From: Oscillospiraceae bacterium
Lineage (GTDB): Bacteria; Bacillota; Clostridia; UMGS1883; UMGS1540
DNA length: 64,000 bases
Direction: 5' to 3'
Assembly (NCBI GenBank): GCA_015068765.1
Contig: SVJY01000004.1
Coordinates: 8,888 to 72,887, forward strand
Made by a program: the position numbers and the translations under genes. Under the pieces are notes generated by a model that made no database searches, had not been told where the DNA came from, and saw nothing but the letters and a program-made list of their open reading frames with translations. Every line of letters begins with the position of its first letter. Position 1 is the stretch's first letter. This document shows positions 1 through 64,000 of the stretch, piece after piece.

Positions 1-1149
1 ACAGAGCCCCTTTTGGAATATTACCATAACTCCAGCTTTCTGGAGCACGGCGGCTCACCGGATCGGGCAGTAAAGACTGCCTTTGTTTCCGCGATTGATG
101 CCTATATCCGTGCCCAGAACAAGTATACAAAAGGAGAATCTAAGATTACCTTTGCGGATGTGCAGGACAGTCTTTGCCTTGTCATGAATTCCTTCTCAAC
201 CATGACCAGTTACGAAAACCAGACGAAAAAGGCAATTACTAATAAATTTATCGCCGAAGCGATGACGGAGTTCCTCCGCAAGAAGCTGGAAATTTACTTT
301 ATTGAAAACCGGGTGGAGGCAGAGAAGATTTCTGAGCAGATTCTTCTGAACAAGCGTAGCCGGGAAACAGCGGAAAAGACCCGTGTCAATCTGAAAAAGA
401 AGCTGGCAAAGAATATTGATGTGACAAACCGGGTCCAAAAATTTGTGGATTGCAGAACCAGGGACACGGAGCGGCGTGAGCTGTACATCGTGGAGGGTGA
501 CTCGGCTCTCGGCTCTGTAAAGCTTGCAAGAAATGCAGAATTCCAGGCGATTATGCCTGTCCGCGGTAAAATTCTAAACGTTTTAAAATGCGATTTGCCC
601 CGGATTTTCAAAAGTGACATCATTATGGATTTAATGCGTGTTTTGGGCTGTGGAATCGAAGTGAAAACCAAGGACTTTAATGCCTTTGATATGGAAAATC
701 TCCGATGGGATAAAATTATTATCTGTACCGATGCGGACGTGGACGGTTATCATATCCGCACCCAGATTCTGGCAATGATTTTCCGGCTGACGCCCACGCT
801 CATCCGGGAAGGCAAGGTATATATTGCCGAATCGCCGCTTTTTGAAATCACAACAAAAACCGATACGTATTTTGCCTATACCGAGCAGGAAAAGGCACAG
901 ATTCTGGAAATGCTGGGCAATACGAAGTGCACCATTCAGCGTTCCAAAGGTCTTGGCGAAAACAACCCGGACATGATGAGCAAAACCACCATGAATCCTG
1001 AATCCCGCCGTCTGATCCGTGTACTGCCGGAGGACGTCGAAAAGACAGCGGCGGTCTTTGAAATGCTCCTTGGGGATAATCTCCAGGGACGGAAAGACCA
1101 TATTGCCGAGGTGGGGGCACAGTATATTGAACTGGCAGACGTAATGTAA
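1..1149 (+). CDS. Type IIA topoisomerase B subunit (GyrB/ParE) C-terminal fragment, truncated at the window edge
   Basis: ORF is open to position 1. Toprim region with EGDSA motif, PVRGKILN, and the C-terminal tail typical of GyrB/ParE. Followed by an intrinsic terminator. Confidence 0.85.
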   Translation, partial: TEPLLEYYHNSSFLEHGGSPDRAVKTAFVSAIDAYIRAQNKYTKGESKITFADVQDSLCLVMNSFSTMTSYENQTKKAITNKFIAEAMTEFLRKKLEIYFIENRVEAEKISEQILLNKRSRETAEKTRVNLKKKLAKNIDVTNRVQKFVDCRTRDTERRELYIVEGDSALGSVKLARNAEFQAIMPVRGKILNVLKCDLPRIFKSDIIMDLMRVLGCGIEVKTKDFNAFDMENLRWDKIIICTDADVDGYHIRTQILAMIFRLTPTLIREGKVYIAESPLFEITTKTDTYFAYTEQEKAQILEMLGNTKCTIQRSKGLGENNPDMMSKTTMNPESRRLIRVLPEDVEKTAAVFEMLLGDNLQGRKDHIAEVGAQYIELADVM

Positions 1150-1164
1150 TGATGATTCAAAACA

Positions 1165-1200
1165 TCAAAAAAGCCGCACTCCTTGGTGCGGCTTTTTTTC
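1165..1200. terminator. Bidirectional rho-independent terminator between the topoisomerase gene and the EF-G paralog
   Basis: A-run, hairpin GCCGCAC-TCCTTG-GTGCGGC, then T-run. Symmetric A/T flanks. Confidence 0.7.
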
Positions 1201-1208
1201 ATTTCTGT

Positions 1209-3290
1209 TTATTTCTCTTCTTCGGCTTCTGCTTTGGCTTTTTCGATAATGGCCTGTGCTACGTTTGCCGGTGCTTCTTCGTAGCGGACAAATTCCAGAG
1301 TGAAGCTACCGCGTCCCTGTGTCATGGAGCGAAGATCGGTGGCATACTTATGCATTTCGCTCATGGGCACTTCTGCCTGCACAAGACCCATGCCCTTGCC
1401 CACATGGTCCATACCTAAGATACGGCCGCGGCGTTTGTTGGCATCACCAACGATATCGCCCATGTAGCTTTCCGGAACGCTGACCTGCAGTGTGCCGTAG
1501 GGTTCGAGAAGAACAGGGCCCGCCTGCTTCAGACCTTCCTTATATGCCAGAGAAGCGGCAACCTTAAATGCCATTTCAGAGGAGTCAACCGGATGGTAGG
1601 AGCCATCCACCAGTGTAGCTTTCAGACCTACAACCGGGTAGCCTGCCAGAACGCCCTTCTGGATGCATTCACGAAGACCCTTTTCAACAGCCGGGAAGAA
1701 GTTCTTCGGAACCGCACCGCCGAAAATGTTGGTTTCAAAAATCAGATCATCTGTATCGCCCGGTTCAAATTCAATCCAGACATCACCGAACTGACCGTGA
1801 CCGCCGGACTGTTTCTTATGTCTACCCTGTACCTTAACCTTCTTGCGGAGGGTTTCACGGTAAGGAACACGGGGTTCTATCAAATCAACGGCTACGCCGA
1901 ACTTCGTCTTCAGCTTGCTGACGATAACGTCCAGATGCTGTTCGCCGATACCGGAGATAACCTGCTGACGGGTTTCGGTATTGATTGCTACCTTGAAGCA
2001 GGGATCCTCTTCTTCCAGTTTATGGAGACCGCTACCGATCTTTTCTTCATCACCCTTTGCCTTAGGCACAATAGCCAGAGAAAGGTTGGGCTTGGGGAAG
2101 TTAATGCCTTCGAGTGTGATGGGATTAGTGGGCGAACAAAGCGTCTGCCCCGTCTGGGTGGCAGTCAGCTTTGTTACGGCACCGATATCGCCTGCGGTAA
2201 TGGAATCCACCTCAATCTGCTTTTTGCCGCGAAGTACATACAGCTTACCGATTTTTTCCTGCGAACCCGTCTGTGCATTCAGCACGGTGCTGTCTGCCTT
2301 CAGTGTACCGGAATACACACGGAAAATAGAAATCTTTCCTACGAACTGGTCAGCAACCGTCTTGAAAACAAGTGCGGAAAGCGGTGCATTCGGGTCGGGT
2401 TTTACCACCACGTCTTCCCCGTTTTTATCCTTGCCGATCACTTCGTTTAAGTTCAGCGGGCTGGGGAAGTAATCTGCAATCGCATCCATAACCTTCATCA
2501 CGCCCATATTCGCTGTGGCACTGCCGCAGAATACGGGGACGATTTCTTCTGCTTTGAAGCCGTCCTTAATCGCTGTTCTGATTTCCTCTACCGTAAACTC
2601 TTCGCCCTCAAAATATTTTTCCATCAGCTCTTCGCTGGTTTCTGCGATTGCTTCAATCAGGAGGCGACGTGCTTCTTCCAGTGTTTCTGTGCAGCTGTCC
2701 GGAATGGCATCCATCTGTATCCGCTTCGTGCCGTCAAAGCGGTAGGGAACCATTTTCACAACGTCTACATACCCGATGAACTTGCCGTCTTCCCGAATGG
2801 GAACCTGGAACGGTGCAACGGATTTTCCGAAGGTTTGGTCCAGCTCCTGCATCGTCCGCATAAAGTTGGCGTTTTCATCATCCATTTCGTTTACAAAGAA
2901 TGCGGCAGGAATTCTGGCCTCGCGGGTATAATCCCATGCCTTTTCCGCACCGACGGCTACGCCGCTCCGACCGGATACAAGGATAATGGCGGCACCGGCA
3001 ACACGGATACCTTCCTTCACTTCACCGACGAAATCAAAAAATCCCGGTGTGTCAATTACATTGATTTTCGTGCCGTTCCACTCGCAGGGCACCATAGATG
3101 TATTTATTGAAATAGAGCGTTTGGTCTCTTCCTGGTCATAGTCCGACAGTGTTGTACCGTCCACAATCTTTCCCAGTCTGTCCGTTGCTCCGGCATTAAA
3201 TGCCATTGCTTCGGCAAAGGACGTCTTTCCTGCACCACCATGACCTAAAAGCACAACGTTCCTGATTTTTTCTACTGCATACTTGTTCAT
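1209..3290 (-). CDS. Elongation factor G family GTPase (EF-G paralog)
   Basis: G-domain with GHGGAGKT P-loop and DTPG motif. EF-G domains II-V present. Start moved to the internal ATG at 3290 (MNKYAVEKIRN) preceded by a GGAGGAAATGG RBS; the longer ORF has no RBS. Confidence 0.85.
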   Translation of the reverse strand: MNKYAVEKIRNVVLLGHGGAGKTSFAEAMAFNAGATDRLGKIVDGTTLSDYDQEETKRSISINTSMVPCEWNGTKINVIDTPGFFDFVGEVKEGIRVAGAAIILVSGRSGVAVGAEKAWDYTREARIPAAFFVNEMDDENANFMRTMQELDQTFGKSVAPFQVPIREDGKFIGYVDVVKMVPYRFDGTKRIQMDAIPDSCTETLEEARRLLIEAIAETSEELMEKYFEGEEFTVEEIRTAIKDGFKAEEIVPVFCGSATANMGVMKVMDAIADYFPSPLNLNEVIGKDKNGEDVVVKPDPNAPLSALVFKTVADQFVGKISIFRVYSGTLKADSTVLNAQTGSQEKIGKLYVLRGKKQIEVDSITAGDIGAVTKLTATQTGQTLCSPTNPITLEGINFPKPNLSLAIVPKAKGDEEKIGSGLHKLEEEDPCFKVAINTETRQQVISGIGEQHLDVIVSKLKTKFGVAVDLIEPRVPYRETLRKKVKVQGRHKKQSGGHGQFGDVWIEFEPGDTDDLIFETNIFGGAVPKNFFPAVEKGLRECIQKGVLAGYPVVGLKATLVDGSYHPVDSSEMAFKVAASLAYKEGLKQAGPVLLEPYGTLQVSVPESYMGDIVGDANKRRGRILGMDHVGKGMGLVQAEVPMSEMHKYATDLRSMTQGRGSFTLEFVRYEEAPANVAQAIIEKAKAEAEEEK

Positions 3291-3461
3291 ACCATTTCCT
3301 CCTCGTATATATAAAAAGTTCTGGGTTTCCGTTTCAGCCGCCGGGGGCGTCGTACGTTTTCTATCCCGATACCTTATATTATAATATAAAAAACAAAAAT
3401 ACGGAATGCCTATTTTAGACAATCTTTTTTTGCATTTTTTAGTCAAAATGCACAAACATTC

Positions 3462-4238
3462 TTATCGAGCATCATAGAATCGCACCGTTCCGTCCTCTGT
3501 TTCCACCTTCCAGACGGGGACAGCGTCTGCCGTATGATACCCTTCCTCCGCCAGAAAAACCGCATATCCGTTTTCCACACGGGTAACGGTATGATTCCCG
3601 TCGGTTTCCTGCAGGAAAGAAAGAAGCGCACTCGTGGCATCCCGAATCACACCGCGTTCCTTGGCGGCTGTTACGACTTCCGCCCACACGCCCTCCATAC
3701 GGGCGACCGTTCCGTCACCGGCCGGATAGACCGTGAGACTGTATTGGAAGAGGGGTAGGCCGTTCACCTTCTGTACAAACCGAACAATGCCGTCCTCCAC
3801 CGTCCCCTCGGCATACTCCATGGAAAAGCCCATGTCTTCCAGTGCCTTTTTCATCGCTTTTACACTTTTTTTGTCAGCCGGTACTGCTTCCGCGGTGCCG
3901 GTATAGATAAATCCCTTTTGCGGGAAGGTGACACTTTTTCCGTCCCGTCGCCAGACAGTGCCGAACCGTGCCGCCGTCCCCCCAAGAAGCCGGGCGGCAA
4001 ACTCGTCCGGATTTGCTTTAGGGTTTTCCAGCGTCAGCGTTCCCATACGGGGGGTTTTATAGGGTACCTTGGCAGAGACAGTTACGCCGTTTTGCTCCAA
4101 AATGGCCACCGCGCCGTCCACCCTCTCCCGTATGGCACGGGATCCGGAAAAGGCATCGATTCCCAGCATGACCGCCAGAAAAATATTGATGGCGGCAAAC
4201 AAAAAAATGAGTACGGTTTTTATGCGATACCAATTCAT
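3462..4238 (-). CDS. Membrane-anchored hypothetical protein, YycI-like
   Basis: Single N-terminal TM (MNWYRIKTVLIFLFAAINIFLAVM) resembling the YycI/YycH N-terminus, followed by an extracytoplasmic domain. RBS GGGGTGAGGGT. Directly downstream of the DUF1624 gene. Confidence 0.5.
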   Translation of the reverse strand: MNWYRIKTVLIFLFAAINIFLAVMLGIDAFSGSRAIRERVDGAVAILEQNGVTVSAKVPYKTPRMGTLTLENPKANPDEFAARLLGGTAARFGTVWRRDGKSVTFPQKGFIYTGTAEAVPADKKSVKAMKKALEDMGFSMEYAEGTVEDGIVRFVQKVNGLPLFQYSLTVYPAGDGTVARMEGVWAEVVTAAKERGVIRDATSALLSFLQETDGNHTVTRVENGYAVFLAEEGYHTADAVPVWKVETEDGTVRFYDAR

Positions 4239-4242
4239 ACCC

Positions 4243-4983
4243 TCACCCCTTCATAAGTGTTTCAAACAGGAAAAATATACCGAAAATAATCGGCTGATGC
4301 AAAAGATAGATTGCTAAGCTGTGCCGACCACAAAATGCCAGAAAACGGCAATGTATCCTACCCCTCGGCAGTGGGAGCCGTCCGATGAAAACACCGGCGG
4401 CAAACAGGAAAATATGGGGCAGAAGCGGTACATAATCAAGGCTCTGGAAGGCGGGGCTCGGAAAGCCCACGGCCGTCAGCACCCCACCGCTGTACCATGC
4501 GGCAGGCAGGGAATGGTGCAGAAGAAAGCCGTCGGAAATGCGGTAAGTTATCGCATACAAAATAACGGACAGCACCAATCCCCAAACCGGGGGGATTTTT
4601 TCGGTCAGCCGTCTTCCCGGCACCTCTAACGCCATACAGACAGCCAGACAGTGCAAAACCCCAAACCAAATTGTCTGGGCAGGGAAAACCGCATAGGTGA
4701 CCGCCGTGACCGCCACGGCACCAAAAAGCACACGTCCCACCCGTCCCCACGGGCGGCGTGTCATATGGGAGCATATGCCGGAAAGCCCCAGAAAAACGGC
4801 TACAAAAATGGTATGTAAAACACCAAGAAACCGGCTTTCCATCACCGTTTCCAGCCAAGGAAAGGGCAGATGTAAAAAGTCGCTTAGGTTAAAAGCGATA
4901 TGGTAAAGAATCATTGCAACGACTGCAAGACCCCGCAGCTCATCAATCCAGCCGATGCGTGTGCTTTTTTGTTCCATGTTCAC
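4243..4983 (-). CDS. DUF1624 (heparan-alpha-glucosaminide N-acetyltransferase-like) polytopic membrane protein
   Basis: N-terminal IDELRGLAVVAMILYHIAFNL motif and multiple TM helices characteristic of DUF1624/acyltransferase-3-like proteins. Confidence 0.6.
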   Translation of the reverse strand: MNMEQKSTRIGWIDELRGLAVVAMILYHIAFNLSDFLHLPFPWLETVMESRFLGVLHTIFVAVFLGLSGICSHMTRRPWGRVGRVLFGAVAVTAVTYAVFPAQTIWFGVLHCLAVCMALEVPGRRLTEKIPPVWGLVLSVILYAITYRISDGFLLHHSLPAAWYSGGVLTAVGFPSPAFQSLDYVPLLPHIFLFAAGVFIGRLPLPRGRIHCRFLAFCGRHSLAIYLLHQPIIFGIFFLFETLMKG

Positions 4984-5143
4984 AGCTCCTTTTTTTCAGT
5001 GTACCATAAAAGACCGGAAAATGCAATCTTTTCTGCATACATTTCCCCTTTTCTAAAAAAAGTCTGGCATTTTCTTCCAAAGTATGCTATACTTATATAT
5101 GTATGAAAATTTTTAGGCTTTTAGGCTGTAAGGAGGCTTTCCA

Positions 5144-5956
5144 TTGGCTTATCTTCAATCTGCAATTTTAGGACTTGTGCAGGGGCTGACGGAGTTCTTG
5201 CCCGTTTCCAGTTCCGGTCATCTTGCCATTTTTAAGCGTATTCTGGGCACGGAAACTTTTTCCGTCTCGCTTACGATGGATATTCTGCTCCATGTCGGCA
5301 CCCTCGTTGCCGTGTTTATGGTATACTATAAAGACATCTGGGCACTTGTGCGGGAGTTTTTCTGTATGCTTTGGGACCTTGTTCGGGGAAAGCCGGATTT
5401 TTCCACACCCTATCGCCGCTTCGTGCTTATGGTACTGCTCGGCTCTGTGCCGGCGGCATTTGCCGGCGTGATTGTAAAGGATGCCATCAGCACGCTGCCC
5501 CTTTTCTGCGTGGGGATTGCTCTATTTGTAACTGCACTGCTCCTATGGCTTTCCGATCGAATTGTAGGCAGCCACAAAACCATGGCCTCCGCTTCCCTTC
5601 CCTCCGCACTTTTGGTAGGTCTTTTTCAAGCGGTGGCGATTCTGCCCGGCATCAGCCGTTCCGGCTCCACCATTGTGGGTGCAAGACTTGCCGGATACAG
5701 CCGTGAATTTGCAGTGAAATTTTCTTTTATTTTATCAGTTCCTGCCATTTTAGGTGCGGCTCTTTTAGACGGGATTGATATTTTACAGGGTGCGGCACCT
5801 GCCATAGCCATAGGGCCTGCCCTCTTAGGCATGGTCGTGGCGGCACTCAGCGGTTTTCTGGCTATTCGCCTTCTGATTCGCCTTGTACAAAAGAGTAAGT
5901 TTCACTATTTCGCCTACTACTGCATGCTGGCAGGTATAGTTGCGATTGTTTTATAA
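5144..5956 (+). CDS. uppP: Undecaprenyl-diphosphatase UppP (BacA)
   Basis: GLVQGLTEFLPVSSSGHL and PGISRSGSTI signature motifs. 270 aa polytopic membrane protein. Confidence 0.92.
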   Translation: MAYLQSAILGLVQGLTEFLPVSSSGHLAIFKRILGTETFSVSLTMDILLHVGTLVAVFMVYYKDIWALVREFFCMLWDLVRGKPDFSTPYRRFVLMVLLGSVPAAFAGVIVKDAISTLPLFCVGIALFVTALLLWLSDRIVGSHKTMASASLPSALLVGLFQAVAILPGISRSGSTIVGARLAGYSREFAVKFSFILSVPAILGAALLDGIDILQGAAPAIAIGPALLGMVVAALSGFLAIRLLIRLVQKSKFHYFAYYCMLAGIVAIVL

Positions 5957-5976
5957 AAAATAACGGAGGATTTACC

Positions 5977-8253
5977 ATGGCTGAGAGAAAACGAATTCCG
6001 GCAAAAAGCAAGAAAACAGGTGTATCCCGAGAGCTCCGGGCGGTTATTCTGATTGCCCTGGGCATTATTGCGGCACTCTGTTTTTATACAGAGGCTTCCG
6101 CCTCCCCTTTAGGCGGTGCCGTGAAAGCCTTCGGGCTCGGTATGCTGGGCAACGTAGGGTATTTCCTGCCCCCCTTCCTCCTGGTCTACGGTGTGCATAA
6201 TCTGATAAAACAGGATTTTTCCCCCTATCGGAACCGTTACATACTGATACTGGTCTTTATGCTTCTCAGTGCCGGTCTTTTGCATCTTTTCCGGGGCGAA
6301 ATCTCTTGGGATTTCGGCCTGCATTACACGAGTCAGCGTGCCGGCGGTATTCTCGGTGCACTCCTTGCCACTGTACTGGTAAAGCTTACCGGAAAGGCTA
6401 TTTCGGTTGTGATTTTCCTTCTGCTTCTTTTGCTGACGTTTATCGGGATTACCGGCATATCTCTGCCTGAGGCTATAGAGAAGCTCCGGGTGCGTATTGC
6501 GGCTCTCCTTGCCGCCAGAAAGGCAAAAGAGAAAACGCCGACACCCGCTCCGGAAAAACCTGTCCGGCAGAAAAAAGTGCCGGCGGCAAAGACAGAAGAT
6601 AAGGAAGAAGAGCCCTTCGATTTTGATAAAATTAAAATCTTTACTCATGACCAGATGACGGTCAATGATATGCCCACAGACGAAGAAATCCCCATTTCCG
6701 AGCCGGAGAACAAAGCGACTGTGCCGTCTGTCTCCCCCGCGGAAGAGAAGGAGGAAATCGGTCCGCCGGTGGCCGTGTCGGAAATCGAAGCGGAAATCAC
6801 GGAGCGGAAAGCCGAACGAATCTATATTTACCCATCCACAGACCTTCTGGCAAAGCCGAAGCTGACAAAGTCGGACAAGCCCGAGGATTTGCGTGAAAGT
6901 GCCAAAAAACTCGTTGATACGCTGAAAAGCTTCGGTGTGGAAGCCAAAATTTTAGAGGTAACAAAGGGACCCAATATTACCCGGTATGAATTACAGCCCT
7001 CTGCCGGTGTCAAGGTCAGCAAAATTGTGAATCTCGCTGATGATATTGCCTTAAACCTTGCCGCAACCGCTGTTCGTATCGAAGCCCCGATCCCCGGCAA
7101 GGCGGCAGTGGGAATTGAAGTACCTAACAAAAATGCTGCCACGGTAACGCTTCGGGAAATGCTGGAAACGCAGGAATTCAGAGACTTTAAGGCAAAGACT
7201 GCCTTTGCGGTAGGTAAGAACATTTCCGGGCAGACGCTTGTTGCCGATCTTTCCAAAATGCCGCATCTTCTCATTGCAGGTGCTACCGGCTCCGGTAAGA
7301 GCGTGTGTATTAACACCTTAATTGCCAGCCTTATTTACAAGGCTTCCCCGGACGATGTGCGGCTTCTGATGATTGACCCCAAGGTTGTGGAGCTGAAGGT
7401 GTATAACGGACTGCCCCACCTTCTGATTCCCGTGGTGACGGACCCCCGGAAGGCGGCCGGTGCCTTAAACTGGGCGGTGACGGAAATGCTCCGGCGGTAC
7501 AAGCTGTTTTCCGAAAGCAACGTGCGTAATCTCGCAGGCTATAATGAATATTTGGTCAGCGAAGGCGAAAAGACCATGGAATCCGTGATTATCATCGTGG
7601 ACGAGCTGGCAGACCTTATGATGGCCGCCCCCCACGAGGTAGAGGATGCCATTTGCCGTCTGGCACAGATGGGACGTGCGGCAGGTATGCACCTGGTTAT
7701 CGCTACCCAGCGTCCCAGCGTAGACGTTATCACAGGACTTATCAAAGCTAACATTCCCTCCCGTATCGCTTTTGCGGTATCCAGCCAGATTGACAGCCGC
7801 ACCATCCTGGATATGATGGGTGCAGAAAAGCTACTCGGTAAGGGTGATATGCTCTACTTACCCTTTGGTGCCGCAAAGCCCATCCGCCTGCAAGGTGCCT
7901 TTATATCCGACAAGGAGGTAGAGGATCTCGTAAACTTTGTGAAAGGTGACGAGGAAGCCGAATACGACGAGGAAATTCTGGAAAAACTGGAGCATGGAGA
8001 GGAAAACTGCGAGGATGACCCCGGCGACAGTGATGAACTGCTTTCCCAAGCCATTGAAATTGCCGTGGAAAGCGGGCAGATATCGGTTTCCATGGTACAG
8101 CGTCGTCTCAAGGTAGGCTACAGCCGTGCTGGCCGTATTGTCGACCAAATGGAGGCAAGAGGGATTATCGGCCCGCACGAGGGCTCTAAGCCCCGACAGG
8201 TGCTGATTACCAAACAACAGTATTATGAAATGACAATGCATTCGGAAGAATAA
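5977..8253 (+). CDS. ftsK: DNA translocase FtsK/SpoIIIE
   Basis: N-terminal 4-TM segment, P/E/K-rich linker, motor domain with Walker A GATGSGKSV, C-terminal gamma winged-helix domain. Confidence 0.92.
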   Translation: MAERKRIPAKSKKTGVSRELRAVILIALGIIAALCFYTEASASPLGGAVKAFGLGMLGNVGYFLPPFLLVYGVHNLIKQDFSPYRNRYILILVFMLLSAGLLHLFRGEISWDFGLHYTSQRAGGILGALLATVLVKLTGKAISVVIFLLLLLLTFIGITGISLPEAIEKLRVRIAALLAARKAKEKTPTPAPEKPVRQKKVPAAKTEDKEEEPFDFDKIKIFTHDQMTVNDMPTDEEIPISEPENKATVPSVSPAEEKEEIGPPVAVSEIEAEITERKAERIYIYPSTDLLAKPKLTKSDKPEDLRESAKKLVDTLKSFGVEAKILEVTKGPNITRYELQPSAGVKVSKIVNLADDIALNLAATAVRIEAPIPGKAAVGIEVPNKNAATVTLREMLETQEFRDFKAKTAFAVGKNISGQTLVADLSKMPHLLIAGATGSGKSVCINTLIASLIYKASPDDVRLLMIDPKVVELKVYNGLPHLLIPVVTDPRKAAGALNWAVTEMLRRYKLFSESNVRNLAGYNEYLVSEGEKTMESVIIIVDELADLMMAAPHEVEDAICRLAQMGRAAGMHLVIATQRPSVDVITGLIKANIPSRIAFAVSSQIDSRTILDMMGAEKLLGKGDMLYLPFGAAKPIRLQGAFISDKEVEDLVNFVKGDEEAEYDEEILEKLEHGEENCEDDPGDSDELLSQAIEIAVESGQISVSMVQRRLKVGYSRAGRIVDQMEARGIIGPHEGSKPRQVLITKQQYYEMTMHSEE

Positions 8254-8266
8254 GGAGGCGTTAAAC

Positions 8267-10051
8267 ATGCAGATTACGAAGGACATCTTATATGTAGGTG
8301 TCAACGACCACGCGGTGGATTTGTTTGAAGGGCAGTATACCGTTCCAAATGGTATGTCCTACAATTCCTATGTGATTAAAGACGAAAAGATTGCCGTTAT
8401 GGACACGGTGGACAGCCATTTTGGTCACCAGTGGCTGGACAACCTGGCGGAAGCCTTTGCCGGACGGAAGCCGGACTACCTGATTGTTCAGCACATGGAA
8501 CCGGACCATTCGGCACAGATTGCCAACTTTATGCAGGTGTACCCCGAGGCACAGATTGTATCCAGTGCCAAGGCCTTTACCATGATGCGTCAGTTCTTCG
8601 GCACCGATTTTGAAGGACGGCAGGTCGTAGTGGGCGAAGGAAGCACCCTGTCCTTAGGCCGTCACCAGTTGACCTTTGTGACCGCACCCATGGTACACTG
8701 GCCGGAGGTGATTGTTACCTATGACAGCACGGATAAAGTGCTGTTCTCCGCTGACGGATTCGGCAAATTCGGTGCACTGGACACAGAAGAGGAATGGGCC
8801 TGCGAAGCAAGGCGGTACTATATCGGCATCGTGGGCAAATACGGTGCCCAGGTACAGAAGCTTCTGGAAAAAGCCGCCGGCCTGGATATTGCCATCATCT
8901 GCCCTCTGCACGGGCCGGTGCTGACAGAAAACCTCGACTACTATTTGGGTCTTTATAACACATGGTCCTCCTACGAAGCAGAGGATGACGGTGTACTGAT
9001 TGCCTACACCTCTATTTACGGCAATACAAAAGCGGCCGCCCTCTCCCTTGCGGAAAAAATGCGTGCGGCAGGTTGCCCCCATGTGGCAGTAACGGATCTT
9101 GCACGGGACGATATGGCAGAGGCGGTGGAGGATGCCTTCCGCTATTCCAAGCTGGTGCTTGCCTCTCCTACCTACAATGCCGGCATTTTCCCCTTTATGC
9201 GTACATTTATTGACGGACTTGTGGAGCGAAACTACCAAAACCGCACCGTCGCCTTTATTGAAAACGGCTCATGGGCACCACAGGCGGCAAAGGTAATGGC
9301 AGAAATGCTTGCCGGCTGTAAAAACATCACGTTTGCAAAAAATACCGTCCGGATACTGTCTGCCATGGACGATGCGGCCAAAAAGGCCCTGGACGCCCTC
9401 TGTGATGAGCTCTGTGTGGAGTACAAGGCACAAAAAGGGGAAGAAAAGAACGATTTGTCTGCCCTGTTTAAAATCGGATACGGTCTTTATGTGGTTACGT
9501 CGCACGACGGAAAGAAGGATAACGGTCTGATTGTCAACAGCGTGTCCCAGCTGACAAGCAATCCGAACCGGGTGGCCGTGACAATCAACAAGGAAAACTA
9601 TTCGCACCATGTTATTGAAAAGACAGGAAAAATGAATCTGTGCTGTCTTTCCCAGGATGCACCCTTCCGCATTTTTGAAACCTTTGGCTTTAAGAGTGGT
9701 CGCACAGCAGATAAGTTTGCCGATATGGAGGTGCTCCGTGCAGATAACGGCCTTGCCTTCCTGCCCCGGTATATCAATTCCTTCATGTCCCTTTCGGTGG
9801 AGCAGTATATGGACCTTGGCACCCACGGCATGTTCGTCTGCAGTGTGACGGAGGCACGTGTGATCTCCGATACGGAAACCATGACCTATACCTATTACCA
9901 TAAAAATGTGAAGCCAAAGCCCAAAACAGAGGGCAAAAAGGGCTTTGTATGTAAAATATGCGGCTATGTCTACGAGGGCGATACCTTGCCTGAGGATTTC
10001 ACCTGTCCCCTATGTAAGCACGGGGCATCGGATTTTGCACCGATAGAGTAA
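8267..10051 (+). CDS. Multi-domain flavodiiron protein (metallo-beta-lactamase diiron core + flavodoxin + flavin-reductase-like domain + C-terminal rubredoxin)
   Basis: HMEPDH diiron motif, flavodoxin segment (IAYTSIYGNTK), FMN-binding split-barrel flavin-reductase-like segment, and a terminal CKICGYVYEG...CPLCKHG rubredoxin. Confidence 0.85.
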   Translation: MQITKDILYVGVNDHAVDLFEGQYTVPNGMSYNSYVIKDEKIAVMDTVDSHFGHQWLDNLAEAFAGRKPDYLIVQHMEPDHSAQIANFMQVYPEAQIVSSAKAFTMMRQFFGTDFEGRQVVVGEGSTLSLGRHQLTFVTAPMVHWPEVIVTYDSTDKVLFSADGFGKFGALDTEEEWACEARRYYIGIVGKYGAQVQKLLEKAAGLDIAIICPLHGPVLTENLDYYLGLYNTWSSYEAEDDGVLIAYTSIYGNTKAAALSLAEKMRAAGCPHVAVTDLARDDMAEAVEDAFRYSKLVLASPTYNAGIFPFMRTFIDGLVERNYQNRTVAFIENGSWAPQAAKVMAEMLAGCKNITFAKNTVRILSAMDDAAKKALDALCDELCVEYKAQKGEEKNDLSALFKIGYGLYVVTSHDGKKDNGLIVNSVSQLTSNPNRVAVTINKENYSHHVIEKTGKMNLCCLSQDAPFRIFETFGFKSGRTADKFADMEVLRADNGLAFLPRYINSFMSLSVEQYMDLGTHGMFVCSVTEARVISDTETMTYTYYHKNVKPKPKTEGKKGFVCKICGYVYEGDTLPEDFTCPLCKHGASDFAPIE

Positions 10052-10062
10052 AAGAAAACTAT

Positions 10063-10100
10063 AAAAACTGACCTCGTAACAGAAGTCAGTTTTTCTTTTC
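10063..10100. terminator. Bidirectional intrinsic terminator
   Basis: Hairpin AAACTGAC-ctcgtaacagaa-GTCAGTTTTT with flanking A/T runs, between convergent genes. Confidence 0.65.
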
Positions 10101-10114
10101 CGTCCTTTTCGGTA

Positions 10115-10942
10115 TTACCCTTGTCGGCTGTATTCCGTGGGCGTCATCCCTGTCCGCTTTTTAAAAAACTTAGAAAAATAGTTGACCGAGGAAAAGCCCA
10201 GAAAATCGGATATTTCCGTAAAATTCATGTTGCTGGATAGGATAAGCGTTTTCGCCGTTTGTTCTTTGAGGCTAAAAAAGTGTTCCATGATGCTCTCCTG
10301 CATTTCTTTTTTATAGCACTTCATTAAAACATTCGGGCTTTCGCTCAGCATAGATGCGATTTCCTCGATACTGACGCTGGAAAAACGTCTTTCCTCCAAA
10401 ATAGCATTGATACGGCGTACCTTTTCCGACATGATATTTTTGCTGTTACTTTTTTCGTTTTCTCCTTTAGATGTAAAAACGCCGCAAAGTCTGCCGTAAA
10501 GCCGTATCAGAAGATTTTCCAATCCGGAAGAAACGAGCTCCGCCCGAAGGGGATTGGGTTTTGTCTCTCTGCAAAAATCCGCCGCCTCTTTGATCAGCTC
10601 CGAAAGTATAGCTTTTTCCTTACCGTCTAAGGTAATCGCCTGTTTGGGGAAAAAGCTCATTTTTTTACTGTGACATATAAAATCAATAATCCCAACATAC
10701 AGCGTACAGTCATCGGGATATAGCATGACGGATTTTTTACCCGGCGGTCGAAAAACCACCTGCCCTGCTGATACCGTCTCTTCCTTTCCGTCCCGGAGAA
10801 TCTGCATCTGCCCACGGCTGACATAGAAAAGTTGCCAGAACGGATATTGCTCCTCATAGGGTTTTTTGATGACGGCAAGCGGACGGTAATCGTAGGCTTG
10901 AATAATCGTATGTACTGTAAAGGTTTTCTTTATTTTTATCAT
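10115..10942 (-). CDS. AraC family transcriptional regulator (cupin + AraC HTH)
   Basis: N-terminal cupin-like sensor and C-terminal AraC-type double HTH (SIEEIASMLSESPNVLMKCYKKE ... GFSSVNYFSKFFKKRTGMTPTEY). Confidence 0.8.
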   Translation of the reverse strand: MIKIKKTFTVHTIIQAYDYRPLAVIKKPYEEQYPFWQLFYVSRGQMQILRDGKEETVSAGQVVFRPPGKKSVMLYPDDCTLYVGIIDFICHSKKMSFFPKQAITLDGKEKAILSELIKEAADFCRETKPNPLRAELVSSGLENLLIRLYGRLCGVFTSKGENEKSNSKNIMSEKVRRINAILEERRFSSVSIEEIASMLSESPNVLMKCYKKEMQESIMEHFFSLKEQTAKTLILSSNMNFTEISDFLGFSSVNYFSKFFKKRTGMTPTEYSRQG

Positions 10943-11073
10943 GCCGAATCTCCTGTTGGCAGTATCGTACCAAAAATATGTGATATTTTACGTAGATTTT
11001 TGCCGGTATATGTTTTATAATTATTTTAGAATAAAGCTTGGCTTTTGTCAAGTAAAAAAAGGAGATAAATAAA

Positions 11074-12117
11074 ATGGAACAAAAAAAGGTACGTTTGGCC
11101 ATTGTGGGAACCGGCTCTATTTCCCACATTCATGCCAAAGCCATGCAACCCCTTACGGAAGCAGAGCTTGTTGCAATCTGCGATATGCACACAGAGCAAA
11201 TTGAAAAATTCACCCGGGTGTTCCCGATGGAAAAGAAAGATTGCTATACCAATCTTGACGAAATGCTGCAGCGTGCAGATATTGACGCTGTTATCATCTG
11301 CACCCCGGACACGTCCCATTGCGATATTACCGTACGTGCAATGCGCGCCGGGAAAGATGTACTCTGTGAAAAACCCATGACACTGGATATTGACGAGTGC
11401 CGGGAAATGGTACGGGTGGCAGAGGAAACCGGACGGCGTCTCATGGTCGGACAGGTCTGCCGCAAAGCGCCCGGCTTTATCAAGGCGAAAGAACTCATAG
11501 ATAACGGCGTTATCGGCGAAGTATTCTTTGTGGAATCCGAATACGCTCACGATTACCTGGGCAACTCCGGCGTGGACGATTGGCGAAAAAGCCCGGAGCG
11601 TCATCCGATTATCGGCGGCGGTTGCCATGCGGTCGATCTTCTCCGCTGGCTTGCCGGAGACCCCACAGAAGTTTTTGCGTACGCAAACCACAAAATGCTT
11701 CCTGAATGGCCCGTGGATGACTGCGTGGTATCCGTTATGAAATTCCCGAACAACGTCATCGGAAAGGTGTTTACTTCCATAGGATGCAAACGTCTTTACA
11801 CCATGAGAACAGTTATCTACGGTTCAGAGGGCACAATTATTACTGACAATACAAGCAATCACCTCTCCCTTTTCCGTTCCAACGCTGCAACACCGGATGC
11901 AGCCTTCTCGGTCAATCAGGGTATGGAGCTAAAAATCCCCGTAAGTATTTCCTCGCATAATATGATAGAAGAAATCCGGGATTTCTGTACATCCATTCTG
12001 AATGACACTCCCCTTTCTCCCGACGGAAAGCAGGGCCTTTTCACCGTTGCCGTATGTGATGCTATCGTTCGTTCCAGCAAGGAAGGCAACGCCGTTACTG
12101 TAGATTACACCGTATAA
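11074..12117 (+). CDS. Gfo/Idh/MocA family NAD(P)-dependent oxidoreductase
   Basis: N-terminal Rossmann fold (LAIVGTGSISHIHA), EKP motif (VLCEKPM), C-terminal alpha/beta domain. RBS AAAAAGGAG. Confidence 0.85.
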   Translation: MEQKKVRLAIVGTGSISHIHAKAMQPLTEAELVAICDMHTEQIEKFTRVFPMEKKDCYTNLDEMLQRADIDAVIICTPDTSHCDITVRAMRAGKDVLCEKPMTLDIDECREMVRVAEETGRRLMVGQVCRKAPGFIKAKELIDNGVIGEVFFVESEYAHDYLGNSGVDDWRKSPERHPIIGGGCHAVDLLRWLAGDPTEVFAYANHKMLPEWPVDDCVVSVMKFPNNVIGKVFTSIGCKRLYTMRTVIYGSEGTIITDNTSNHLSLFRSNAATPDAAFSVNQGMELKIPVSISSHNMIEEIRDFCTSILNDTPLSPDGKQGLFTVAVCDAIVRSSKEGNAVTVDYTV

Positions 12118-12133
12118 CGAAAGGAGATATCTT

Positions 12134-13429
12134 ATGTTACAAGCAGGTTTTGCAAGACTGGATGTCACACCGCCCCTCGGAAGCTTTGTTGCCGGTCATT
12201 TTCGCGACAGATTTGCAAAAGAGGTGCTTGACCCCATTACGCTCAACGCTCTTGCAGTAAATGACGGGAAAGAAACTGTGCTGATTATCAGTGCAGACTT
12301 TCTGCTGATTCTTATGAAAAATGCGGATGTAATCCGGAACATCATTTCCGAAAGAGTCAATATTCCGGCACAGAATATCATGCTTTGCTGCTTGCATCAG
12401 CATTCGTCTATTGTATTAGGGGAAAATGTATTAGGAAAAAGCCGACGTAGCACTCTTCAAGACCGGGCATATATAGATGTGCTCTATCGCAAGTTTGCGG
12501 ATGTAGCACAGCTGGCAGTGCAGGATTTAAAGGACGCAGAGCTGGGTACAGCCATTTTGCCCACCGAAGAACCGCTTTCATTCGTTCGCAGATACGTTAT
12601 GAAGGATGGTACGATTGCAACCAATCCGGGCGGCAGACGAGGTGAAATTGTCAGACCCTGTGATGAGGCCGACAACAACGTACGTCTTTGTCGCTTCAAG
12701 AGAAAAGACGGAAACGATATTGCACTGGTAAACTTCTCCACCCATGCAGACACCATCCACAAGGAACTCTTTTCTGCCGACTGGCCGGGTTTTGTGCGCC
12801 GCTATGTGGAGCAGGATTTGGAGAGTGTGTCCTGTATCGTAACAGTGGGTGCCCAAGGTGACACCAATCATGTGGAATTTATGGCTGAAAAAATCCGCGA
12901 CGGCTATGGTCATACCGACCATATGGGACGGGTGATTGCAAACAGTGTTTTGAAAATGTGGGATTGCACAGAAGAAAGAACAGTGGAAAAAATCACTTCT
13001 GAAATTGATATTGTGTATAACAGGACACGTACCGAAGGCGAAGAACGGTACGATGCCTGCAAAAAGCTTCTGGATGACTATCATGCAAATCCTTCCGATA
13101 TTGATATAACAATACTTGGTGAAGCCACCCGCATTGTCAAGCTCAGAAACCAGACCATATACCAAAAAATTCCTGTAACGGTCATCAATATGGGCGATGT
13201 GGGGTTTGTGGGCTTTGGCGGTGAACCGTTCACCCAGTATACAAGGGCAATACAGGATGCCTGTCCGGATCGGTTTATTATCTTCTCTTGCTGCTCAAAC
13301 GGTGGCGAAGGCTATCTTCCTACTGCGAAGGCCTTTGAAGAAGGCGGTTATGAAACGGGCTCCTCTCCTTTTTCCCCGTGCCTTGAAGAGGATTGTGTAC
13401 AGATGGCGGTTACGCTTCTAAATAAATAG
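12134..13429 (+). CDS. Hypothetical hydrolase, neutral/alkaline ceramidase N-terminal-domain-like
   Basis: N-terminal ARLDVTPPLGSFVAGHF resembles the ceramidase ADITP...MAGY motif. 431 aa. Operonic with the Gfo/Idh/MocA gene. Functional call is weak. Confidence 0.45.
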   Translation: MLQAGFARLDVTPPLGSFVAGHFRDRFAKEVLDPITLNALAVNDGKETVLIISADFLLILMKNADVIRNIISERVNIPAQNIMLCCLHQHSSIVLGENVLGKSRRSTLQDRAYIDVLYRKFADVAQLAVQDLKDAELGTAILPTEEPLSFVRRYVMKDGTIATNPGGRRGEIVRPCDEADNNVRLCRFKRKDGNDIALVNFSTHADTIHKELFSADWPGFVRRYVEQDLESVSCIVTVGAQGDTNHVEFMAEKIRDGYGHTDHMGRVIANSVLKMWDCTEERTVEKITSEIDIVYNRTRTEGEERYDACKKLLDDYHANPSDIDITILGEATRIVKLRNQTIYQKIPVTVINMGDVGFVGFGGEPFTQYTRAIQDACPDRFIIFSCCSNGGEGYLPTAKAFEEGGYETGSSPFSPCLEEDCVQMAVTLLNK

Positions 13430-13535
13430 TCAAGACCGCCCGTGCTCTTCACCTACCCGGTTATGGCAAATTAATTCCGGCGACATCCTTTTGATTTGTG
13501 TTATGTACACTTTGCCGGAATGTGCATAAAAGATA

Positions 13536-13565
13536 GGGTCTGCGACAGAATCATGTCGCAGACCC
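13536..13565. repeat. Perfect 30-bp palindrome GGGTCTGCGACAGAATCATGTCGCAGACCC (copy 1)
   Basis: 11-bp stems with an 8-nt loop. An identical copy lies at 13806-13835. Confidence 0.8.
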
Positions 13566-13566
13566 T

Positions 13567-13703
13567 CAGACTGTCGAAAAACTTGCTCTATCGCAAGAAT
13601 ACTTTTATAAACGCTTTTTATTCCATTTTCAATCATTAAACATTTTAAATTTTTAAAGACGGAGATTCATCGAGAATCTCCGTCTTTTCTTGCTTTTTAC
13701 GAA
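13567..13703 (+). repeat. ~137-bp intergenic repeat element, copy 1, ending in an intrinsic terminator
   Basis: About 95% identical to 16126-16262. Ends in hairpin GACGGAGATTC-atcga-GAATCTCCGTC plus TTTTCTTGCTTTTT. Confidence 0.8.
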
Positions 13704-13805
13704 ATCTTTCTCTGACGTACCATTGTACGCCGACGAAAACGATTTCGTAAAATATATCTACGTTTTTCGATATCTGCCAGCGTGTCGACTTTATCGACAC
13801 GCTGA

Positions 13806-13835
13806 GGGTCTGCGACAGAATCATGTCGCAGACCC
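13806..13835. repeat. Second identical copy of the 30-bp GGGTCTGCGAC...GTCGCAGACCC palindrome, followed by TTTT
   Basis: Exact repeat of 13536-13565. Sits just downstream of the minus-strand SDR gene. Confidence 0.8.
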
Positions 13836-13845
13836 TTTTAAATCC

Positions 13846-14544
13846 TTAAATAACAAATCCACCGTTTGGAGCAATAACCTGTCCGGTTAAAAAGCGTGCT
13901 TCGGCGGCATACAGCACCGCCTCTGCCACATCGTGAGGCGTTCCCATGCGTCCCAGCGGCGTTTCTTCTTCCAAAGCTCTTTTATCCGCTTCCGAAAACC
14001 CTGCCATCATATCCGTTGCAATTACGCCCGGCGAAACACAGTTTACCCGGATGCCGGAGGGACCCAGTTCCTTGGCGAGAGCCCGTGTCATACCAATCAA
14101 TGCCGCCTTTGCGGCAGAATAATGCACCTCACAGGATGCTCCAACCTGTCCCCACATAGAGGCAACATTAACAATGCTCCCTTCTTTTTCTCGGAGCATT
14201 GCAGGCAAGAACGCCTGACAAAGACGAAATGCACCCTTGACGTGCACGTCAAACATTTCGTCCCATTCCTCTTCCGTAATCTCCGTAAACAGCTTCTGGG
14301 CGGCAATCCCCGCATTATTCACAAGCACATCCGCCCTGCCCACCGTCTCGGCAAAGGTGCGAACGGAATCGCTTTGGCATACATTGACAGGCAGGGGCAT
14401 GCCCCCAATTTCCCGTGCCAATGCTTCCGCGCTTTCTTCAGAGCGGTTATAACCGATGATCACACGGTAGCCTGCCGCCGCAAACCGTCTGCAGATTCCG
14501 CTGCCGATGCCGCCTGCACCGCCGGTAATGACAACTGTTTTCAT
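13846..14544 (-). CDS. SDR family oxidoreductase (FabG-like)
   Basis: TGGAGGIG cofactor motif, NNAG, YxxxK catalytic motif (YSAAK). Start at MKTVVITGG with GGAGGAAG RBS. Confidence 0.85.
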   Translation of the reverse strand: MKTVVITGGAGGIGSGICRRFAAAGYRVIIGYNRSEESAEALAREIGGMPLPVNVCQSDSVRTFAETVGRADVLVNNAGIAAQKLFTEITEEEWDEMFDVHVKGAFRLCQAFLPAMLREKEGSIVNVASMWGQVGASCEVHYSAAKAALIGMTRALAKELGPSGIRVNCVSPGVIATDMMAGFSEADKRALEEETPLGRMGTPHDVAEAVLYAAEARFLTGQVIAPNGGFVI

Positions 14545-14653
14545 ATGCTTCCTCCGATAATATCCTAAATCCGAATACAACAAATCAACCATAAGCCTTC
14601 GGCTATGGCTGATTCAAATGCTGTTCGTTCAGAAAATGACCTTCAAGAATCGC

Positions 14654-14920
14654 TTAGGCGGCAACGGCCTTGAACTTGAGAGCCATCTGCGACTTTTTAC
14701 GCGATGCAGTGTTCTTATGCAGAACGCCCTTTGCAACGGCCTGATCCAGCTTCTTTACTGCATAGCGGTATGCTTCTGCGGCTACGGCTGCATCCTTGCT
14801 TGCTGCTGCAATCTCAAAGCGTTTAATTGCTGTTTTCAGTGCAGACTTAATCATCTGATTACGCAGCGTCTTCTTTTCGATTACTCTTACTCTTTTCTTA
14901 GCAGACTTAATATTAGGCAT
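14654..14920 (-). CDS. rpsT: 30S ribosomal protein S20
   Basis: [14 protein letters not shown]-terminus. 88 aa, basic. RBS GGAGGTGAAATC upstream of the internal ATG. Confidence 0.92.
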
Positions 14921-15118
14921 GATTTCACCTCCTAAAATAGTGACTATGATAGTATAACACATCTTTTTACAAAAAGCAAGTGATTTTTGAAAATTTTTGA
15001 AATTTTCTTATTTACCAAAATTTTCCGTGTGTAATTTTGGCGTAAATACACATACTGTAAACGGAATCAAGTACGGCAACGGTAAATTTTTTACTTTACA
15101 TTTTGCCGAAAAAAGGAG

Positions 15119-15337
15119 TTGGATTTTTTGGATAACACTGCACTTGTACTTGTGATTCTCGGAGCACTGAACTGGGGTGCCATCGGTCTCTTTGGCGTGG
15201 ATATCCTGGGCACGCTGTTAGGCGGCCAGGCCTCCGTTCTCGCCCGCATCGTCTTTTCCGTTGTGGGTCTGGCAGGTCTCTGGAGCATCACCCTTTTATT
15301 CAAGGAAAAACTGCCGGCAAATCATCGTTCGGAGTAA
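15119..15337 (+). CDS. DUF378 family small membrane protein
   Basis: ALVLVILGALNWGAIGLFGVDILG motif. Probable true start is TTG at 15128, 9 nt after the AAGGAG RBS. Confidence 0.7.
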   Translation: MDFLDNTALVLVILGALNWGAIGLFGVDILGTLLGGQASVLARIVFSVVGLAGLWSITLLFKEKLPANHRSE

Positions 15338-15405
15338 TTCCATCGCTGTAAAATGATTTTTTCATTTTACAGCCCCTACATACCCTCTGAAAGGCGGTGC
15401 CCCTC

Positions 15406-16056
15406 ATGCAGGAAGAAAAGGCGAACCAGATGCTGGAAAGCGGCAGTGCGGATATACGGTCTCCTCGTGGAAACCTCCATTGCATGACAGTGATTGGACA
15501 GATTGAAGGGCACATGCTGCTCCCACCCCAGAACAAAACCACCAAATACGAGCACGTTATCCCCCATCTGGCGGCCATTGAGGAGAGCACCGAAACGGAC
15601 GGGCTCCTGCTGATTTTAAATACCATGGGCGGCGATGTAGAAGCAGGGCTTGCCATATCGGAGATGATTGCCGGTATGAAAAAGCCTACAGTCTCGCTGG
15701 TGCTGGGCGGCGGACACAGCATCGGTGTTCCCCTCGCTGTTTCTGCAGATTTTTCCTTCATCACCCCCACCGCCACCATGACACTGCATCCCATTCGTTA
15801 CAGTGGCACGGTGGTTGGTGCACCGCAGACCTTTGCCTATCTCAGCCGGATGCAAGAACGCGTCATCCGGTTTGTAACCTCCCATTCCGGAATGTCGGAT
15901 GAGGATTTCCGCCGTATGATTCTGACCACCGGTGAGCTTTTAGGGGATGTGGGTACTGTGCTTATGGGAAGCGACGCCGTAGACTGTGGGCTTATCGACT
16001 GTGTGGGCGGTCTGTCCGACGCACTGGACAAATTGTACGGTATGATTCAAAAATAA
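15406..16056 (+). CDS. ClpP-family serine peptidase-like protein (TepA-like)
   Basis: ClpP/crotonase fold motifs ([22 protein letters not shown]). RBS AAAGGCGG. Start taken at MQEEKANQ. Confidence 0.7.
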
Positions 16057-16103
16057 CCTCTATGACCGAGCGAAGTGTTCACGTTCGGTCTTTTTGTAAA
16101 GTA

Positions 16104-16125
16104 AAACCACGCATTTGCGTGGTTT
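16104..16125. repeat. Perfect 22-bp palindrome AAACCACGCATTTGCGTGGTTT preceding repeat copy 2
   Basis: 10-bp stems, occupying the same position relative to the conserved repeat as the 13536 palindrome. Confidence 0.7.
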
Positions 16126-16262
16126 CAGACTGTCGAAAAACTTGCTCTACCGCAAGAATACTTTTATAAACGCTTTTTATTCCATTTTCAATCATTAAAC
16201 ATTTTAACTTTTGAAAGACGGAGATTCAACGAGAATCCCCGTCTTTTCTTGCTTTTTACGAA
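16126..16262 (+). repeat. ~137-bp intergenic repeat element, copy 2, with terminator hairpin
   Basis: About 95% identical to 13567-13703. Again lies between a + strand gene end and a - strand gene end. Confidence 0.8.
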
Positions 16263-16304
16263 GGTGTAAGCTACGGCATATATACTGTGCTGAATATAAG
16301 GGCT

Positions 16305-16748
16305 TTATTCTTCGTCGTCCCCATCCGGCACGAGGGTTGTCAGCGTCGCCTCATATCGCCGGAGTGCCGCAGCCGCCTGAAGACGCAGTGTGCGAATCTC
16401 GTTTCGCAATGCCGTCATCTGCTCTTCTAATTGGACAGCCTCTTTTTCCTTTTCCAGGACAATTTCTTTTCCCTTTTCTCTTGCGGCTTCCAAAAGGGCG
16501 TCTGCTTCACGCTGGGCGGCAATCACAGCCCTGGAAACAGAATCCCGTTCCGATTCCATCTCCGAAACCCTTGCAAACAGCTTCGCATTTTCCTGTACTG
16601 CCGCCGCCGCTTCTGCCTTCGCCGCCTTTGTAGCCTCCTGCTCCTGTACCAGCATGTCTTCGTACCGCTTCACCATTGCATCGATATAGGACGCAACATC
16701 TTCCCTTTTATATCCGCCCATGGTTTTCCGAAGTTGTAATTCTTCCAT
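16305..16748 (-). CDS. DivIVA-domain coiled-coil protein
   Basis: MEELQLRKTMGGYKREDVASYID DivIVA N-terminal motif, long coiled coil. RBS AAAGGAA. Confidence 0.7.
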   Translation of the reverse strand: MEELQLRKTMGGYKREDVASYIDAMVKRYEDMLVQEQEATKAAKAEAAAAVQENAKLFARVSEMESERDSVSRAVIAAQREADALLEAAREKGKEIVLEKEKEAVQLEEQMTALRNEIRTLRLQAAAALRRYEATLTTLVPDGDDEE

Positions 16749-16788
16749 AACCGTTCCTTTCTTCCGTCGCAATCACTGCGTCGAAGCT

Positions 16789-18237
16789 TTATTTTTCCAG
16801 TAGTGCAATACCGCTTCTGATACGGCGGAGACTCTCCTCCCGTCCCAGAATTGCCGCAAGCTCTATGCCACCGCCGGGTGTAAAGGCTTTACCGGAAAGG
16901 GCTGTGCGAAGTGGCCACAAAATGATACCGTTTTTCACTTCCATCTTTTTTGCAAGACCTAAAAGTGCGTCATGCAGGACATCCTTTGTCCAGCTCTCTA
17001 TGCCCTCCAATACGGGCAAAATTGCCCGAAGCGAAACGAGAGAATTCTCCGTATCCGTTTTCATCTTCTTATGGCAATATAATTCCTTATCATAGTCGGG
17101 CACAGCGTCAATAAAGTCAATCTGCTCCGTAATATCACAAAGACGCTCTGTACGCTGCTGAAGCACCTCACTGAGAAGCTCCAGGTTCACATCTTGATGA
17201 ATACTCTTTTCATAGTAGGGCAATGCCTTCTGATGAAATTCCTCCGGCGACAGGGCACGGATATATTCCCCGTTCAGCCAGCGAAGCTTTGCCTCATCGA
17301 AAATGGCAGGAGACTTGCTGATGCCCTTTACGTCAAACAGGCGAATCATATCTTCAAGGCTCATAACCTCCCGTTCATCGCCGGGGCTCCAGCCGAGAAG
17401 GGCAATGTAGTTTAGAACCGCTTCCTTCAGATAGCCCTTTTCCACAAAATCCGCATAAGAGGCATCGCCCTCACGCTTGGAAAGCTTTTTGTGGGCGTCC
17501 TTCATAATGGCACTGCAGTGGATATACTGCGGAATTTCCCAGCCGAAGGCTTCGTACAGAAGATTGTATTTCGGCGTAGAGGACAGATATTCACTGCCCC
17601 GGACCACATGGGTAATGCCCATCAGGTGGTCGTCAATTACGTTTGCGAAGTTATAGGTGGGCATACCGTCCGACTTCAGCAAAATGGCATCGTCCAGCGT
17701 TTCGTTCGGGGCCGTAATGGTGCCGAATACCGCATCGTCGAAAGAGGTTGTGCCCTCTCTCGGAATCTTCTGCCGGATCACATAGGGCTCACCGGCGGCG
17801 ATGCGTGCCTGTACCTCTTCTTTGGATAAGGCGGCACAGCGTCCGTCATATTTAGAAGGGATTTTCAAGGCCTCCTGCTTTTGCCGAAGCTCGTCAAGGC
17901 GTTCCTTGGTGCAGAAGCAATAGTAAGCACCACCCTTTTTCACCAGCTCTTCCGCATATTTTTTATAAATGTCCATACGTTCGCTCTGCACATAGGGACC
18001 GTATTCGCCGCCCACGTCCGGACCTTCATCATGGACAAGACCGGTTTCTGCCAGCGTCTGGTAAATTAGGTCCACCGCACCGTCCACATACCGTTCACGG
18101 TCGGTATCCTCAATGCGAAGAATGAAATCGCCACCCTGTGCCTTTGCCAGAAGATAGGCATACAGTGCTGTACGCAGGTTGCCGATGTGCATATAGCCTG
18201 TGGGGCTGGGGGCAAAGCGGGTTCTTATTTTCGTCAT
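16789..18237 (-). CDS. gltX: Glutamate--tRNA ligase
   Basis: [24 protein letters not shown] motif and KMSKR KMSKS motif. 482 aa. Confidence 0.93.
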
Positions 18238-18251
18238 GTTACAAATCTCCT

Positions 18252-18707
18252 TTATTTTTCCGTCAAAAGCTTACGAAGCTCCTGCATAAATGTATTGATA
18301 TCTTTAAACTGACGGTATACAGAGGCAAAGCGTACATACGCCACCTCATCAATCCCCTTCAGCTGTTCCATAACCAGATCCCCGATTCGGGAAGAAGTAA
18401 TTTCCCGATCCAGAGAGTTCTGGATGATGTTCTCAATGGTAGAGACCATATTTTCCATGATTTCTACGGAAACAGGCCGTTTTTCACAAGCCTTGACAAT
18501 GCCGTGCATCAGTTTTTCCCGGTCAAAGGGCTCTCTGCCCTTATCCTTTTTGATGACCATAATGGGAACGCCCTCGATTTTCTCGTAGGTCGTAAACCGC
18601 CGCTTACACGCCATACATTCCCGACGGCGTCGAATCGCGGCACCTTCCTCCGTAGGACGAGAATCCAGCACCTTGCTGTCCTGCGTATCACAATAGGGAC
18701 ACTTCAT
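18252..18707 (-). CDS. nrdR: Transcriptional repressor NrdR
   Basis: [17 protein letters not shown] zinc ribbon plus ATP-cone domain. 151 aa. Confidence 0.93.
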
Positions 18708-18743
18708 ACTTTGTACGCTTCCTTTCTACGATAAACGCAAAAA

Positions 18744-19181
18744 TTAGTATGCAGAGGGTTCAATTTTATGCACCCGTGCGGCGTGTCTGCCGCCCAAAAA
18801 TTCTGCTTCAAGCCATGCATCCACGCATGCCGCCGCCAGTGCACCGCCGGTCACCCTGCCGCCAAAGCACAGGATGTTTGCATTGTTGTGCTCTGTGGCA
18901 AGTCTTGCAGAAACCGGTTCCGAAACCAGTGCCGCCCGGATCCCTGCATATTTATTTGCGGCAATGGAAATGCCGATGCCTGTTCCGCAACATAAAATTC
19001 CTTTTTCGCAATCGCCGGACAGAATTTTCTGCACAGCGATTCTGGCATAGTCCGGATAGTCACAGGACTGTCCGTCACAGCCGATATCGACAAACGGAAT
19101 TTCCTTTTCCTTCAGATACGCCTTCAGGTATTCCTTTAATTCATATCCACCATGATCGCTACCAATTACTATCATTGTCAT
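18744..19181 (-). CDS. rpiB: Ribose-5-phosphate isomerase B
   Basis: IGSDHGGYELK and GILCCGTGIGISIAANK motifs. 145 aa. Confidence 0.9.
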   Translation of the reverse strand: MTMIVIGSDHGGYELKEYLKAYLKEKEIPFVDIGCDGQSCDYPDYARIAVQKILSGDCEKGILCCGTGIGISIAANKYAGIRAALVSEPVSARLATEHNNANILCFGGRVTGGALAAACVDAWLEAEFLGGRHAARVHKIEPSAY

Positions 19182-19230
19182 TCTCCCACTCTTTATTATG
19201 TAACATTTTATTTATAAACATATCCACCAC

Positions 19231-19884
19231 TTAATTAACAAAAAGTTTTTTGCGTCTATCAAAATATTTTCGGTTTAGACTACAATAAATTATATTTGCC
19301 ATTATTGTTGCACATATATTTAATACCGAAATTTTTTCAAATAATATAATACCTATAAAAATATTATAAACAACATAACATACAACCTCGAATGTAACCA
19401 AGTCCACAAAAAGTCTCGGGGCCTCTTTTTCAAACTTTGCTAATTTAAACCTCACTATAACCATACATACAGCGAAAAACAGACGAGAAATCCCATATAC
19501 GAAAACAAACCCCTTCAACCATTGAAACGCATTATAACTTATATCGGGTAAAATAATTAAGCGTACCATATTTACAAATATTATCAAACTCATTAACCCA
19601 TCGGACAGCAAAAGAAGCACGTCTTTCCAAAGAGAAAAGTAAATCAGATAATTAAACCAGCGCATCGAGAACAATGGTTCTTCTGGTTTAGAAGCGTTTG
19701 TCTCCGTATTTTGTTGTTCAACAGCTTTATCTATCTGTAATTCCTGTTGTTCTTCCTCTTGAACAACTGAAGTAGGCAAATTCATCATTTCTTCTTTGCT
19801 TACAAATCGTATTTCATTCTTAAGTTTCGCATATACTGCACCTTTTGGTAAAACCACGGCTTGTTTTTTCTTGTTCTTAAACAT
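19231..19884 (-). CDS. Hypothetical membrane protein in an AT-rich, probably foreign, segment
   Basis: Roughly 33% GC versus 55-58% in flanks. Lys-rich N-terminus, acidic linker, ~4 predicted TM helices. Wedged between tsaB and rpiB. Confidence 0.5.
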   Translation of the reverse strand: MFKNKKKQAVVLPKGAVYAKLKNEIRFVSKEEMMNLPTSVVQEEEQQELQIDKAVEQQNTETNASKPEEPLFSMRWFNYLIYFSLWKDVLLLLSDGLMSLIIFVNMVRLIILPDISYNAFQWLKGFVFVYGISRLFFAVCMVIVRFKLAKFEKEAPRLFVDLVTFEVVCYVVYNIFIGIILFEKISVLNICATIMANIIYCSLNRKYFDRRKKLFVN

Positions 19885-19887
19885 CCG

Positions 19888-20571
19888 TCATTCTCCTTTA
19901 TTCTTTTCCAAATATTCCCGTTCCGCCTGGGAAAGCCGCAAATAGAACGGGGCAACCTCATGAGGGGAAAGGGGCGAAATTGTTTGTGCTGCCATCGCCA
20001 CGGAAGCTGCCCGATGATGGACAAGATGGGCCGGTGCGAAACGAGCTCTGTCTCCCATTTTATCCATAATTGCCGCCCGATGTACTGCGACACCGTCCCC
20101 CACAAAAAGGGCTGTGTCCAATTGGGATACTAAGTCAGAAAGCGGAATGGCACGCATGGGCGTGACCTCTTCTATTCTGCTGTCCCTTGCACGGTACGTT
20201 GCCGTATAAACCTCGCCACGTCTCGCATCCATGATAGGAACAATAATGCCCTCATACGCTACCATCGTATATGCCAGTCCCAAAAGTGTGGGCACCGGAA
20301 TCAAGGGCAAATCGGCACCCAGTGCCAGACCCTTCGCCGTCGCCATACCAATCCGCACGCCGGTGAAGGAGCCGGGGCCGGCACTCACCGCCACCGCATC
20401 CATATCCCCAAGCGTTTTTCCTGCGGCAGACAGTGCCGCATCCACCAGGGGCAGAAGCGTTTGGGAATGGGTGTGCCCATTATTTACAAACTGTTCGCTG
20501 AGAAGTGTATCGCCGCACAAAACGGCGGCACCGGCACTGATTGCCGCACTCTCAATAGCCAATATATTCAA
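19888..20571 (-). CDS. tsaB: tRNA threonylcarbamoyladenosine biosynthesis protein TsaB
   Basis: MNILAIESAAISAGAAV ... AVSAGPGSFTGVRIG YeaZ/TsaB motifs. Confidence 0.88.
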   Translation of the reverse strand: MNILAIESAAISAGAAVLCGDTLLSEQFVNNGHTHSQTLLPLVDAALSAAGKTLGDMDAVAVSAGPGSFTGVRIGMATAKGLALGADLPLIPVPTLLGLAYTMVAYEGIIVPIMDARRGEVYTATYRARDSRIEEVTPMRAIPLSDLVSQLDTALFVGDGVAVHRAAIMDKMGDRARFAPAHLVHHRAASVAMAAQTISPLSPHEVAPFYLRLSQAEREYLEKNKGE

Positions 20572-20574
20572 GGA

Positions 20575-22359
20575 TTATTCCTCCGTTTTTGCATCTTCTG
20601 GTGTGCCGTAAATCGGCAGAAGCACGCGTACCGTTGTTCCCCGTCCCTTGCCGCTCTTGATGGTAATCCTGCCGCCATGGGCCTCTACGATTTCACGGGC
20701 AATGGCAAGTCCCAGCCCCGTGCCGCCCATTTTACGGCTTCTGGCTTTGTCCACCCGGTAGAACCGTTCAAAAATTCGGGGCAAATCTGCCTCCGGAATC
20801 CCGATACCGGTATCGGTCACCGTCACAATCGCCTCGGTAAGACGTGCCATACATTCCACATGCACACAGCCATGCTCCGGCGTATATTTTATGGCGTTGG
20901 AAACCACATTCACAAGCACCTGCTCAATTCTGTCCTTATCTCCGTTTACCGGTGGCATTTGCGGTGCACTGTTTTGGAAGGAAAGGGTTTGCCTGCGTTT
21001 GTCCGCTTCCAGACGAAGCCGTTCCACCACACTGCCTGCAAGCTCCGGCAGGGAGAAGGGCTCTTTCCGGATTGCGTTGCCGTAATCCAGCTGGGACAGC
21101 ATGAGAAGGTCTCGTACCAGTCTGGTCATACGGTCTGCCTCACTACAGACCACGCCCAGAAAGTTTTTCTCCATAGACCCCTCTTCTGCGGCTTCTAAAA
21201 GTGTTTCGCTGTAGCTTTTCACATTCGTAAGCGGCGTGCGGAGCTCGTGAGAAACATTGGCAACAAATTCCCGGCGGGATTCTTCCAGCCGTTGCTGCTC
21301 CGTAATATCCTGTAATACCGCCACAATGCCGCTTGCCGGGCCCTTATCCGGCGTAAGCTTTGCAAAATAAGCACGAATATGGGTGTCGTTTACCGTCAGG
21401 TGTTTTTCCACCGTATTATCGGTTTCCAGATACAAAAGGGCATTCATGGTAAGACTAGTTCCAAGCCGGGCGAACAGCTCGTCAAACGGCTCGTCCTCGT
21501 CTTTGATGCAAAGCATTCGCCGGGCGGCAGGATTCATGTGCATCACACTTCCGTCCCGATAAAATGCCATAACGCCGTCTGCCATGTATGTCAGAATGGT
21601 TTCGACCTTACTCTTTTCCGCGGCAATATCCGCCAGCGTCCGTCTCAGCTCCGATGCCATGGTATTGAACGAACCGGTAAGCTGGCCGATTTCATCTGCA
21701 TACCGTACCTCGATATTACTTTCAAATTCACCGGCGGCAATTTTTTCCGCCCGTTTTTTTAGCGAAACAATAGGGGCGGTAATCGTCCGGGACAAAATCA
21801 GACCCAGAAGCACTGCCAGCACAAGACCCAAAAGAAGTCCGCCGAGAATAATCGTGAAAATATTCTCCAAAATACCATACAGCTCTTCCTTACTGTCACT
21901 GATATAAACAATATACGTTGCCTGTCCGTTTTGTATGACAGGATAGGCGTAGTCCATTACCTCGCCCCGTCGGTCCACACTGCTACCCACCTGTCCGGAA
22001 ATGGCGGTGAGCACATTGCCGGTGGCATGTACTGTCTGTGCCCCGTCCGGTGCATACAAGACAGCCGCATCCCAGCCGCGGAGAAGATAGAAGTTCCGGT
22101 AGGAGTCAATCCCCATTCGTCCCGTAAAGCTATCCAAAAGCGTACGGAGGGCTTCCTTTGGGTTTTCGGAGGATGCCGCTGTGCCAAGCTGTCCCACAAA
22201 GTCGGCAGTAAACACCGTCTGCTCCATTTGCGTCCGGAATTCATCGTGATAATATTTACTGATACTGTTTAGAAGGAATGTACCCACCGCCAGCATAACG
22301 GAAATAACCAGTAGCAGAAAAACCGTGAGCACCTTCCATTGAATACTCTTAAACATCAA
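20575..22359 (-). CDS. Sensor histidine kinase, WalK/VicK-like architecture (2 TM, extracellular domain, HAMP, PAS, HisKA, HATPase)
   Basis: HELRTPLTNVKSYSETLLE H-box and GGTGLGLAIAREIVEAHGG G-box. Overlaps the upstream response regulator by 4 nt. Confidence 0.88.
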   Translation of the reverse strand: MMFKSIQWKVLTVFLLLVISVMLAVGTFLLNSISKYYHDEFRTQMEQTVFTADFVGQLGTAASSENPKEALRTLLDSFTGRMGIDSYRNFYLLRGWDAAVLYAPDGAQTVHATGNVLTAISGQVGSSVDRRGEVMDYAYPVIQNGQATYIVYISDSKEELYGILENIFTIILGGLLLGLVLAVLLGLILSRTITAPIVSLKKRAEKIAAGEFESNIEVRYADEIGQLTGSFNTMASELRRTLADIAAEKSKVETILTYMADGVMAFYRDGSVMHMNPAARRMLCIKDEDEPFDELFARLGTSLTMNALLYLETDNTVEKHLTVNDTHIRAYFAKLTPDKGPASGIVAVLQDITEQQRLEESRREFVANVSHELRTPLTNVKSYSETLLEAAEEGSMEKNFLGVVCSEADRMTRLVRDLLMLSQLDYGNAIRKEPFSLPELAGSVVERLRLEADKRRQTLSFQNSAPQMPPVNGDKDRIEQVLVNVVSNAIKYTPEHGCVHVECMARLTEAIVTVTDTGIGIPEADLPRIFERFYRVDKARSRKMGGTGLGLAIAREIVEAHGGRITIKSGKGRGTTVRVLLPIYGTPEDAKTEE

Positions 22360-23042
22360 TCCGCCTTCAGGTAGTAGCCTACACCACGTTTTGTAATGAT
22401 GTATCTGGGCTCTGCCGGGTTTTCCTCAATTTTTTCACGTAGTCTGCGAATCGTAACGTCTACCGTACGCACTTCGCCGAAATATTCATAGCCCCAAACC
22501 TGCTCCAGGAGATTCTCACGAGTGAAAATCCGACCCGGCTGTTGGGCAAGAAATTTGATCAGCTCAAATTCCCGCAGCGTCAGCTCCACAACCTCTCCGT
22601 CCCGGGTAATTTCGTACCGGTCACACAAAATGCAGAAATCGCCGAAGCGGATAATCTGATCCGTTTTTACTTCGTCCTTATCCAAACGGCGAAGATGTGC
22701 CTTCACTCTCGCCATAAGCTCACGCACGCCAAAGGGCTTTGTAATATAATCGTCTGCACCCATTTCCAGGCCAAGCACCTTATCCAGCTCCTCGTCCCGT
22801 GCCGTCAGCATCAGAATGGGCACACGGCTCTTTTCCCGTACACGGCGACACACGTCAAAGCCATCCATTCCCGGAAGCATGACATCCAGAAGGATGAGAT
22901 CCGGTGCCTTGCTAAGTGCCATAGAAAGACCGCTTTCTCCGTCCAGTGCATAAATCACCTTATAATTTTCCCGTTCCAGGTTGAATTTCAGAATATCAAC
23001 AATAGGTTTTTCATCTTCAATGATTAGAATCAGCTTTTGCAT
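22356..23042 (-). CDS. OmpR/PhoB-family response regulator
   Basis: REC domain (DLILLDVMLPGMDG) plus winged-helix domain. Start at ATG 23042 with GAGGTG RBS rather than the upstream GTG. Confidence 0.9.
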   Translation of the reverse strand: MQKLILIIEDEKPIVDILKFNLERENYKVIYALDGESGLSMALSKAPDLILLDVMLPGMDGFDVCRRVREKSRVPILMLTARDEELDKVLGLEMGADDYITKPFGVRELMARVKAHLRRLDKDEVKTDQIIRFGDFCILCDRYEITRDGEVVELTLREFELIKFLAQQPGRIFTRENLLEQVWGYEYFGEVRTVDVTIRRLREKIEENPAEPRYIITKRGVGYYLKAD

Positions 23043-23161
23043 ACCTGTCACCTCGTACAGTATTATTTCATATATTATATACTATTTTTTTGCACTTGTC
23101 AAGGGTTTGAACCGTTCTTCTGCTGTTTATAACAAAAACCCGACGCACGGTCGGGTTTAGG

Positions 23162-24046
23162 CTAATTTTCAAGGCAAGACAATAGAGCTTCCATGTTCTC
23201 TTCGGCGTACTCGATTTCCTCCGAATATGCCCTTGCCGCCTCCCTTACGGGCACGCCGGTAAGGGACAGGATAAAGCGTGTGGCATGGAGGGCAAAGGCA
23301 AGACGTGCTCTGTACTGTCCGTCCACAAGGCCACCGGGGAAATGCCTGCACAAAAAATAGGCAAACAGCCGGGGTGCATATGTTTCCGAAAGGGTGATGG
23401 CATCCCTTGCCCCTTCCAGCATTTTGAGCCAGTCATCGTGCAGAATTAAAAGACCGCCGTAAAAATCCCGCCACGCTTTTGCTGATTTTTCCGGTAAGGT
23501 AACGGTACACCGCCGGGCAATCTCTTCAAACCGTTTTTCCACAGGCACAGTGATGTCATACGCCATATCCAAAAGCCGATCCCTAAGGGCAAGCACCTGC
23601 TCTTCTTCCGGCGTAAGCTCCTCTTCGCCGTCTCCGGAAAAAAGAAGAAACGTTGGCTTTTCTGCCCGGGACAAAATCAGGTCTGCCGCCGCTTCACAGC
23701 AAAGCCCCAACCCCATTTCTATGCGACCGGTAAAAAAATTCCGGTACCGTGGGTGGTCAGTGCAGATGTGGCATAGGGCTTCCTCTCCCATTTCCAGAAT
23801 AATGTCGCATAGATTTTCTTTATTGAGAAAGGGACATCGGCGGTCAGCACCCCGAATAAAGTGGGCACCGTCCCCGTCCACGGCAATATTTTCCTGAAGT
23901 CGCCTGCCGATTTCACCGCCGACTTCTCTGTATCGTTGATACGCCGTGTCGTCCACATCAATTTCCCAGCCGATACAGCAGCTGTGCTGACACTTTCCTG
24001 CCGTACAGGCAAAATCCCGGTAATAGGAAGGGACATAAATTTGCAT
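23162..24046 (-). CDS. YkgJ/FliB-family cysteine-cluster (CxxCxxCC-type) protein
   Basis: DFACTAGKCQHSCC N-terminal cysteine cluster of the flagellin-N-methylase/YkgJ family. Start moved to MQIYVP with GGAGGAGAG RBS. Confidence 0.6.
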   Translation of the reverse strand: MQIYVPSYYRDFACTAGKCQHSCCIGWEIDVDDTAYQRYREVGGEIGRRLQENIAVDGDGAHFIRGADRRCPFLNKENLCDIILEMGEEALCHICTDHPRYRNFFTGRIEMGLGLCCEAAADLILSRAEKPTFLLFSGDGEEELTPEEEQVLALRDRLLDMAYDITVPVEKRFEEIARRCTVTLPEKSAKAWRDFYGGLLILHDDWLKMLEGARDAITLSETYAPRLFAYFLCRHFPGGLVDGQYRARLAFALHATRFILSLTGVPVREAARAYSEEIEYAEENMEALLSCLEN

Positions 24047-24066
24047 ACGTGCTCTCCTCCGCCCCG

Positions 24067-24501
24067 TCACTGTCCGTATTGCCCGGTCAGATATACAATC
24101 GCCTGCCGGTAGCCGGCAAAGCCCATACCCATATAGGTTTTTTCGCACGCCGGACGAATATAAGAAATCTGTCGGAACGCTTCTCGTTTCGTTACATCGG
24201 AGAGGTGCACCTCCACCGCTGGCAGTGCCACCGCCTTCAGTGCATCCAAAATCGCTACACTGGTATGGGTGTAGGCGGCAGGGTTAATCACAATCCCGTC
24301 CGCTTTCCCATAGGCTTCCTGGATTTTCGTCACTATTTCCCCTTCGTGGTTCGATTGAAAGACTTCTACCTCCGCTCCTGTCTCCCGGGCGGCTTCCTGA
24401 ATATAGTCCACAAGGTCTGCATACGTTTCCTGTCCGTATATTTCCGGCTCTCTTTTACCCAGCATATTCAAATTCGGTCCGTTAATCACAAGAATTTTCA
24501 T
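24067..24501 (-). CDS. aroQ: 3-dehydroquinate dehydratase, type II
   Basis: ILVINGPNLNMLGKREPEIYG signature. 144 aa. Confidence 0.92.
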   Translation of the reverse strand: MKILVINGPNLNMLGKREPEIYGQETYADLVDYIQEAARETGAEVEVFQSNHEGEIVTKIQEAYGKADGIVINPAAYTHTSVAILDALKAVALPAVEVHLSDVTKREAFRQISYIRPACEKTYMGMGFAGYRQAIVYLTGQYGQ

Positions 24502-25717
24502 ACAGTGTAAGCACCCTTTCTGTCATATCTTCCGTCTCAAAACGGTTCTCTGTGACAATATCGGCAAACCGAGCATACAGCGGTTGCCGTTTTGCATACA
24601 TTTGGTCAAGGCTTCCCTGCCGGGAAAGCGGACGTCCTGTGGTGGGCAAGGTCTCGATGGGACGCTGTAGCCAGACGATTGTGCCGTTTTGATGCAAAAG
24701 GGGATAATTTTCTGCCCGTGTCACACAGCCGCCACCGGTGGCGAGCACCGTGCCGCTTTGCATACCAAGCGTAGCAAGCACCTCCGTTTCAAGGGCACGA
24801 AAGCCCTCTTCCCCCACCTTCTCAAAAATCTCCGGAATCGATATCCCTGCCCGCTCCCGGATAACATCGTCTGCATCCACAAAGGGTCTTCCGGTCTTTC
24901 CGGCAAGCTGTCTTCCAAGTGTGGATTTTCCACAGCCGGGCATCCCGATAAGCACAATATTTTTCTGCTCTCTGCGAAGCCGGACGGTCACGCTGTCAAT
25001 CAGGCTGTCCGACAGCTTCTTTTCCCCAAAATATTCTGCACTTTCCTTCGCCTGTGCCACCAGCATGGAAAGACCGTTTGCGTGGGGAATGCCAAGGCGT
25101 TCCGCCTCTTGCAAAAGTGCCGTTTTATCCGGGTTATAAATTAGGTCTAAAACCCCACTGCACCGGGTGAAGGCTTCCAGCTTTACCGGGGAAGTGCCGG
25201 GATGCGGATACATACCCACCGGGGTCGTATTCACAAGAATATCCCCGTCGTAGTGGCGGCTGATATTATCATAATTCTCCGGGCCGCTTCTGGAAATGAC
25301 AACCACCTCTGCCGCCCCCTTGTCCCGAAGCACGGCACACGCTGTTACTGATGCCCCGCCGCTACCGAGGACGAGCACCTTTTTCCCCTTCGGGGAAATG
25401 CCTGCCTTCTCCAGCATATAAGTAAAGCCGTAATAATCCGTATTATGTCCGAAAAGCGTACTGTCCGGATTTTTGACTACGGTATTCACGCTCCCCAGCC
25501 GTCTCGCCGTCTCCGACAGTGTATCCATATACGGGACAACCGTTTTTTTATAGGGAATGGTTACATTGATGGCATCGAAGGGCTTTTCCTGCATGAACGA
25601 TGCCACCTTATCCTTCTCCTTTTCAAAAAGTGTGTAGGAATAGTCGCCGAGATAACGATGAATCTGTGGAGAATAGCTGTGGGAAAGCTTTTCTCCGAGT
25701 AAACCGCACCTTCTCAT
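24482..25717 (-). CDS. aroE: Bifunctional shikimate dehydrogenase / shikimate kinase (AroE-AroK fusion)
   Basis: N-terminal AroE (GEKLSHSYSP, NVTIPYK). C-terminal shikimate kinase with P-loop GMPGCGKST. Confidence 0.88.
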   Translation of the reverse strand: MRRCGLLGEKLSHSYSPQIHRYLGDYSYTLFEKEKDKVASFMQEKPFDAINVTIPYKKTVVPYMDTLSETARRLGSVNTVVKNPDSTLFGHNTDYYGFTYMLEKAGISPKGKKVLVLGSGGASVTACAVLRDKGAAEVVVISRSGPENYDNISRHYDGDILVNTTPVGMYPHPGTSPVKLEAFTRCSGVLDLIYNPDKTALLQEAERLGIPHANGLSMLVAQAKESAEYFGEKKLSDSLIDSVTVRLRREQKNIVLIGMPGCGKSTLGRQLAGKTGRPFVDADDVIRERAGISIPEIFEKVGEEGFRALETEVLATLGMQSGTVLATGGGCVTRAENYPLLHQNGTIVWLQRPIETLPTTGRPLSRQGSLDQMYAKRQPLYARFADIVTENRFETEDMTERVLTLYENSCD

Positions 25718-26868
25718 ATCATTTCCGAATAACTGCCCAGATACCTAAATTCCTCGCTGATTTTATCCAGCTCACACACAAGCTGCACAAAGGCTTCGGA
25801 ATACACACTGGTCTCCAGGTCAAAATAAAACATAAATTCAAAATTCCGACCGGGCATAGGACGGCTTTCCAGCTTAATCAAATTGATGCCGATTGTATAT
25901 AGCCTCGCCAACACCTTATACAGTGCACCGGCTTTATGGGGCAGTACCATCATAATGCTGGTTTTATCGGCACCTGGATAAATTTCCAGCTCTTTGGAAA
26001 TACAGATAAAGCGTGTATAATTATTGCTGGAATCCTGTGCCGCCTCGCACAGACATTTTAGTCCGTAATACTGGGCACAATATCGGGAGCTGAGTGCCGC
26101 CAAATCCCGGCGGTCAGACTCTGCCACGATTTTCGCCGCCTGTGCCGTGTTCTCCACTGTCGTAACCTTTACGTCGGGACCGAGAGAGGCTAAAAAGCCC
26201 TGGCACTGGCGGATTGCCTGTTCATGGGTGAGGATTTCCTTCACCTCAGAAAGGGCAACACCCTCTTTTGCCAGAAGGTTATGGTCCACCTTAATGCGGA
26301 CGCTTTTTGCAATATAGAACCGATGCTTCAGCATCAGGTCATACACGGTGTTCACCGATCCTGCCGTGCTGTTTTCAATAGGCAATACCCCATAACGGCA
26401 AAGCCCCTTTTCAATGGCGGAAAAAACCTTGTCAAACGTATCAAAATACATAATATTTGCACTGCCGAACATTCTGTCGCAGGCAATCTGGGAATAGGCG
26501 CCCTCCACACCTTGGCAGGCAATCATGGCACTTTGCGGAAAGTCGCGGTTCGTATTTGCCCCGATTGCTTCCACAATGGTTTTGTACAGCTCGTTTTCCC
26601 TGTCCAGCGTCTTCTCCTGATAGGAACGGCTCAGTTCAAAGAGGAGCGAATACAGCACGCCCGTATAAGAAGCAAATTTTTCCTTGGATTTTGCACGCAC
26701 ATCTGCCAGCTTTTCCCTCTCTCTTTTTGTGTCGAGAACCGGAAGACCGTTTTCCTTTTTATAGGCGGCAATATCGCCGCAGATTTCCATACGTTCCTGA
26801 AAAAGACGTATCATCTCATCGTCAATTCTGTTAATTTCGTCCCGATACTGTGATAATTGATTATTCAT
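25714..26868 (-). CDS. pheA: Bifunctional chorismate mutase / prephenate dehydratase (P-protein)
   Basis: AroQ-type CM N-terminus (LSQYRDEINRIDDEMIRLFQER), PDT domain, C-terminal ACT domain. Confidence 0.9.
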   Translation of the reverse strand: MNNQLSQYRDEINRIDDEMIRLFQERMEICGDIAAYKKENGLPVLDTKREREKLADVRAKSKEKFASYTGVLYSLLFELSRSYQEKTLDRENELYKTIVEAIGANTNRDFPQSAMIACQGVEGAYSQIACDRMFGSANIMYFDTFDKVFSAIEKGLCRYGVLPIENSTAGSVNTVYDLMLKHRFYIAKSVRIKVDHNLLAKEGVALSEVKEILTHEQAIRQCQGFLASLGPDVKVTTVENTAQAAKIVAESDRRDLAALSSRYCAQYYGLKCLCEAAQDSSNNYTRFICISKELEIYPGADKTSIMMVLPHKAGALYKVLARLYTIGINLIKLESRPMPGRNFEFMFYFDLETSVYSEAFVQLVCELDKISEEFRYLGSYSEMI

Positions 26869-26886
26869 CGTGATTTTCCTTCCTCT

Positions 26887-27987
26887 CTATTTCGTCCGCC
26901 ATATTGTTTCGCTATCTAATAATGCATCGAGTAGAACCAGTGCCGTCACTGCTTCCAATACAGGCACTGCCCTCGGCAAAATACAGGGATCATGCCTTCC
27001 CCGAACGGATAAAACCGCCTCTTCCTTTCGCGAAAGGCAAACGCTCTCCTGCTCCTTACCGACCGAAGGCGTGGGCTTTATTGCAACCCTATATACGAGA
27101 GGCATACCCGTGGTAATGCCGCCCAGCACACCGCCACAGCGATTTGTCCGTGTTTTCACCGTTGCCCCCTCAAAATAAAATGCATCGTTATTTTCGCTGC
27201 CGTATAAAGCTGCACTTTCAAAGCCGTTGCCGAAGGCAATGCCCCTTACTGCCGGTACGCCGAAGACAGCCGCCGCAATTCTCCCCTCCATCCGAGAAAA
27301 CATGGGTGCACCAAGTCCTGCCGGAAGACCCATTGCCGCCACTTCAATCACACCGCCAACAGAATCCTTTTTCTCCCGTGCTCTGTCGATCTCCGTCTGC
27401 ATTGCCATACCCTTTTGATCGTCCCATACCGGGAAGGCTTTTCCCGCTATTTGCCGAAGCATAGGTAGTTCCTTATCGGTATAGTCGGGTGCACTTCCCT
27501 CTACGCCGTGAACGGAACGGATATGGGCAAAGACCTCTACGCCCTTTTCCCGGAGCATCTGTAGGGCAATTCCCCCTGCAACAGTGAGAGGTGCCGTCAG
27601 TCTGCCGGAAAAGTGACCGCCGCCTCTGCCATCCTGAAAGCCGCCGTATTTCATCACCGCCGTCATATCGGCGTGGCCCGGCCGGGGTACGTCGCAGAGT
27701 GCCTCGTAATCTTCGGAACGGGTATTGGTGTTGCGAATGATTGCCATTACCGGTGCACCGGTCGTAATATTCTTCAAAAGTCCGGACAGAAATTCCGGTG
27801 CGTCCGCCTCCTTCCGTGGCGTAGAAAACCGGTCTCCGCCCGGTGCACGACGCTTCATAAAAGCAGAAAGTGCTTCCATGTCCACAGAAAACCCTGCCGG
27901 CAGACCGTCAATGATTACGCCGATGGCCTCGCCGTGGGATTCTCCTGCCACTTGAACCTTAATGTGGTTGCCAAATACACTGCTCAT
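26887..27987 (-). CDS. aroC: Chorismate synthase
   Basis: MSSVFGNHIKVQVAGESHGEAIGVIIDG signature. 366 aa. Confidence 0.93.
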   Translation of the reverse strand: MSSVFGNHIKVQVAGESHGEAIGVIIDGLPAGFSVDMEALSAFMKRRAPGGDRFSTPRKEADAPEFLSGLLKNITTGAPVMAIIRNTNTRSEDYEALCDVPRPGHADMTAVMKYGGFQDGRGGGHFSGRLTAPLTVAGGIALQMLREKGVEVFAHIRSVHGVEGSAPDYTDKELPMLRQIAGKAFPVWDDQKGMAMQTEIDRAREKKDSVGGVIEVAAMGLPAGLGAPMFSRMEGRIAAAVFGVPAVRGIAFGNGFESAALYGSENNDAFYFEGATVKTRTNRCGGVLGGITTGMPLVYRVAIKPTPSVGKEQESVCLSRKEEAVLSVRGRHDPCILPRAVPVLEAVTALVLLDALLDSETIWRTK

Positions 27988-29255
27988 ACCCTTTCCTTCC
28001 TTTCAATCTGTCCCCCTAAAAGGGTGAAATGCTCCCAGAATCCGGGGTAGGATTTATTGACCGCCTCCGCCCCCTGTATGGTAACCGCCTCTTTGCAAAG
28101 TATAGAAGCCACAGCCGCCGCCATGGCAATCCGATGATCGCCTGCACTGTCTACCGTACCGCCGCAAAGGGGCTTGCCCTGCACAATCAGTCCGTCCGCT
28201 GTTTCTGTTATGTCCCCACCTAATCGAGTGAGCATGGCGGAAACGGTTTTAAGGCGGTCACTTTCCTTTATCCGAAGCCTCTCTGCACCGTAAATCCGGG
28301 TCGTACCCTCCGCCGCAGTGGCAAGCACAGCTAAAATGGGAACTAAATCGGGAATCTGTGCCCCGTCAATTTCTATCCCCTTCATAGGTGCCTTCTTTGC
28401 CGTAATTCCGTTTTCTTCGTGCTGTACGGTGGCCCCAAAACGGGGCAGAAGCTCTATAATCGCTTTATCGCCTTGGAGAGAGTGTGTGTCAAGGCCCAGG
28501 ACCGTAATGCCTTCGCCTATCGCCCCTGCCACAAGCCAGAAGGCGGCGTTGGACCAATCGCCCTCCACCTGTAGCCTTTCCTTTTCGAGAAATGCCGGCT
28601 TTTGTCTGCCGGGAATTTTATAGGTTCCGTCGGCATACGTAAACCGGATACCGCTTTGCCGGAGTGCCGCCTCGGTCATGGCGATATACCGAACGGACTC
28701 AATTTTCCCGGTCAGCGTCAGCGTGCTGTCCGCCGCAAGAAGCGGCAGGGCAAACAATAATCCGCTAATAAACTGGGAGGAAACGTCGCCCGGCAGCGTA
28801 AACGCACCGCCCCGAAGCTGACCGCCACACAAAATCCCATTTTCCCCTTCTCTCGAAAGCGTCATGCCATGGGCACAAAGCTGTTCCCAAAGGGGAGAAA
28901 GCGGTCTCTGGCCAAGCCGCCCCGAAAGCAAAAATTTTGCCTGTTTTCCCAGTGCCCCTACCACCGGCAGAAGAAAACGCAGTGTGGAGCCGCTTTCGCC
29001 GCAATCCAAAAGGCATGGCGTATCTGCCGCCTGCATGGGAGATACTTTAAATCCATCCGGCGTTCGCTCCGTTCGTGCACATAGTGCAGAAAGGCACCGT
29101 GCCGTGGCATCAATATCCTCTGAGGATTCACTGCATAAAACGGTAACCGCCTCCCCTGACAGAGCACCGCAAAGGAGTAGCCTGTGTGCCTGCGATTTAG
29201 AAGCAATGCTGTTGATTCGCCCGTGTAGGGCTTGTGGGGTAATTGTTATATCCAT
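27984..29255 (-). CDS. aroA: 3-phosphoshikimate 1-carboxyvinyltransferase (EPSP synthase)
   Basis: SKSQAHRLLLCGALS and LDCGESGSTLRFL motifs. 423 aa. Confidence 0.93.
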   Translation of the reverse strand: MDITITPQALHGRINSIASKSQAHRLLLCGALSGEAVTVLCSESSEDIDATARCLSALCARTERTPDGFKVSPMQAADTPCLLDCGESGSTLRFLLPVVGALGKQAKFLLSGRLGQRPLSPLWEQLCAHGMTLSREGENGILCGGQLRGGAFTLPGDVSSQFISGLLFALPLLAADSTLTLTGKIESVRYIAMTEAALRQSGIRFTYADGTYKIPGRQKPAFLEKERLQVEGDWSNAAFWLVAGAIGEGITVLGLDTHSLQGDKAIIELLPRFGATVQHEENGITAKKAPMKGIEIDGAQIPDLVPILAVLATAAEGTTRIYGAERLRIKESDRLKTVSAMLTRLGGDITETADGLIVQGKPLCGGTVDSAGDHRIAMAAAVASILCKEAVTIQGAEAVNKSYPGFWEHFTLLGGQIERKERV

Positions 29256-29258
29256 TTT

Positions 29259-30314
29259 TCACTCCATTCCCTGCTTCAGAAAGGGAAGCAGTCCGGGCAC
29301 CGAGATTGGGTGCAGTCTGCATTTTCCGATTGTCTCCGGCACAACCAGCGTCACCGTATCACCCGTCCGTTTTTTATCGGAAAGCATGGCATCGTATAGG
29401 CTTTCAGCGGTGTATTCCGTAGCCGTCGGCAAGCCAAATATTCTGCACACCTCGGCGATTTCCGTCGCCACCTCTTCGCCGCACAAGCCGGCACGGGCGG
29501 CACTTTTCGCCATAAGTACCATGCCGATCGCAACGGCTCGACCGTGAGAAACCGCATACCGGCTGTTTTTTTCAATGGCATGGCCTATTGTATGCCCAAA
29601 GTTAAGAAGCTGCCGCACACCGATATCTCTTTCATCCCTTTGAACAATGTCACTTTTCATGGCAATACATTCGCCAATCACCGCGGTCCGATCAAATGCC
29701 GTCCCTTTTTCCTGCAAATGCGTAAACAGGGATGCACTTCCCAAAACACCGTATTTGATTACCTCTGCCACGCCGTCTGCCTGATATGCCTCCGGCAGGG
29801 TATGCAGCAAATCCGGGTCACAAATCACCGCCGCCGGCTGATAAAATGCACCTGCCAGATTCTTGCCTGCCCGAAGGTCTATTGCCGTTTTGCCGCCCAC
29901 AGAGGAGTCCACCATAGCAAGAAGGGTGGTTGGAATTTGCATATACGGTATGCCCCGAAGAAATGTGGCGGCCGCAAAGCCGGCAAGGTCTCCCACCACG
30001 CCGCCGCCCAGGGCAATCATGAGGTCCTGCCGAGTTAAGCGGTTTTCTGCCAGAAATTCTAAAAGTGTCACATATGTTTCCGCATTTTTGGAGCTCTCCC
30101 CGTGGGGAATAACAAATTTCACGGTGCGGATTCCTTCCCGGGAGAGGGCTTCCTCCAGCATGCCGCCGTAAAAACCGTCCACCGTATCATCGGTTACAAT
30201 GGCGGCATACCCGTTTTTACAGTATGGCTGTATATACTTACCCGCCGCCCCGAAGCTGCCTGCTTCCAGAAGTACATCATAGGGCTTTTCCGCGGCTACA
30301 TGTATTTTTTTCAT
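29259..30314 (-). CDS. aroB: 3-dehydroquinate synthase
   Basis: ALGGGVVGDLAGFAAATFLRGIPYMQIPTTLLAMVDSSVGGKT motif region. 351 aa. Confidence 0.93.
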   Translation of the reverse strand: MKKIHVAAEKPYDVLLEAGSFGAAGKYIQPYCKNGYAAIVTDDTVDGFYGGMLEEALSREGIRTVKFVIPHGESSKNAETYVTLLEFLAENRLTRQDLMIALGGGVVGDLAGFAAATFLRGIPYMQIPTTLLAMVDSSVGGKTAIDLRAGKNLAGAFYQPAAVICDPDLLHTLPEAYQADGVAEVIKYGVLGSASLFTHLQEKGTAFDRTAVIGECIAMKSDIVQRDERDIGVRQLLNFGHTIGHAIEKNSRYAVSHGRAVAIGMVLMAKSAARAGLCGEEVATEIAEVCRIFGLPTATEYTAESLYDAMLSDKKRTGDTVTLVVPETIGKCRLHPISVPGLLPFLKQGME

Positions 30315-31141
30315 CCGTCAATCTCTCCTTTGATCCGCCGCCCTTCCTCTAAAAGCCGGCGAAGCGTTTCTTCATCCTCCGCCTGCAGTGCGTCACGGTA
30401 TGCGGTAAGATTTTCCAAAAGACCGTCCAGCTCTTCCAAAAGGTAGGTACGGTTTTCCATAAACAGTTCCGTCCACATAACGGGGTTGAGCCATGCCACC
30501 CGGGTCAAATCCTTATAACTGCCGGCAGAAAGGCCCTTATGTGCCTTTGCCGCCGGAGATTTCACATAGGCATTGGAGACGATATGTGCAAGCTGAGAGG
30601 TAAATGCAATCTGTCTGTCGTGGCTGTCTGCATCCGTCACAGAAAACGAACCGAAGCCCAGCGGCGAAAGCACCTTTTTGATCCGATCCAAAAGTGCCGC
30701 ATCATCATATACCGGCGGTACAATAACCATAGGTGCACCCCGGAACATATCGCTCCGGCTGTACTTGAAGCCGGCGTTATGCGTGCCGGCCATGGGATGA
30801 CCGCCCACATACAGAAAGCCATGGGTCTCGGCAAGGGCAAAGCCCGTGTCGCATACACCCTTTTTTGTACCGCAGAAATCAATGACAAATTTATCCTTCG
30901 GAAACCGTGCGGCGTTTTCCTGCATATAGTCGATGACAGCGCCGGGGTAGAGACAAAGGAGAATTAAATCGCACGTCGCCAGTCCCTCCGGCGTCAAAGA
31001 CCCGTCCGCCGCGCCGCACAAGATAGCATACTCCAGCATCACCCTGTCCCGATCAAAGGCGAGGACGGTGTTCCCCGCCTCCTTGTATGCCCGTGCCGCA
31101 CTGCCGCCGATCAAACCGAGCCCAACAATTCCTACCTGCAT
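30311..31141 (-). CDS. tyrA: Prephenate dehydrogenase
   Basis: Rossmann N-terminus VGIVGLGLIGGS plus TyrA C-terminal domain. Confidence 0.88.
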   Translation of the reverse strand: MQVGIVGLGLIGGSAARAYKEAGNTVLAFDRDRVMLEYAILCGAADGSLTPEGLATCDLILLCLYPGAVIDYMQENAARFPKDKFVIDFCGTKKGVCDTGFALAETHGFLYVGGHPMAGTHNAGFKYSRSDMFRGAPMVIVPPVYDDAALLDRIKKVLSPLGFGSFSVTDADSHDRQIAFTSQLAHIVSNAYVKSPAAKAHKGLSAGSYKDLTRVAWLNPVMWTELFMENRTYLLEELDGLLENLTAYRDALQAEDEETLRRLLEEGRRIKGEIDG

Positions 31142-31156
31142 TTTCCTTCACTTCCC

Positions 31157-32155
31157 TTACAGAATTTCACGTACTTTCCTGATTTTTTCTGCCAGATGGG
31201 CAAATTCTTCCGGTGTTAGCGACTGGGCACCGTCGCAAAGGGCGTTTGCCGGGTCATTGTGTACCTCGATCATCAGCCCGTCCGTACCTGCGGCGGTAGC
31301 CGCCATCGCCATAGGCTCTACCAGCCGGGCTTTGCCCGTCGCATGGCTGGGATCGGCAATCACCGGAAGGTGGGAAAGCTCGTGTAGTAGCGGAATACAG
31401 GAAATATCCATGGTATTTCTGGTGTAGGTTTCATAGGTGCGGATGCCCCGTTCGCAAAGAATAACATTGCCGTTGCCCTCGCTCATAATATATTCCGCAC
31501 TCATTAAAAATTCCTTTAACGTGTTGGCAAGTCCCCGTTTTAGGAGAATCGGCTTTTGGGTCTTACCCAGTTCCTTTAAAAGCTCAAAGTTCTGCATATT
31601 CCGTGCCCCCACCTGAATCACGTCCACGTCCTCAAACATGGAAAGATGGTTTGCATTCATGATTTCCGTTACAATGGGCATACCGGTTTCCTTTTTTGCC
31701 TCCAGAAGGTACTCGATGCCGTCCGCTTTCAGTCCCTGAAAATCATAGGGAGAGGTACGGGGCTTGAAGGCACCGCCACGGAGGAGCGTTGCCCCTGCCG
31801 CCTTTACACTCTGTGCCACCGCAATCATCTGCTCCCGGGACTCCACTGAGCAGGGACCGGCGATAATGGCGAAGTGTCCGCCGCCGATTTTCACGCCGTC
31901 CACGTCTACCACCGTATCCTCGGGGTGGAATTTGCGGTTACACTGTTTAAAGGGGTCGGACACCCGTTTCACGCTGTCCACAATGGCAAGGCTGTCCAGA
32001 AGCTCCATGTCAATTCTGGATGTATCCCCCACAAGACCCAGCACCGTATAATCCACACCGTAGGACGGGTGTACCTCTACGCCTTGGGTCTCCAGCCAAG
32101 CTGTCAGGTGGTCAATCTGTTCTTTTGTGGTGTTCTTTTTCAGAACGGCTATCAT
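31157..32155 (-). CDS. aroF: 3-deoxy-7-phosphoheptulonate (DAHP) synthase, type I-beta, with N-terminal ferredoxin-like regulatory domain
   Basis: KDO8P/DAHPS barrel (IIAGPCSVES, KPRTSPY) preceded by a ~70-aa ACT/FL-like domain. Start at MIAVLKK (32155) with GGAGGGA RBS. Confidence 0.9.
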   Translation of the reverse strand: MIAVLKKNTTKEQIDHLTAWLETQGVEVHPSYGVDYTVLGLVGDTSRIDMELLDSLAIVDSVKRVSDPFKQCNRKFHPEDTVVDVDGVKIGGGHFAIIAGPCSVESREQMIAVAQSVKAAGATLLRGGAFKPRTSPYDFQGLKADGIEYLLEAKKETGMPIVTEIMNANHLSMFEDVDVIQVGARNMQNFELLKELGKTQKPILLKRGLANTLKEFLMSAEYIMSEGNGNVILCERGIRTYETYTRNTMDISCIPLLHELSHLPVIADPSHATGKARLVEPMAMAATAAGTDGLMIEVHNDPANALCDGAQSLTPEEFAHLAEKIRKVREIL

Positions 32156-32186
32156 ATGAATCCCTCCATGAAAATTTGTAAAATAA

Positions 32187-32215
32187 AAGGCTACACAGCG
32201 GATTTCTGTGTAGCC
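32187..32215 (-). terminator. Leader intrinsic terminator (attenuator) immediately upstream of the DAHP synthase RBS
   Basis: Minus strand reads GGCTACACAG-aaatccg-CTGTGTAGCC followed by TTTTATTTT, then the RBS and ATG of the first aro gene. Confidence 0.7.
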
Positions 32216-32243
32216 GGATATACAACACTGCAGGGTGAAGAAC

Positions 32244-32339
32244 TCACGCCATACTGTCTGCAACACAAAAATCCTTTACTTCGCGGTTTCTAAAGTAAAA
32301 GTAAAAGAAATATTCGTATGCAAAAGTATTTTTATGCAT
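32244..32339 (-). CDS. Putative Phe/Tyr-rich leader peptide, 31 aa (MHKNTFAYEYFFYFYFRNREVKDFCVADSMA)
   Basis: Starts ~27 nt downstream of a predicted sigma-70 promoter. RBS GGAAAGGG. Nine of 11 consecutive codons are Phe/Tyr. Stop lies ~30 nt before the terminator hairpin. Confidence 0.55.
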   Translation of the reverse strand: MHKNTFAYEYFFYFYFRNREVKDFCVADSMA

Positions 32340-32372
32340 GAATTTTTGCCCTTTCCTATAAAGATTATACTT

Positions 32373-32400
32373 AGTATACTCCGAAAAAATACATTTGTCA
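32373..32400 (-). promoter_or_regulatory. Sigma-70 promoter of the aro operon leader
   Basis: Minus strand TTGACA, 17 nt spacer, TATACT. Confidence 0.6.
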
Positions 32401-32423
32401 AGGAATTTTTGTATTTTTTTCCG

Positions 32424-32452
32424 TTGACAATGTCGGATAACCATAGTATAAT
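32424..32452 (+). promoter_or_regulatory. Sigma-70 promoter for the PpiC-domain gene
   Basis: TTGACA, 17 nt spacer, TATAAT, then AAGGAG RBS. Confidence 0.65.
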
Positions 32453-32485
32453 AAGACGAACATATTTCTTAAAGGAGAATACAAT

Positions 32486-33709
32486 ATGAAAAAACTGCTT
32501 TGCGGACTTCTTTGCACCACGCTCATCGGAATGACGGCTTCCGCTGCCGTCGTTGATTTTCAAATTGACCGGGCCGCTTATCAGCTTCTGGATGGTGAAA
32601 CAGTAACGGACAAAACACTGGAGGCCGCCCCCTTCGTCAACGACCAGTGGCGGACAATGGTCCCTGTACGTGCCATTTCGGAAGCCCTTGGTGCGGATGT
32701 TGACTGGGACGGCATACGCCGAGAGGTTTCTGTCCGGCAAAATGAGACGGAAATCCTTCTCTATATTGATAGCACAACCGCACTGGTAAACGGTGCTGAA
32801 ACGGCCCTAGACTGTGCCCCTGTTATCATAGAGGGCAGAACGTTTGTCCCGCTCCGGTTTGTGGGAGAGGTTCTCGCCTATAACGTAAACTATACCCCTG
32901 TTTCCAGGCACGTTGTGATTGACAACACGAAGCCCGTTCTCGTTTGCCCGAATGCCTCCTTCTCCTTTGCCGAGCTGGAGACGCTCTACCGTATGTTCCT
33001 GGAAGCGAATCAGGCACTTGCCACCCAACTGGGTATGCAGGAGGCAGAGCTTTCCAAAGCCTGTATGGACCTTGCCATCGATACGGCGACAGATGCCGTT
33101 TTGCTGAAAAATGCCTATGCTGATGTCTCCCTCTCTCCGGAGGTGTTAGGACAAATTCTGTATTCTGCTGAGACGGAAAATCTGTCTGTGCCGCTGACCG
33201 GTCTTCGGGATGTTCTGTATGAAAAGCTGTACCACGCTTCCGGCTATGCGGCGTTTGCCCATCTCGAACAGACGGTCAATCCGGAAAGCACCTATACCGA
33301 AAATTACGTCTGTGCAAAGCACATTTTAGTGGAAGACGAGGAGACGGCAAAAGCCGTATACGCCCGTGCCGTGGCCGGAGAGGACTTTGATGCCCTCATT
33401 GCCGAATACAACACCGATCCCGGTATGGAAGCGAATCCGAACGGGTATGTGTTTACAAAGGGAGAAATGGTCCCGTCCTTTGAAGAAGCAGCCTTTGCGG
33501 CGGCAGTCGACAGCATCACCGAGCCGGTACAGTCCGTATACGGCTACCACATTATCCGCCGGCTGGCTTTACCGCCGCTGACAGAAGAGCAAAGTGCCAC
33601 TGTCCTCAGCAAAATCCTAAACCAGGAGCTGGCGGCGAAGGATTATCCGCAACAGCTTATCGATACTGCCACACTGTACGCCATGGTGGGGATTGCAGGC
33701 GAAGAATAG
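32486..33709 (+). CDS. Secreted peptidyl-prolyl isomerase (PpiC/parvulin domain) with N-terminal copper-amine-oxidase-like domain
   Basis: Signal peptide, CuAO-N-like beta domain, C-terminal parvulin motif (YVCAKHILVEDEETAKAV ... GYHIIRR). Confidence 0.75.
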   Translation: MKKLLCGLLCTTLIGMTASAAVVDFQIDRAAYQLLDGETVTDKTLEAAPFVNDQWRTMVPVRAISEALGADVDWDGIRREVSVRQNETEILLYIDSTTALVNGAETALDCAPVIIEGRTFVPLRFVGEVLAYNVNYTPVSRHVVIDNTKPVLVCPNASFSFAELETLYRMFLEANQALATQLGMQEAELSKACMDLAIDTATDAVLLKNAYADVSLSPEVLGQILYSAETENLSVPLTGLRDVLYEKLYHASGYAAFAHLEQTVNPESTYTENYVCAKHILVEDEETAKAVYARAVAGEDFDALIAEYNTDPGMEANPNGYVFTKGEMVPSFEEAAFAAAVDSITEPVQSVYGYHIIRRLALPPLTEEQSATVLSKILNQELAAKDYPQQLIDTATLYAMVGIAGEE

Positions 33710-33711
33710 AC

Positions 33712-34254
33712 TTACGCCCTTTCCCGCAAGAGCCATCCGCCAATACAGGCGGAGAGGGTGACGGTAATGAAAAACTCAAATAACATATAGCTTCCGTTAT
33801 AAAGAAAGGAATAGAGTACGGCACTGTATCCGTCTCCGGCATTGGTCCGCCAGATGAGAATGCCGGAGAGGAAGTGGCATACAAAGCGAAACAGCACGGC
33901 TACCCCGGTGGCAACCGGCACGGAAAAAGACTTCTTCGGCAGAAGGCGGAATATGCCGCCGGCAAGCCCCAGACCGCCGAACGCCAGTATGTAGTCGAGG
34001 CAGACTACGAGAAGATACGATATTGCGTTTGCTACGGGCGGTGACGGAATACCCGTGAGAAGCATATTCAAAATAGCATACACCACGCCGGACAAAATGC
34101 CCCAACGCATACCGTACAGAAGGCCGGGTACGATAACCGGCAGCATGGAGCAAAGCGTCACACTGCCGCCATACGGTGCATCAAAAAGGCGGATCATCGA
34201 TAAAATGGTAGCGAGGGCAAGCATTACCCCGGTAACGGTCAGTTTCTTTGTCAT
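33712..34254 (-). CDS. thiT: ECF transporter S-component, thiamine-type (ThiT-like)
   Basis: ~180-aa 6-TM S-component directly downstream of a TPP riboswitch. Start at MTKKLTV with AAGGAGGAA RBS. Confidence 0.75.
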   Translation of the reverse strand: MTKKLTVTGVMLALATILSMIRLFDAPYGGSVTLCSMLPVIVPGLLYGMRWGILSGVVYAILNMLLTGIPSPPVANAISYLLVVCLDYILAFGGLGLAGGIFRLLPKKSFSVPVATGVAVLFRFVCHFLSGILIWRTNAGDGYSAVLYSFLYNGSYMLFEFFITVTLSACIGGWLLRERA

Positions 34255-34267
34255 ATGCATTCCTCCT

Positions 34268-34397
34268 TGCATAAAAAAGCTTCCCCGAAGGGAAGCTCGC
34301 AAAACAAATCTTCTCCCTACGTTGGCATTACCCAAATCAGGTTTACGGGTCGGAACCCACTCGTTCCCTCTCAGCCGTTACGGCTCCCCGGATTTAT
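34268..34397 (-). promoter_or_regulatory. TPP (THI-box) riboswitch with terminator expression platform
   Basis: Minus strand CTGAGAGGGAACGAGTGGGTTCCGACCCGTAAACCTGATTTGGGTAATGCCAACGTAGGGAGA matches the TPP aptamer consensus. Followed by hairpin GCTTCCC-TTCG-GGGAAGC plus TTTTTTAT. Confidence 0.88.
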
Positions 34398-34403
34398 AGG
34401 TAT

Positions 34404-34432
34404 ATAGTAACATAGCCGCATAATTTTGTCAA
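34404..34432 (-). promoter_or_regulatory. Sigma-70 promoter driving the TPP riboswitch and thiT
   Basis: Minus strand TTGACA, 17 nt spacer, TACTAT, directly 5' of the aptamer. Confidence 0.6.
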
Positions 34433-34524
34433 GACTTTTTTGCCCAATACATAAAAAGCTTGCAAAAATGCGAGGGGTTTGATATAATATTAACATAGTA
34501 ATTTTTGGAAAGGAAGAAAACGCT

Positions 34525-34911
34525 ATGGATGAAAATAAAAATGTAAAAATTTCCGATGATGTCGTACAGATTATTGCCGGTATTGCCGCAGGCGAAGTGG
34601 ACGGCGTGCAGGCAATGGGTAATTCTATCGCCGGCGGTATCGCCGAGCTCCTGGGCGGCAAAAAACCGGTTTCAAGGGGCGTTAAGGTAGACGTGCAGGA
34701 AGATACCGTTACCATTGATGTTCATGTCATCGTCCGTTACGGCGTCCGGATTCCGGATGTGGCTTGGAAGATTCAGGAGAAGGTAAAAGATGCTGTGGAA
34801 ACCATGACGGGGCTTGAGGTGCTGAAGGTCAATATTCATATTGACGGGATCAATATTGAAAAGGAATCCCCCGCCATAGAAGAGACGGATACGACAGAAG
34901 AAACAGAATAA
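34525..34911 (+). CDS. Asp23/Gls24 family envelope stress protein
   Basis: [18 protein letters not shown] and downstream Asp23 family motifs. 128 aa. Confidence 0.85.
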
Positions 34912-34924
34912 AGGAGATATACAA

Positions 34925-35338
34925 ATGAAGAAGTTTATGAAGGAATTTAAAGAATTTGCCATGCGTGGCAACGTGATTGATCTTGCTGTTGGTGTTATTA
35001 TCGGTGCCGCTTTCAAGGCGATTGTAGATTCTCTGGTCAATGATATGATTTCCCCCGTGTTGGGACTGTTTCTGAATAAGAATTTTGCGTCCCTGTCCTT
35101 TACTGTCAACGGTGCAGAAATTAAGTATGGTGCCTTCATCACGGCTATTATTAACTTTATCATTATGGCATTCGTGATTTTCCTCCTGGTAAAGGTCCTC
35201 AATGTACTGTCCCGAAAGGGTAAAAAGCAGGAGGAAGCGGTGGAAGCGGTTACTACAAAGAAATGTGCGTACTGTATGAGCGAGATTGCCATCGAAGCCA
35301 CCCGTTGCCCGCACTGTACTTCTAAGCTGAACGAATAA
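34925..35338 (+). CDS. mscL: Large-conductance mechanosensitive channel MscL with C-terminal Cys4 zinc-ribbon-like tail
   Basis: [20 protein letters not shown] MscL TM1 signature. C-terminus CAYC...CPHC. Confidence 0.88.
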
Positions 35339-35355
35339 GAAAGGAAGATGCAATT

Positions 35356-36807
35356 TTGCTTCCTCTTTTGACCTGTGAACAAATGCGTGCACTCGACCGT
35401 GCAGCAATCGCGGCCGGTATCCCCGGCCGCGTTCTTATGGAAAATGCCGCTACCGCCGCCCTGTCTGTCATACAGGCAGAGCACCCGGCGTATGCGGCCA
35501 TTTTTTGCGGAAAGGGAAATAACGCCGGGGACGGCTTTGCACTAGGCCGACGTCTTTTTGTTTCCGGAATACCGACGGAAATCGTGCTTTGTGCCGATCC
35601 GTCTTCTCTCTCCGATGACGCGGAGGCGAATTATAAAGCCGCCTGCCGGATAGGCGTTCCCACCACATCCTTTGCGGACTTCCAAAGCCGGGCTTCCCTG
35701 CCGGACAGAGGGGTGCTCGTCGATGCCCTTTTAGGCACGGGGATTCGCGGCCCGGTGCAGGGAACGATAGAAGCGGCGATTACCTATATGAACGAAAGCG
35801 GATGCCGAGTGGTTTCGCTGGATATTCCCAGCGGCATCTGCGGTGATACGGGCAAGGTACACGGCACGGCTGTCCGGGCGGATAAAACGGTGACCTTCGG
35901 CTGTCGGAAGCCGGGGCTGTATTCGCCGCTTTCCATAGATTATGTGGGCGAAGTCCTGTGGGATGATATTTCCATTCCTGCCCCCAAGGAGGGCACCCGT
36001 TTTCTGATAGAAAAGCAGGATATAAAACTGCCTGTTCTCTCCCGGGCGGCACACAAGGGCACCCGGGGACACGCCGTGGTTTTAGGCGGCAGTGTGGGTA
36101 TGGCAGGTGCCGTCCGTATGGCAGCACAAAGTGCGGAATACGGCGGTGCAGGGCTGGTGACGGCCATGGTACCTGCTCCTCTTATGCCGGTAATGATGCG
36201 TAGCTTTTACGGCAGCATGTGTACCTCTATTGAAGATGAAATCCCCTCCAAGGCCAATGCAATTTTGGTAGGTCCCGGACTGGGACGGGAGAAGGCGGGT
36301 GAAGCTGCACTTTGCAAGGCAGTCAGCTTCCGTTGTGACACCCTGATTATTGATGCGGACGGTTTGTACCATCTTGCAGACAACAAGCACCTGCTACAAG
36401 CGGCGGCAAAAAAGATTATTCTTACACCGCATCTTGGTGAAATGTCCCGTCTTTGCGGTCTTTCCACAGAGGAAATTGCGGAAAATCGGGTGCAGATTGC
36501 CGAAGAATTTGCTTCCGCCTACGGCGTTACGCTGGTGCTGAAGGGTGCCCATACCGTAGTGGCAGACCCGGCAGGAATAACATATATTAATATGACAGGC
36601 AATGCAGGTATGGCAAAAGGAGGCAGTGGTGATATTCTTGCCGGTCTCCTGTGCGGTCTCGCCGCTTCCGGTGCGGAAAACCCGGCACTGGCAGGCGTGT
36701 ATCTGCACGGCCTTGCAGGCGATTATGCTGCCGAAGCATACACGCCCCGGGCACTCACCGCAGAAATCATAATGAATTTTCTCCCGAAAGCAATAAAATG
36801 TATGTAA
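35356..36807 (+). CDS. nnr: Bifunctional NAD(P)H-hydrate repair enzyme Nnr (epimerase + ADP-dependent dehydratase)
   Basis: YjeF-N domain (GKGNNAGDG) fused to a carbohydrate-kinase-like YjeF-C domain. Confidence 0.88.
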   Translation: MLPLLTCEQMRALDRAAIAAGIPGRVLMENAATAALSVIQAEHPAYAAIFCGKGNNAGDGFALGRRLFVSGIPTEIVLCADPSSLSDDAEANYKAACRIGVPTTSFADFQSRASLPDRGVLVDALLGTGIRGPVQGTIEAAITYMNESGCRVVSLDIPSGICGDTGKVHGTAVRADKTVTFGCRKPGLYSPLSIDYVGEVLWDDISIPAPKEGTRFLIEKQDIKLPVLSRAAHKGTRGHAVVLGGSVGMAGAVRMAAQSAEYGGAGLVTAMVPAPLMPVMMRSFYGSMCTSIEDEIPSKANAILVGPGLGREKAGEAALCKAVSFRCDTLIIDADGLYHLADNKHLLQAAAKKIILTPHLGEMSRLCGLSTEEIAENRVQIAEEFASAYGVTLVLKGAHTVVADPAGITYINMTGNAGMAKGGSGDILAGLLCGLAASGAENPALAGVYLHGLAGDYAAEAYTPRALTAEIIMNFLPKAIKCM

Positions 36808-36860
36808 ATCTCATTTTTTGTACAGAATAATACCGTAGCCGGAGTAACCAGAAATTACAT

Positions 36861-36889
36861 TTGACTTTGCCTGCGGTAAGCTTTATAAT
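36861..36889 (+). promoter_or_regulatory. Sigma-70 promoter of the mazE-mazF-XRE/S24 operon
   Basis: TTGACT, 17 nt spacer, TATAAT. Confidence 0.65.
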
Positions 36890-36919
36890 AAGTATAAAGG
36901 CTATTGTACGAATGGAGGC

Positions 36920-37195
36920 TTGGTTACGTTGGCAGAGCATAAAAAAATATTGGTCAGCCTGCCCAAAGCATTTCTGGCGGAGATTGACGCATGTTTACTT
37001 TCGGAGGAAGTCACCCGAAGCGAGTTTATCCGTCGGGCACTCAGTTTCTATCTGGAAGAAAAGCGGCGAGAGAAAATCCGTCTCCAAATGGAACAGGGCT
37101 ACCGTGAAATGGGCGAAATAAACCTGGAGATTGCCTGTGCCTGTTTCCACGCTGATACCGAAACTACGCTAAGGTATGAGGAGAATTTAGGGTGA
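36920..37195 (+). CDS. mazE: Ribbon-helix-helix antitoxin (MazE/EndoAI-like)
   Basis: Small RHH-type protein ([13 protein letters not shown]...SEFIRRAL) overlapping the toxin start by 4 nt (GTGA). Probable TTG start at 36929, 10 nt after GGAGG. Confidence 0.7.
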
Positions 37196-37542
37196 TTGTA
37201 AAAAGAGGCGATATTTATTACGCGGATCTAAGTCCCGTAATCGGTTCGGAGCAAGGCGGTATCCGCCCCGTTTTGGTGATTCAGAACGATGTAGGAAACC
37301 GCTACAGCCCCACCGTGATAGCCGCGGCAATTACGAGTCAGATAAACAAGGCAAAAATGCCCACACACATTGAAATCGGTGCCGAGGATTGTGGTCTCGC
37401 CCGTGATTCCGTTGTGCTTTTAGAGCAGGTGCGGACGATTGACAAAAGAAGACTAAAGGAAAAAATCGGACATCTGGAAGGGGATATGATGCGGCGTGTT
37501 GATACCGCATTGGAAATCAGCTTCGGCTTGTCCGGAATTTAA
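37192..37542 (+). CDS. mazF: PemK/MazF-family endoribonuclease toxin (EndoA-like)
   Basis: [30 protein letters not shown] signature. GTG start overlapping the antitoxin stop. Confidence 0.9.
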
Positions 37543-37553
37543 AGGAGCAACAA

Positions 37554-38336
37554 ATGACAGTGTTTGGCTATACGCTACGCTTCTTGCGGAAGAAAAATAA
37601 TCTGACGCTGGATGCACTTTCCGAAGCATTGGGCATCGGTGAAATGACGCTTGCGAACATAGAAAACGGTTACATACAGCCAGAGGAAGAGACAGCCGGG
37701 CGACTGGCTGACTTTTTTGGCGTAACCGTGCACTATATGAAAGGGTGCGTGGAGCTTACCGTAACCGATGCGGAAACGGATGCCGCTCACACGCCTCGAC
37801 GGTTTGTACGGCTTCGTCCGATCCCCATGTCTTTTTCCGAATCGGAAGCGGAGGCCCGGCAGGTATTGCCGGAGCAGGAAATTATCCTGCCCCTCCCCGC
37901 CGGTGACCGCAGTGAATATATCGCCGTGCAGGTAACAGACAATTCTATGCTTCGCTACCGTGTTATGGCAGGAGATACCCTGGTGGTACGCCAGGATCCG
38001 CTGAGAATCCGTAACGGCGATTTGGTTCTGCTCATTTCCGATGCAGGACATACGATTTTACGCCGTTATTTCCGAGAAGGCAGTACCGTGCTTTTACGTA
38101 GTGATGCAGAGGATTTACTGCCGCCTATCCGGCTGGCAGACTGTGATAAAACCTGTCGGCTTATCGGCACGGTGGTCCAGATTCGCATAGATGTTACCGG
38201 TGCCTTTGCACATCGGCGGGCACAGAATCCACCGGAGCTGCCGGAGGAAATTCTTCCGCCGCCGGATATGGAAAAGCAGGAGGGTAGCGGTAGTATGGCG
38301 GCATTTATGCACGACTATGGCTTCGGGGAAAATTAA
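37554..38336 (+). CDS. XRE-family HTH fused to S24 (LexA/CI-like) peptidase domain, apparently lacking the catalytic Lys
   Basis: N-terminal Cro/C1 HTH, C-terminal S24 fold with Ser motif TDNSM. At the position of the general-base Lys (HTILRRY) only Arg/Leu are present. Starts 12 nt after the mazF stop. Confidence 0.75.
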   Translation: MTVFGYTLRFLRKKNNLTLDALSEALGIGEMTLANIENGYIQPEEETAGRLADFFGVTVHYMKGCVELTVTDAETDAAHTPRRFVRLRPIPMSFSESEAEARQVLPEQEIILPLPAGDRSEYIAVQVTDNSMLRYRVMAGDTLVVRQDPLRIRNGDLVLLISDAGHTILRRYFREGSTVLLRSDAEDLLPPIRLADCDKTCRLIGTVVQIRIDVTGAFAHRRAQNPPELPEEILPPPDMEKQEGSGSMAAFMHDYGFGEN

Positions 38337-38358
38337 ATTGCCGTCCTGTAACGAAAAA

Positions 38359-38419
38359 GTAAAAACAAAAGGGGCTCTGTAGGCAACCCGATTTTCAAAA
38401 TCGTTTTGCCGCAGACCCC
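38359..38419 (-). terminator. Long imperfect hairpin plus T-run downstream of the SulP gene
   Basis: Minus strand GGGGTCTGCGGCAAAACGATTTT-gaaaa-TCGGGTTGCCTACAGAGCCCC then TTTTGTTTTTAC. The stem shares GCAGACCC with the 13.5-kb palindromes. Confidence 0.55.
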
Positions 38420-38453
38420 TTACTTGTTTATATCCCCATTTCGTATATCTGCC

Positions 38454-40046
38454 TTATAAAGTTTCTACTGCTTTCTCCGTCGTTTCGTAATAGTTTGCCG
38501 CACCGATTTCTGCATAAAGACCTGCTTTTTGCAGCATCTTCAAGGGCTGGTCCTGTACGCCTGCCAGAATAAGGGGAATATTTTTCTTCTGCAAGGCCTT
38601 ATAGACTGCCTTCAGCTGATGCATACCGGTGGCATCGATTGCCGTAACACTTTCCATGGATACAATCACAGTCTCCACTTTTTCCGTTTGTCCGAGTATC
38701 GCAATTTTTTCTGCCGCACCGAAGAACAGCGGTCCGCTTAGCCTGTATACTGCCACCGTCGCCGGTACGTTTACATCCTCCCGGCGGACAACCTTCGTTT
38801 CGTCTGCCATTCGCTTCATGAAAAGTATGACCGTCAGCAAAAAGCCGACAATAATGGCAACGACCAGGTCAAAAATGACTGTCAGGGCAAACGTGAGCAC
38901 CAAAACGAAAATATCACTCTTGGGGCTTTCCTTGCAGATCCCCACAAAGGCACGCCATTCGCTCATGTTATAGGCAACCATAAAGAGGATTGCGGCAATG
39001 ACGGGCATGGGAATCAAGGAAGCATAGGGCATAAGAAGCACAAGCACTAAAAGGAGAACGATTGCGTGCACCATACCGGAAACGGGGCTTCTGCCACCGT
39101 TTTTCACATTCGCCGCCGTTCGGGCAATGGCACCCGTGGCAGGAATACCGCCGAAAATAGCCGAGCAAATGTTACCGGCACCTTGGGCCACCAGTTCCAT
39201 ATTGGAATTATGCTTGTCGCCAATCATACCGTCGGCAACTACGCAGGAAAGCAGGGATTCCACCGCCGCTAAAACAGCAATGGTAACTGCATCCGGCAAT
39301 ACTGTCATCAGTGTGCTCAAAGAAAATCCGGGCAAAGACGGTTTGGGTAGTGCAGAGGAAACCGTATATAAATCGCCGATGGTATTGACATTCAGCTGAC
39401 AAAGCTCCACCAAAAATGCACAGACCAAAATGGCAATCAAAGACGGCGGCACACGTTTAAAACCGGGAATTTTCGGCACAATAATCAAAATAGCAAGCGC
39501 CAGAAGACCGACGAGAAGTGCCGTGGGATTCATCGTCCCGATGCTCGCCCCGATCGCCTCTATCTTTTCCACAGTCTCTACCGGTGCATGGGTAAAGGTC
39601 AGCCCCAGAAAATCCTTCACCTGCCCGATAGCAATGGTAACGGCGATACCGGCAGTAAAGCCTACCGTTATGGTACGGGGGATAAAGCGAATCAGGCTTC
39701 CCAGACGCAGAAGACCCATAATCACCAGCAAAATACCTGCCATCACGGTGGCAAGAACAAGCCCTTCAAAGCCATTTGTTGCCACAACCCCTGCTACAAT
39801 GGTGGCAAACGCCGCCGTAGGTCCTGCGATCTGTACCCGGCTACCACCGAGGAGGGAAATGACGAAGCCGGCAAAAATGGCGGTGTAAAGTCCCTGCTCC
39901 GGCCCCACGCCGCTGGCAAGTGCCAAAGCGATAGACAGCGGCAAGGCAATGATTGCCACAATAACACCGGCAACGATATCCCTGGCAAGCTGTCCGCCCG
40001 AATAGTCTTTCAGACATGCAATCAGCTTCGGTTGTAGTTTTTCCAT
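38454..40046 (-). CDS. SulP family inorganic anion transporter with C-terminal STAS domain
   Basis: SulP TM core (IVAGVIVAIIALPLSIALALASGV) and C-terminal STAS. Confidence 0.9.
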   Translation of the reverse strand: MEKLQPKLIACLKDYSGGQLARDIVAGVIVAIIALPLSIALALASGVGPEQGLYTAIFAGFVISLLGGSRVQIAGPTAAFATIVAGVVATNGFEGLVLATVMAGILLVIMGLLRLGSLIRFIPRTITVGFTAGIAVTIAIGQVKDFLGLTFTHAPVETVEKIEAIGASIGTMNPTALLVGLLALAILIIVPKIPGFKRVPPSLIAILVCAFLVELCQLNVNTIGDLYTVSSALPKPSLPGFSLSTLMTVLPDAVTIAVLAAVESLLSCVVADGMIGDKHNSNMELVAQGAGNICSAIFGGIPATGAIARTAANVKNGGRSPVSGMVHAIVLLLVLVLLMPYASLIPMPVIAAILFMVAYNMSEWRAFVGICKESPKSDIFVLVLTFALTVIFDLVVAIIVGFLLTVILFMKRMADETKVVRREDVNVPATVAVYRLSGPLFFGAAEKIAILGQTEKVETVIVSMESVTAIDATGMHQLKAVYKALQKKNIPLILAGVQDQPLKMLQKAGLYAEIGAANYYETTEKAVETL

Positions 40047-40086
40047 GTAAACCCCTTCTTTTTCTTATGTATTTTTTCGCATCTTA

Positions 40087-40130
40087 AAAACGCACCGATT
40101 CAGTATACACCAAATCCGTGCGTTTTGCAA
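40087..40130 (-). promoter_or_regulatory. SulP promoter with an inverted-repeat candidate operator flanking the -10
   Basis: Minus strand TTGCAA, 17 nt spacer, TATACT. Arms AAACGCACGGATT / GAATCGGTGCGTTT (13/14 complementary) bracket the -10. Confidence 0.5.
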
Positions 40131-40152
40131 GCAAATTTTTTAAAAATATTTT

Positions 40153-42228
40153 TTATGAAGTGGGAGAAAGCAGTGTTTGCCAAAGGAAAACCTTTCCGTC
40201 CGTATACTTCTCAGAAGCATCTATCGGGGCACTGACAGAAACTGCTTCGCTTTTGTCAGCCGGAACCTCTACCGTTTCAAAGGACCAGCCCGTCAATTTA
40301 CCGGTTTCATCGTAGAGAGCAATCAGCACCAGAGCAGAAGACCCGGTATACGTTTCTTCAAACTGCACTTCTGCCGCAAAGCTTTCCTTATAGACCACAG
40401 CATCAGAGACGCTGCAATCTTTTCCTGCACGCTGCATAACAGCAGATCGAATCACGTTAACCTCACCGTTTTCATCACACATACATTCTACTTGTGTAAG
40501 CTGCCGGATTTGTGCTTCGATCTCTTCAACGTTATCGGATTGAATTCTGAAAGAATTGCCATTGAGAAGAATTCGGCTTGCACAACGGAAAACAAGGTCT
40601 CCCTCCTTTGGATTGGTAATCCGAAACTCAATACCTTCACCGCTAATGTTGGAAACAATAACGGCTGCATCCATATATCCGCTGTAAACGGGGACGGCAT
40701 TTGTGCTGTACGTGAAGGTATAAGGAAGACTGATGCGATTACCGCCGTTATCCTCTAACCACCAAGAAACACTGTAGTCCTTGTTCTGATTTGGCAGATC
40801 TCTAAACCCCATAAAACCATACGTACCATCTATGTTTTCCTCTGTTTCCTTCAAAAGGCGGCCCGCCGCATCGTATAACCGGGCTTGGATGGTTTCTGCA
40901 GCTGCAGTGATTTCAAAATCCGCACCTAAAAACAACAGAAAATTATCCTGTGCCGACTGATACATATTTACGCGAGCAATCGTTACTAAGCCATTTTTTG
41001 CGGTCATATCCGTAATGTTAACGGCATAAGAATACACATCGAGTTCATAGGTGTGATTTTCGTCCAGGTACGGAATGTACTCTCCGCATTCATAAAAAAT
41101 CGGCAGTGTACTGTCTATATCGGAAAACCGTCCCGAAGCAGGATCATATTCCCCACCGGAAACTCTTGTGGGGGTTGTTTCATAATAAATCCCCTGCAGG
41201 CAATCATCCGAAACTGCCGCTTTAACGAATTTCCCGATCAGTGAGGTCCACTCAGCTTCGTTTTCCCATGGTGCACATACATTGTTGTTGATAGAAATAG
41301 CATCCGTGATTTTATAGTTGGATTCGGTTCGGTTGCTGTCACGAATCAGCAATTCAAGATGCGTACCGTTTATATCCGTAACAGGTGCCGCATTTACAAT
41401 ATAACCGTGTAAAATAGGGACCTCCGTGATTCGGTGTGTATAAGTATACACGGGCGTGAGTGGCGTGCCGTCCGCCTTTTCCAGTTGGAAAGAAACGGTG
41501 TACAGTTTCGTTTGATTCGGTAAATTCCGGAAGCCGATCATACCGTACCCGTCGGAACCCACTTCTTCAAATCCCTGTGAAAACCCGCCATCTGCTGAAA
41601 GTCTTCCTTTACAGACCGCCGTTCCTGCTGTCGTTTCAAAATCCACCCAAAGGGTGTGTAAAAAATCACTCTGCAAACGTTCGGAACCATAAATATGCAT
41701 GACCGTTTTCATGCCGTTTTTAGCACGCATCTCCGTTATGTTGACCATGTCGGAATACACTTCAATATCATAAACGTGATTCCCGTCCAGATAAGGAATA
41801 TATTCTCCGTTAGTTTCAAAAATGGGTAAGGCTTTATCCACGCCGGCAAAACGGCCTGTTGCAGGATTGTATTCTGCATTTTGAATTGTTTCTATGTACT
41901 CTGAACGTGTGATGGCAATAATCTGAGACGCATTGACTCGCACTTCTGCAAAATTCTCTCGGATATCTGCGGCAAGTTGTTCACAGTCCCCGTCAGTAGA
42001 TAAACTGAAGCTAGTGCCGTCAAAATTGACACGCCGTTTGATTGTATAAGTATGTCTCATACTGTCCGGTGTCAGAACCAGGACTTCCACCCCACATCCA
42101 TCAAGAGATTGAACGGCGTCTGCATCCGAAATATATCCTTGCACAGATTCCTCATTCGCACTGCAATGTAGCACGGGAAACAGGGTGAAGCATAGAAGAA
42201 TGCAAAGAAAACGAGTGATTCTTTTCAT
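40153..42228 (-). CDS. Secreted hypothetical protein, 691 aa, with an internal ~200-aa tandem duplication
   Basis: Signal peptide. Two homologous units (YNPATGRFAGVDKALPIFETNGEYIPYLDGNHVYDIEVYS... and YDPASGRFSDIDSTLPIFYECGEYIPYLDENHTYELDVYS...). GC about 45%, lower than flanks. Confidence 0.6.
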   Translation of the reverse strand: MKRITRFLCILLCFTLFPVLHCSANEESVQGYISDADAVQSLDGCGVEVLVLTPDSMRHTYTIKRRVNFDGTSFSLSTDGDCEQLAADIRENFAEVRVNASQIIAITRSEYIETIQNAEYNPATGRFAGVDKALPIFETNGEYIPYLDGNHVYDIEVYSDMVNITEMRAKNGMKTVMHIYGSERLQSDFLHTLWVDFETTAGTAVCKGRLSADGGFSQGFEEVGSDGYGMIGFRNLPNQTKLYTVSFQLEKADGTPLTPVYTYTHRITEVPILHGYIVNAAPVTDINGTHLELLIRDSNRTESNYKITDAISINNNVCAPWENEAEWTSLIGKFVKAAVSDDCLQGIYYETTPTRVSGGEYDPASGRFSDIDSTLPIFYECGEYIPYLDENHTYELDVYSYAVNITDMTAKNGLVTIARVNMYQSAQDNFLLFLGADFEITAAAETIQARLYDAAGRLLKETEENIDGTYGFMGFRDLPNQNKDYSVSWWLEDNGGNRISLPYTFTYSTNAVPVYSGYMDAAVIVSNISGEGIEFRITNPKEGDLVFRCASRILLNGNSFRIQSDNVEEIEAQIRQLTQVECMCDENGEVNVIRSAVMQRAGKDCSVSDAVVYKESFAAEVQFEETYTGSSALVLIALYDETGKLTGWSFETVEVPADKSEAVSVSAPIDASEKYTDGKVFLWQTLLSPTS

Positions 42229-42260
42229 GTTTTTTATCCTTTCATATACCGAAAATTACC

Positions 42261-42839
42261 TTATTTTTTCCTGATATTCAGAAGCCGTACGATTACAGGC
42301 GTCAGAATAATATTTGTGACAATTTCAATGATAAAGTTAATGCCCACCAGCCCGAAAATCATATATCCTGCCACATTGCCGCCAAAGCCAAAGCCTTCCG
42401 CCCAGCCTGTGATGGTACCCATGAAAAACACAAGACAGCCGAGCAAAAATACGCCGGTATTCACCACCGGACATACCACAGCCGATGCGGCCACAGCGGA
42501 AAAACGGCTTCGCTTTTCTATAAGAGCGTATAAAAGCCCTGCCACATAACCGCAGGCAATGCCTTTTAGGAGAACCGTTATAACTGTGCCTAAGGGGTTG
42601 ACTGCCAGAAACGCCGCCGCGTCACCGGTGAGAAGGACAGAGAGGCCGAAGACAAAGCCAAGCCAGGCACTCAGTGCCGGGCCACAGGTGGCGGCACCGA
42701 TAGCAATAGGCACCAATGCAAAGGTGAAGCGGAACATCCCGGCTTTGCCCAAAGAAGCAGTGATAACCTCCAGAATGATGACCAGTGCCGTCAGCACAGC
42801 ACCCAGCACCATCGTTTTTGTGTCCATTTTTTTGTTCAT
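42261..42839 (-). CDS. ECF transporter S-component (PanT-like; pantothenate inferred from coaX linkage)
   Basis: ~190-aa polytopic S-component fold. Start at MNKKMDTK with AGGAGG RBS. Immediately downstream of type III pantothenate kinase. Confidence 0.65.
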   Translation of the reverse strand: MNKKMDTKTMVLGAVLTALVIILEVITASLGKAGMFRFTFALVPIAIGAATCGPALSAWLGFVFGLSVLLTGDAAAFLAVNPLGTVITVLLKGIACGYVAGLLYALIEKRSRFSAVAASAVVCPVVNTGVFLLGCLVFFMGTITGWAEGFGFGGNVAGYMIFGLVGINFIIEIVTNIILTPVIVRLLNIRKK

Positions 42840-42944
42840 AAAAAATTCCTCCTTGCTGTCGTTCGCTTCGGAAAAGAGATGGACGCTCCTCCCCGATTTA
42901 CGATACAACGCATTTTGATATATAATATCCCCAAAAGGGTATTA

Positions 42945-43709
42945 TCACGTATTCTTTTTATAGAGAATATGTAATCCCTTCAAAACCAGATTTTCGTCCA
43001 GTGTAATCATATGCTTACAAAAGGGAATAATTGTGTTAGCAAGACCGCCGGTAGCAAATACAGGAAGCACTTCCCCCGTTTCCTCGCAGAATCGGTCAAT
43101 CATGCCGTCAATCAGGCTCGCATTGCCGTATACTACGCCCGACCGCATACAATCCACCGTGTTTTTCCCGATGACGGACCGGGGTGCTTCCAGACTAATC
43201 TGGGGAAGCTGTGCGGTGCCGCCAGAAAGGGCACGAAGCCCGATATTTACGCCCGGAATAATGGAAGCACCGCAAAATGTTCCGGTTTGGTCCACAAGCA
43301 TAATTTTCGTCGCTGTTCCCATGTCAATCACCAGAGAAGGACTACCGTAGAGGTGGTGTGCCGCCACACAGGCACAGATTAGGTCTGCGCCCACGGAACT
43401 GGGATTGTCACAGTGAATATTGATGCCGGTTTTGATCCCCGGCCCCACTGTAATCGGTGAAATACCGTACACAATCTGCACCGCTTTTTTCATAATCGCT
43501 GTCAGCGGCGGTACGACTGAGGCAATAATAGCACCCTTGATTTCCTTTTTTTCCACTTCATGGATGGACAGTACACTACGGATAACAGCGGCGTATTCGT
43601 CCTCGGTTCTTTTGGTATCCGTGGCAATCCGTGCCACGAAAGCAATGTTGTCCTCCGAAAAGCCGCCAAGCACAATATTGGTGTTTCCGATATCAATCGT
43701 TAGAATCAT
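42945..43709 (-). CDS. coaX: Type III pantothenate kinase
   Basis: MILTIDIGNTNIVLG N-terminus, ASKHA fold. Start at internal ATG 43709. Confidence 0.88.
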   Translation of the reverse strand: MILTIDIGNTNIVLGGFSEDNIAFVARIATDTKRTEDEYAAVIRSVLSIHEVEKKEIKGAIIASVVPPLTAIMKKAVQIVYGISPITVGPGIKTGINIHCDNPSSVGADLICACVAAHHLYGSPSLVIDMGTATKIMLVDQTGTFCGASIIPGVNIGLRALSGGTAQLPQISLEAPRSVIGKNTVDCMRSGVVYGNASLIDGMIDRFCEETGEVLPVFATGGLANTIIPFCKHMITLDENLVLKGLHILYKKNT

Positions 43710-43725
43710 ATTCCCCATCCCCCAA

Positions 43726-44841
43726 TTATTCGATAAAATCACTCCAGGCAGTGGCCGAAGCATTGCCGTTTTTGATATCCGCCACAAAGGTGACTGCACC
43801 CGTATCGAACACCGTTTCGATCCCGGCAGGGAACAATGCCCGCCCGCTTCGCACAAGCTGTACGCTCCCGGCGGTGCTCCGAAGGCTCACATCAATCAAA
43901 TCCGGGTCAAAGGGGGCATCGGTTTCGCCAAACGCATACAGAAGACTTGTCCAATCCGCCGTATTTGCACCTGCCGCCATGCGAAGGGGCACAGATGCCG
44001 CACCGGCACGGGCCAGCACTGCGGCCACTTGTTTATCTGCGGCATTTTGTACGGTAACCTCTAAAAGCCGCTTGCCGGACGCCGCCCGTTTCGCCAAAAA
44101 CGCCGTCACATGCCGAAGTGCCGCACAGAAGGCGGAATATGCACCATCCTCATCCGTAATCCGTTTATTCCCTGCTACGCCGGAGGCAAGACACAGCACA
44201 CAGTCCCCGGCACGTGCCCCGTCAGGCATTGCCATAAAGAAGGTTTCCTCCGCATCTGCCCGTAAGGCTCTGTCCAGCATTTCTTTTGAAATAGCTAGGT
44301 CCGTTGTGAGAAGGATAAGGGGTTTGCCACAGCGGCAGATACCGCCAAGGCGGACCTTTTTGTCTCCCACATCAAATTCTACGGCAATTTCCGCACCCTC
44401 GCCATGGGCCGAAAGTGCCTGCATAGCGGCATAAGAACCACTTTCCTCTCCGGAAAGCTCCTGGGCAAGATTTTTTGCCGCCTCTCCACTCTCTTCCATT
44501 GAAAAGAGGACGCCGGCTTCCCCGGTGGCGGCAAGAAGCACCTTTTCCGAGGGTACACCTACGGCGGCGGCAACCGTCTCTGCCATTTGCACTGCAAGGG
44601 CATAGCCCTCCTCGCCTACGGCGGTACCGGCAATACTGCCCGACAGAAAAACTGCCTGTGCCGTATCATATTGTTCTGTCAGAAAGGAAGACCATTTTTC
44701 CGGTGCAGAAACAATACGGTTTCTGCCATACACACCACTGCACACTGCCGGCAGACCGCAGGTCACAAGTGCATACGCCCCATATCCGCCTGCACGGAAG
44801 CCACGTGCCGCTGTGATTCCACCGCTGATTTGCAACAGCAT
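43726..44841 (-). CDS. ArgJ-family (ornithine acetyltransferase-like) protein lacking the canonical ATML autoprocessing motif
   Basis: N-terminal GGITAARGFRAGG and TTD motifs align with ArgJ, but the ATML site reads KPLILL. Start at MLLQISGG with AGGAGG RBS. Confidence 0.6.
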   Translation of the reverse strand: MLLQISGGITAARGFRAGGYGAYALVTCGLPAVCSGVYGRNRIVSAPEKWSSFLTEQYDTAQAVFLSGSIAGTAVGEEGYALAVQMAETVAAAVGVPSEKVLLAATGEAGVLFSMEESGEAAKNLAQELSGEESGSYAAMQALSAHGEGAEIAVEFDVGDKKVRLGGICRCGKPLILLTTDLAISKEMLDRALRADAEETFFMAMPDGARAGDCVLCLASGVAGNKRITDEDGAYSAFCAALRHVTAFLAKRAASGKRLLEVTVQNAADKQVAAVLARAGAASVPLRMAAGANTADWTSLLYAFGETDAPFDPDLIDVSLRSTAGSVQLVRSGRALFPAGIETVFDTGAVTFVADIKNGNASATAWSDFIE

Positions 44842-44904
44842 ACCGGGTTCCTCCTTTCTTTCTGTTTCTTTTATGTATAATAGTATACCACAAAAGGGTA
44901 AAAT

Positions 44905-46635
44905 ATGCAAGAGAAAGGATTGATAAATATGGCGAACCGATTATCGGGCAGTAAAAGCCCTTATCTTCTACAGCACAAAGCCGACCCTGTGGACTGGTAT
45001 CCGTGGGGTGCGGAGGCCTTTGAAAAGGCAGAAGCGGAAGACAAGCCGGTGCTTCTCTCCATTGGATACAGTGCCTGCCACTGGTGCCACGCCATGGCCG
45101 AGGAAAGCTTTTCCGATCCTACCACAGCGGAAATCATCAACAAGCATTTTGTGCCCGTGAAGGTGGACAGAGAAGAAAGGCCGGACGTGGATGCGGTATA
45201 CATGAATGTATGCCGTGCCATGACCGGGGACGGCGGCTGGCCATTACACCTTCTGCTCACGCCGGGGCGAAAGCCCTTTTTTGCCGGCACCTACTACCCC
45301 AGAGAGGATCAGGGCGGACACATGGGCTTTCAAACCCTACTGAAAAGTGCCGCCGATGCCTGGTCCAGCCGACGGCAGGCGGTGGTGGATACGGCAGGGA
45401 AGATTGCGGATGTTTTAAACCGGGAAGAAGACGGAATGTATACCGAAACTATATCCCCCGAAGCCACGGATGACGCCGCCGCCGATCTTGCCGCCGCCTT
45501 CGACAAGGAATACGGCGGCTTCGGTGCGGCACCCAAATTCCCCATGCCCCAGATTCCCATGTTCCTCCTCGCCTATGGACGGAAATATGCCAATGCGGAG
45601 AGCCGGAAAATGGCGGAGAAAACCTTGCAGAAAATCCATGATGGCGGTCTATGCGACCATGTGGGTGGCGGCTACTTCCGCTATGCCACCGACCGAGAAT
45701 GGCGAAAGCCACATTATGAAAAGATGCTGTATGACAATGCACTTCTCGCCATTTCGTTCCTGGAGGCCGGCGGCAGCTTCACCGCCTATGCCGAGGATGC
45801 CCTCGCCTTTATGGAGACTGTTTTGAAAAGTGACGCCGGCGGCTTTTACAGTGCAGTCAGTGCAGAAAGTATGGAAGGGGAAGGGGCATACTATCTCTGG
45901 GACGCGGCAGAGGTTCGGGACGTACTGGGGAAGGATGCCAAGGATTTTTGCCGTACCTTCCACATTACCGAGCGTTCTCTCCCTTATGTTGAACGAGAAA
46001 GTACGGCAGATTATGCGAATCAACTCGCCGCTCTTCTCCGCAAGCGGCAAAGCCGCCCCCGGCCAGACATCGACCGAAAAATTCTCACCGGCTGGAACAG
46101 TCTGGCGGCGGTAGCATTTGCCCGGGCAGGTGCACTTTTGGGAAATAATGCCTATACGCAGACGGCAGAGGATATTCTCCGGTTTATTGATAGCACACTC
46201 CGTACGGAGGACGGGCGGCTTCTTGCCCGGTATTACGGCGGCGAGGCCGGCATCTACGCTTTTTTGGAGGACTATGCCTATCTTCTCTGGGCACAGCTGA
46301 CCTTATGGGAAACCACAAATCACGTGGCGTATCTGACCCATGCTAAGGAAACGTGGGGCGATATTGTGCGGCTGTTCTGGGATGAGCGGGGCGGTGCCAC
46401 CTTCAGCGCACGAGATGCGGAGGAAATGATTGTTCGGCTTATGGAGGGCGATGACGGTGCCACCCCGCCGGCAAACGGCGTGCTTGCCCTTTGCCTTTAT
46501 AAGCTATTCACCGCCACCGGCGACGTGCAGTATAAAACGGACATGGAAAAAATCTTTTTTGCCTTTGGCGGACAGGTGAATACCCATCCCTCTGCCTTCT
46601 GTTTTATGCTCTACGCAAAGCTTGCAACTGAATGA
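44905..46635 (+). CDS. yyaL: Thioredoxin-domain protein YyaL (DUF255 + six-hairpin glycosidase-like domain)
   Basis: [22 protein letters not shown]...[13 protein letters not shown] thioredoxin-like CxxC region. 576 aa. Confidence 0.88.
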
Positions 46636-46685
46636 CAATGCTTAACCTCTAAGACTTTTTGTGCTGCTTCGGGAGCAAATGAAAG

Positions 46686-46726
46686 GGGCCGTCTTACGAA
46701 GAAAGTAAGACGGCTCTAAATTTTTG
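46686..46726 (+). terminator. Intrinsic terminator after yyaL
   Basis: Hairpin GCCGTCTTAC-gaagaaa-GTAAGACGGC followed by a T-rich tract. Confidence 0.6.
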
Positions 46727-46815
46727 CACACAAAAAGACTGTTTGCACTTTTAAACATTGATTTCTATGAATAAATATGGTATAATATGAAAAAATTCTT
46801 ATGAGGTGTTTGGGA

Positions 46816-47421
46816 ATGGCAAAATTGTGTGAATGTTGTGGTAATAAAAATAATTCTTTTTTAGGAGATCCGCTTTATTTGACTAATGATAAAATTCTTT
46901 GTCATAAATGTGCCCAACTTATAAAAAAGGACGTGAACAACCTTTACTATGCTAAAACAAATGATGAGTATGAAGAATTAAAAAATATCATTGTCGCAAA
47001 ATGCAAAGAATGTTTCAATGATACTATAATGCAGTATATTATAATTATATTGGATAAAATCTATGACAGATTAGATTTTGTAAAAAAAGAGAATCAAGTA
47101 ACTAGTTCTGCAACAACAGTAGGTTCAACTACAAATACAGAAACTGTATCTGCTGACAATGAATCTGAACGTTCTTTTGGAATGTTTGATAATATTGGTG
47201 GTAAAATAAAGGCAATGTCACAAATTATTACCTGGGTAGGTATTATTGTGTCTGTCGTTTTTGGCATCGTTTTGATGTCCATTGATGAAGACATGATTTT
47301 TATAGGTCTAATGGCCATGATTTTTGGTTCTTTGTTTTCTTGGGTTTCTTCTTTTATACTATATGGGTTTGGACAGTTGGTGGAAAACTCTGATATATTA
47401 GTAAAATTATCAAAAAAATAA
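46816..47421 (+). CDS. Hypothetical zinc-ribbon plus 2-TM membrane protein in an AT-rich islet
   Basis: CECCG...CHKC...CKEC N-terminal Cys cluster, S/T-rich linker, C-terminal TM hairpin. About 30% GC. Bracketed by terminators. Start at MAKLCE with GAGGTG RBS. Confidence 0.5.
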   Translation: MAKLCECCGNKNNSFLGDPLYLTNDKILCHKCAQLIKKDVNNLYYAKTNDEYEELKNIIVAKCKECFNDTIMQYIIIILDKIYDRLDFVKKENQVTSSATTVGSTTNTETVSADNESERSFGMFDNIGGKIKAMSQIITWVGIIVSVVFGIVLMSIDEDMIFIGLMAMIFGSLFSWVSSFILYGFGQLVENSDILVKLSKK

Positions 47422-47451
47422 CAACTATTTAAACAAACTTTACATAAAGTG

Positions 47452-47484
47452 AAAAAGCCGCCCTTTCGCGGGCGGCTTTTTTAA
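47452..47484. terminator. Bidirectional intrinsic terminator
   Basis: AAAAAGCCGCCC-tttcgc-GGGCGGCTTTTTT. Serves the convergent + hypothetical gene and the - ABC ATPase gene. Confidence 0.75.
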
Positions 47485-47494
47485 TAAGCTCGAA

Positions 47495-48610
47495 TTAGTT
47501 GATGATTGTCTTTTCGGTTTCAAGATCAAAGAGGTGAATCTTGTTTGCATCGATTGCAACCTGAATGTCCTCACCGATAGCCGCGGTGGAACGGCGGTTA
47601 ACCTTTGCAATAACGGAAGCACCATCAATCAGCAGATACAGATAGGTTTCTGCACCCATCATTTCTGTGTTATCCACGTGTGCCGAAACAACACTGCCTT
47701 CCATAGCAGAGATGTGGGCTTCATCATCATAAATACATTCGGGACGAATACCAACCATAACTTCTTTGCCGAAGTATTCTTCCTTGTCGGCGAGTGCCTT
47801 TGCCTTGCCTTCGGGAAGGGTGATCTGATTGCCGCCGAAAGTCAGCGTTACTGCATTGTCCTTCTTTTCCAGTGTAGCTTTGAAGAAGTTCATCTGCGGG
47901 CTGCCGATAAAGCCGGCAACAAACATATTAACCGGTACATCGTACAGTTCCTGCGGTGTTGCAACCTGCTGTACGAAGCCATCCTTCATAACAACGATAC
48001 GCGTACCCATTGTCATAGCTTCTGTCTGGTCATGGGTTACATAGATAAAGGTTGTCTGCAGCCTTCTGTGCAGCTTGCCGATTTCGGCACGCATCTGTAC
48101 ACGCAGCTTTGCATCCAGGTTGGAGAGCGGTTCGTCCATAAGGAATACCTTCGGTTCACGAACGATCGCACGACCCAGCGCAACTCTCTGACGCTGACCG
48201 CCGGACAGAGCCTTGGGCTTTCTGTCCAGAAGATGCTCGATATCGAGAATACGTGCAGCTTCATGTACACGTCTCTTAATTTCATCCTTGGGCGTCTTAC
48301 GCAGACGGAGAGCAAATGCCATGTTTTCAAAAACTGTCATATGCGGATAGAGTGCATAGTTCTGGAAAACCATTGCAATATCTCTATCCTTCGGTGCAAC
48401 TTCGTTTACCAAAGTATCACCTATGTATACTTCACCTTCCGAAATTTCTTCCAAACCTGCGATCATACGCAGTGTGGTAGATTTACCACAACCGGAAGGA
48501 CCGACAAGAATTAAAAACTCCTTGTCTTCAATTTCCAGATTAACGTCGCTTACAGCTGTAACGCCGCCTGCGTACCGCTTATAAACGCCTTTCAAACTTA
48601 AACTTGCCAT
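47495..48610 (-). CDS. msmX: Sugar ABC transporter ATP-binding protein (MalK/MsmX/UgpC family)
   Basis: Walker A GPSGCGKST, ABC signature LSGGQRQR, C-terminal TOBE/MalK regulatory domain. Encoded without cognate permease genes, typical of shared MsmX-type ATPases. Confidence 0.88.
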   Translation of the reverse strand: MASLSLKGVYKRYAGGVTAVSDVNLEIEDKEFLILVGPSGCGKSTTLRMIAGLEEISEGEVYIGDTLVNEVAPKDRDIAMVFQNYALYPHMTVFENMAFALRLRKTPKDEIKRRVHEAARILDIEHLLDRKPKALSGGQRQRVALGRAIVREPKVFLMDEPLSNLDAKLRVQMRAEIGKLHRRLQTTFIYVTHDQTEAMTMGTRIVVMKDGFVQQVATPQELYDVPVNMFVAGFIGSPQMNFFKATLEKKDNAVTLTFGGNQITLPEGKAKALADKEEYFGKEVMVGIRPECIYDDEAHISAMEGSVVSAHVDNTEMMGAETYLYLLIDGASVIAKVNRRSTAAIGEDIQVAIDANKIHLFDLETEKTIIN

Positions 48611-48765
48611 TTGAGTACATCCCTTTCTTGTTTTTAGGGCATAAATATCCCTTCGTTCTTTTCTATAGAGTAGTATATCATACTTTCCTTCCCTTGTGAA
48701 GTGGTAAGTCTACCAAATTAAACGTTAAAATTTTGTCAATTTTGCATAACAAATCGCTTTAATTG

Positions 48766-49197
48766 TCAAAAATTGGAAGAATCAAGTCCGTGCATAAAGC
48801 CATCCAGTGCCGGCGACATGATATCACCGCCGATAATCTTCCCGTCGCACCAGTACAAATTGGCGTAGACCCCCTCCCCCCACGGATGATTTTCAATCCG
48901 GAAGGAAAGATGCCGTATCTTTCTGCCGACATACGCTTCCATGGGAAAACCATTCTCGGTCTGAAGGGAAAAATACGCCTTCCATGTGGCATCCGCCGTC
49001 TCCGGAAGATGAATAACCGCTTCGGAAAACGACTCTGCCGTCTGCCAGCCTCGGTCCTTGAGAAACGCCCGGCATACTGTTTCTGCCGAGGTGTCGGGTA
49101 AGGTCCCTGCCGCGAACAGGAACACGCCTGCCAGCAGTAGAAGGGACAAAAGTTTTCGCACGGTGATGCCCTCCCCTATCCGATTTACCTGCCTCAT
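48766..49197 (-). CDS. Hypothetical signal-anchored protein (DUF4830-like)
   Basis: N-terminal TM/signal anchor, small extracytoplasmic domain. Family assignment tentative. Confidence 0.45.
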
Positions 49198-49319
49198 ATC
49201 CTTACAGGCACACAGTGTATACTATGTTTTTCCGGGGAAAGATATTACAAAATTCCACCGCATAGCAATGGTACCGTTTGTTTTATCTATGTCCCGGAAA
49301 AGAAGCATGTATAAAACAC

Positions 49320-49348
49320 TTGCATTTTTTTCCGAAATATGGTATACT
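49320..49348 (+). promoter_or_regulatory. Sigma-70 promoter of tyrS (short leader, no T-box)
   Basis: TTGCAT, 17 nt spacer, TATACT. About 26 nt to the ATG. Confidence 0.6.
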
Positions 49349-49378
49349 GAAAAAAAATATTCTGGAAGGATGAGAAGA

Positions 49379-50596
49379 ATGGAAAATGTATTTGATACCC
49401 TCTCTGCCCGTGGTCTGATTGCACAGGTAACCCATGAGACGGAAATTCGCGAGCTGCTGGGAAAAGAGAAGGTTTCCTTTTATATCGGGTTTGACCCCAC
49501 AGCGGACAGCCTCCATGTAGGGCATTTCCTGCAAATGGTTGTTATGCGGCATATGCAGAATGCCGGGCACCGTCCCATTGCCCTTGTCGGCGGCGGCACC
49601 GGTATGGTAGGTGACCCCTCCGGCAGAACGGATATGCGGAAAATGATGACGCCGGAAACGATTCGGCATAATTGTGACTGCTTCCGCCGTCAGCTTGCTT
49701 CCGTAATTGATTTTTCGGACGATAAGGCAATTATGGTGGATAACGGCGATTGGCTTCTGGGACTGAATTATATTGAATTTCTCCGGGAAATCGGCAGTTG
49801 CTTCTCGGTAAATAAGATGCTCACGGCAGAATGCTTCAAGACCCGTCTGGAAAAAGGGCTTTCCTTCATTGAATTTAATTATATGCTCATGCAAAGCTAC
49901 GATTTTCTCCAGCTGTACAAAAAATACGGCTGTAAGCTGGAGCTGGGTGGTGACGACCAGTGGAGCAATATCCTCGGTGGTATTGATCTGGTACGCCGGA
50001 AGGAAAACGCCCAGGTTTACGGCATGACCTTTACGCTTCTTACCAACAGTGAAGGGAAAAAGATGGGCAAAACCGCCAGCGGTGCACTTTGGCTCGACCC
50101 GGAAAAGGTTTCTCCCTACGACTTTTATCAGTACTGGAGAAACGTGGACGATGCAGATGCCTGCCGCTTCTTAAAGCTTCTCACCTTCCTGCCGCTCGAA
50201 GAAATCGCAGAATATGAAAAGCTGGAAGGCCAAGCGATTAATGAAGCAAAAACACGCCTTGCCTTTGAGGTGACAAAGCTGGTACACGGTGCAGAAGAGG
50301 CCGAAAAGGCAAACGAGGCCGCAAAAGCAGTGTTTGCAGGCGGCGGCGTTTCTGCCAACATGCCCACCGCAACCGTTACGGAAGCTGACCTTTCGGAAGG
50401 GCTTCTCGGTATGCTGGTTAAAATTGGCTTTATTCCTTCCAAATCGGAAGGCAGACGGCTGGTGCAGCAGGGTGGTCTTACGGTAAACGGCGAAAAGGTT
50501 ACGCAGGACGGTCCTGTTGATAAAGAAGCCTTCGGTGAGGACGGTATGATTATAAAGCGTGGAAAGAAAGCAATTATTAAGGTGACGCTTGAATAA
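49379..50596 (+). CDS. tyrS: Tyrosine--tRNA ligase
   Basis: [20 protein letters not shown] motif, KMGKT KMSKS motif, C-terminal S4 domain. Start at MENVF 49379 with GGAAGGA RBS; the 107 upstream codons of the ORF are read-through of the leader. Confidence 0.92.
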
Positions 50597-50606
50597 GGAG
50601 ACGTGC

Positions 50607-51287
50607 ATGATTGGAATTATCACTGCCATGGAAAAGGAGATGCAGGCACTTGCCATTGAAAATGCCCGCACGGAAACGGTGGGTGGCATCCGCTTCGTCC
50701 GTGGCACAGTAGCAGGAAAAGAGGTAGCGGCCGCCGTTTGCGGCGTCGGCAAGGTATTTGCCGCCATGTGCGCCCAGACCATGGCTCTCCATATAAAACC
50801 CGATTTTATCATCAACTGCGGTGTTGCCGGCGGACTTGCCGACGATCTGAAGGTATTTGACATTGCCATTGGCACAGGTGCTGTGCAATATGATATGGAT
50901 ACCACGCCGCTGGGTGATCCCTTGGGGCTGATTTCCGGTTTGAATCTGGTACAGCTCCCCTGTGATCCCTCTCTCACCGCTACGCTTTCCGAAGCGGCAG
51001 ATGCAATCGGTCTTCATGCCCGAAAAGGTCTACTGGCTACCGGAGACCGGTTCTGTGCCTCCAAGCAGGATAAGGAATATATCACCGGTCATTTCCCTGC
51101 CATTGCCTGCGAAATGGAGGGCGGGGCTGTGGCACAGGTGTGTGCGGCAAACCGGATTCCCTGCTGTCTCTTCCGTGCCATCTCTGATTCTGCGGACGGC
51201 GATGCATCCGTTTCCTACGAAGCCTTCGCCACAGAAGCGGCGAAAAACGCAGGCAGACTGATGACGGCTTTTCTACAGAAGTTGTAA
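50607..51287 (+). CDS. mtnN: 5'-methylthioadenosine/S-adenosylhomocysteine nucleosidase
   Basis: MIGIITAMEKE N-terminus, GVAGG and EMEGGAVAQV motifs. Confidence 0.9.
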   Translation: MIGIITAMEKEMQALAIENARTETVGGIRFVRGTVAGKEVAAAVCGVGKVFAAMCAQTMALHIKPDFIINCGVAGGLADDLKVFDIAIGTGAVQYDMDTTPLGDPLGLISGLNLVQLPCDPSLTATLSEAADAIGLHARKGLLATGDRFCASKQDKEYITGHFPAIACEMEGGAVAQVCAANRIPCCLFRAISDSADGDASVSYEAFATEAAKNAGRLMTAFLQKL

Positions 51288-51343
51288 GCCGCGGAAAAAA
51301 ATGAACCAAATTTTCTTTGACAATTCCCCGTAGATGAAGTGAA

Positions 51344-51386
51344 CCCCATTTATTAGACAAAATAAAGTCTAACAAATGGGGTTTTT
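51344..51386. terminator. Intrinsic terminator between mtnN and the convergent engB
   Basis: CCCCATTTATTAGAC-aaaataaa-GTCTAACAAATGGGG plus TTTTT. Confidence 0.6.
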
Positions 51387-51407
51387 ACGATGTTTTTCCT
51401 TCACATT

Positions 51408-52007
51408 TCATAGTTCCACACCGGTGATCCGGCTGATTTCCTGCCAAAGTTCGTCTTTTCCCGTACCCTTTTCGCCGGAGAACGCCAGAAGCGTATCGTT
51501 TTCTGAAAGACCGAGGGTAGAACGGATAAGGTCGAGTGCGGGCGGTAGCTTTGTTATGCCCAGTTTATCTGCCTTTGTGGCCACAACGGTCACTTCTCCG
51601 AACCGTTCCCGGATCCAGGAATACATCATCACATCCTGCGTGGTGGGCTTATGCCGTGCATCCACCAAAAGCAGTACGCCGCAGAGGGGTACACTTTTAT
51701 CCAGATAGGTGTTAATCATAGCCCCCCATTTTTCCTGCTCTGCCTTGGAGACCCGGGCAAAGCCATAGCCCGGCAAATCTACCAGAAACAGCTGGTCGTC
51801 AATATTATAAAAGTTTATTGTGGCGGTTTTACCGGGCGTGGATGATGTACGGGCGAGCTTGTTCCGGTTTAAAAGCTTATTGATGCAGGAGGATTTCCCC
51901 ACATTGGAACGCCCTGCCATGGCGATTTCCGGCATGCCGGTCGCAGGATACTGCCGGGGATGGACGGCTGAAATTGTCAGCTCTGCACGGTGTAAATTCA
52001 GCTGCAT
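51408..52007 (-). CDS. engB: Ribosome biogenesis GTPase YihA/YsxC (EngB)
   Basis: G1 GRSNVGKSS, G3 DLPGYG, G4 TKADK. Start at MQLNL with GGAGGAA RBS. Confidence 0.9.
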   Translation of the reverse strand: MQLNLHRAELTISAVHPRQYPATGMPEIAMAGRSNVGKSSCINKLLNRNKLARTSSTPGKTATINFYNIDDQLFLVDLPGYGFARVSKAEQEKWGAMINTYLDKSVPLCGVLLLVDARHKPTTQDVMMYSWIRERFGEVTVVATKADKLGITKLPPALDLIRSTLGLSENDTLLAFSGEKGTGKDELWQEISRITGVEL

Positions 52008-52636
52008 AATAGTTCCTCCATTTCTTCTACTGTGTTCACCAGATATTCCGGACGTACCGCACAAAGGGCTTCATGGTCCCCAAAGCCGTACAATACGCCT
52101 AAAGTAGGAAGTCCGTTCACTCTGGCCCCCTCCACATCAAACACAGTATCGCCCACCATCAGAATTCTCTTTCCGGTGGCCATAGATGCCGCCAGCTTCA
52201 CAATTTTGTCTTTCGTCTCAAAGTTCTTGTCAAACCCGGCACCCACAATTTCCTCAAAGAAGCCGGCAAGATTCCATTCCTCTAAAATGATGCGGGAGTA
52301 GACGGTAGGTTTGGCCGTTGCGACAAACAGCTCTTTTCCTGCCTCTTTCAGCTTTTGCAATAGCTCCGGGATGCCGTCGTAGGGCACCGTCTGGTGCACG
52401 CCCTTATCTGCATAATATACTCTATACGCCGCCAGCAGTGCCGTGGCGGTTTCCTCGTCCACGCCGCAGTATTTTTGGAAGGAATCCCGAATGGGGGGAC
52501 CGATGAATTTTTCCCGCGTTTCATAAGGCAGGGGCGGATAGCCCATATTTTCCAGTGCAAACCGTACCCCTTCTGTAATGCCTTCCGCACTGTTTACAAG
52601 CGTTCCATCCAGGTCAAATAAAATTGTATCGTACAT
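51998..52636 (-). CDS. HAD-superfamily hydrolase (phosphoglycolate-phosphatase-like)
   Basis: ILFDLDGTLVNS motif I, motifs II-IV (VGDTVFDVEGA). Confidence 0.8.
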   Translation of the reverse strand: MYDTILFDLDGTLVNSAEGITEGVRFALENMGYPPLPYETREKFIGPPIRDSFQKYCGVDEETATALLAAYRVYYADKGVHQTVPYDGIPELLQKLKEAGKELFVATAKPTVYSRIILEEWNLAGFFEEIVGAGFDKNFETKDKIVKLAASMATGKRILMVGDTVFDVEGARVNGLPTLGVLYGFGDHEALCAVRPEYLVNTVEEMEELLCS

Positions 52637-52685
52637 ATTTTCCTCCGTTTAAAAACGGAGCTGCGTCCCCGCAACCCCGTTTTTT

Positions 52686-53084
52686 TTAATTACGTACAAG
52701 ATTACGCCAATCTAAGTCGCCCCGGCTCAGACCTAAGACAAGCACCTCTGCCGTGGCCATATTGGTGGCAATCGGAATGGTGTGTACATCGCAAAGACGT
52801 ACAATCGTGGATACATCCGGCTCATACGGCATAGCTGTCAGCGGATCTTCAAAAAACAGCACCAGATCAATTTCGTTATAGGCGATGCGTGAACCAATCT
52901 GCTGGTCACCGCCCTGAGGGCCGGATAAAAACTTCTGCACCGGGAGTCCCGTAGTTTCCTCAACCAGATTCCCTGTTCCGGCAGTGGAAAACAGATTGTG
53001 CTGTACTAAAACTGCTTTATATGCCGTACAGAATTGAACCATCAGCTCTTTTTTCTTGTCGTGCGCAATCAATGCAATGTTCAT
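52686..53084 (-). CDS. mgsA: Methylglyoxal synthase
   Basis: [10 protein letters not shown]...LFSTAGTG signature. 132 aa. Confidence 0.9.
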
Positions 53085-53146
53085 ATGTATCCCTCTATTC
53101 TGTCATATATTTTTACAGAGCATACGGAAGCATCTTCCGCCGTCTG

Positions 53147-53938
53147 TTATTTTCGCTTTTTTCTGCCGAGAAAAAATCTCCGCCGTTTTTTACCGCCGAT
53201 ATCCAGAAGGGGCACCGTTATACCGTTCAGCCTTTTGGCAATATTTTGGTAGGCAAGGGCCGCCTTGCTGTTTCCGTCCTCGAAAATCAGTCCGCCCCGT
53301 GCCGTCTGCCGCAGAACGGCTTCGTCCTCCGGTACAACGCCCAGAAGCGGTGTTGCCAGCCATTCAATGATTTCCTCTACCTTCAGGATAATACCGTCCT
53401 CGGCAAGGTGGGGGCGCATCCGGTTGATAATCAGGCCCCTTTTTTCAATTCCTTCCTTTGCAAGACAGTCTATTACTCTGTCCGCATCCCGTACCGCCGC
53501 GGTTTCCGGCACTGTAACGACCAGTGCCCGGTCCGCCGCCTTCGTGGCATTGGCAAAGCCTCTGCCAAGTCCCGCCGGACAGTCTATCAAAACATAGTCG
53601 TAATTCTCACGAAGCTCCCGGCAGAGCATTTCCATATCTTCCGGGCTTACATCGTCTCCTTCCCTTGTCTGCGATGCCGCCAGAAGACAAAGATTTTTAT
53701 ACTTCCCGTGGTGCACAAGTGCCTGCCGCAATCTGCAATTTTTCTCTATCACGTCCACAAGGTCATAGACAATTTTATCTGCAAGTCCCAGTGCCACATC
53801 CAAATTCCGGAGGCCGATATCCGCATCCAAGACCACGACGGATTTTCCTTCCATGGCAAGTGCTACACCAAGGCCCGCTGTCGTCGCCGTTTTCCCGACG
53901 CCGCCCTTTCCGGACGTGATTACGACTACCTCGCCCAT
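53147..53938 (-). CDS. minD: Septum site-determining ATPase MinD
   Basis: Deviant Walker A VVITSGKGGVGKTATTAGL. C-terminal basic amphipathic membrane-targeting sequence KKRRRFFLGRKKRK. Confidence 0.85.
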   Translation of the reverse strand: MGEVVVITSGKGGVGKTATTAGLGVALAMEGKSVVVLDADIGLRNLDVALGLADKIVYDLVDVIEKNCRLRQALVHHGKYKNLCLLAASQTREGDDVSPEDMEMLCRELRENYDYVLIDCPAGLGRGFANATKAADRALVVTVPETAAVRDADRVIDCLAKEGIEKRGLIINRMRPHLAEDGIILKVEEIIEWLATPLLGVVPEDEAVLRQTARGGLIFEDGNSKAALAYQNIAKRLNGITVPLLDIGGKKRRRFFLGRKKRK

Positions 53939-54030
53939 TTCTTTCCTCCACTTCCCTATCTATATATCCATATTATAGCATATTTCCGAAAAATAGTCTA
54001 TTCTTTTTTCAGTTTTTTTATTTTTACCGC

Positions 54031-56052
54031 CTACGGCAGGAGTATGTTGGTTTTTGTAACAGAATCTTCCTCCACCGTACTTGTGAAATAGGTTTCCATA
54101 ACGTCACGCACGGCGATAGCCGCATTAGAGCCATGCACGCCCTCTTCAATCACCGCACAAACGGCAATGGCAGGATTATCATACGGGGCAAAGCCTACGA
54201 AAATAGCATTATCTGCCCGTCCCGAAACCTCTGCCGTACCGGTTTTGCCACCGACGGGGACATCAAAGTTTTCAAAAACGGTGCTGGCTGTACCCAGCTC
54301 AACCACGTCCCGCATCCCTTCTAAAATTGCCCTTAGATTCTCCGGTGCTATATCAATTTCCGAGAGCACCGTGGGCTTTGTTTCCTGTACCAGCTCTCCG
54401 GTTTCCGAATCACGCACCGCCTTTACAATATGCGTTTTATACCGGGTGCCGCCGTTTACGATTGTTGCCAGATAATTGGCAAGCTGTAAGGGCGTAAACA
54501 GGTTTTTGGACTGCCCGATTGCATATTGCAGCGTGTCACCGGGCACCCATTTCCCACCGTCCGCTTCCGTCTGTGCCGGGCTTGCCAGCTTGCCGATATT
54601 CTCTTCCTCGGTAAGCTCGATTCCTGTGGCTTCTCCCAGACCCAGAAGGTGGGCGTAGGTGTTCATTTTTTCAATGGTTGTACGCCGTCCCACATCATAG
54701 AAGAAGTAGTTGCAGGAATACTTCAGTGCCTCTGTCACATTGACCGGGCCGTGGGTCGCCCCGGTGCCTCGGTAAATCCAGCAAATCGGCTGATAGTCAT
54801 CATAATACTTATAAATGCCCTCGTCCTCGATGATATCGTCAGGCCTGATCACTCCTTCCTCCAGTGCCGCCAGTGCCGTTGCCATTTTAAAAGTGGAGCC
54901 CGGCTCATATGCCCCGCCGATTGCCCGGTTGAACATGGGCAGATTGGGGTCTGTGCTCAAGGCTTCGTAATCCTCATAAAACCGTGCCGGGTCATAGCTG
55001 GGATAGGAAGCAAGTGCCAAAATCTCGCCCGTATTCACATCAATAGCCGCCAATGCACCGCAAGCGGCATTTTCTCCTTCCCCGTCCTCGTTCACGCTTT
55101 CCGCACGTACATATTCAATAGCGTTTTTCAGGGCCTCTTCCGCACTTTGTTGGAGTGCCAAATCCAGTGTCAGAACCACATTGTCACCCTTTTTTGACGG
55201 TTTTTCCTCTCGGGTACGCACCGTCTGTCCGTCCGCACTTTTTTCCACACGGTTTAGCCCATCCTCACCTCTGAGTGCATCCTCCAGATACCGTTCGATT
55301 CCCTGCTTGCCGATACTGTCGTTCATAGCATAATTTTTGTCCCGGAGCTGTTCATATTCTTCCTTATATATTTTTCCCGTCTGTCCCAGAATGTGTGCTG
55401 CCACATTGCCGTTTACGAATTTCCGCACCGGTGAGGTTTCAATGGCAATCCCCGGAAACTCCATTTTCTGTTCCAGTAGCCGAGTCATAAGAGTATGAGA
55501 AATGCCTTCTGCCAATGTATAGGACGTGTCCTCAGAAAAGCCGGTCTGTTCCATTTCATACCGCTGGGCAATCAGCGTCAGTCGCATCTGTCCCAACGCC
55601 TCCCGGCCCACCTGGTACCGTTTGGCAAAAAAGTCCAGCACCGTATCCCGGTCCGCATCCTCCGGAAGCTTATAGCGGCTCTTCCACGCAGACAGTGCCG
55701 TGCCGGATAGACTGAAGCCGCGGCTTGTAACCGGAAAGCTGTCGGTAACTGTTGCACCGTCCTCCTCCACAAGCTGTAAAAGCCGTACCAAAAGGGTGTT
55801 AAGCTCCTTATCCTCCATATCCCGTGGCTTATACAGCCGCAGGGCAAAAACCGTTTCATTCGTAACGAGGGGCTTGCCGTTTCGATCCAGAATATCACCG
55901 CGGGGTGCCTTGACGGCACTGGTTTTCACGAGACGAAGCCGGCTCTGCTGCAAATAGGCGTTGCCGTTTACCACCTGTAAATCCACCAGTCGACCAAGCA
56001 CTAAAAACGCAAACAGAAACACGATAAAATAGATAAACTGATACCGTTTCAT
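54031..56052 (-). CDS. mrdA: Penicillin-binding protein 2 (peptidoglycan D,D-transpeptidase)
   Basis: N-terminal TM, PBP dimerisation domain, transpeptidase motifs SxxK (STFK), SxN, KTGT. Confidence 0.9.
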   Translation of the reverse strand: MKRYQFIYFIVFLFAFLVLGRLVDLQVVNGNAYLQQSRLRLVKTSAVKAPRGDILDRNGKPLVTNETVFALRLYKPRDMEDKELNTLLVRLLQLVEEDGATVTDSFPVTSRGFSLSGTALSAWKSRYKLPEDADRDTVLDFFAKRYQVGREALGQMRLTLIAQRYEMEQTGFSEDTSYTLAEGISHTLMTRLLEQKMEFPGIAIETSPVRKFVNGNVAAHILGQTGKIYKEEYEQLRDKNYAMNDSIGKQGIERYLEDALRGEDGLNRVEKSADGQTVRTREEKPSKKGDNVVLTLDLALQQSAEEALKNAIEYVRAESVNEDGEGENAACGALAAIDVNTGEILALASYPSYDPARFYEDYEALSTDPNLPMFNRAIGGAYEPGSTFKMATALAALEEGVIRPDDIIEDEGIYKYYDDYQPICWIYRGTGATHGPVNVTEALKYSCNYFFYDVGRRTTIEKMNTYAHLLGLGEATGIELTEEENIGKLASPAQTEADGGKWVPGDTLQYAIGQSKNLFTPLQLANYLATIVNGGTRYKTHIVKAVRDSETGELVQETKPTVLSEIDIAPENLRAILEGMRDVVELGTASTVFENFDVPVGGKTGTAEVSGRADNAIFVGFAPYDNPAIAVCAVIEEGVHGSNAAIAVRDVMETYFTSTVEEDSVTKTNILLP

Positions 56053-56549
56053 CGCCTTGTCCCCCTTTCTTCCTTAGGGCGGCTGAGGCGTGTGATGGGA
56101 TAATACAAAAGCATCTGTACAATCGCCGTATACGCCGCCGTGGGAATAATGATGCGGAACAAATTATACAAAAAATTGCCCCGTCCCCAGATTGTAAAGC
56201 TGAAAAAGCACAGCACCAGCTCACAAAGAAGCGATGCCACAAAGGTAATCCCTGCTGTAATTACCGGCGTGTTCTTATACACAAGCTCCAAAAATGCCCG
56301 TGCACCCAGTGCAACATACATATATAAAAGGGCATGAAAGCCGAAGGTGCGTCCCCATAAAATATCCCAGAGCACCCCTGCCGCCAGTCCGTATATCCCT
56401 GCCTCCGCCAGTTCACCTGCCATCGCCATGGCAATCACCGTCACCAGAAGAAAGCTGGGTGATATGTCCAGTATGCCGATATGACTGCCCAGTGTGCTGT
56501 CTATTAAAAGTGCAAGAAGCAGCACTACGCTTTTCCAGATATGGCGCAT
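56049..56549 (-). CDS. mreD: Rod shape-determining protein MreD
   Basis: Small polytopic membrane protein directly after mreC. Start at MRHIWK with AGGAGG RBS. Confidence 0.75.
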   Translation of the reverse strand: MRHIWKSVVLLLALLIDSTLGSHIGILDISPSFLLVTVIAMAMAGELAEAGIYGLAAGVLWDILWGRTFGFHALLYMYVALGARAFLELVYKNTPVITAGITFVASLLCELVLCFFSFTIWGRGNFLYNLFRIIIPTAAYTAIVQMLLYYPITRLSRPKEERGTRR

Positions 56550-56550
56550 C

Positions 56551-57384
56551 TTATTCCTCCTGCCTCCGGATAACCATAACTTCCGTGATCCGTTCAAAAT
56601 CCACTGCCGGTTCAATAACCGCTTCATAATAAAGCCCCTGCGGGTCAACAGAAAGGCTCTTGATTTTTCCGATCAAAAGCTTTTCGGGATAGATGCCGCC
56701 AAGACCGGACGTTTCCACAAAATCGCCCACTGCCACCTCTGCCTCTCGGGAGAGATAGGATAAATGGCATGTCCCTTCATTCATCAGATCGAGACTGCCC
56801 TCTACCACCGCCATGTCCCCTGTCCGTTCAATAATACAGCCGGCAGCACTTCGGGAATCAATAACGGATACCACATTGCTCCAGGTACTGCCCACCTCGT
56901 ATACATAGCCTACCAGTCCGGCGTCGGTGATGACCGTGTCGTTTTTCCGCACACCATGCACCGTGCCTTTATCAATTTTAAAGGCACTAAACCATGCCCC
57001 CGGGTCTTTTGCCACAACCCTTGCACCAACCATTTCATAGTTCGTATAGGTTTCCGAAAGCGAAAGAAGTCCCCGAAGCCGTTCATTTTCGTTCCGCAAG
57101 GCGTAGAGCTCCCGGGTTTCCTCCTCCAGCTCCTTTACCCGTGCCGCCAACTGCTGGTTTTCTTCCCGGTAAGAGGAGTTGGAGCGAAAGCGGCTGAAAA
57201 AGTTTCCCGTTGCATCCCCCACACTGCGGAAAAACCGTTGCACCGGGCTCATCACCGTTCCCACCGCATCACCGGCAAAGCCTGCCTTATCCGTAGAAAT
57301 GGTGGAAACTGCCATTAAAATCAGAATCAGTACCGTTACGATCGCCAGTATTATAAAAAATTTACTTTTAAAGAAATTGGACAT
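56551..57384 (-). CDS. mreC: Rod shape-determining protein MreC
   Basis: N-terminal TM, coiled coil (LAARVKELEEETRELYALRNENERLRGLL), C-terminal beta domains. Start at MSNFFKSK with AGGAGA RBS. Confidence 0.88.
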   Translation of the reverse strand: MSNFFKSKFFIILAIVTVLILILMAVSTISTDKAGFAGDAVGTVMSPVQRFFRSVGDATGNFFSRFRSNSSYREENQQLAARVKELEEETRELYALRNENERLRGLLSLSETYTNYEMVGARVVAKDPGAWFSAFKIDKGTVHGVRKNDTVITDAGLVGYVYEVGSTWSNVVSVIDSRSAAGCIIERTGDMAVVEGSLDLMNEGTCHLSYLSREAEVAVGDFVETSGLGGIYPEKLLIGKIKSLSVDPQGLYYEAVIEPAVDFERITEVMVIRRQEE

Positions 57385-57395
57385 TTCTCTGTCTC

Positions 57396-57974
57396 CTATT
57401 CGATATTCATTTCCGCAAACAGCCGCCGCACGGCACAAAGCGGCAAGCCGACTACATTCTGAAAGTCGCCCTCTGTTTTTTCCACCAGTGCACCGCCCTT
57501 TCCCTGTATCCCGTAAGCCCCTGCCTTATCCATAGGCTCGCCGGTGGCAATATAGGTACGAATTTCTTCATCCGAAAGCGTTCGGAAGGTAACGGCTGTT
57601 TCCTCGCAGCAGGTCTTCATTCTGCCGGTTTCTGCACAAAGAAGGGCAACGCCCGTGTATACATGGTGGGTCTTACCGGAAAGCCGCGAAAGCATGGCGA
57701 AGGCCTCTTCCTCGTCTTTTGGTTTCCCCAAAACCTGCCCCGAAAGAGAAACCACCGTATCGGCTCCCAAAAGCCATTCCCCCGGCGCTTCTGCCGCTGC
57801 GGCGGCTTTCCCTGCCGCCAGAAGCTGCACCATAAGGCGTGGCTCTACCCCGTCAAACACCGATTCGTCAAAATCTGCCGGGCGGACAACATGGGCAATG
57901 CCTGCCTCCGTCAGGATTTCCCGCCGCCGAGGCGATGCGGATGCCAGTACCAATGTATGCGTCTTTTCCTTCAT
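57396..57974 (-). CDS. maf: Maf-like nucleoside-triphosphate pyrophosphatase (septum formation protein Maf)
   Basis: LVLASASPRRREIL and YTGVALL motifs. 192 aa. Confidence 0.88.
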   Translation of the reverse strand: MKEKTHTLVLASASPRRREILTEAGIAHVVRPADFDESVFDGVEPRLMVQLLAAGKAAAAAEAPGEWLLGADTVVSLSGQVLGKPKDEEEAFAMLSRLSGKTHHVYTGVALLCAETGRMKTCCEETAVTFRTLSDEEIRTYIATGEPMDKAGAYGIQGKGGALVEKTEGDFQNVVGLPLCAVRRLFAEMNIE

Positions 57975-58179
57975 GCCGGGTCTCCCTCCTGCCGGATTTT
58001 TTCCCTAATATTTTTTCCTTAATATGTATATTATACTATATTCAGGCATGAAAAGCAAAGGTATTTTCAAAAAACGCCCACTTTCTTTTTTATTGCCTCT
58101 TCCACATGATCGAAAAGGCGGAAAAACCGCCGTTTTTATCGTTTCTTTATCCTCTTGGCAAAAAAAAATAAAAAAATGC

Positions 58180-58208
58180 TTTACAAAACGGTAAAACTGT
58201 GGTATACT
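58180..58208 (+). promoter_or_regulatory. Sigma-70 promoter of tRNA-Gly
   Basis: TTTACA, 17 nt spacer, TATACT, ~14 nt upstream of the tRNA 5' end. Confidence 0.65.
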
Positions 58209-58221
58209 ATTATCTGCAAAT

Positions 58222-58297
58222 GCGAATGTAGCTCATCTGGTAGAGCGCCACCTTGCCAAGGTGGAGGTAGCGAGTTCGAGCCTCGTCATTCGCTCCA
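58222..58297 (+). tRNA. tRNA-Gly (anticodon GCC), CCA encoded
   Basis: Cloverleaf folded by hand: acceptor GCGAATG/CATTCGC, anticodon stem CCACC/GGTGG with loop TTGCCAA, T-arm GTTCGAGC, 3' TCCA. 76 nt. Confidence 0.9.
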
Positions 58298-58299
58298 AA

Positions 58300-58332
58300 A
58301 TGACGACGCACAGGTTGCGTCGTTTTTTATTT
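58300..58332 (+). terminator. Intrinsic terminator after tRNA-Gly
   Basis: GACGACGCA-cagg-TTGCGTCGT followed by TTTTTTATTT. Confidence 0.7.
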
Positions 58333-58355
58333 CTATACCTACCGAAAGGAAGTGT

Positions 58356-58886
58356 ATGCCGTTGAAAGCAAAATTATCCACAAAAACGCTGGTCTTTGCC
58401 GGGCTTCTGATTGCCCTGGAGATTGTGCTCACCCGCTTTGTTCAGATTTATCTTCCCATCTTTGCCGAAAGCCGCGACCGAATCAGCCTCGGCTTTCTTC
58501 CCGTGGCTGTAGGCGGTACCCTGTTCGGTCCGGTGGGCGGCGGCATTATTGCCGCAGTCAGTGATATTGTCCGTGCCCTTATTTTCCCACAGGGCGGTGC
58601 TATCAATCCGCTTTTTACCGTGACGGCGGCTCTGCGAGGCGTCCTCTACGGTGCGTTTCTTTATAAATCTGCCACATGGACGCGTGTTCTCCTCGTTTCC
58701 ACCGTGATCCTTTTGGCGGTGAACTTAGGGCTTAACTCTGCCTTTACCGCCTTTTCTTACGGCGGCACCTTCTGGGCAAGGCTCATCACGAAGCTGATTC
58801 CGGCCCTGTCGAACTATATTTTACAGCTTTTCGTACTGATTCCGGTACTGCCCAAGCTGGAAAGGAGTTTGGGGAAAAATGTATGA
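58356..58886 (+). CDS. ECF transporter S-component, folate-family-like (FolT-like)
   Basis: ~176-aa polytopic S-component. Start at MPLKAKLS with AAAGGAAG RBS; the upstream part of the annotated ORF runs through the tRNA and is spurious. Confidence 0.6.
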   Translation: MPLKAKLSTKTLVFAGLLIALEIVLTRFVQIYLPIFAESRDRISLGFLPVAVGGTLFGPVGGGIIAAVSDIVRALIFPQGGAINPLFTVTAALRGVLYGAFLYKSATWTRVLLVSTVILLAVNLGLNSAFTAFSYGGTFWARLITKLIPALSNYILQLFVLIPVLPKLERSLGKNV

Positions 58887-60135
58887 AAACAGCGAACAGC
58901 GTGAACGTGTTATCCTGGTAGGTGCACATCGGAATTTACAAAACCATCTGGAGGATACCTCAGCCGAGTCCATGCACGAGCTTGCCCAGCTTGCCGAAAC
59001 TGCCGGGGCCGAGGTCCTGGGCGAAATTGTCCAAAACCGAGAGGCGGCGGACCGTGCCACCTTTATCGGTGAAGGTAAATTGCTGGAAATAAAGGAAATG
59101 GCGGAAAATCTGGAAGCAACGCTCCTGATTTTTGATGATGAGCTGACAGGGTCACAGCTAAAAAATATTGAAAAAATCACAGAATGCAGTGTCATTGACC
59201 GCAGTGCCCTGATTTTGGATATTTTCGCCGGGCGGGCACTTTCCGGTGAAGGCAAGCTGCAGGTGGAGCTGGCACAGCTGAAATATAACCTGCCCCGGCT
59301 GACCGGGGGCTACCAGTCTCTGTCCCGTCTGGGCGGCGGTATCGGGACGAGAGGCCCGGGCGAAACGAAGCTGGAGTCGGACCGGCGGCATATCCGCAGC
59401 CGGATCACCGCACTGGAAAAGGAGATTGCGGAGCTGAGCCGTCACCGAGAACTTCTCCGGGCACGGCGACGGAAGAACGAGGTGCCCACTGCCGCACTCG
59501 TCGGTTATACAAATGCCGGAAAATCCACGCTGCTTAACGCCTTGACGGATGCAGGGGTGCTTGCGGAAAACATGCTGTTTGCCACCTTGGACCCTACTGT
59601 CCGTGCACTTAGCATGGAGGACGGACGGGAAGCTATGCTGATTGACACGGTAGGCTTTATCCGAAAGCTTCCGCATCATCTGATCGAAGCCTTCAAATCC
59701 ACACTGGAGGAAGCAGTTACGGCAGATGTTCTGGTGCACGTCATTGATGCCTCCAGCCCGGAAATGGAAAACCAGATTGCGGTTGTAGAGCGGCTCCTCC
59801 ACTCCCTCGGCTGTGGAGACAAGCCCATACTTTCTGTTTTTAACAAATGCGATATAGCAGGGTTTACGCCCCGTCCCCCCCTTCCGGAAAAGGCGGTGTA
59901 TATTTCCGCAAAGAACGGCGATGGGCTGGAGACACTCCTGTCACAGCTGGACGAGCTTCTGCCCGGAAAGCGGCGAAAAATGGAGCTTTTGATTCCCTAT
60001 ACGGACGGCAATCTTCTCCATACAATCCGCACCGAGGGCGAGCTCCTTTCTGAGGACTATACCCCGGAGGGAACGGCTGTAATCTGTATGGCAGATGCGG
60101 CACTGTATGCAAAGCTTAAAAAATACCAGCGTTAG
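58879..60135 (+). CDS. hflX: GTPase HflX
   Basis: HflX N-domain, G-domain (GYTNAGKSTLLNALT, DTVGF, NKCD). Confidence 0.9.
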   Translation: MYENSEQRERVILVGAHRNLQNHLEDTSAESMHELAQLAETAGAEVLGEIVQNREAADRATFIGEGKLLEIKEMAENLEATLLIFDDELTGSQLKNIEKITECSVIDRSALILDIFAGRALSGEGKLQVELAQLKYNLPRLTGGYQSLSRLGGGIGTRGPGETKLESDRRHIRSRITALEKEIAELSRHRELLRARRRKNEVPTAALVGYTNAGKSTLLNALTDAGVLAENMLFATLDPTVRALSMEDGREAMLIDTVGFIRKLPHHLIEAFKSTLEEAVTADVLVHVIDASSPEMENQIAVVERLLHSLGCGDKPILSVFNKCDIAGFTPRPPLPEKAVYISAKNGDGLETLLSQLDELLPGKRRKMELLIPYTDGNLLHTIRTEGELLSEDYTPEGTAVICMADAALYAKLKKYQR

Positions 60136-60146
60136 GAGGGAGCCTT

Positions 60147-60785
60147 TTGCAAGATTATAAAACCGTAGCGGACGAGGCTACCGCAGAATTTACCGAAAAA
60201 CGTTCCCGCTTTATTGCGCAGGTTGCCCCCGTCCAAAAAGAGGAGGAGGCACTCGCCTTTTTAGAGTCGGTGCGTGCTGTGCACCGGGAGGCACGGCATA
60301 ATGTGTATGCCTATATTTGCCGAGAAAACAACGTGAGCCGGTACAGTGATGACGGAGAGCCCTCCGGCACGGCCGGTCTCCCGGTCTTGAATGTGCTGAC
60401 AAAGCAGGGGCTTACCGACGTGTGCGTGGTGGTGACCCGGTATTTCGGCGGCATACTGCTGGGTGCAGGCGGTCTTGCCCGTGCCTATGGCAAAAGTGCG
60501 GCGGACGGCGTTCTTGCCGCCGGCGTTTGCGAAATGATTCATTCTGCCGTCTATCAATTAACCGTGGAATACCCTCTCTTAGGAAAATTACAGTATACAA
60601 TCGGGGAAAAAGGCTACCGGATTCTGGAAACGGATTTCGGTGCCGTACCGACGCTCACCGTCTGTACCCGCAGTGCGGACGGCGAAGCACTTTGTAAAAC
60701 CCTGACCGATAGTACCGGTGGCAAAATCCGGATTACACCTTGTGGCACACGGTACTGTATGCAACGACACAAGGAGGAAAACTAA
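60147..60785 (+). CDS. yigZ: YigZ/IMPACT family protein
   Basis: KRSRFIAQV ... YAYI IMPACT N-domain motifs plus C-terminal domain. Confidence 0.85.
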   Translation: MQDYKTVADEATAEFTEKRSRFIAQVAPVQKEEEALAFLESVRAVHREARHNVYAYICRENNVSRYSDDGEPSGTAGLPVLNVLTKQGLTDVCVVVTRYFGGILLGAGGLARAYGKSAADGVLAAGVCEMIHSAVYQLTVEYPLLGKLQYTIGEKGYRILETDFGAVPTLTVCTRSADGEALCKTLTDSTGGKIRITPCGTRYCMQRHKEEN

Positions 60786-60786
60786 T

Positions 60787-61281
60787 ATGGAAGCATACAG
60801 CTGTTGTTTTACGGGACACCGGATGATTCGCCGGGAGGACTTTGACGGCGTGCTGGATTCCCTGCGGCACGCTCTGCCTATTTTTGCTGATTCCGGAGTA
60901 AATGAATTTATTTGCGGCGGTGCCCTCGGCTTTGATACGCTGGCGGCACAGGAGGTACTGCGTCTGAAAAAGGATTTCCCCCTCGTCCGCCTTTCTCTGG
61001 TTCTGCCTTGCAAGGACCAGTCCGCACGGTGGACAGCCGCCCAGAAGGAGACCTACGCATCGATTTTAGAAAAAGCTGACCATACGGAATGTCTCTTTGA
61101 CAAATACGTACCCGGCTGTATGCAGATGCGAAACCGCCGTATGGTGGATAGGTCGCATGTTTGTATTGCCTACTATACCGGTCGCCCCGGCGGCACGGAT
61201 TACACTGTAAAATATGCCAAAGAAAAAGGCGTTCGCCTTTTATTTGTCCCCATGAAGGAGGAGAGCGTATGGGAAGCTTGA
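60787..61281 (+). CDS. DUF1273 / SLOG-family (YpsA-like) protein
   Basis: CFTGHR motif near the N-terminus, Rossmann-like SLOG fold. Start at MEAYSCC with AAGGAGGAAAA RBS. Confidence 0.6.
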   Translation: MEAYSCCFTGHRMIRREDFDGVLDSLRHALPIFADSGVNEFICGGALGFDTLAAQEVLRLKKDFPLVRLSLVLPCKDQSARWTAAQKETYASILEKADHTECLFDKYVPGCMQMRNRRMVDRSHVCIAYYTGRPGGTDYTVKYAKEKGVRLLFVPMKEESVWEA

Positions 61282-62123
61282 CAGATCCCCGTTATATCCG
61301 GGCACTTTGTGAAAAATACGACTTCCGTTTAAAAAAATCGCTTGGGCAGAATTTTCTCCATGACAATGCTGTACTGGAGGAAATTGTGGACGCCGCCCTT
61401 CCCGAAGGTGGAGGCGTTTTGGAAATCGGCCCCGGCTTCGGCGTGCTGACCGAAGCACTTGCCGGTCGGGCAGAGAAGGTTGTGGCAGTCGAAATCGATG
61501 ACCGGCTTCTCCCCGTCCTCGCCGACACGCTGGCCGCCTTTGACAATATCTCCGTTGTGCACGGTGACGTTTTAAAGCTCGATTTACCTCGGCTCCTTGC
61601 CGAGCAGTTCGGGGATATGCCCGTCTCCGTTGCCGCAAATCTGCCCTATTACATCACCACACCGATTTTACTGGCACTTTTAGAAAAAAATCTGCCTCTT
61701 CGCCGCATCGTCGTCATGATGCAGAAGGAGGTGGCGGACCGGATTCTCGCCGCACCCGGCGGCAAGGACTACGGGGCACTGACTGTAGCGGTACAGTACC
61801 GGTGCGAGGTAGAACGGGTATGCCGCGTACCGGCCGCATCCTTTTTTCCGCCGCCCAAGGTGGATTCCGAGGTGCTTTGCCTTACGCTTCGCCAATCCCC
61901 TCTGGTAGAAACGAAGGACGAGGCCTATTTCTTCGCCCTTGTGCGGGCCGTGTTTGCCCAGCGGCGGAAAACCCTCGTAAACGGTCTTGCCAATGCAGGT
62001 CGCTTCGGCACAAAGGAGCAAATTTCCGCCGCCACAGAGCGAATGGGGCTTGCCCCTACTGTGCGAGGCGAAACCCTTTCAATCCCCCAGCTTGCCGCCC
62101 TCGCGGACCTTCTTTACGGATAA
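61269..62123 (+). CDS. rsmA: 16S rRNA (adenine1518/1519-N6)-dimethyltransferase
   Basis: KKSLGQNFL and VLEIGPGFGVLT SAM motifs. Start at MGSLTDP with AAGGAGGAG RBS, overlapping the upstream gene by 13 nt. Confidence 0.9.
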   Translation: MGSLTDPRYIRALCEKYDFRLKKSLGQNFLHDNAVLEEIVDAALPEGGGVLEIGPGFGVLTEALAGRAEKVVAVEIDDRLLPVLADTLAAFDNISVVHGDVLKLDLPRLLAEQFGDMPVSVAANLPYYITTPILLALLEKNLPLRRIVVMMQKEVADRILAAPGGKDYGALTVAVQYRCEVERVCRVPAASFFPPPKVDSEVLCLTLRQSPLVETKDEAYFFALVRAVFAQRRKTLVNGLANAGRFGTKEQISAATERMGLAPTVRGETLSIPQLAALADLLYG

Positions 62124-62146
62124 ATTAAAAAATCTGAAAAAAAGTG

Positions 62147-62175
62147 TTGCAATATTTAGAATTTTGTTGTATACT
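62147..62175 (+). promoter_or_regulatory. Sigma-70 promoter of pckG
   Basis: TTGCAA, 17 nt spacer, TATACT. Confidence 0.6.
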
Positions 62176-62223
62176 ATAGAATAGGTATATTTTTTAAAGC
62201 CATTATGCAAAGGAGTGTTTGAA

Positions 62224-63996
62224 TTGACAACGAATGCGAGTGTCAAGGCATGGCTTGACGATATGGTCGCCATGTGTAAGCCGGACGAAATTATCTGGAT
62301 TGACGGCAGTGAAGAACAACTGGAAGAGCTTCGCCGTGAAGCCTGTGCATCCGGTGAAATTTTGAAGCTGAACGAAGAAAAGCTTCCCGGCTGTTACTAT
62401 CACAGAACAGCAGAAAACGACGTTGCACGTGTTGAAGACAGAACCTTCATCTGTGCACGTACCAAGGAAGAAGCCGGTCCTACCAATAACTGGATGGATC
62501 CTGCTGAAATGTACGCAAAACTGCGTAACCTCTACAACGGCTCTATGAAAGGCCGCACCATGTATGTAGTTCCCTACTCCATGGGTCCTGTTGGCTCTCC
62601 CTTCTCCAAAATCGGTATTGAGCTGACAGACAGTATCTATGTAGTACTGAATATGGCTATCATGACCCGCGTTGGTACAGCGGTTATGGAATGCCTGGGT
62701 GACAATCCTGAATTTGTTAAGTGTCTCCACGCGAAGAAGGATGTAAATCCGGATGAGCGTTACATCGTACAGTTCCCCCAGGATTCCACGATCTGGTCCA
62801 TTAACTCCGCTTACGGCGGCAACGTTCTCCTGGGTAAAAAGTGCTTCGCACTGCGTATTGCTTCCTACCTGGGCTGGAAGGAAGGCTGGATGGCAGAGCA
62901 TATGCTGATCCTCGGCCTTGAAAATCCCAAGGGCGAAGTCAAATACATTGCAGCTGCATTCCCGTCTGCTTGCGGCAAGACGAACCTCGCCATGCTCATT
63001 CCCCCGGAATATCTCAAGGAAAAGGGCTACAAGGTTTGGACTGTCGGTGACGATATTGCATGGCTCCGCATAGGCCCGGATGGCAGACTCTATGCCATCA
63101 ACCCCGAAGCAGGCTTCTTCGGCGTTGCTCCCGGCACAAGCGAAAAGACAAACTTCAACGCTCTCGCTTCTACAAAGCAGGGCACTATCTTCACAAACGT
63201 TGCTATCAATAATGAAGATATGACGGTTTGGTGGGAAGGTCTTGATAAGAATCCCCCGACAGATGCAACCGAATGGAAGGGTGCAAAGGTTAACGGTAAG
63301 GAATTTACCGCAGAAGGCAACAAGCTGGCTCATCCCAACTCCCGCTTTACTGCACCTGCCAAGAACTGCCCCTGCATTTCTTCTGAATTTGAAAATCCTG
63401 CCGGTGTTCCGATTTCTGCAATCGTATTCGGCGGCAGACGTGCAAAGACTGCTCCCCTGGTATACCAGGCAAGAGATTGGGAGCACGGCGTGTTTGTAGG
63501 TGCTACCATGGCATCTGAAACCACCGCAGCAGCAGCCGGTGCCGTTGGCGTTGTCCGCCGCGACCCCATGGCAATGAAGCCCTTCTGCGGCTACAACATG
63601 GCTGATTACTTTGCACACTGGCTGGAAATGGGCGAAAAGCTGGGCGACAAGGCACCCGCTATCTTCCATGTAAACTGGTTCCGTCAGGACGAAAACGGCA
63701 ACTTCATGTGGCCCGGCTTCGGTGACAATATGCGTGTCCTCAACTGGATTTTAGACCGCTGCGAAGGCAAGGCAGACGCAAAGGAAACTGCAATCGGTTA
63801 CCTGCCGAAGGCAGAAGACCTGGATCTGACCGGTCTGGATATCGATGCCGCCACACTGGATGAGCTCCTCAGCGTTGATAAGGCTGTATGGGCAGGCGAA
63901 ATCGACGGTATCAAAGAATACTTTGCACAGTTTGGTGATAAGCTGCCTAAGGCGATTGCCGACCAGCTGGCAACACTAGAAAATAACCTGAAATAA
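62224..63996 (+). CDS. pckG: Phosphoenolpyruvate carboxykinase (GTP)
   Basis: GTP-PEPCK family (AAAFPSACGKTN kinase-1a, WMAEHMLILG, FGGRRA). TTG start at 62224 fits the AAAGGAG RBS better than the upstream GTG at 62215. Confidence 0.9.
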   Translation: MTTNASVKAWLDDMVAMCKPDEIIWIDGSEEQLEELRREACASGEILKLNEEKLPGCYYHRTAENDVARVEDRTFICARTKEEAGPTNNWMDPAEMYAKLRNLYNGSMKGRTMYVVPYSMGPVGSPFSKIGIELTDSIYVVLNMAIMTRVGTAVMECLGDNPEFVKCLHAKKDVNPDERYIVQFPQDSTIWSINSAYGGNVLLGKKCFALRIASYLGWKEGWMAEHMLILGLENPKGEVKYIAAAFPSACGKTNLAMLIPPEYLKEKGYKVWTVGDDIAWLRIGPDGRLYAINPEAGFFGVAPGTSEKTNFNALASTKQGTIFTNVAINNEDMTVWWEGLDKNPPTDATEWKGAKVNGKEFTAEGNKLAHPNSRFTAPAKNCPCISSEFENPAGVPISAIVFGGRRAKTAPLVYQARDWEHGVFVGATMASETTAAAAGAVGVVRRDPMAMKPFCGYNMADYFAHWLEMGEKLGDKAPAIFHVNWFRQDENGNFMWPGFGDNMRVLNWILDRCEGKADAKETAIGYLPKAEDLDLTGLDIDAATLDELLSVDKAVWAGEIDGIKEYFAQFGDKLPKAIADQLATLENNLK

Positions 63997-64000
63997 TCTC

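Follow-up and report, generated by a model that had tools for sequence, protein, structure and literature searches.

The best overall explanation for a short AT-rich islet at positions 46640-47490 of the 64-kb window (the whole stretch of 64,000 nucleotides that was analysed) is that it carries an acquired, self-contained, moron-like cassette of one gene, whose product would be a membrane protein with a zinc ribbon; as a whole, we hold this explanation with about even confidence. It is well supported that the islet was imported into its host chromosome, that of a gut or rumen Clostridial bacterium. The cassette (promoter, ribosome-binding site, coding sequence and terminator) would have inserted where the 3' ends of two convergent housekeeping genes face each other, yyaL and that of an MsmX-type ABC ATPase. 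The features of the region are as follows:

46685-46717, + strand: intrinsic terminator hairpin after yyaL (stop at 46635); 13-bp stem, -22.7 kcal/mol, then a T-run
46753-47421, + strand: block conserved at the DNA level (promoter, 5' UTR and coding sequence), the likely transferred unit; similarity runs from 5 nt before the -35 to the stop codon
46758-46786, + strand: predicted sigma-70-type promoter; TTGATT, 17-nt spacer, extended -10 TGgTATAAT; 10 of 12 matches, with the TG
46802-46807, + strand: Shine-Dalgarno sequence GAGGTG, 8 nt before the ATG at 46816; an equivalent GGAG is kept in homologues
46816-47094, + strand: N-terminal domain, residues 1-93, predicted to be cytosolic, with one Cys4 zinc ribbon (C5, C8, C29, C32) on three helices
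47095-47181, + strand: disordered tether rich in Ser, Thr and Asn, residues 94-122; pLDDT below 50, no conserved columns
47182-47421, + strand: family-defining core, residues 123-201 and stop codon; near-invariant motifs, helical hairpin, hydropathy, dN/dS 0.27-0.29
47452-47481, both strands: bidirectional intrinsic terminator; 12-bp perfect stem, T-runs on either strand, -23.4 (+) and -21.9 (-) kcal/mol

As the preliminary description had stated, the islet encodes one protein of 201 amino acids (46816-47421, + strand), which begins with MAKLCECCG. From an ATG further upstream, at 46801, the product would have 206 amino acids; since all homologues begin at MAKL and the GAGGTG lies 8 nt ahead of it, the start is placed at 46816. 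From base composition, the chance expectation for an open frame of 201 codons in DNA of 30% GC is about 6e-8 by simple arithmetic. The dN/dS ratios are 0.10-0.13 in the N-terminal domain and 0.27-0.29 in the core. Judged from these sequence comparisons, 46816-47421 is a real gene, with purifying selection apparent on both folded parts (dN/dS 0.1-0.3). Its neighbours in the window encode ArgJ, YyaL, the ABC ATPase, a DUF4830 protein and TyrS, and a search of the 64 kb for a further copy of the hairpin family found none.

The composition of the islet is extreme. Its GC content, announced as about 30% over some 850 bp, is 31.3% for 46640-47490, which is the lowest value for any 850-bp stretch of the 64 kb (z ~ -4.9 against a mean of 50.0% with an sd of 4.0%), and 29.4% for the reading frame. 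The background had been put too high, at about 57%: the window averages about 50% and the flanking yyaL gene reaches 55%. The GC3 of the gene is 0.234 versus 0.536 +/- 0.065 in 55 genes of the window (z = -4.7), with a GC1 of 0.36 and a GC2 of 0.29. The window has another AT-rich gene, also for a membrane protein.

The claim that the islet lies between the yyaL terminator and a strong bidirectional terminator is confirmed by the hairpins listed above. The first of these bounds the AT-rich stretch on its left and sits within a longer inverted repeat (46652-46663 / 46729-46740), while the second is common to the cassette and to the convergent gene for the MalK/MsmX-type ABC ATPase (47495-48610, - strand). 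A riboswitch or small RNA within the islet was rejected, as the Rfam scan of 46000-48000 gave sub-threshold matches only, all of them on the terminators. The gene had also been proposed to have its own promoter; a sigma-70-type sequence is indeed kept with it in four other genomes, and its activity as a promoter is a prediction. The TTG of the -35 and the -10 TATAAT are kept in the window and at the homologue loci L179, L011 and L012. The TG that precedes the hexamer in an extended -10 is found only in the window and L179, and the -10 of L013 reads TATTAT.

These signals belong to the part of the islet that resembles other genomes. Block 46753-47421 is 80.2% identical to L179 over 676 nt and 79.7% identical to L011, the copies of about 80% identity are found in genomes of 36-40% GC, and the flanks of the block are unrelated among copies. 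The contexts of the full-length homologues differ by genome: a gerA operon with ParAB, RNase III with fucose genes, an HTH gene with gltD, an MgtC/MaoC cluster, or an integrase, the latter next to the closest homologue (L179). No neighbours shared between the window and the homologue loci were found. In the comparison with relatives that had been called for, the gene is missing within 5 kb downstream of yyaL in the six closest yyaL-bearing species. These six also lack the MsmX-type gene after yyaL; synteny is broken there and leaves no clean empty site to compare. Contigs of six metagenomes break at 46638-46659. An exact-sequence look-up of YyaL (with two alternative starts) and MsmX for strains free of the islet returned nothing on record. 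Within the 64-kb window, no integrase, tRNA, phage or repeat border was found next to the islet, and neither target-site duplications nor bordering inverted repeats were found. The dS to the nearest known copies is about 0.6, too high for any of them to mark the actual donor. Altogether, the sequence comparisons indicate that the islet was very probably acquired horizontally as a cassette running from promoter to stop codon. The horizontally acquired, independently transcribed single-gene module suggested in the preliminary description is thereby upheld, on account of the outlier GC, the recurrence of the promoter-to-CDS block in unrelated contexts, its absence in six relatives and the integrase by its closest homologue. 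Its extreme composition and autonomous signals indicate that the gene is accessory in this genome.

The composition could also have arisen without transfer, in a native gene that became AT-rich through its amino acids (Asn, Lys, Ile, Phe) or through selection on expression. This is very improbable. The protein is indeed rich in residues with AT-rich codons, as GC1 and GC2 indicate, its close homologues are likewise poorer in GC than their hosts, by 0.08-0.12, and the other AT-rich membrane-protein gene of the window points the same way. Nevertheless, GC3, on which the amino-acid content has little bearing, is also depressed (0.23 vs 0.54), and members of the family in high-GC genomes reach 55-59% GC with the same motifs retained. 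Moreover, the non-coding promoter region is conserved elsewhere, the similarity ends at the cassette edges and the gene is missing at this locus in relatives. The native reading is thus largely refuted.

The encoded protein has two folded parts joined by a flexible one. The N-terminal domain is modelled by AF2 with a pLDDT of 80-90 in the full model and of 85 when modelled alone. The preliminary description had credited it with a triple CxxC cluster. The protein does have all three motifs, of which C5/C8 and C29/C32 alone are conserved in 27-28 homologues. These four Cys are invariant in 27 sequences, and AF2 places them on short strands ahead of a helix at 30-43; the C62/C65 pair is lineage-specific and falls within a predicted helix. 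Since only two of the three pairs are conserved, a single zinc site is predicted and the idea of a triple-CxxC, two-metal cluster was rejected. According to both the alignment and the model, C5, C8, C29 and C32 are the residues of one predicted zinc-ribbon site. The similarity of the domain to curated or solved zinc ribbons is weak (ADD_DNMT3, E 0.6; LIM, E 0.01-0.06; RING and nuclear-receptor folds, E > 0.4). The Ser/Thr-rich linker that had been described corresponds to the disordered tether, which is hypervariable in length and sequence and has a dN/dS of 0.5-1.7, estimated from few sites.

The C-terminal transmembrane hairpin also agrees with the earlier reading. In order, the core consists of MFDNIGGKIK, TM1 (~133-156), an acidic loop with DED, TM2 (~160-183), YGFGQLVENSD and a short basic tail; N126, K130, E190 and D193 are among its invariant residues. 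Small or Gly positions are conserved along both helices (G142, G150, G164, G171, S175, S178/179), and conservation peaks in the cytosolic juxtamembrane motifs, not along the TM helices. The Cys4 ribbons, the K-rich segment before TM1 and the acidic DED loop fit an N-in/C-in topology, and the permuted order of the domains among family members argues that both termini lie on one side of the membrane. We consider this predicted topology and the modular architecture to be likely. A filter of the K+-channel type was rejected for the GFG of the second motif, as it lies after TM2 and not between the helices. A class II holin (two TM, N-in/C-in) was also rejected, there being no lysin near the window gene and the phage copies residing in tail or head-tail modules. 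Remote homology to the zinc ribbon and the hairpin, another of the checks that had been proposed, gave nothing significant: PDB profile searches with the alignments of the N-terminal domain and the core were negative, and Foldseek found nothing below E ~0.08 with the full AF2 model, a monomer, against PDB and BFVD or with the model of the N-terminal domain against PDB, the best fold matches to pore-formers lying only at E ~0.4-1.

At the level of sequence, a very large family, uncurated and mostly from Clostridia, is defined by this hairpin and its two motifs, MFxNIGGKIK and YGFGQLVENSD. Its size is at least 7,600 clusters: 7,643 were counted at 50% identity (E <= 1e-3), and the count at 90% identity was 3,114. 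Scans of Pfam, NCBIfam, PHROGs and PADLOC gave no significant match to the window protein, and the Pfam and NCBIfam searches with ten divergent relatives left the core without a significant match, with generic zinc-ribbon or SHOCT matches on the extensions only. A literature search on the core motifs, on TIGR04402 and on zinc-ribbon/two-TM exclusion proteins found nothing on the hairpin family. In a sample of 299 members, the core begins at residue 1 and is followed by a C-terminal extension in 76%, another 15% are N-extended, as here, and 9% are core only. Zinc ribbons or SHOCT are attached at either end of the core, and several members have SHOCT after the hairpin. A homologue search with the N-terminal domain alone returned a single fragment.

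The family is not inherently AT-rich: the median difference between the GC of the gene and that of its flanks is -0.03 over 63 loci, versus about -0.21 here, and the members with 55-59% GC come from high-GC genomes. In one lineage of the human gut (about 57% GC), the gene has the composition of its host and is syntenic over 20 contigs; this host-like composition and synteny make that copy resemble a resident cellular gene rather than a conflict gene. Most sampled members lie among housekeeping genes or in other ordinary chromosomal contexts. The clustering of neighbours at 43 loci found synteny within lineages only and no partner conserved across lineages. Tandem paralogues occur at three loci.

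Among known systems, the islet is closest in organization to the morons of phages, which are marked by their own promoter and terminator, a deviant GC content, insertion between genes that are adjacent in relatives and residence in phages (PMC3594210). The cassette shares a predicted promoter (46758-46786), a terminator (47452-47481) and a GC content of 29% against 50-55%. Nevertheless, residence in a phage or prophage is seen only for its relatives at L094-L098 and not for the copy in the window; for this reason, we call the cassette moron-like and not a moron. The moron gene 15 of HK97 encodes gp15, a superinfection-exclusion protein related to YebO (Cumby et al. 2012, reviewed in PMC3594210). 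Like the islet, it is an autonomous cassette of deviant GC for a small inner-membrane protein, whose homologues are mostly chromosomal and of unknown function. There is no sequence relation between the window protein and gp15/YebO (neither is listed by Pfam and PHROGs even at E <= 10), and the window protein differs by its two TM helices and its zinc-ribbon domain. P22 SieA and TP-J34 Ltp are likewise small envelope proteins with their own promoter, prophage-borne and active in superinfection exclusion, but they have no homology to the window protein and differ from it in topology.

Other resemblances concern the architecture of the protein. The SLATT and CyanoTRADDas families (PF18181, PF20712), which are effector domains of nucleotide-signalling conflict systems, also fuse a constant two-helix membrane hairpin to variable cytosolic domains, and weak matches to them recur in the TM region of family members (E 0.06-0.7). 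SLATT itself (PF18181 / NF033634) matches two members at E = 0.46-0.54 and does not match the window protein. The NIGGKIK and YGFGQLVENSD motifs are not known to be features of these families. No SMODS, SLOG or nucleotide-signalling genes were found among the 25 most frequent of 142 Pfam families in 117 neighbour proteins from 21 non-redundant loci, none among the Pfam-annotated neighbours at L011-L013, L179 and L180, and no TRADD-N partners in the neighbourhoods of the hairpin family. By its name, TIGR04402 ('mobilome CxxCx(11)CxxC protein') is a Cys4 protein of mobile elements. It gives weak matches in the TM/linker region of three divergent members, all to one and the same part of its profile, at 13-17 bits versus a cutoff of 70 (best score 16.8 bits, E 0.006; P0030 and P0047 at 13-15 bits), and its spacing is x11, whereas the window protein has CxxC-x20-CxxC (C8 to C29). 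The membrane-proximal zinc-ribbon/SHOCT proteins of Firmicutes also carry short cytosolic ribbons or SHOCT helices on small TM modules (SHOCT, PMC3581485; proposal of SHOCT-like membrane anchoring, PMC11237479). The window protein is without SHOCT, and its two-TM core is not described in PMC3581485 or PMC11237479.

Some members of the family do occur in viruses. In the IMG/VR contig L094, one lies between the major tail protein gene with two unannotated ORFs in the chaperone position, on one side, and the tape-measure gene, on the other, which is where HK97 carries its gene 15 moron (PMC3594210). In L095 and L098, the tail-sheath gene and the head/neck genes flank a member that is encoded on the opposite strand. 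The viral copies are more AT-rich than their own flanks and are not covered by any PHROGs family. A pattern-limited scan of 2.9 million IMG/VR contigs found 5 loci, and tblastn against 50,697 isolated phage genomes and 72,556 plasmids gave no match. At L147, 220 bp separate a member from a type II CRISPR array. An Ltp-domain lipoprotein is encoded three genes away from the family member at L107. The link of the family to phages is positional only and can be called suggestive.

What the protein does may be approached from its architecture. It would be a small protein of the inner membrane whose two ends both lie in the cytoplasm and in which a domain made up of a zinc ribbon and three helices is tethered to the two-TM hairpin. 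MFxNIGGKIK, before TM1, and YGFGQLVENSD, after TM2, would come together on the cytoplasmic side of the membrane. In this scheme the hairpin would be the constant module and the zinc ribbon an exchangeable cytosolic adaptor, elsewhere replaced by other zinc ribbons or SHOCT, placed at the opposite end or absent. We infer that the hairpin, probably as an oligomer, would engage a conserved membrane-proximal partner or form a gated assembly through its invariant motifs, while the tethered ribbon may bind a protein or nucleic-acid ligand and thus recruit or regulate it. Like HK97 gp15 and other moron cargo, the protein would modify the cytoplasmic membrane of its carrier, most plausibly to exclude incoming phage. 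By this analogy, a role in phage exclusion is possible, although we put it forward only tentatively. A moron-like protein of phage exclusion, or else a membrane adaptor, is our best guess at its function and an equally guarded one. A bolder proposal is that the hairpin is a previously unrecognised and very widespread module of Clostridia, the constant output part of single-protein devices for phage exclusion or sensing. Interchangeable ribbons or SHOCT, flexibly tethered at either end, would sense a cue, and the target of the hairpin would be the membrane itself or else a conserved membrane machine through which phage DNA enters. The genes would spread in temperate phages as moron cargo, one of them having become fixed in this chromosome as the islet. 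This proposal is speculative and rather unlikely as it stands.

Several observations would fit a quieter role. The protein may be a small resident, non-conflict membrane protein with an ordinary function at the envelope of Clostridia, such as the scaffolding or regulation of a membrane machine, or with one linked to sporulation or germination. The copy studied here would then have come from a relative of lower GC as a xenologous replacement or addition, and the family would be carried by phages on occasion, as YebO/gp15 is. This is a substantial possibility, if short of an even one. The family is huge and mostly chromosomal, many of its copies have the GC of their host, as in the 20 syntenic contigs of one human-gut lineage, and its neighbours are mainly housekeeping genes; one homologue follows a co-directional MgtC / unknown / MaoC-PMSR cluster at a distance of 20 bp and two lie just past the 3' end of gerA operons. 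Juxtamembrane motifs that are near-invariant in thousands of lineages suit a conserved cellular partner better than a target in an arms race. YebO also provides a precedent, as most gp15 homologues are non-phage proteins without an exclusion phenotype (PMC3594210). Yet the lack of a neighbour conserved across lineages means that no pathway can be named, and the absence of the gene from this locus in six relatives, together with its extreme composition and autonomous signals, makes it accessory here. Its presence in the structural modules of phages would, in addition, need a separate explanation.

The remaining possibility is close to the defence or toxin-like effector acting on membranes that was suggested in the preliminary description. 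As an abortive-infection or toxin effector, the protein would sense a phage or stress cue through its ribbon, and its hairpin would oligomerise into a depolarising pore that kills or arrests the cell, as with SLATT-type two-TM effectors or holins. A constant two-TM module with many interchangeable cytosolic domains follows the logic of conflict systems, small residues and Gly are conserved along both helices, weak matches to the SLATT_1 and CyanoTRADDas_TM models recur in the TM region and some members occur in phage or CRISPR-flank contexts. Nevertheless, these HMM matches (E 0.06-0.7) are far below threshold and fall on hydrophobic segments, PADLOC gave no match (0 families of PADLOC-DB v2 at E <= 10 for the window protein), and no SMODS, SLOG, nuclease or antitoxin partner appeared among the neighbours sampled. 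The predicted promoter looks constitutive and strong and has no adjoining regulator or antitoxin, an arrangement that a cell could hardly bear if the product were a lethal pore. The most conserved parts are the cytosolic juxtamembrane motifs and not the helices that would line a pore, and structural matches to pore-formers are no better than E ~0.4-1. We therefore consider an effector of this kind improbable; with no PADLOC, pore-former or effector match, no conserved partner and mostly ordinary contexts, the suggestion went undemonstrated.

If the moron-like reading is true, the islet would be a clean natural example of a moron-type cassette moved from promoter to stop codon into a bacterial chromosome. 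If the protein had a phage-exclusion phenotype, it would represent a new single-gene membrane defence; if it were an ordinary envelope protein, the islet would be a routine accessory gene. The islet also points to a family that is present in thousands of gut and rumen Clostridia lineages without a curated model, structure or literature, with unusually invariant juxtamembrane motifs and a shuffling of cytosolic zinc ribbons that resembles circular permutation. Were its core domain defined, a large set of proteins now annotated as 'hypothetical' in Oscillospiraceae and Lachnospiraceae would lose that label.

The AT-rich islet (46640-47490) contains a single gene, whose 201-aa product had been correctly predicted, and lies, as the preliminary description had it, between the terminator of yyaL and a bidirectional terminator. 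The region is organized as follows:

44905-46635: DUF255/YyaL gene, upstream neighbour, ending in the hairpin 46685-46717
46685-46717: terminator hairpin after yyaL, 13-bp stem, -22.7 kcal/mol
46758-46786: predicted promoter TTGATT-17-TGgTATAAT, from reading the sequence
46816-47421 (+): islet gene, 201 aa
47452-47481: downstream terminator hairpin, perfect 12-bp stem, T-runs on both strands, common to the islet gene and the convergent ABC ATPase gene
47495-48610: MalK/MsmX-type ABC ATPase gene, convergent with the islet gene

Translation probably does not start at an alternative upstream ATG (46801): of the 28 full-length sequences in the alignment, 25 begin with MAK, mostly MAKLC, and GAGGTG is found 8 nt 5' of 46816. 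An Rfam search of the region returned sub-threshold terminator look-alikes only. The islet is the lowest-GC 850-bp segment of the 64-kb window (31.3%, for a mean of 50.0%, sd 4.0%), in agreement with the ~30% initially reported. The ORF itself has 29.4% GC, and its GC3 is 0.234 versus 0.536 +/- 0.065 for 55 window genes. The ~57% GC attributed to the chromosome was too high, the window being at 50% and the flanking yyaL gene at 55%. A second compositional outlier is a 217-aa multi-TM ORF at 19231-19884 (-) (32% GC, GC3 0.29, no Pfam match), located between rpiB-like (18744-19181) and tsaB-like (19888-20571) genes on the same strand and, in contrast to the islet gene, almost devoid of intergenic space.

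Four parts can be told apart in the protein when 28 full-length homologues, 37-75% identical, are aligned: a Cys4 site (C5, C8, C29 and C32, invariant or near-invariant), a helical region, a linker with zero conserved columns and a highly conserved C-terminal block. A triple CxxC cluster had been proposed; the pairs C5/C8 and C29/C32 are conserved and make up one predicted Cys4 site, but the third pair, C62/C65, is missing in most homologues, which therefore points to a single zinc site. AlphaFold2 models the N-terminal domain (residues 1-93) as a zinc ribbon packed on three helices, at pLDDT 80-90 within the full-length model and 85 on its own; disorder is predicted for residues 94-122 (pLDDT <50), and a helical hairpin, modelled with confidence, spans residues 127-200. 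Together with hydropathy, which places TM segments at ~133-156 and ~160-183 with a D-E-D loop between them, this supports the C-terminal TM hairpin suggested earlier. Nei-Gojobori dN/dS ratios between the window copy and its two nearest DNA copies are 0.10-0.13 in the N-terminal domain, 0.27-0.29 in the hairpin-bearing core and ~0.5-1.7 in the linker; the low values of the two folded parts therefore indicate that both are under maintaining selection. Since soluble Cys4 domains occur at either end of the hairpin across the family, both termini would lie on the same side of the membrane, and since a Lys-rich segment precedes TM1 and the inter-helix loop is acidic, that side would be the cytoplasm. 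We thus infer an N-in/C-in topology, with both ends cytoplasmic, and consider the hairpin and zinc-ribbon architecture so oriented to be quite probable.

The core defines a family far larger than the full-length homologues. About 80 of the 110 homologues retrieved in the first round match only in the last ~75 residues, at 55-65% identity. In these homologues the conserved block begins at residue 1 (M-F-D-N-I-G-G-K-I-K), and beyond it comes a variable linker that leads to C-terminal zinc ribbons of various types, to SHOCT helices or to no further domain. Among 299 sampled members, the core comes first and carries a C-terminal extension in 76%, follows an N-terminal extension in 15%, as in the window protein, and stands alone in 9%; none is extended at both ends. 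Conservation is highest in the juxtamembrane motifs MFxNIGGKIK and SWxSSFxLYGFGQLVENSD, and N126, K130, G171 and G186 are invariant across 79 diverse cores. The core profile matches 7,643 cluster representatives (50% identity, E <= 1e-3) among 1.84 billion proteins, 4,473 of them at E <= 1e-10. In a second database it matches 3,114 clusters at 90% identity, solely named 'hypothetical protein' and derived from Oscillospiraceae, Ruminococcaceae and Lachnospiraceae MAGs. No model in Pfam, NCBIfam, PHROGs or PADLOC covers the core, the window protein has no PADLOC match, neither has a similar fold among solved or predicted-viral structures, and a literature search for the core motifs found no paper that has them. 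Matches to the TM region are weak and far below threshold (SLATT_1, E ~0.5; CyanoTRADDas_TM, 0.06-0.7; TIGR04402, 0.006-0.07). The function had been left unassigned, and this remote homology search likewise gave no family for the core.

The identical protein recurs, flanked by the same genes as in the window, on 15 contigs from metagenomes or MAGs, and the ten that were retrieved are 99.8-100% identical to the window in DNA. Six of these ten independent metagenome contigs (L004, L005, L006, L007, L009, L010) start within 22 bp (46638-46659), just past the yyaL stop; L004 differs from the window at two bases. These clustered breaks hint either at strain heterogeneity at the left junction or at coverage falling off where the DNA is AT-rich. 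Outside these contigs, the nearest copies (72-73% aa identity) come from genomes of ~36-40% GC and further ones from genomes of 41-43% GC. Five full-length homologue loci each have different neighbours:

L011: gerA operon and parAB
L012: RNase III and fucose genes
L013: HTH gene and gltD
L180: MgtC/MaoC cluster
L179: convergent AT-rich tyrosine-integrase-like gene, 1729-2730 (-), 39 bp away (phrog_216, E 1e-11)

In L011 (1595-5584) and L012 (2225-6163), whose genomes otherwise differ in neighbouring genes, the full-length homologue is found shortly past the 3' end of a spore-germination operon (GerAA-GerAB-GerAC), from which two small genes separate it; at n = 2, either residual synteny or a functional link may account for this. 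The closest homologue is the L179 copy (72% aa, 80% nt). Identity of ~80% between the window DNA and both L179 and L011 begins at 46753, 5 nt 5' of the -35 box, and ends with the stop codon (47421). Four of the five compared cassettes keep the -35 TTG, the -10 hexamer and the RBS, and the terminators differ among the five; the mobile unit would therefore be promoter plus gene. The dS to the nearest copies (~0.6) implies that the actual donor is unsampled.

A comparison of presence and absence had been proposed. In six species whose YyaL is 63-87% identical, no member of the family is encoded within 5 kb; homology with the window ends at the yyaL stop codon, and the ABC ATPase gene is missing downstream. 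Synteny is therefore broken and these relatives give no clean empty site. In the closest one, L014 (6925-9954), yyaL is followed by a DinB-like Y-family polymerase and a YolD-like gene, then by an AAA_14/DUF4143 ATPase gene (~40% GC). The 3' side of yyaL thus appears to be a variable region in this lineage. No integrase, tRNA, direct-repeat or inverted-repeat border adjoins the islet in the window. The sole tRNA, tRNA-Gly(GCC) (58222-58297, +), which overlaps a mechanically called ORF (58155-58886), is 11 kb away and was ruled out as an integration site. AT-richness is not intrinsic to the core family: gene-minus-flank GC differences across 63 family loci have a median of -0.03 (range -0.17 to +0.12), copies from ~57% GC genomes are themselves at 55-59%, and the window copy (~-0.21) falls beyond all 63. 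Composition, the DNA block shared with L179 and L011 and the differing neighbours all support the proposed horizontal acquisition of a single-gene module, and the islet is very likely such an autonomous cassette.

All-against-all clustering of neighbours over 43 family loci revealed no partner gene kept across lineages; neighbours are shared only among 20 contigs of a single human-gut lineage, all closely related, which keep the gene in synteny and at host-like composition. Neighbour families at 21 non-redundant loci are mostly housekeeping, with some notable exceptions. An Ltp-domain lipoprotein gene lies three genes from the member in L107, and three metagenome contigs (L139, L168, L175) carry two adjacent paralogues. 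In L147 (genome ~26% GC), cas9-cas1-cas2 precede a type II CRISPR array of 15 repeats (4627-5585), and a 128-aa member (5793-6179) follows ~220 bp after the array. No homologue was found among isolated phage genomes or plasmids. Five IMG/VR viral contigs carry members, 4-11 GC points below their flanks. In L095/L098 the member lies between tail-sheath and head/neck genes, on the opposite strand. The siphovirus-like L094 (6381-12081) encodes a major tail protein, two overlapping chaperone-position ORFs (no PHROG annotation), a small secreted-protein ORF (phrog_301), the family member (8001-8375) and, immediately 3' of it, a 1,208-aa tape measure. This order places two extra small envelope-protein genes within the classic HK97 gene 15 moron slot.

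Morons are added genes that bring their own transcription signals, a promoter and a terminator, and differ from their neighbours in GC content (PMC3594210). The islet matches this description in its predicted promoter, terminator and deviant GC, but the window copy is outside any prophage. HK97 gp15, a small inner-membrane protein that stops genome entry of superinfecting phage (PMC3594210), is the closest functional analogue. The L094 copy occupies the same slot, between chaperone-position ORFs and tape-measure gene, although gp15 has no sequence relationship to the window protein. For both reasons, we describe the islet as moron-like without counting it among the morons. By this analogy, a membrane modification excluding phage is tentatively put forward as the leading role. 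An envelope function outside conflict is about as likely, given the many resident family copies; gp15 homologues (YebO) are themselves mostly ordinary chromosomal genes without exclusion activity (PMC3594210). A lethal pore or Abi effector is improbable, since the promoter looks constitutive, the gene has neither an antitoxin nor a regulator beside it and the most conserved positions cluster outside the membrane-spanning faces. In the best-supported explanation, the islet is an acquired autonomous cassette encoding an N-in/C-in hairpin protein, whose invariant cytoplasmic-face motifs may engage a conserved partner or build an oligomeric assembly, with the tethered zinc ribbon as an exchangeable adaptor.

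The islet observation is confirmed with two corrections, to the background GC and to the number of zinc sites. As an event, the islet is of a common type; its protein, however, belongs to a very large family that lacks curated models and has a distinctive, testable architecture.
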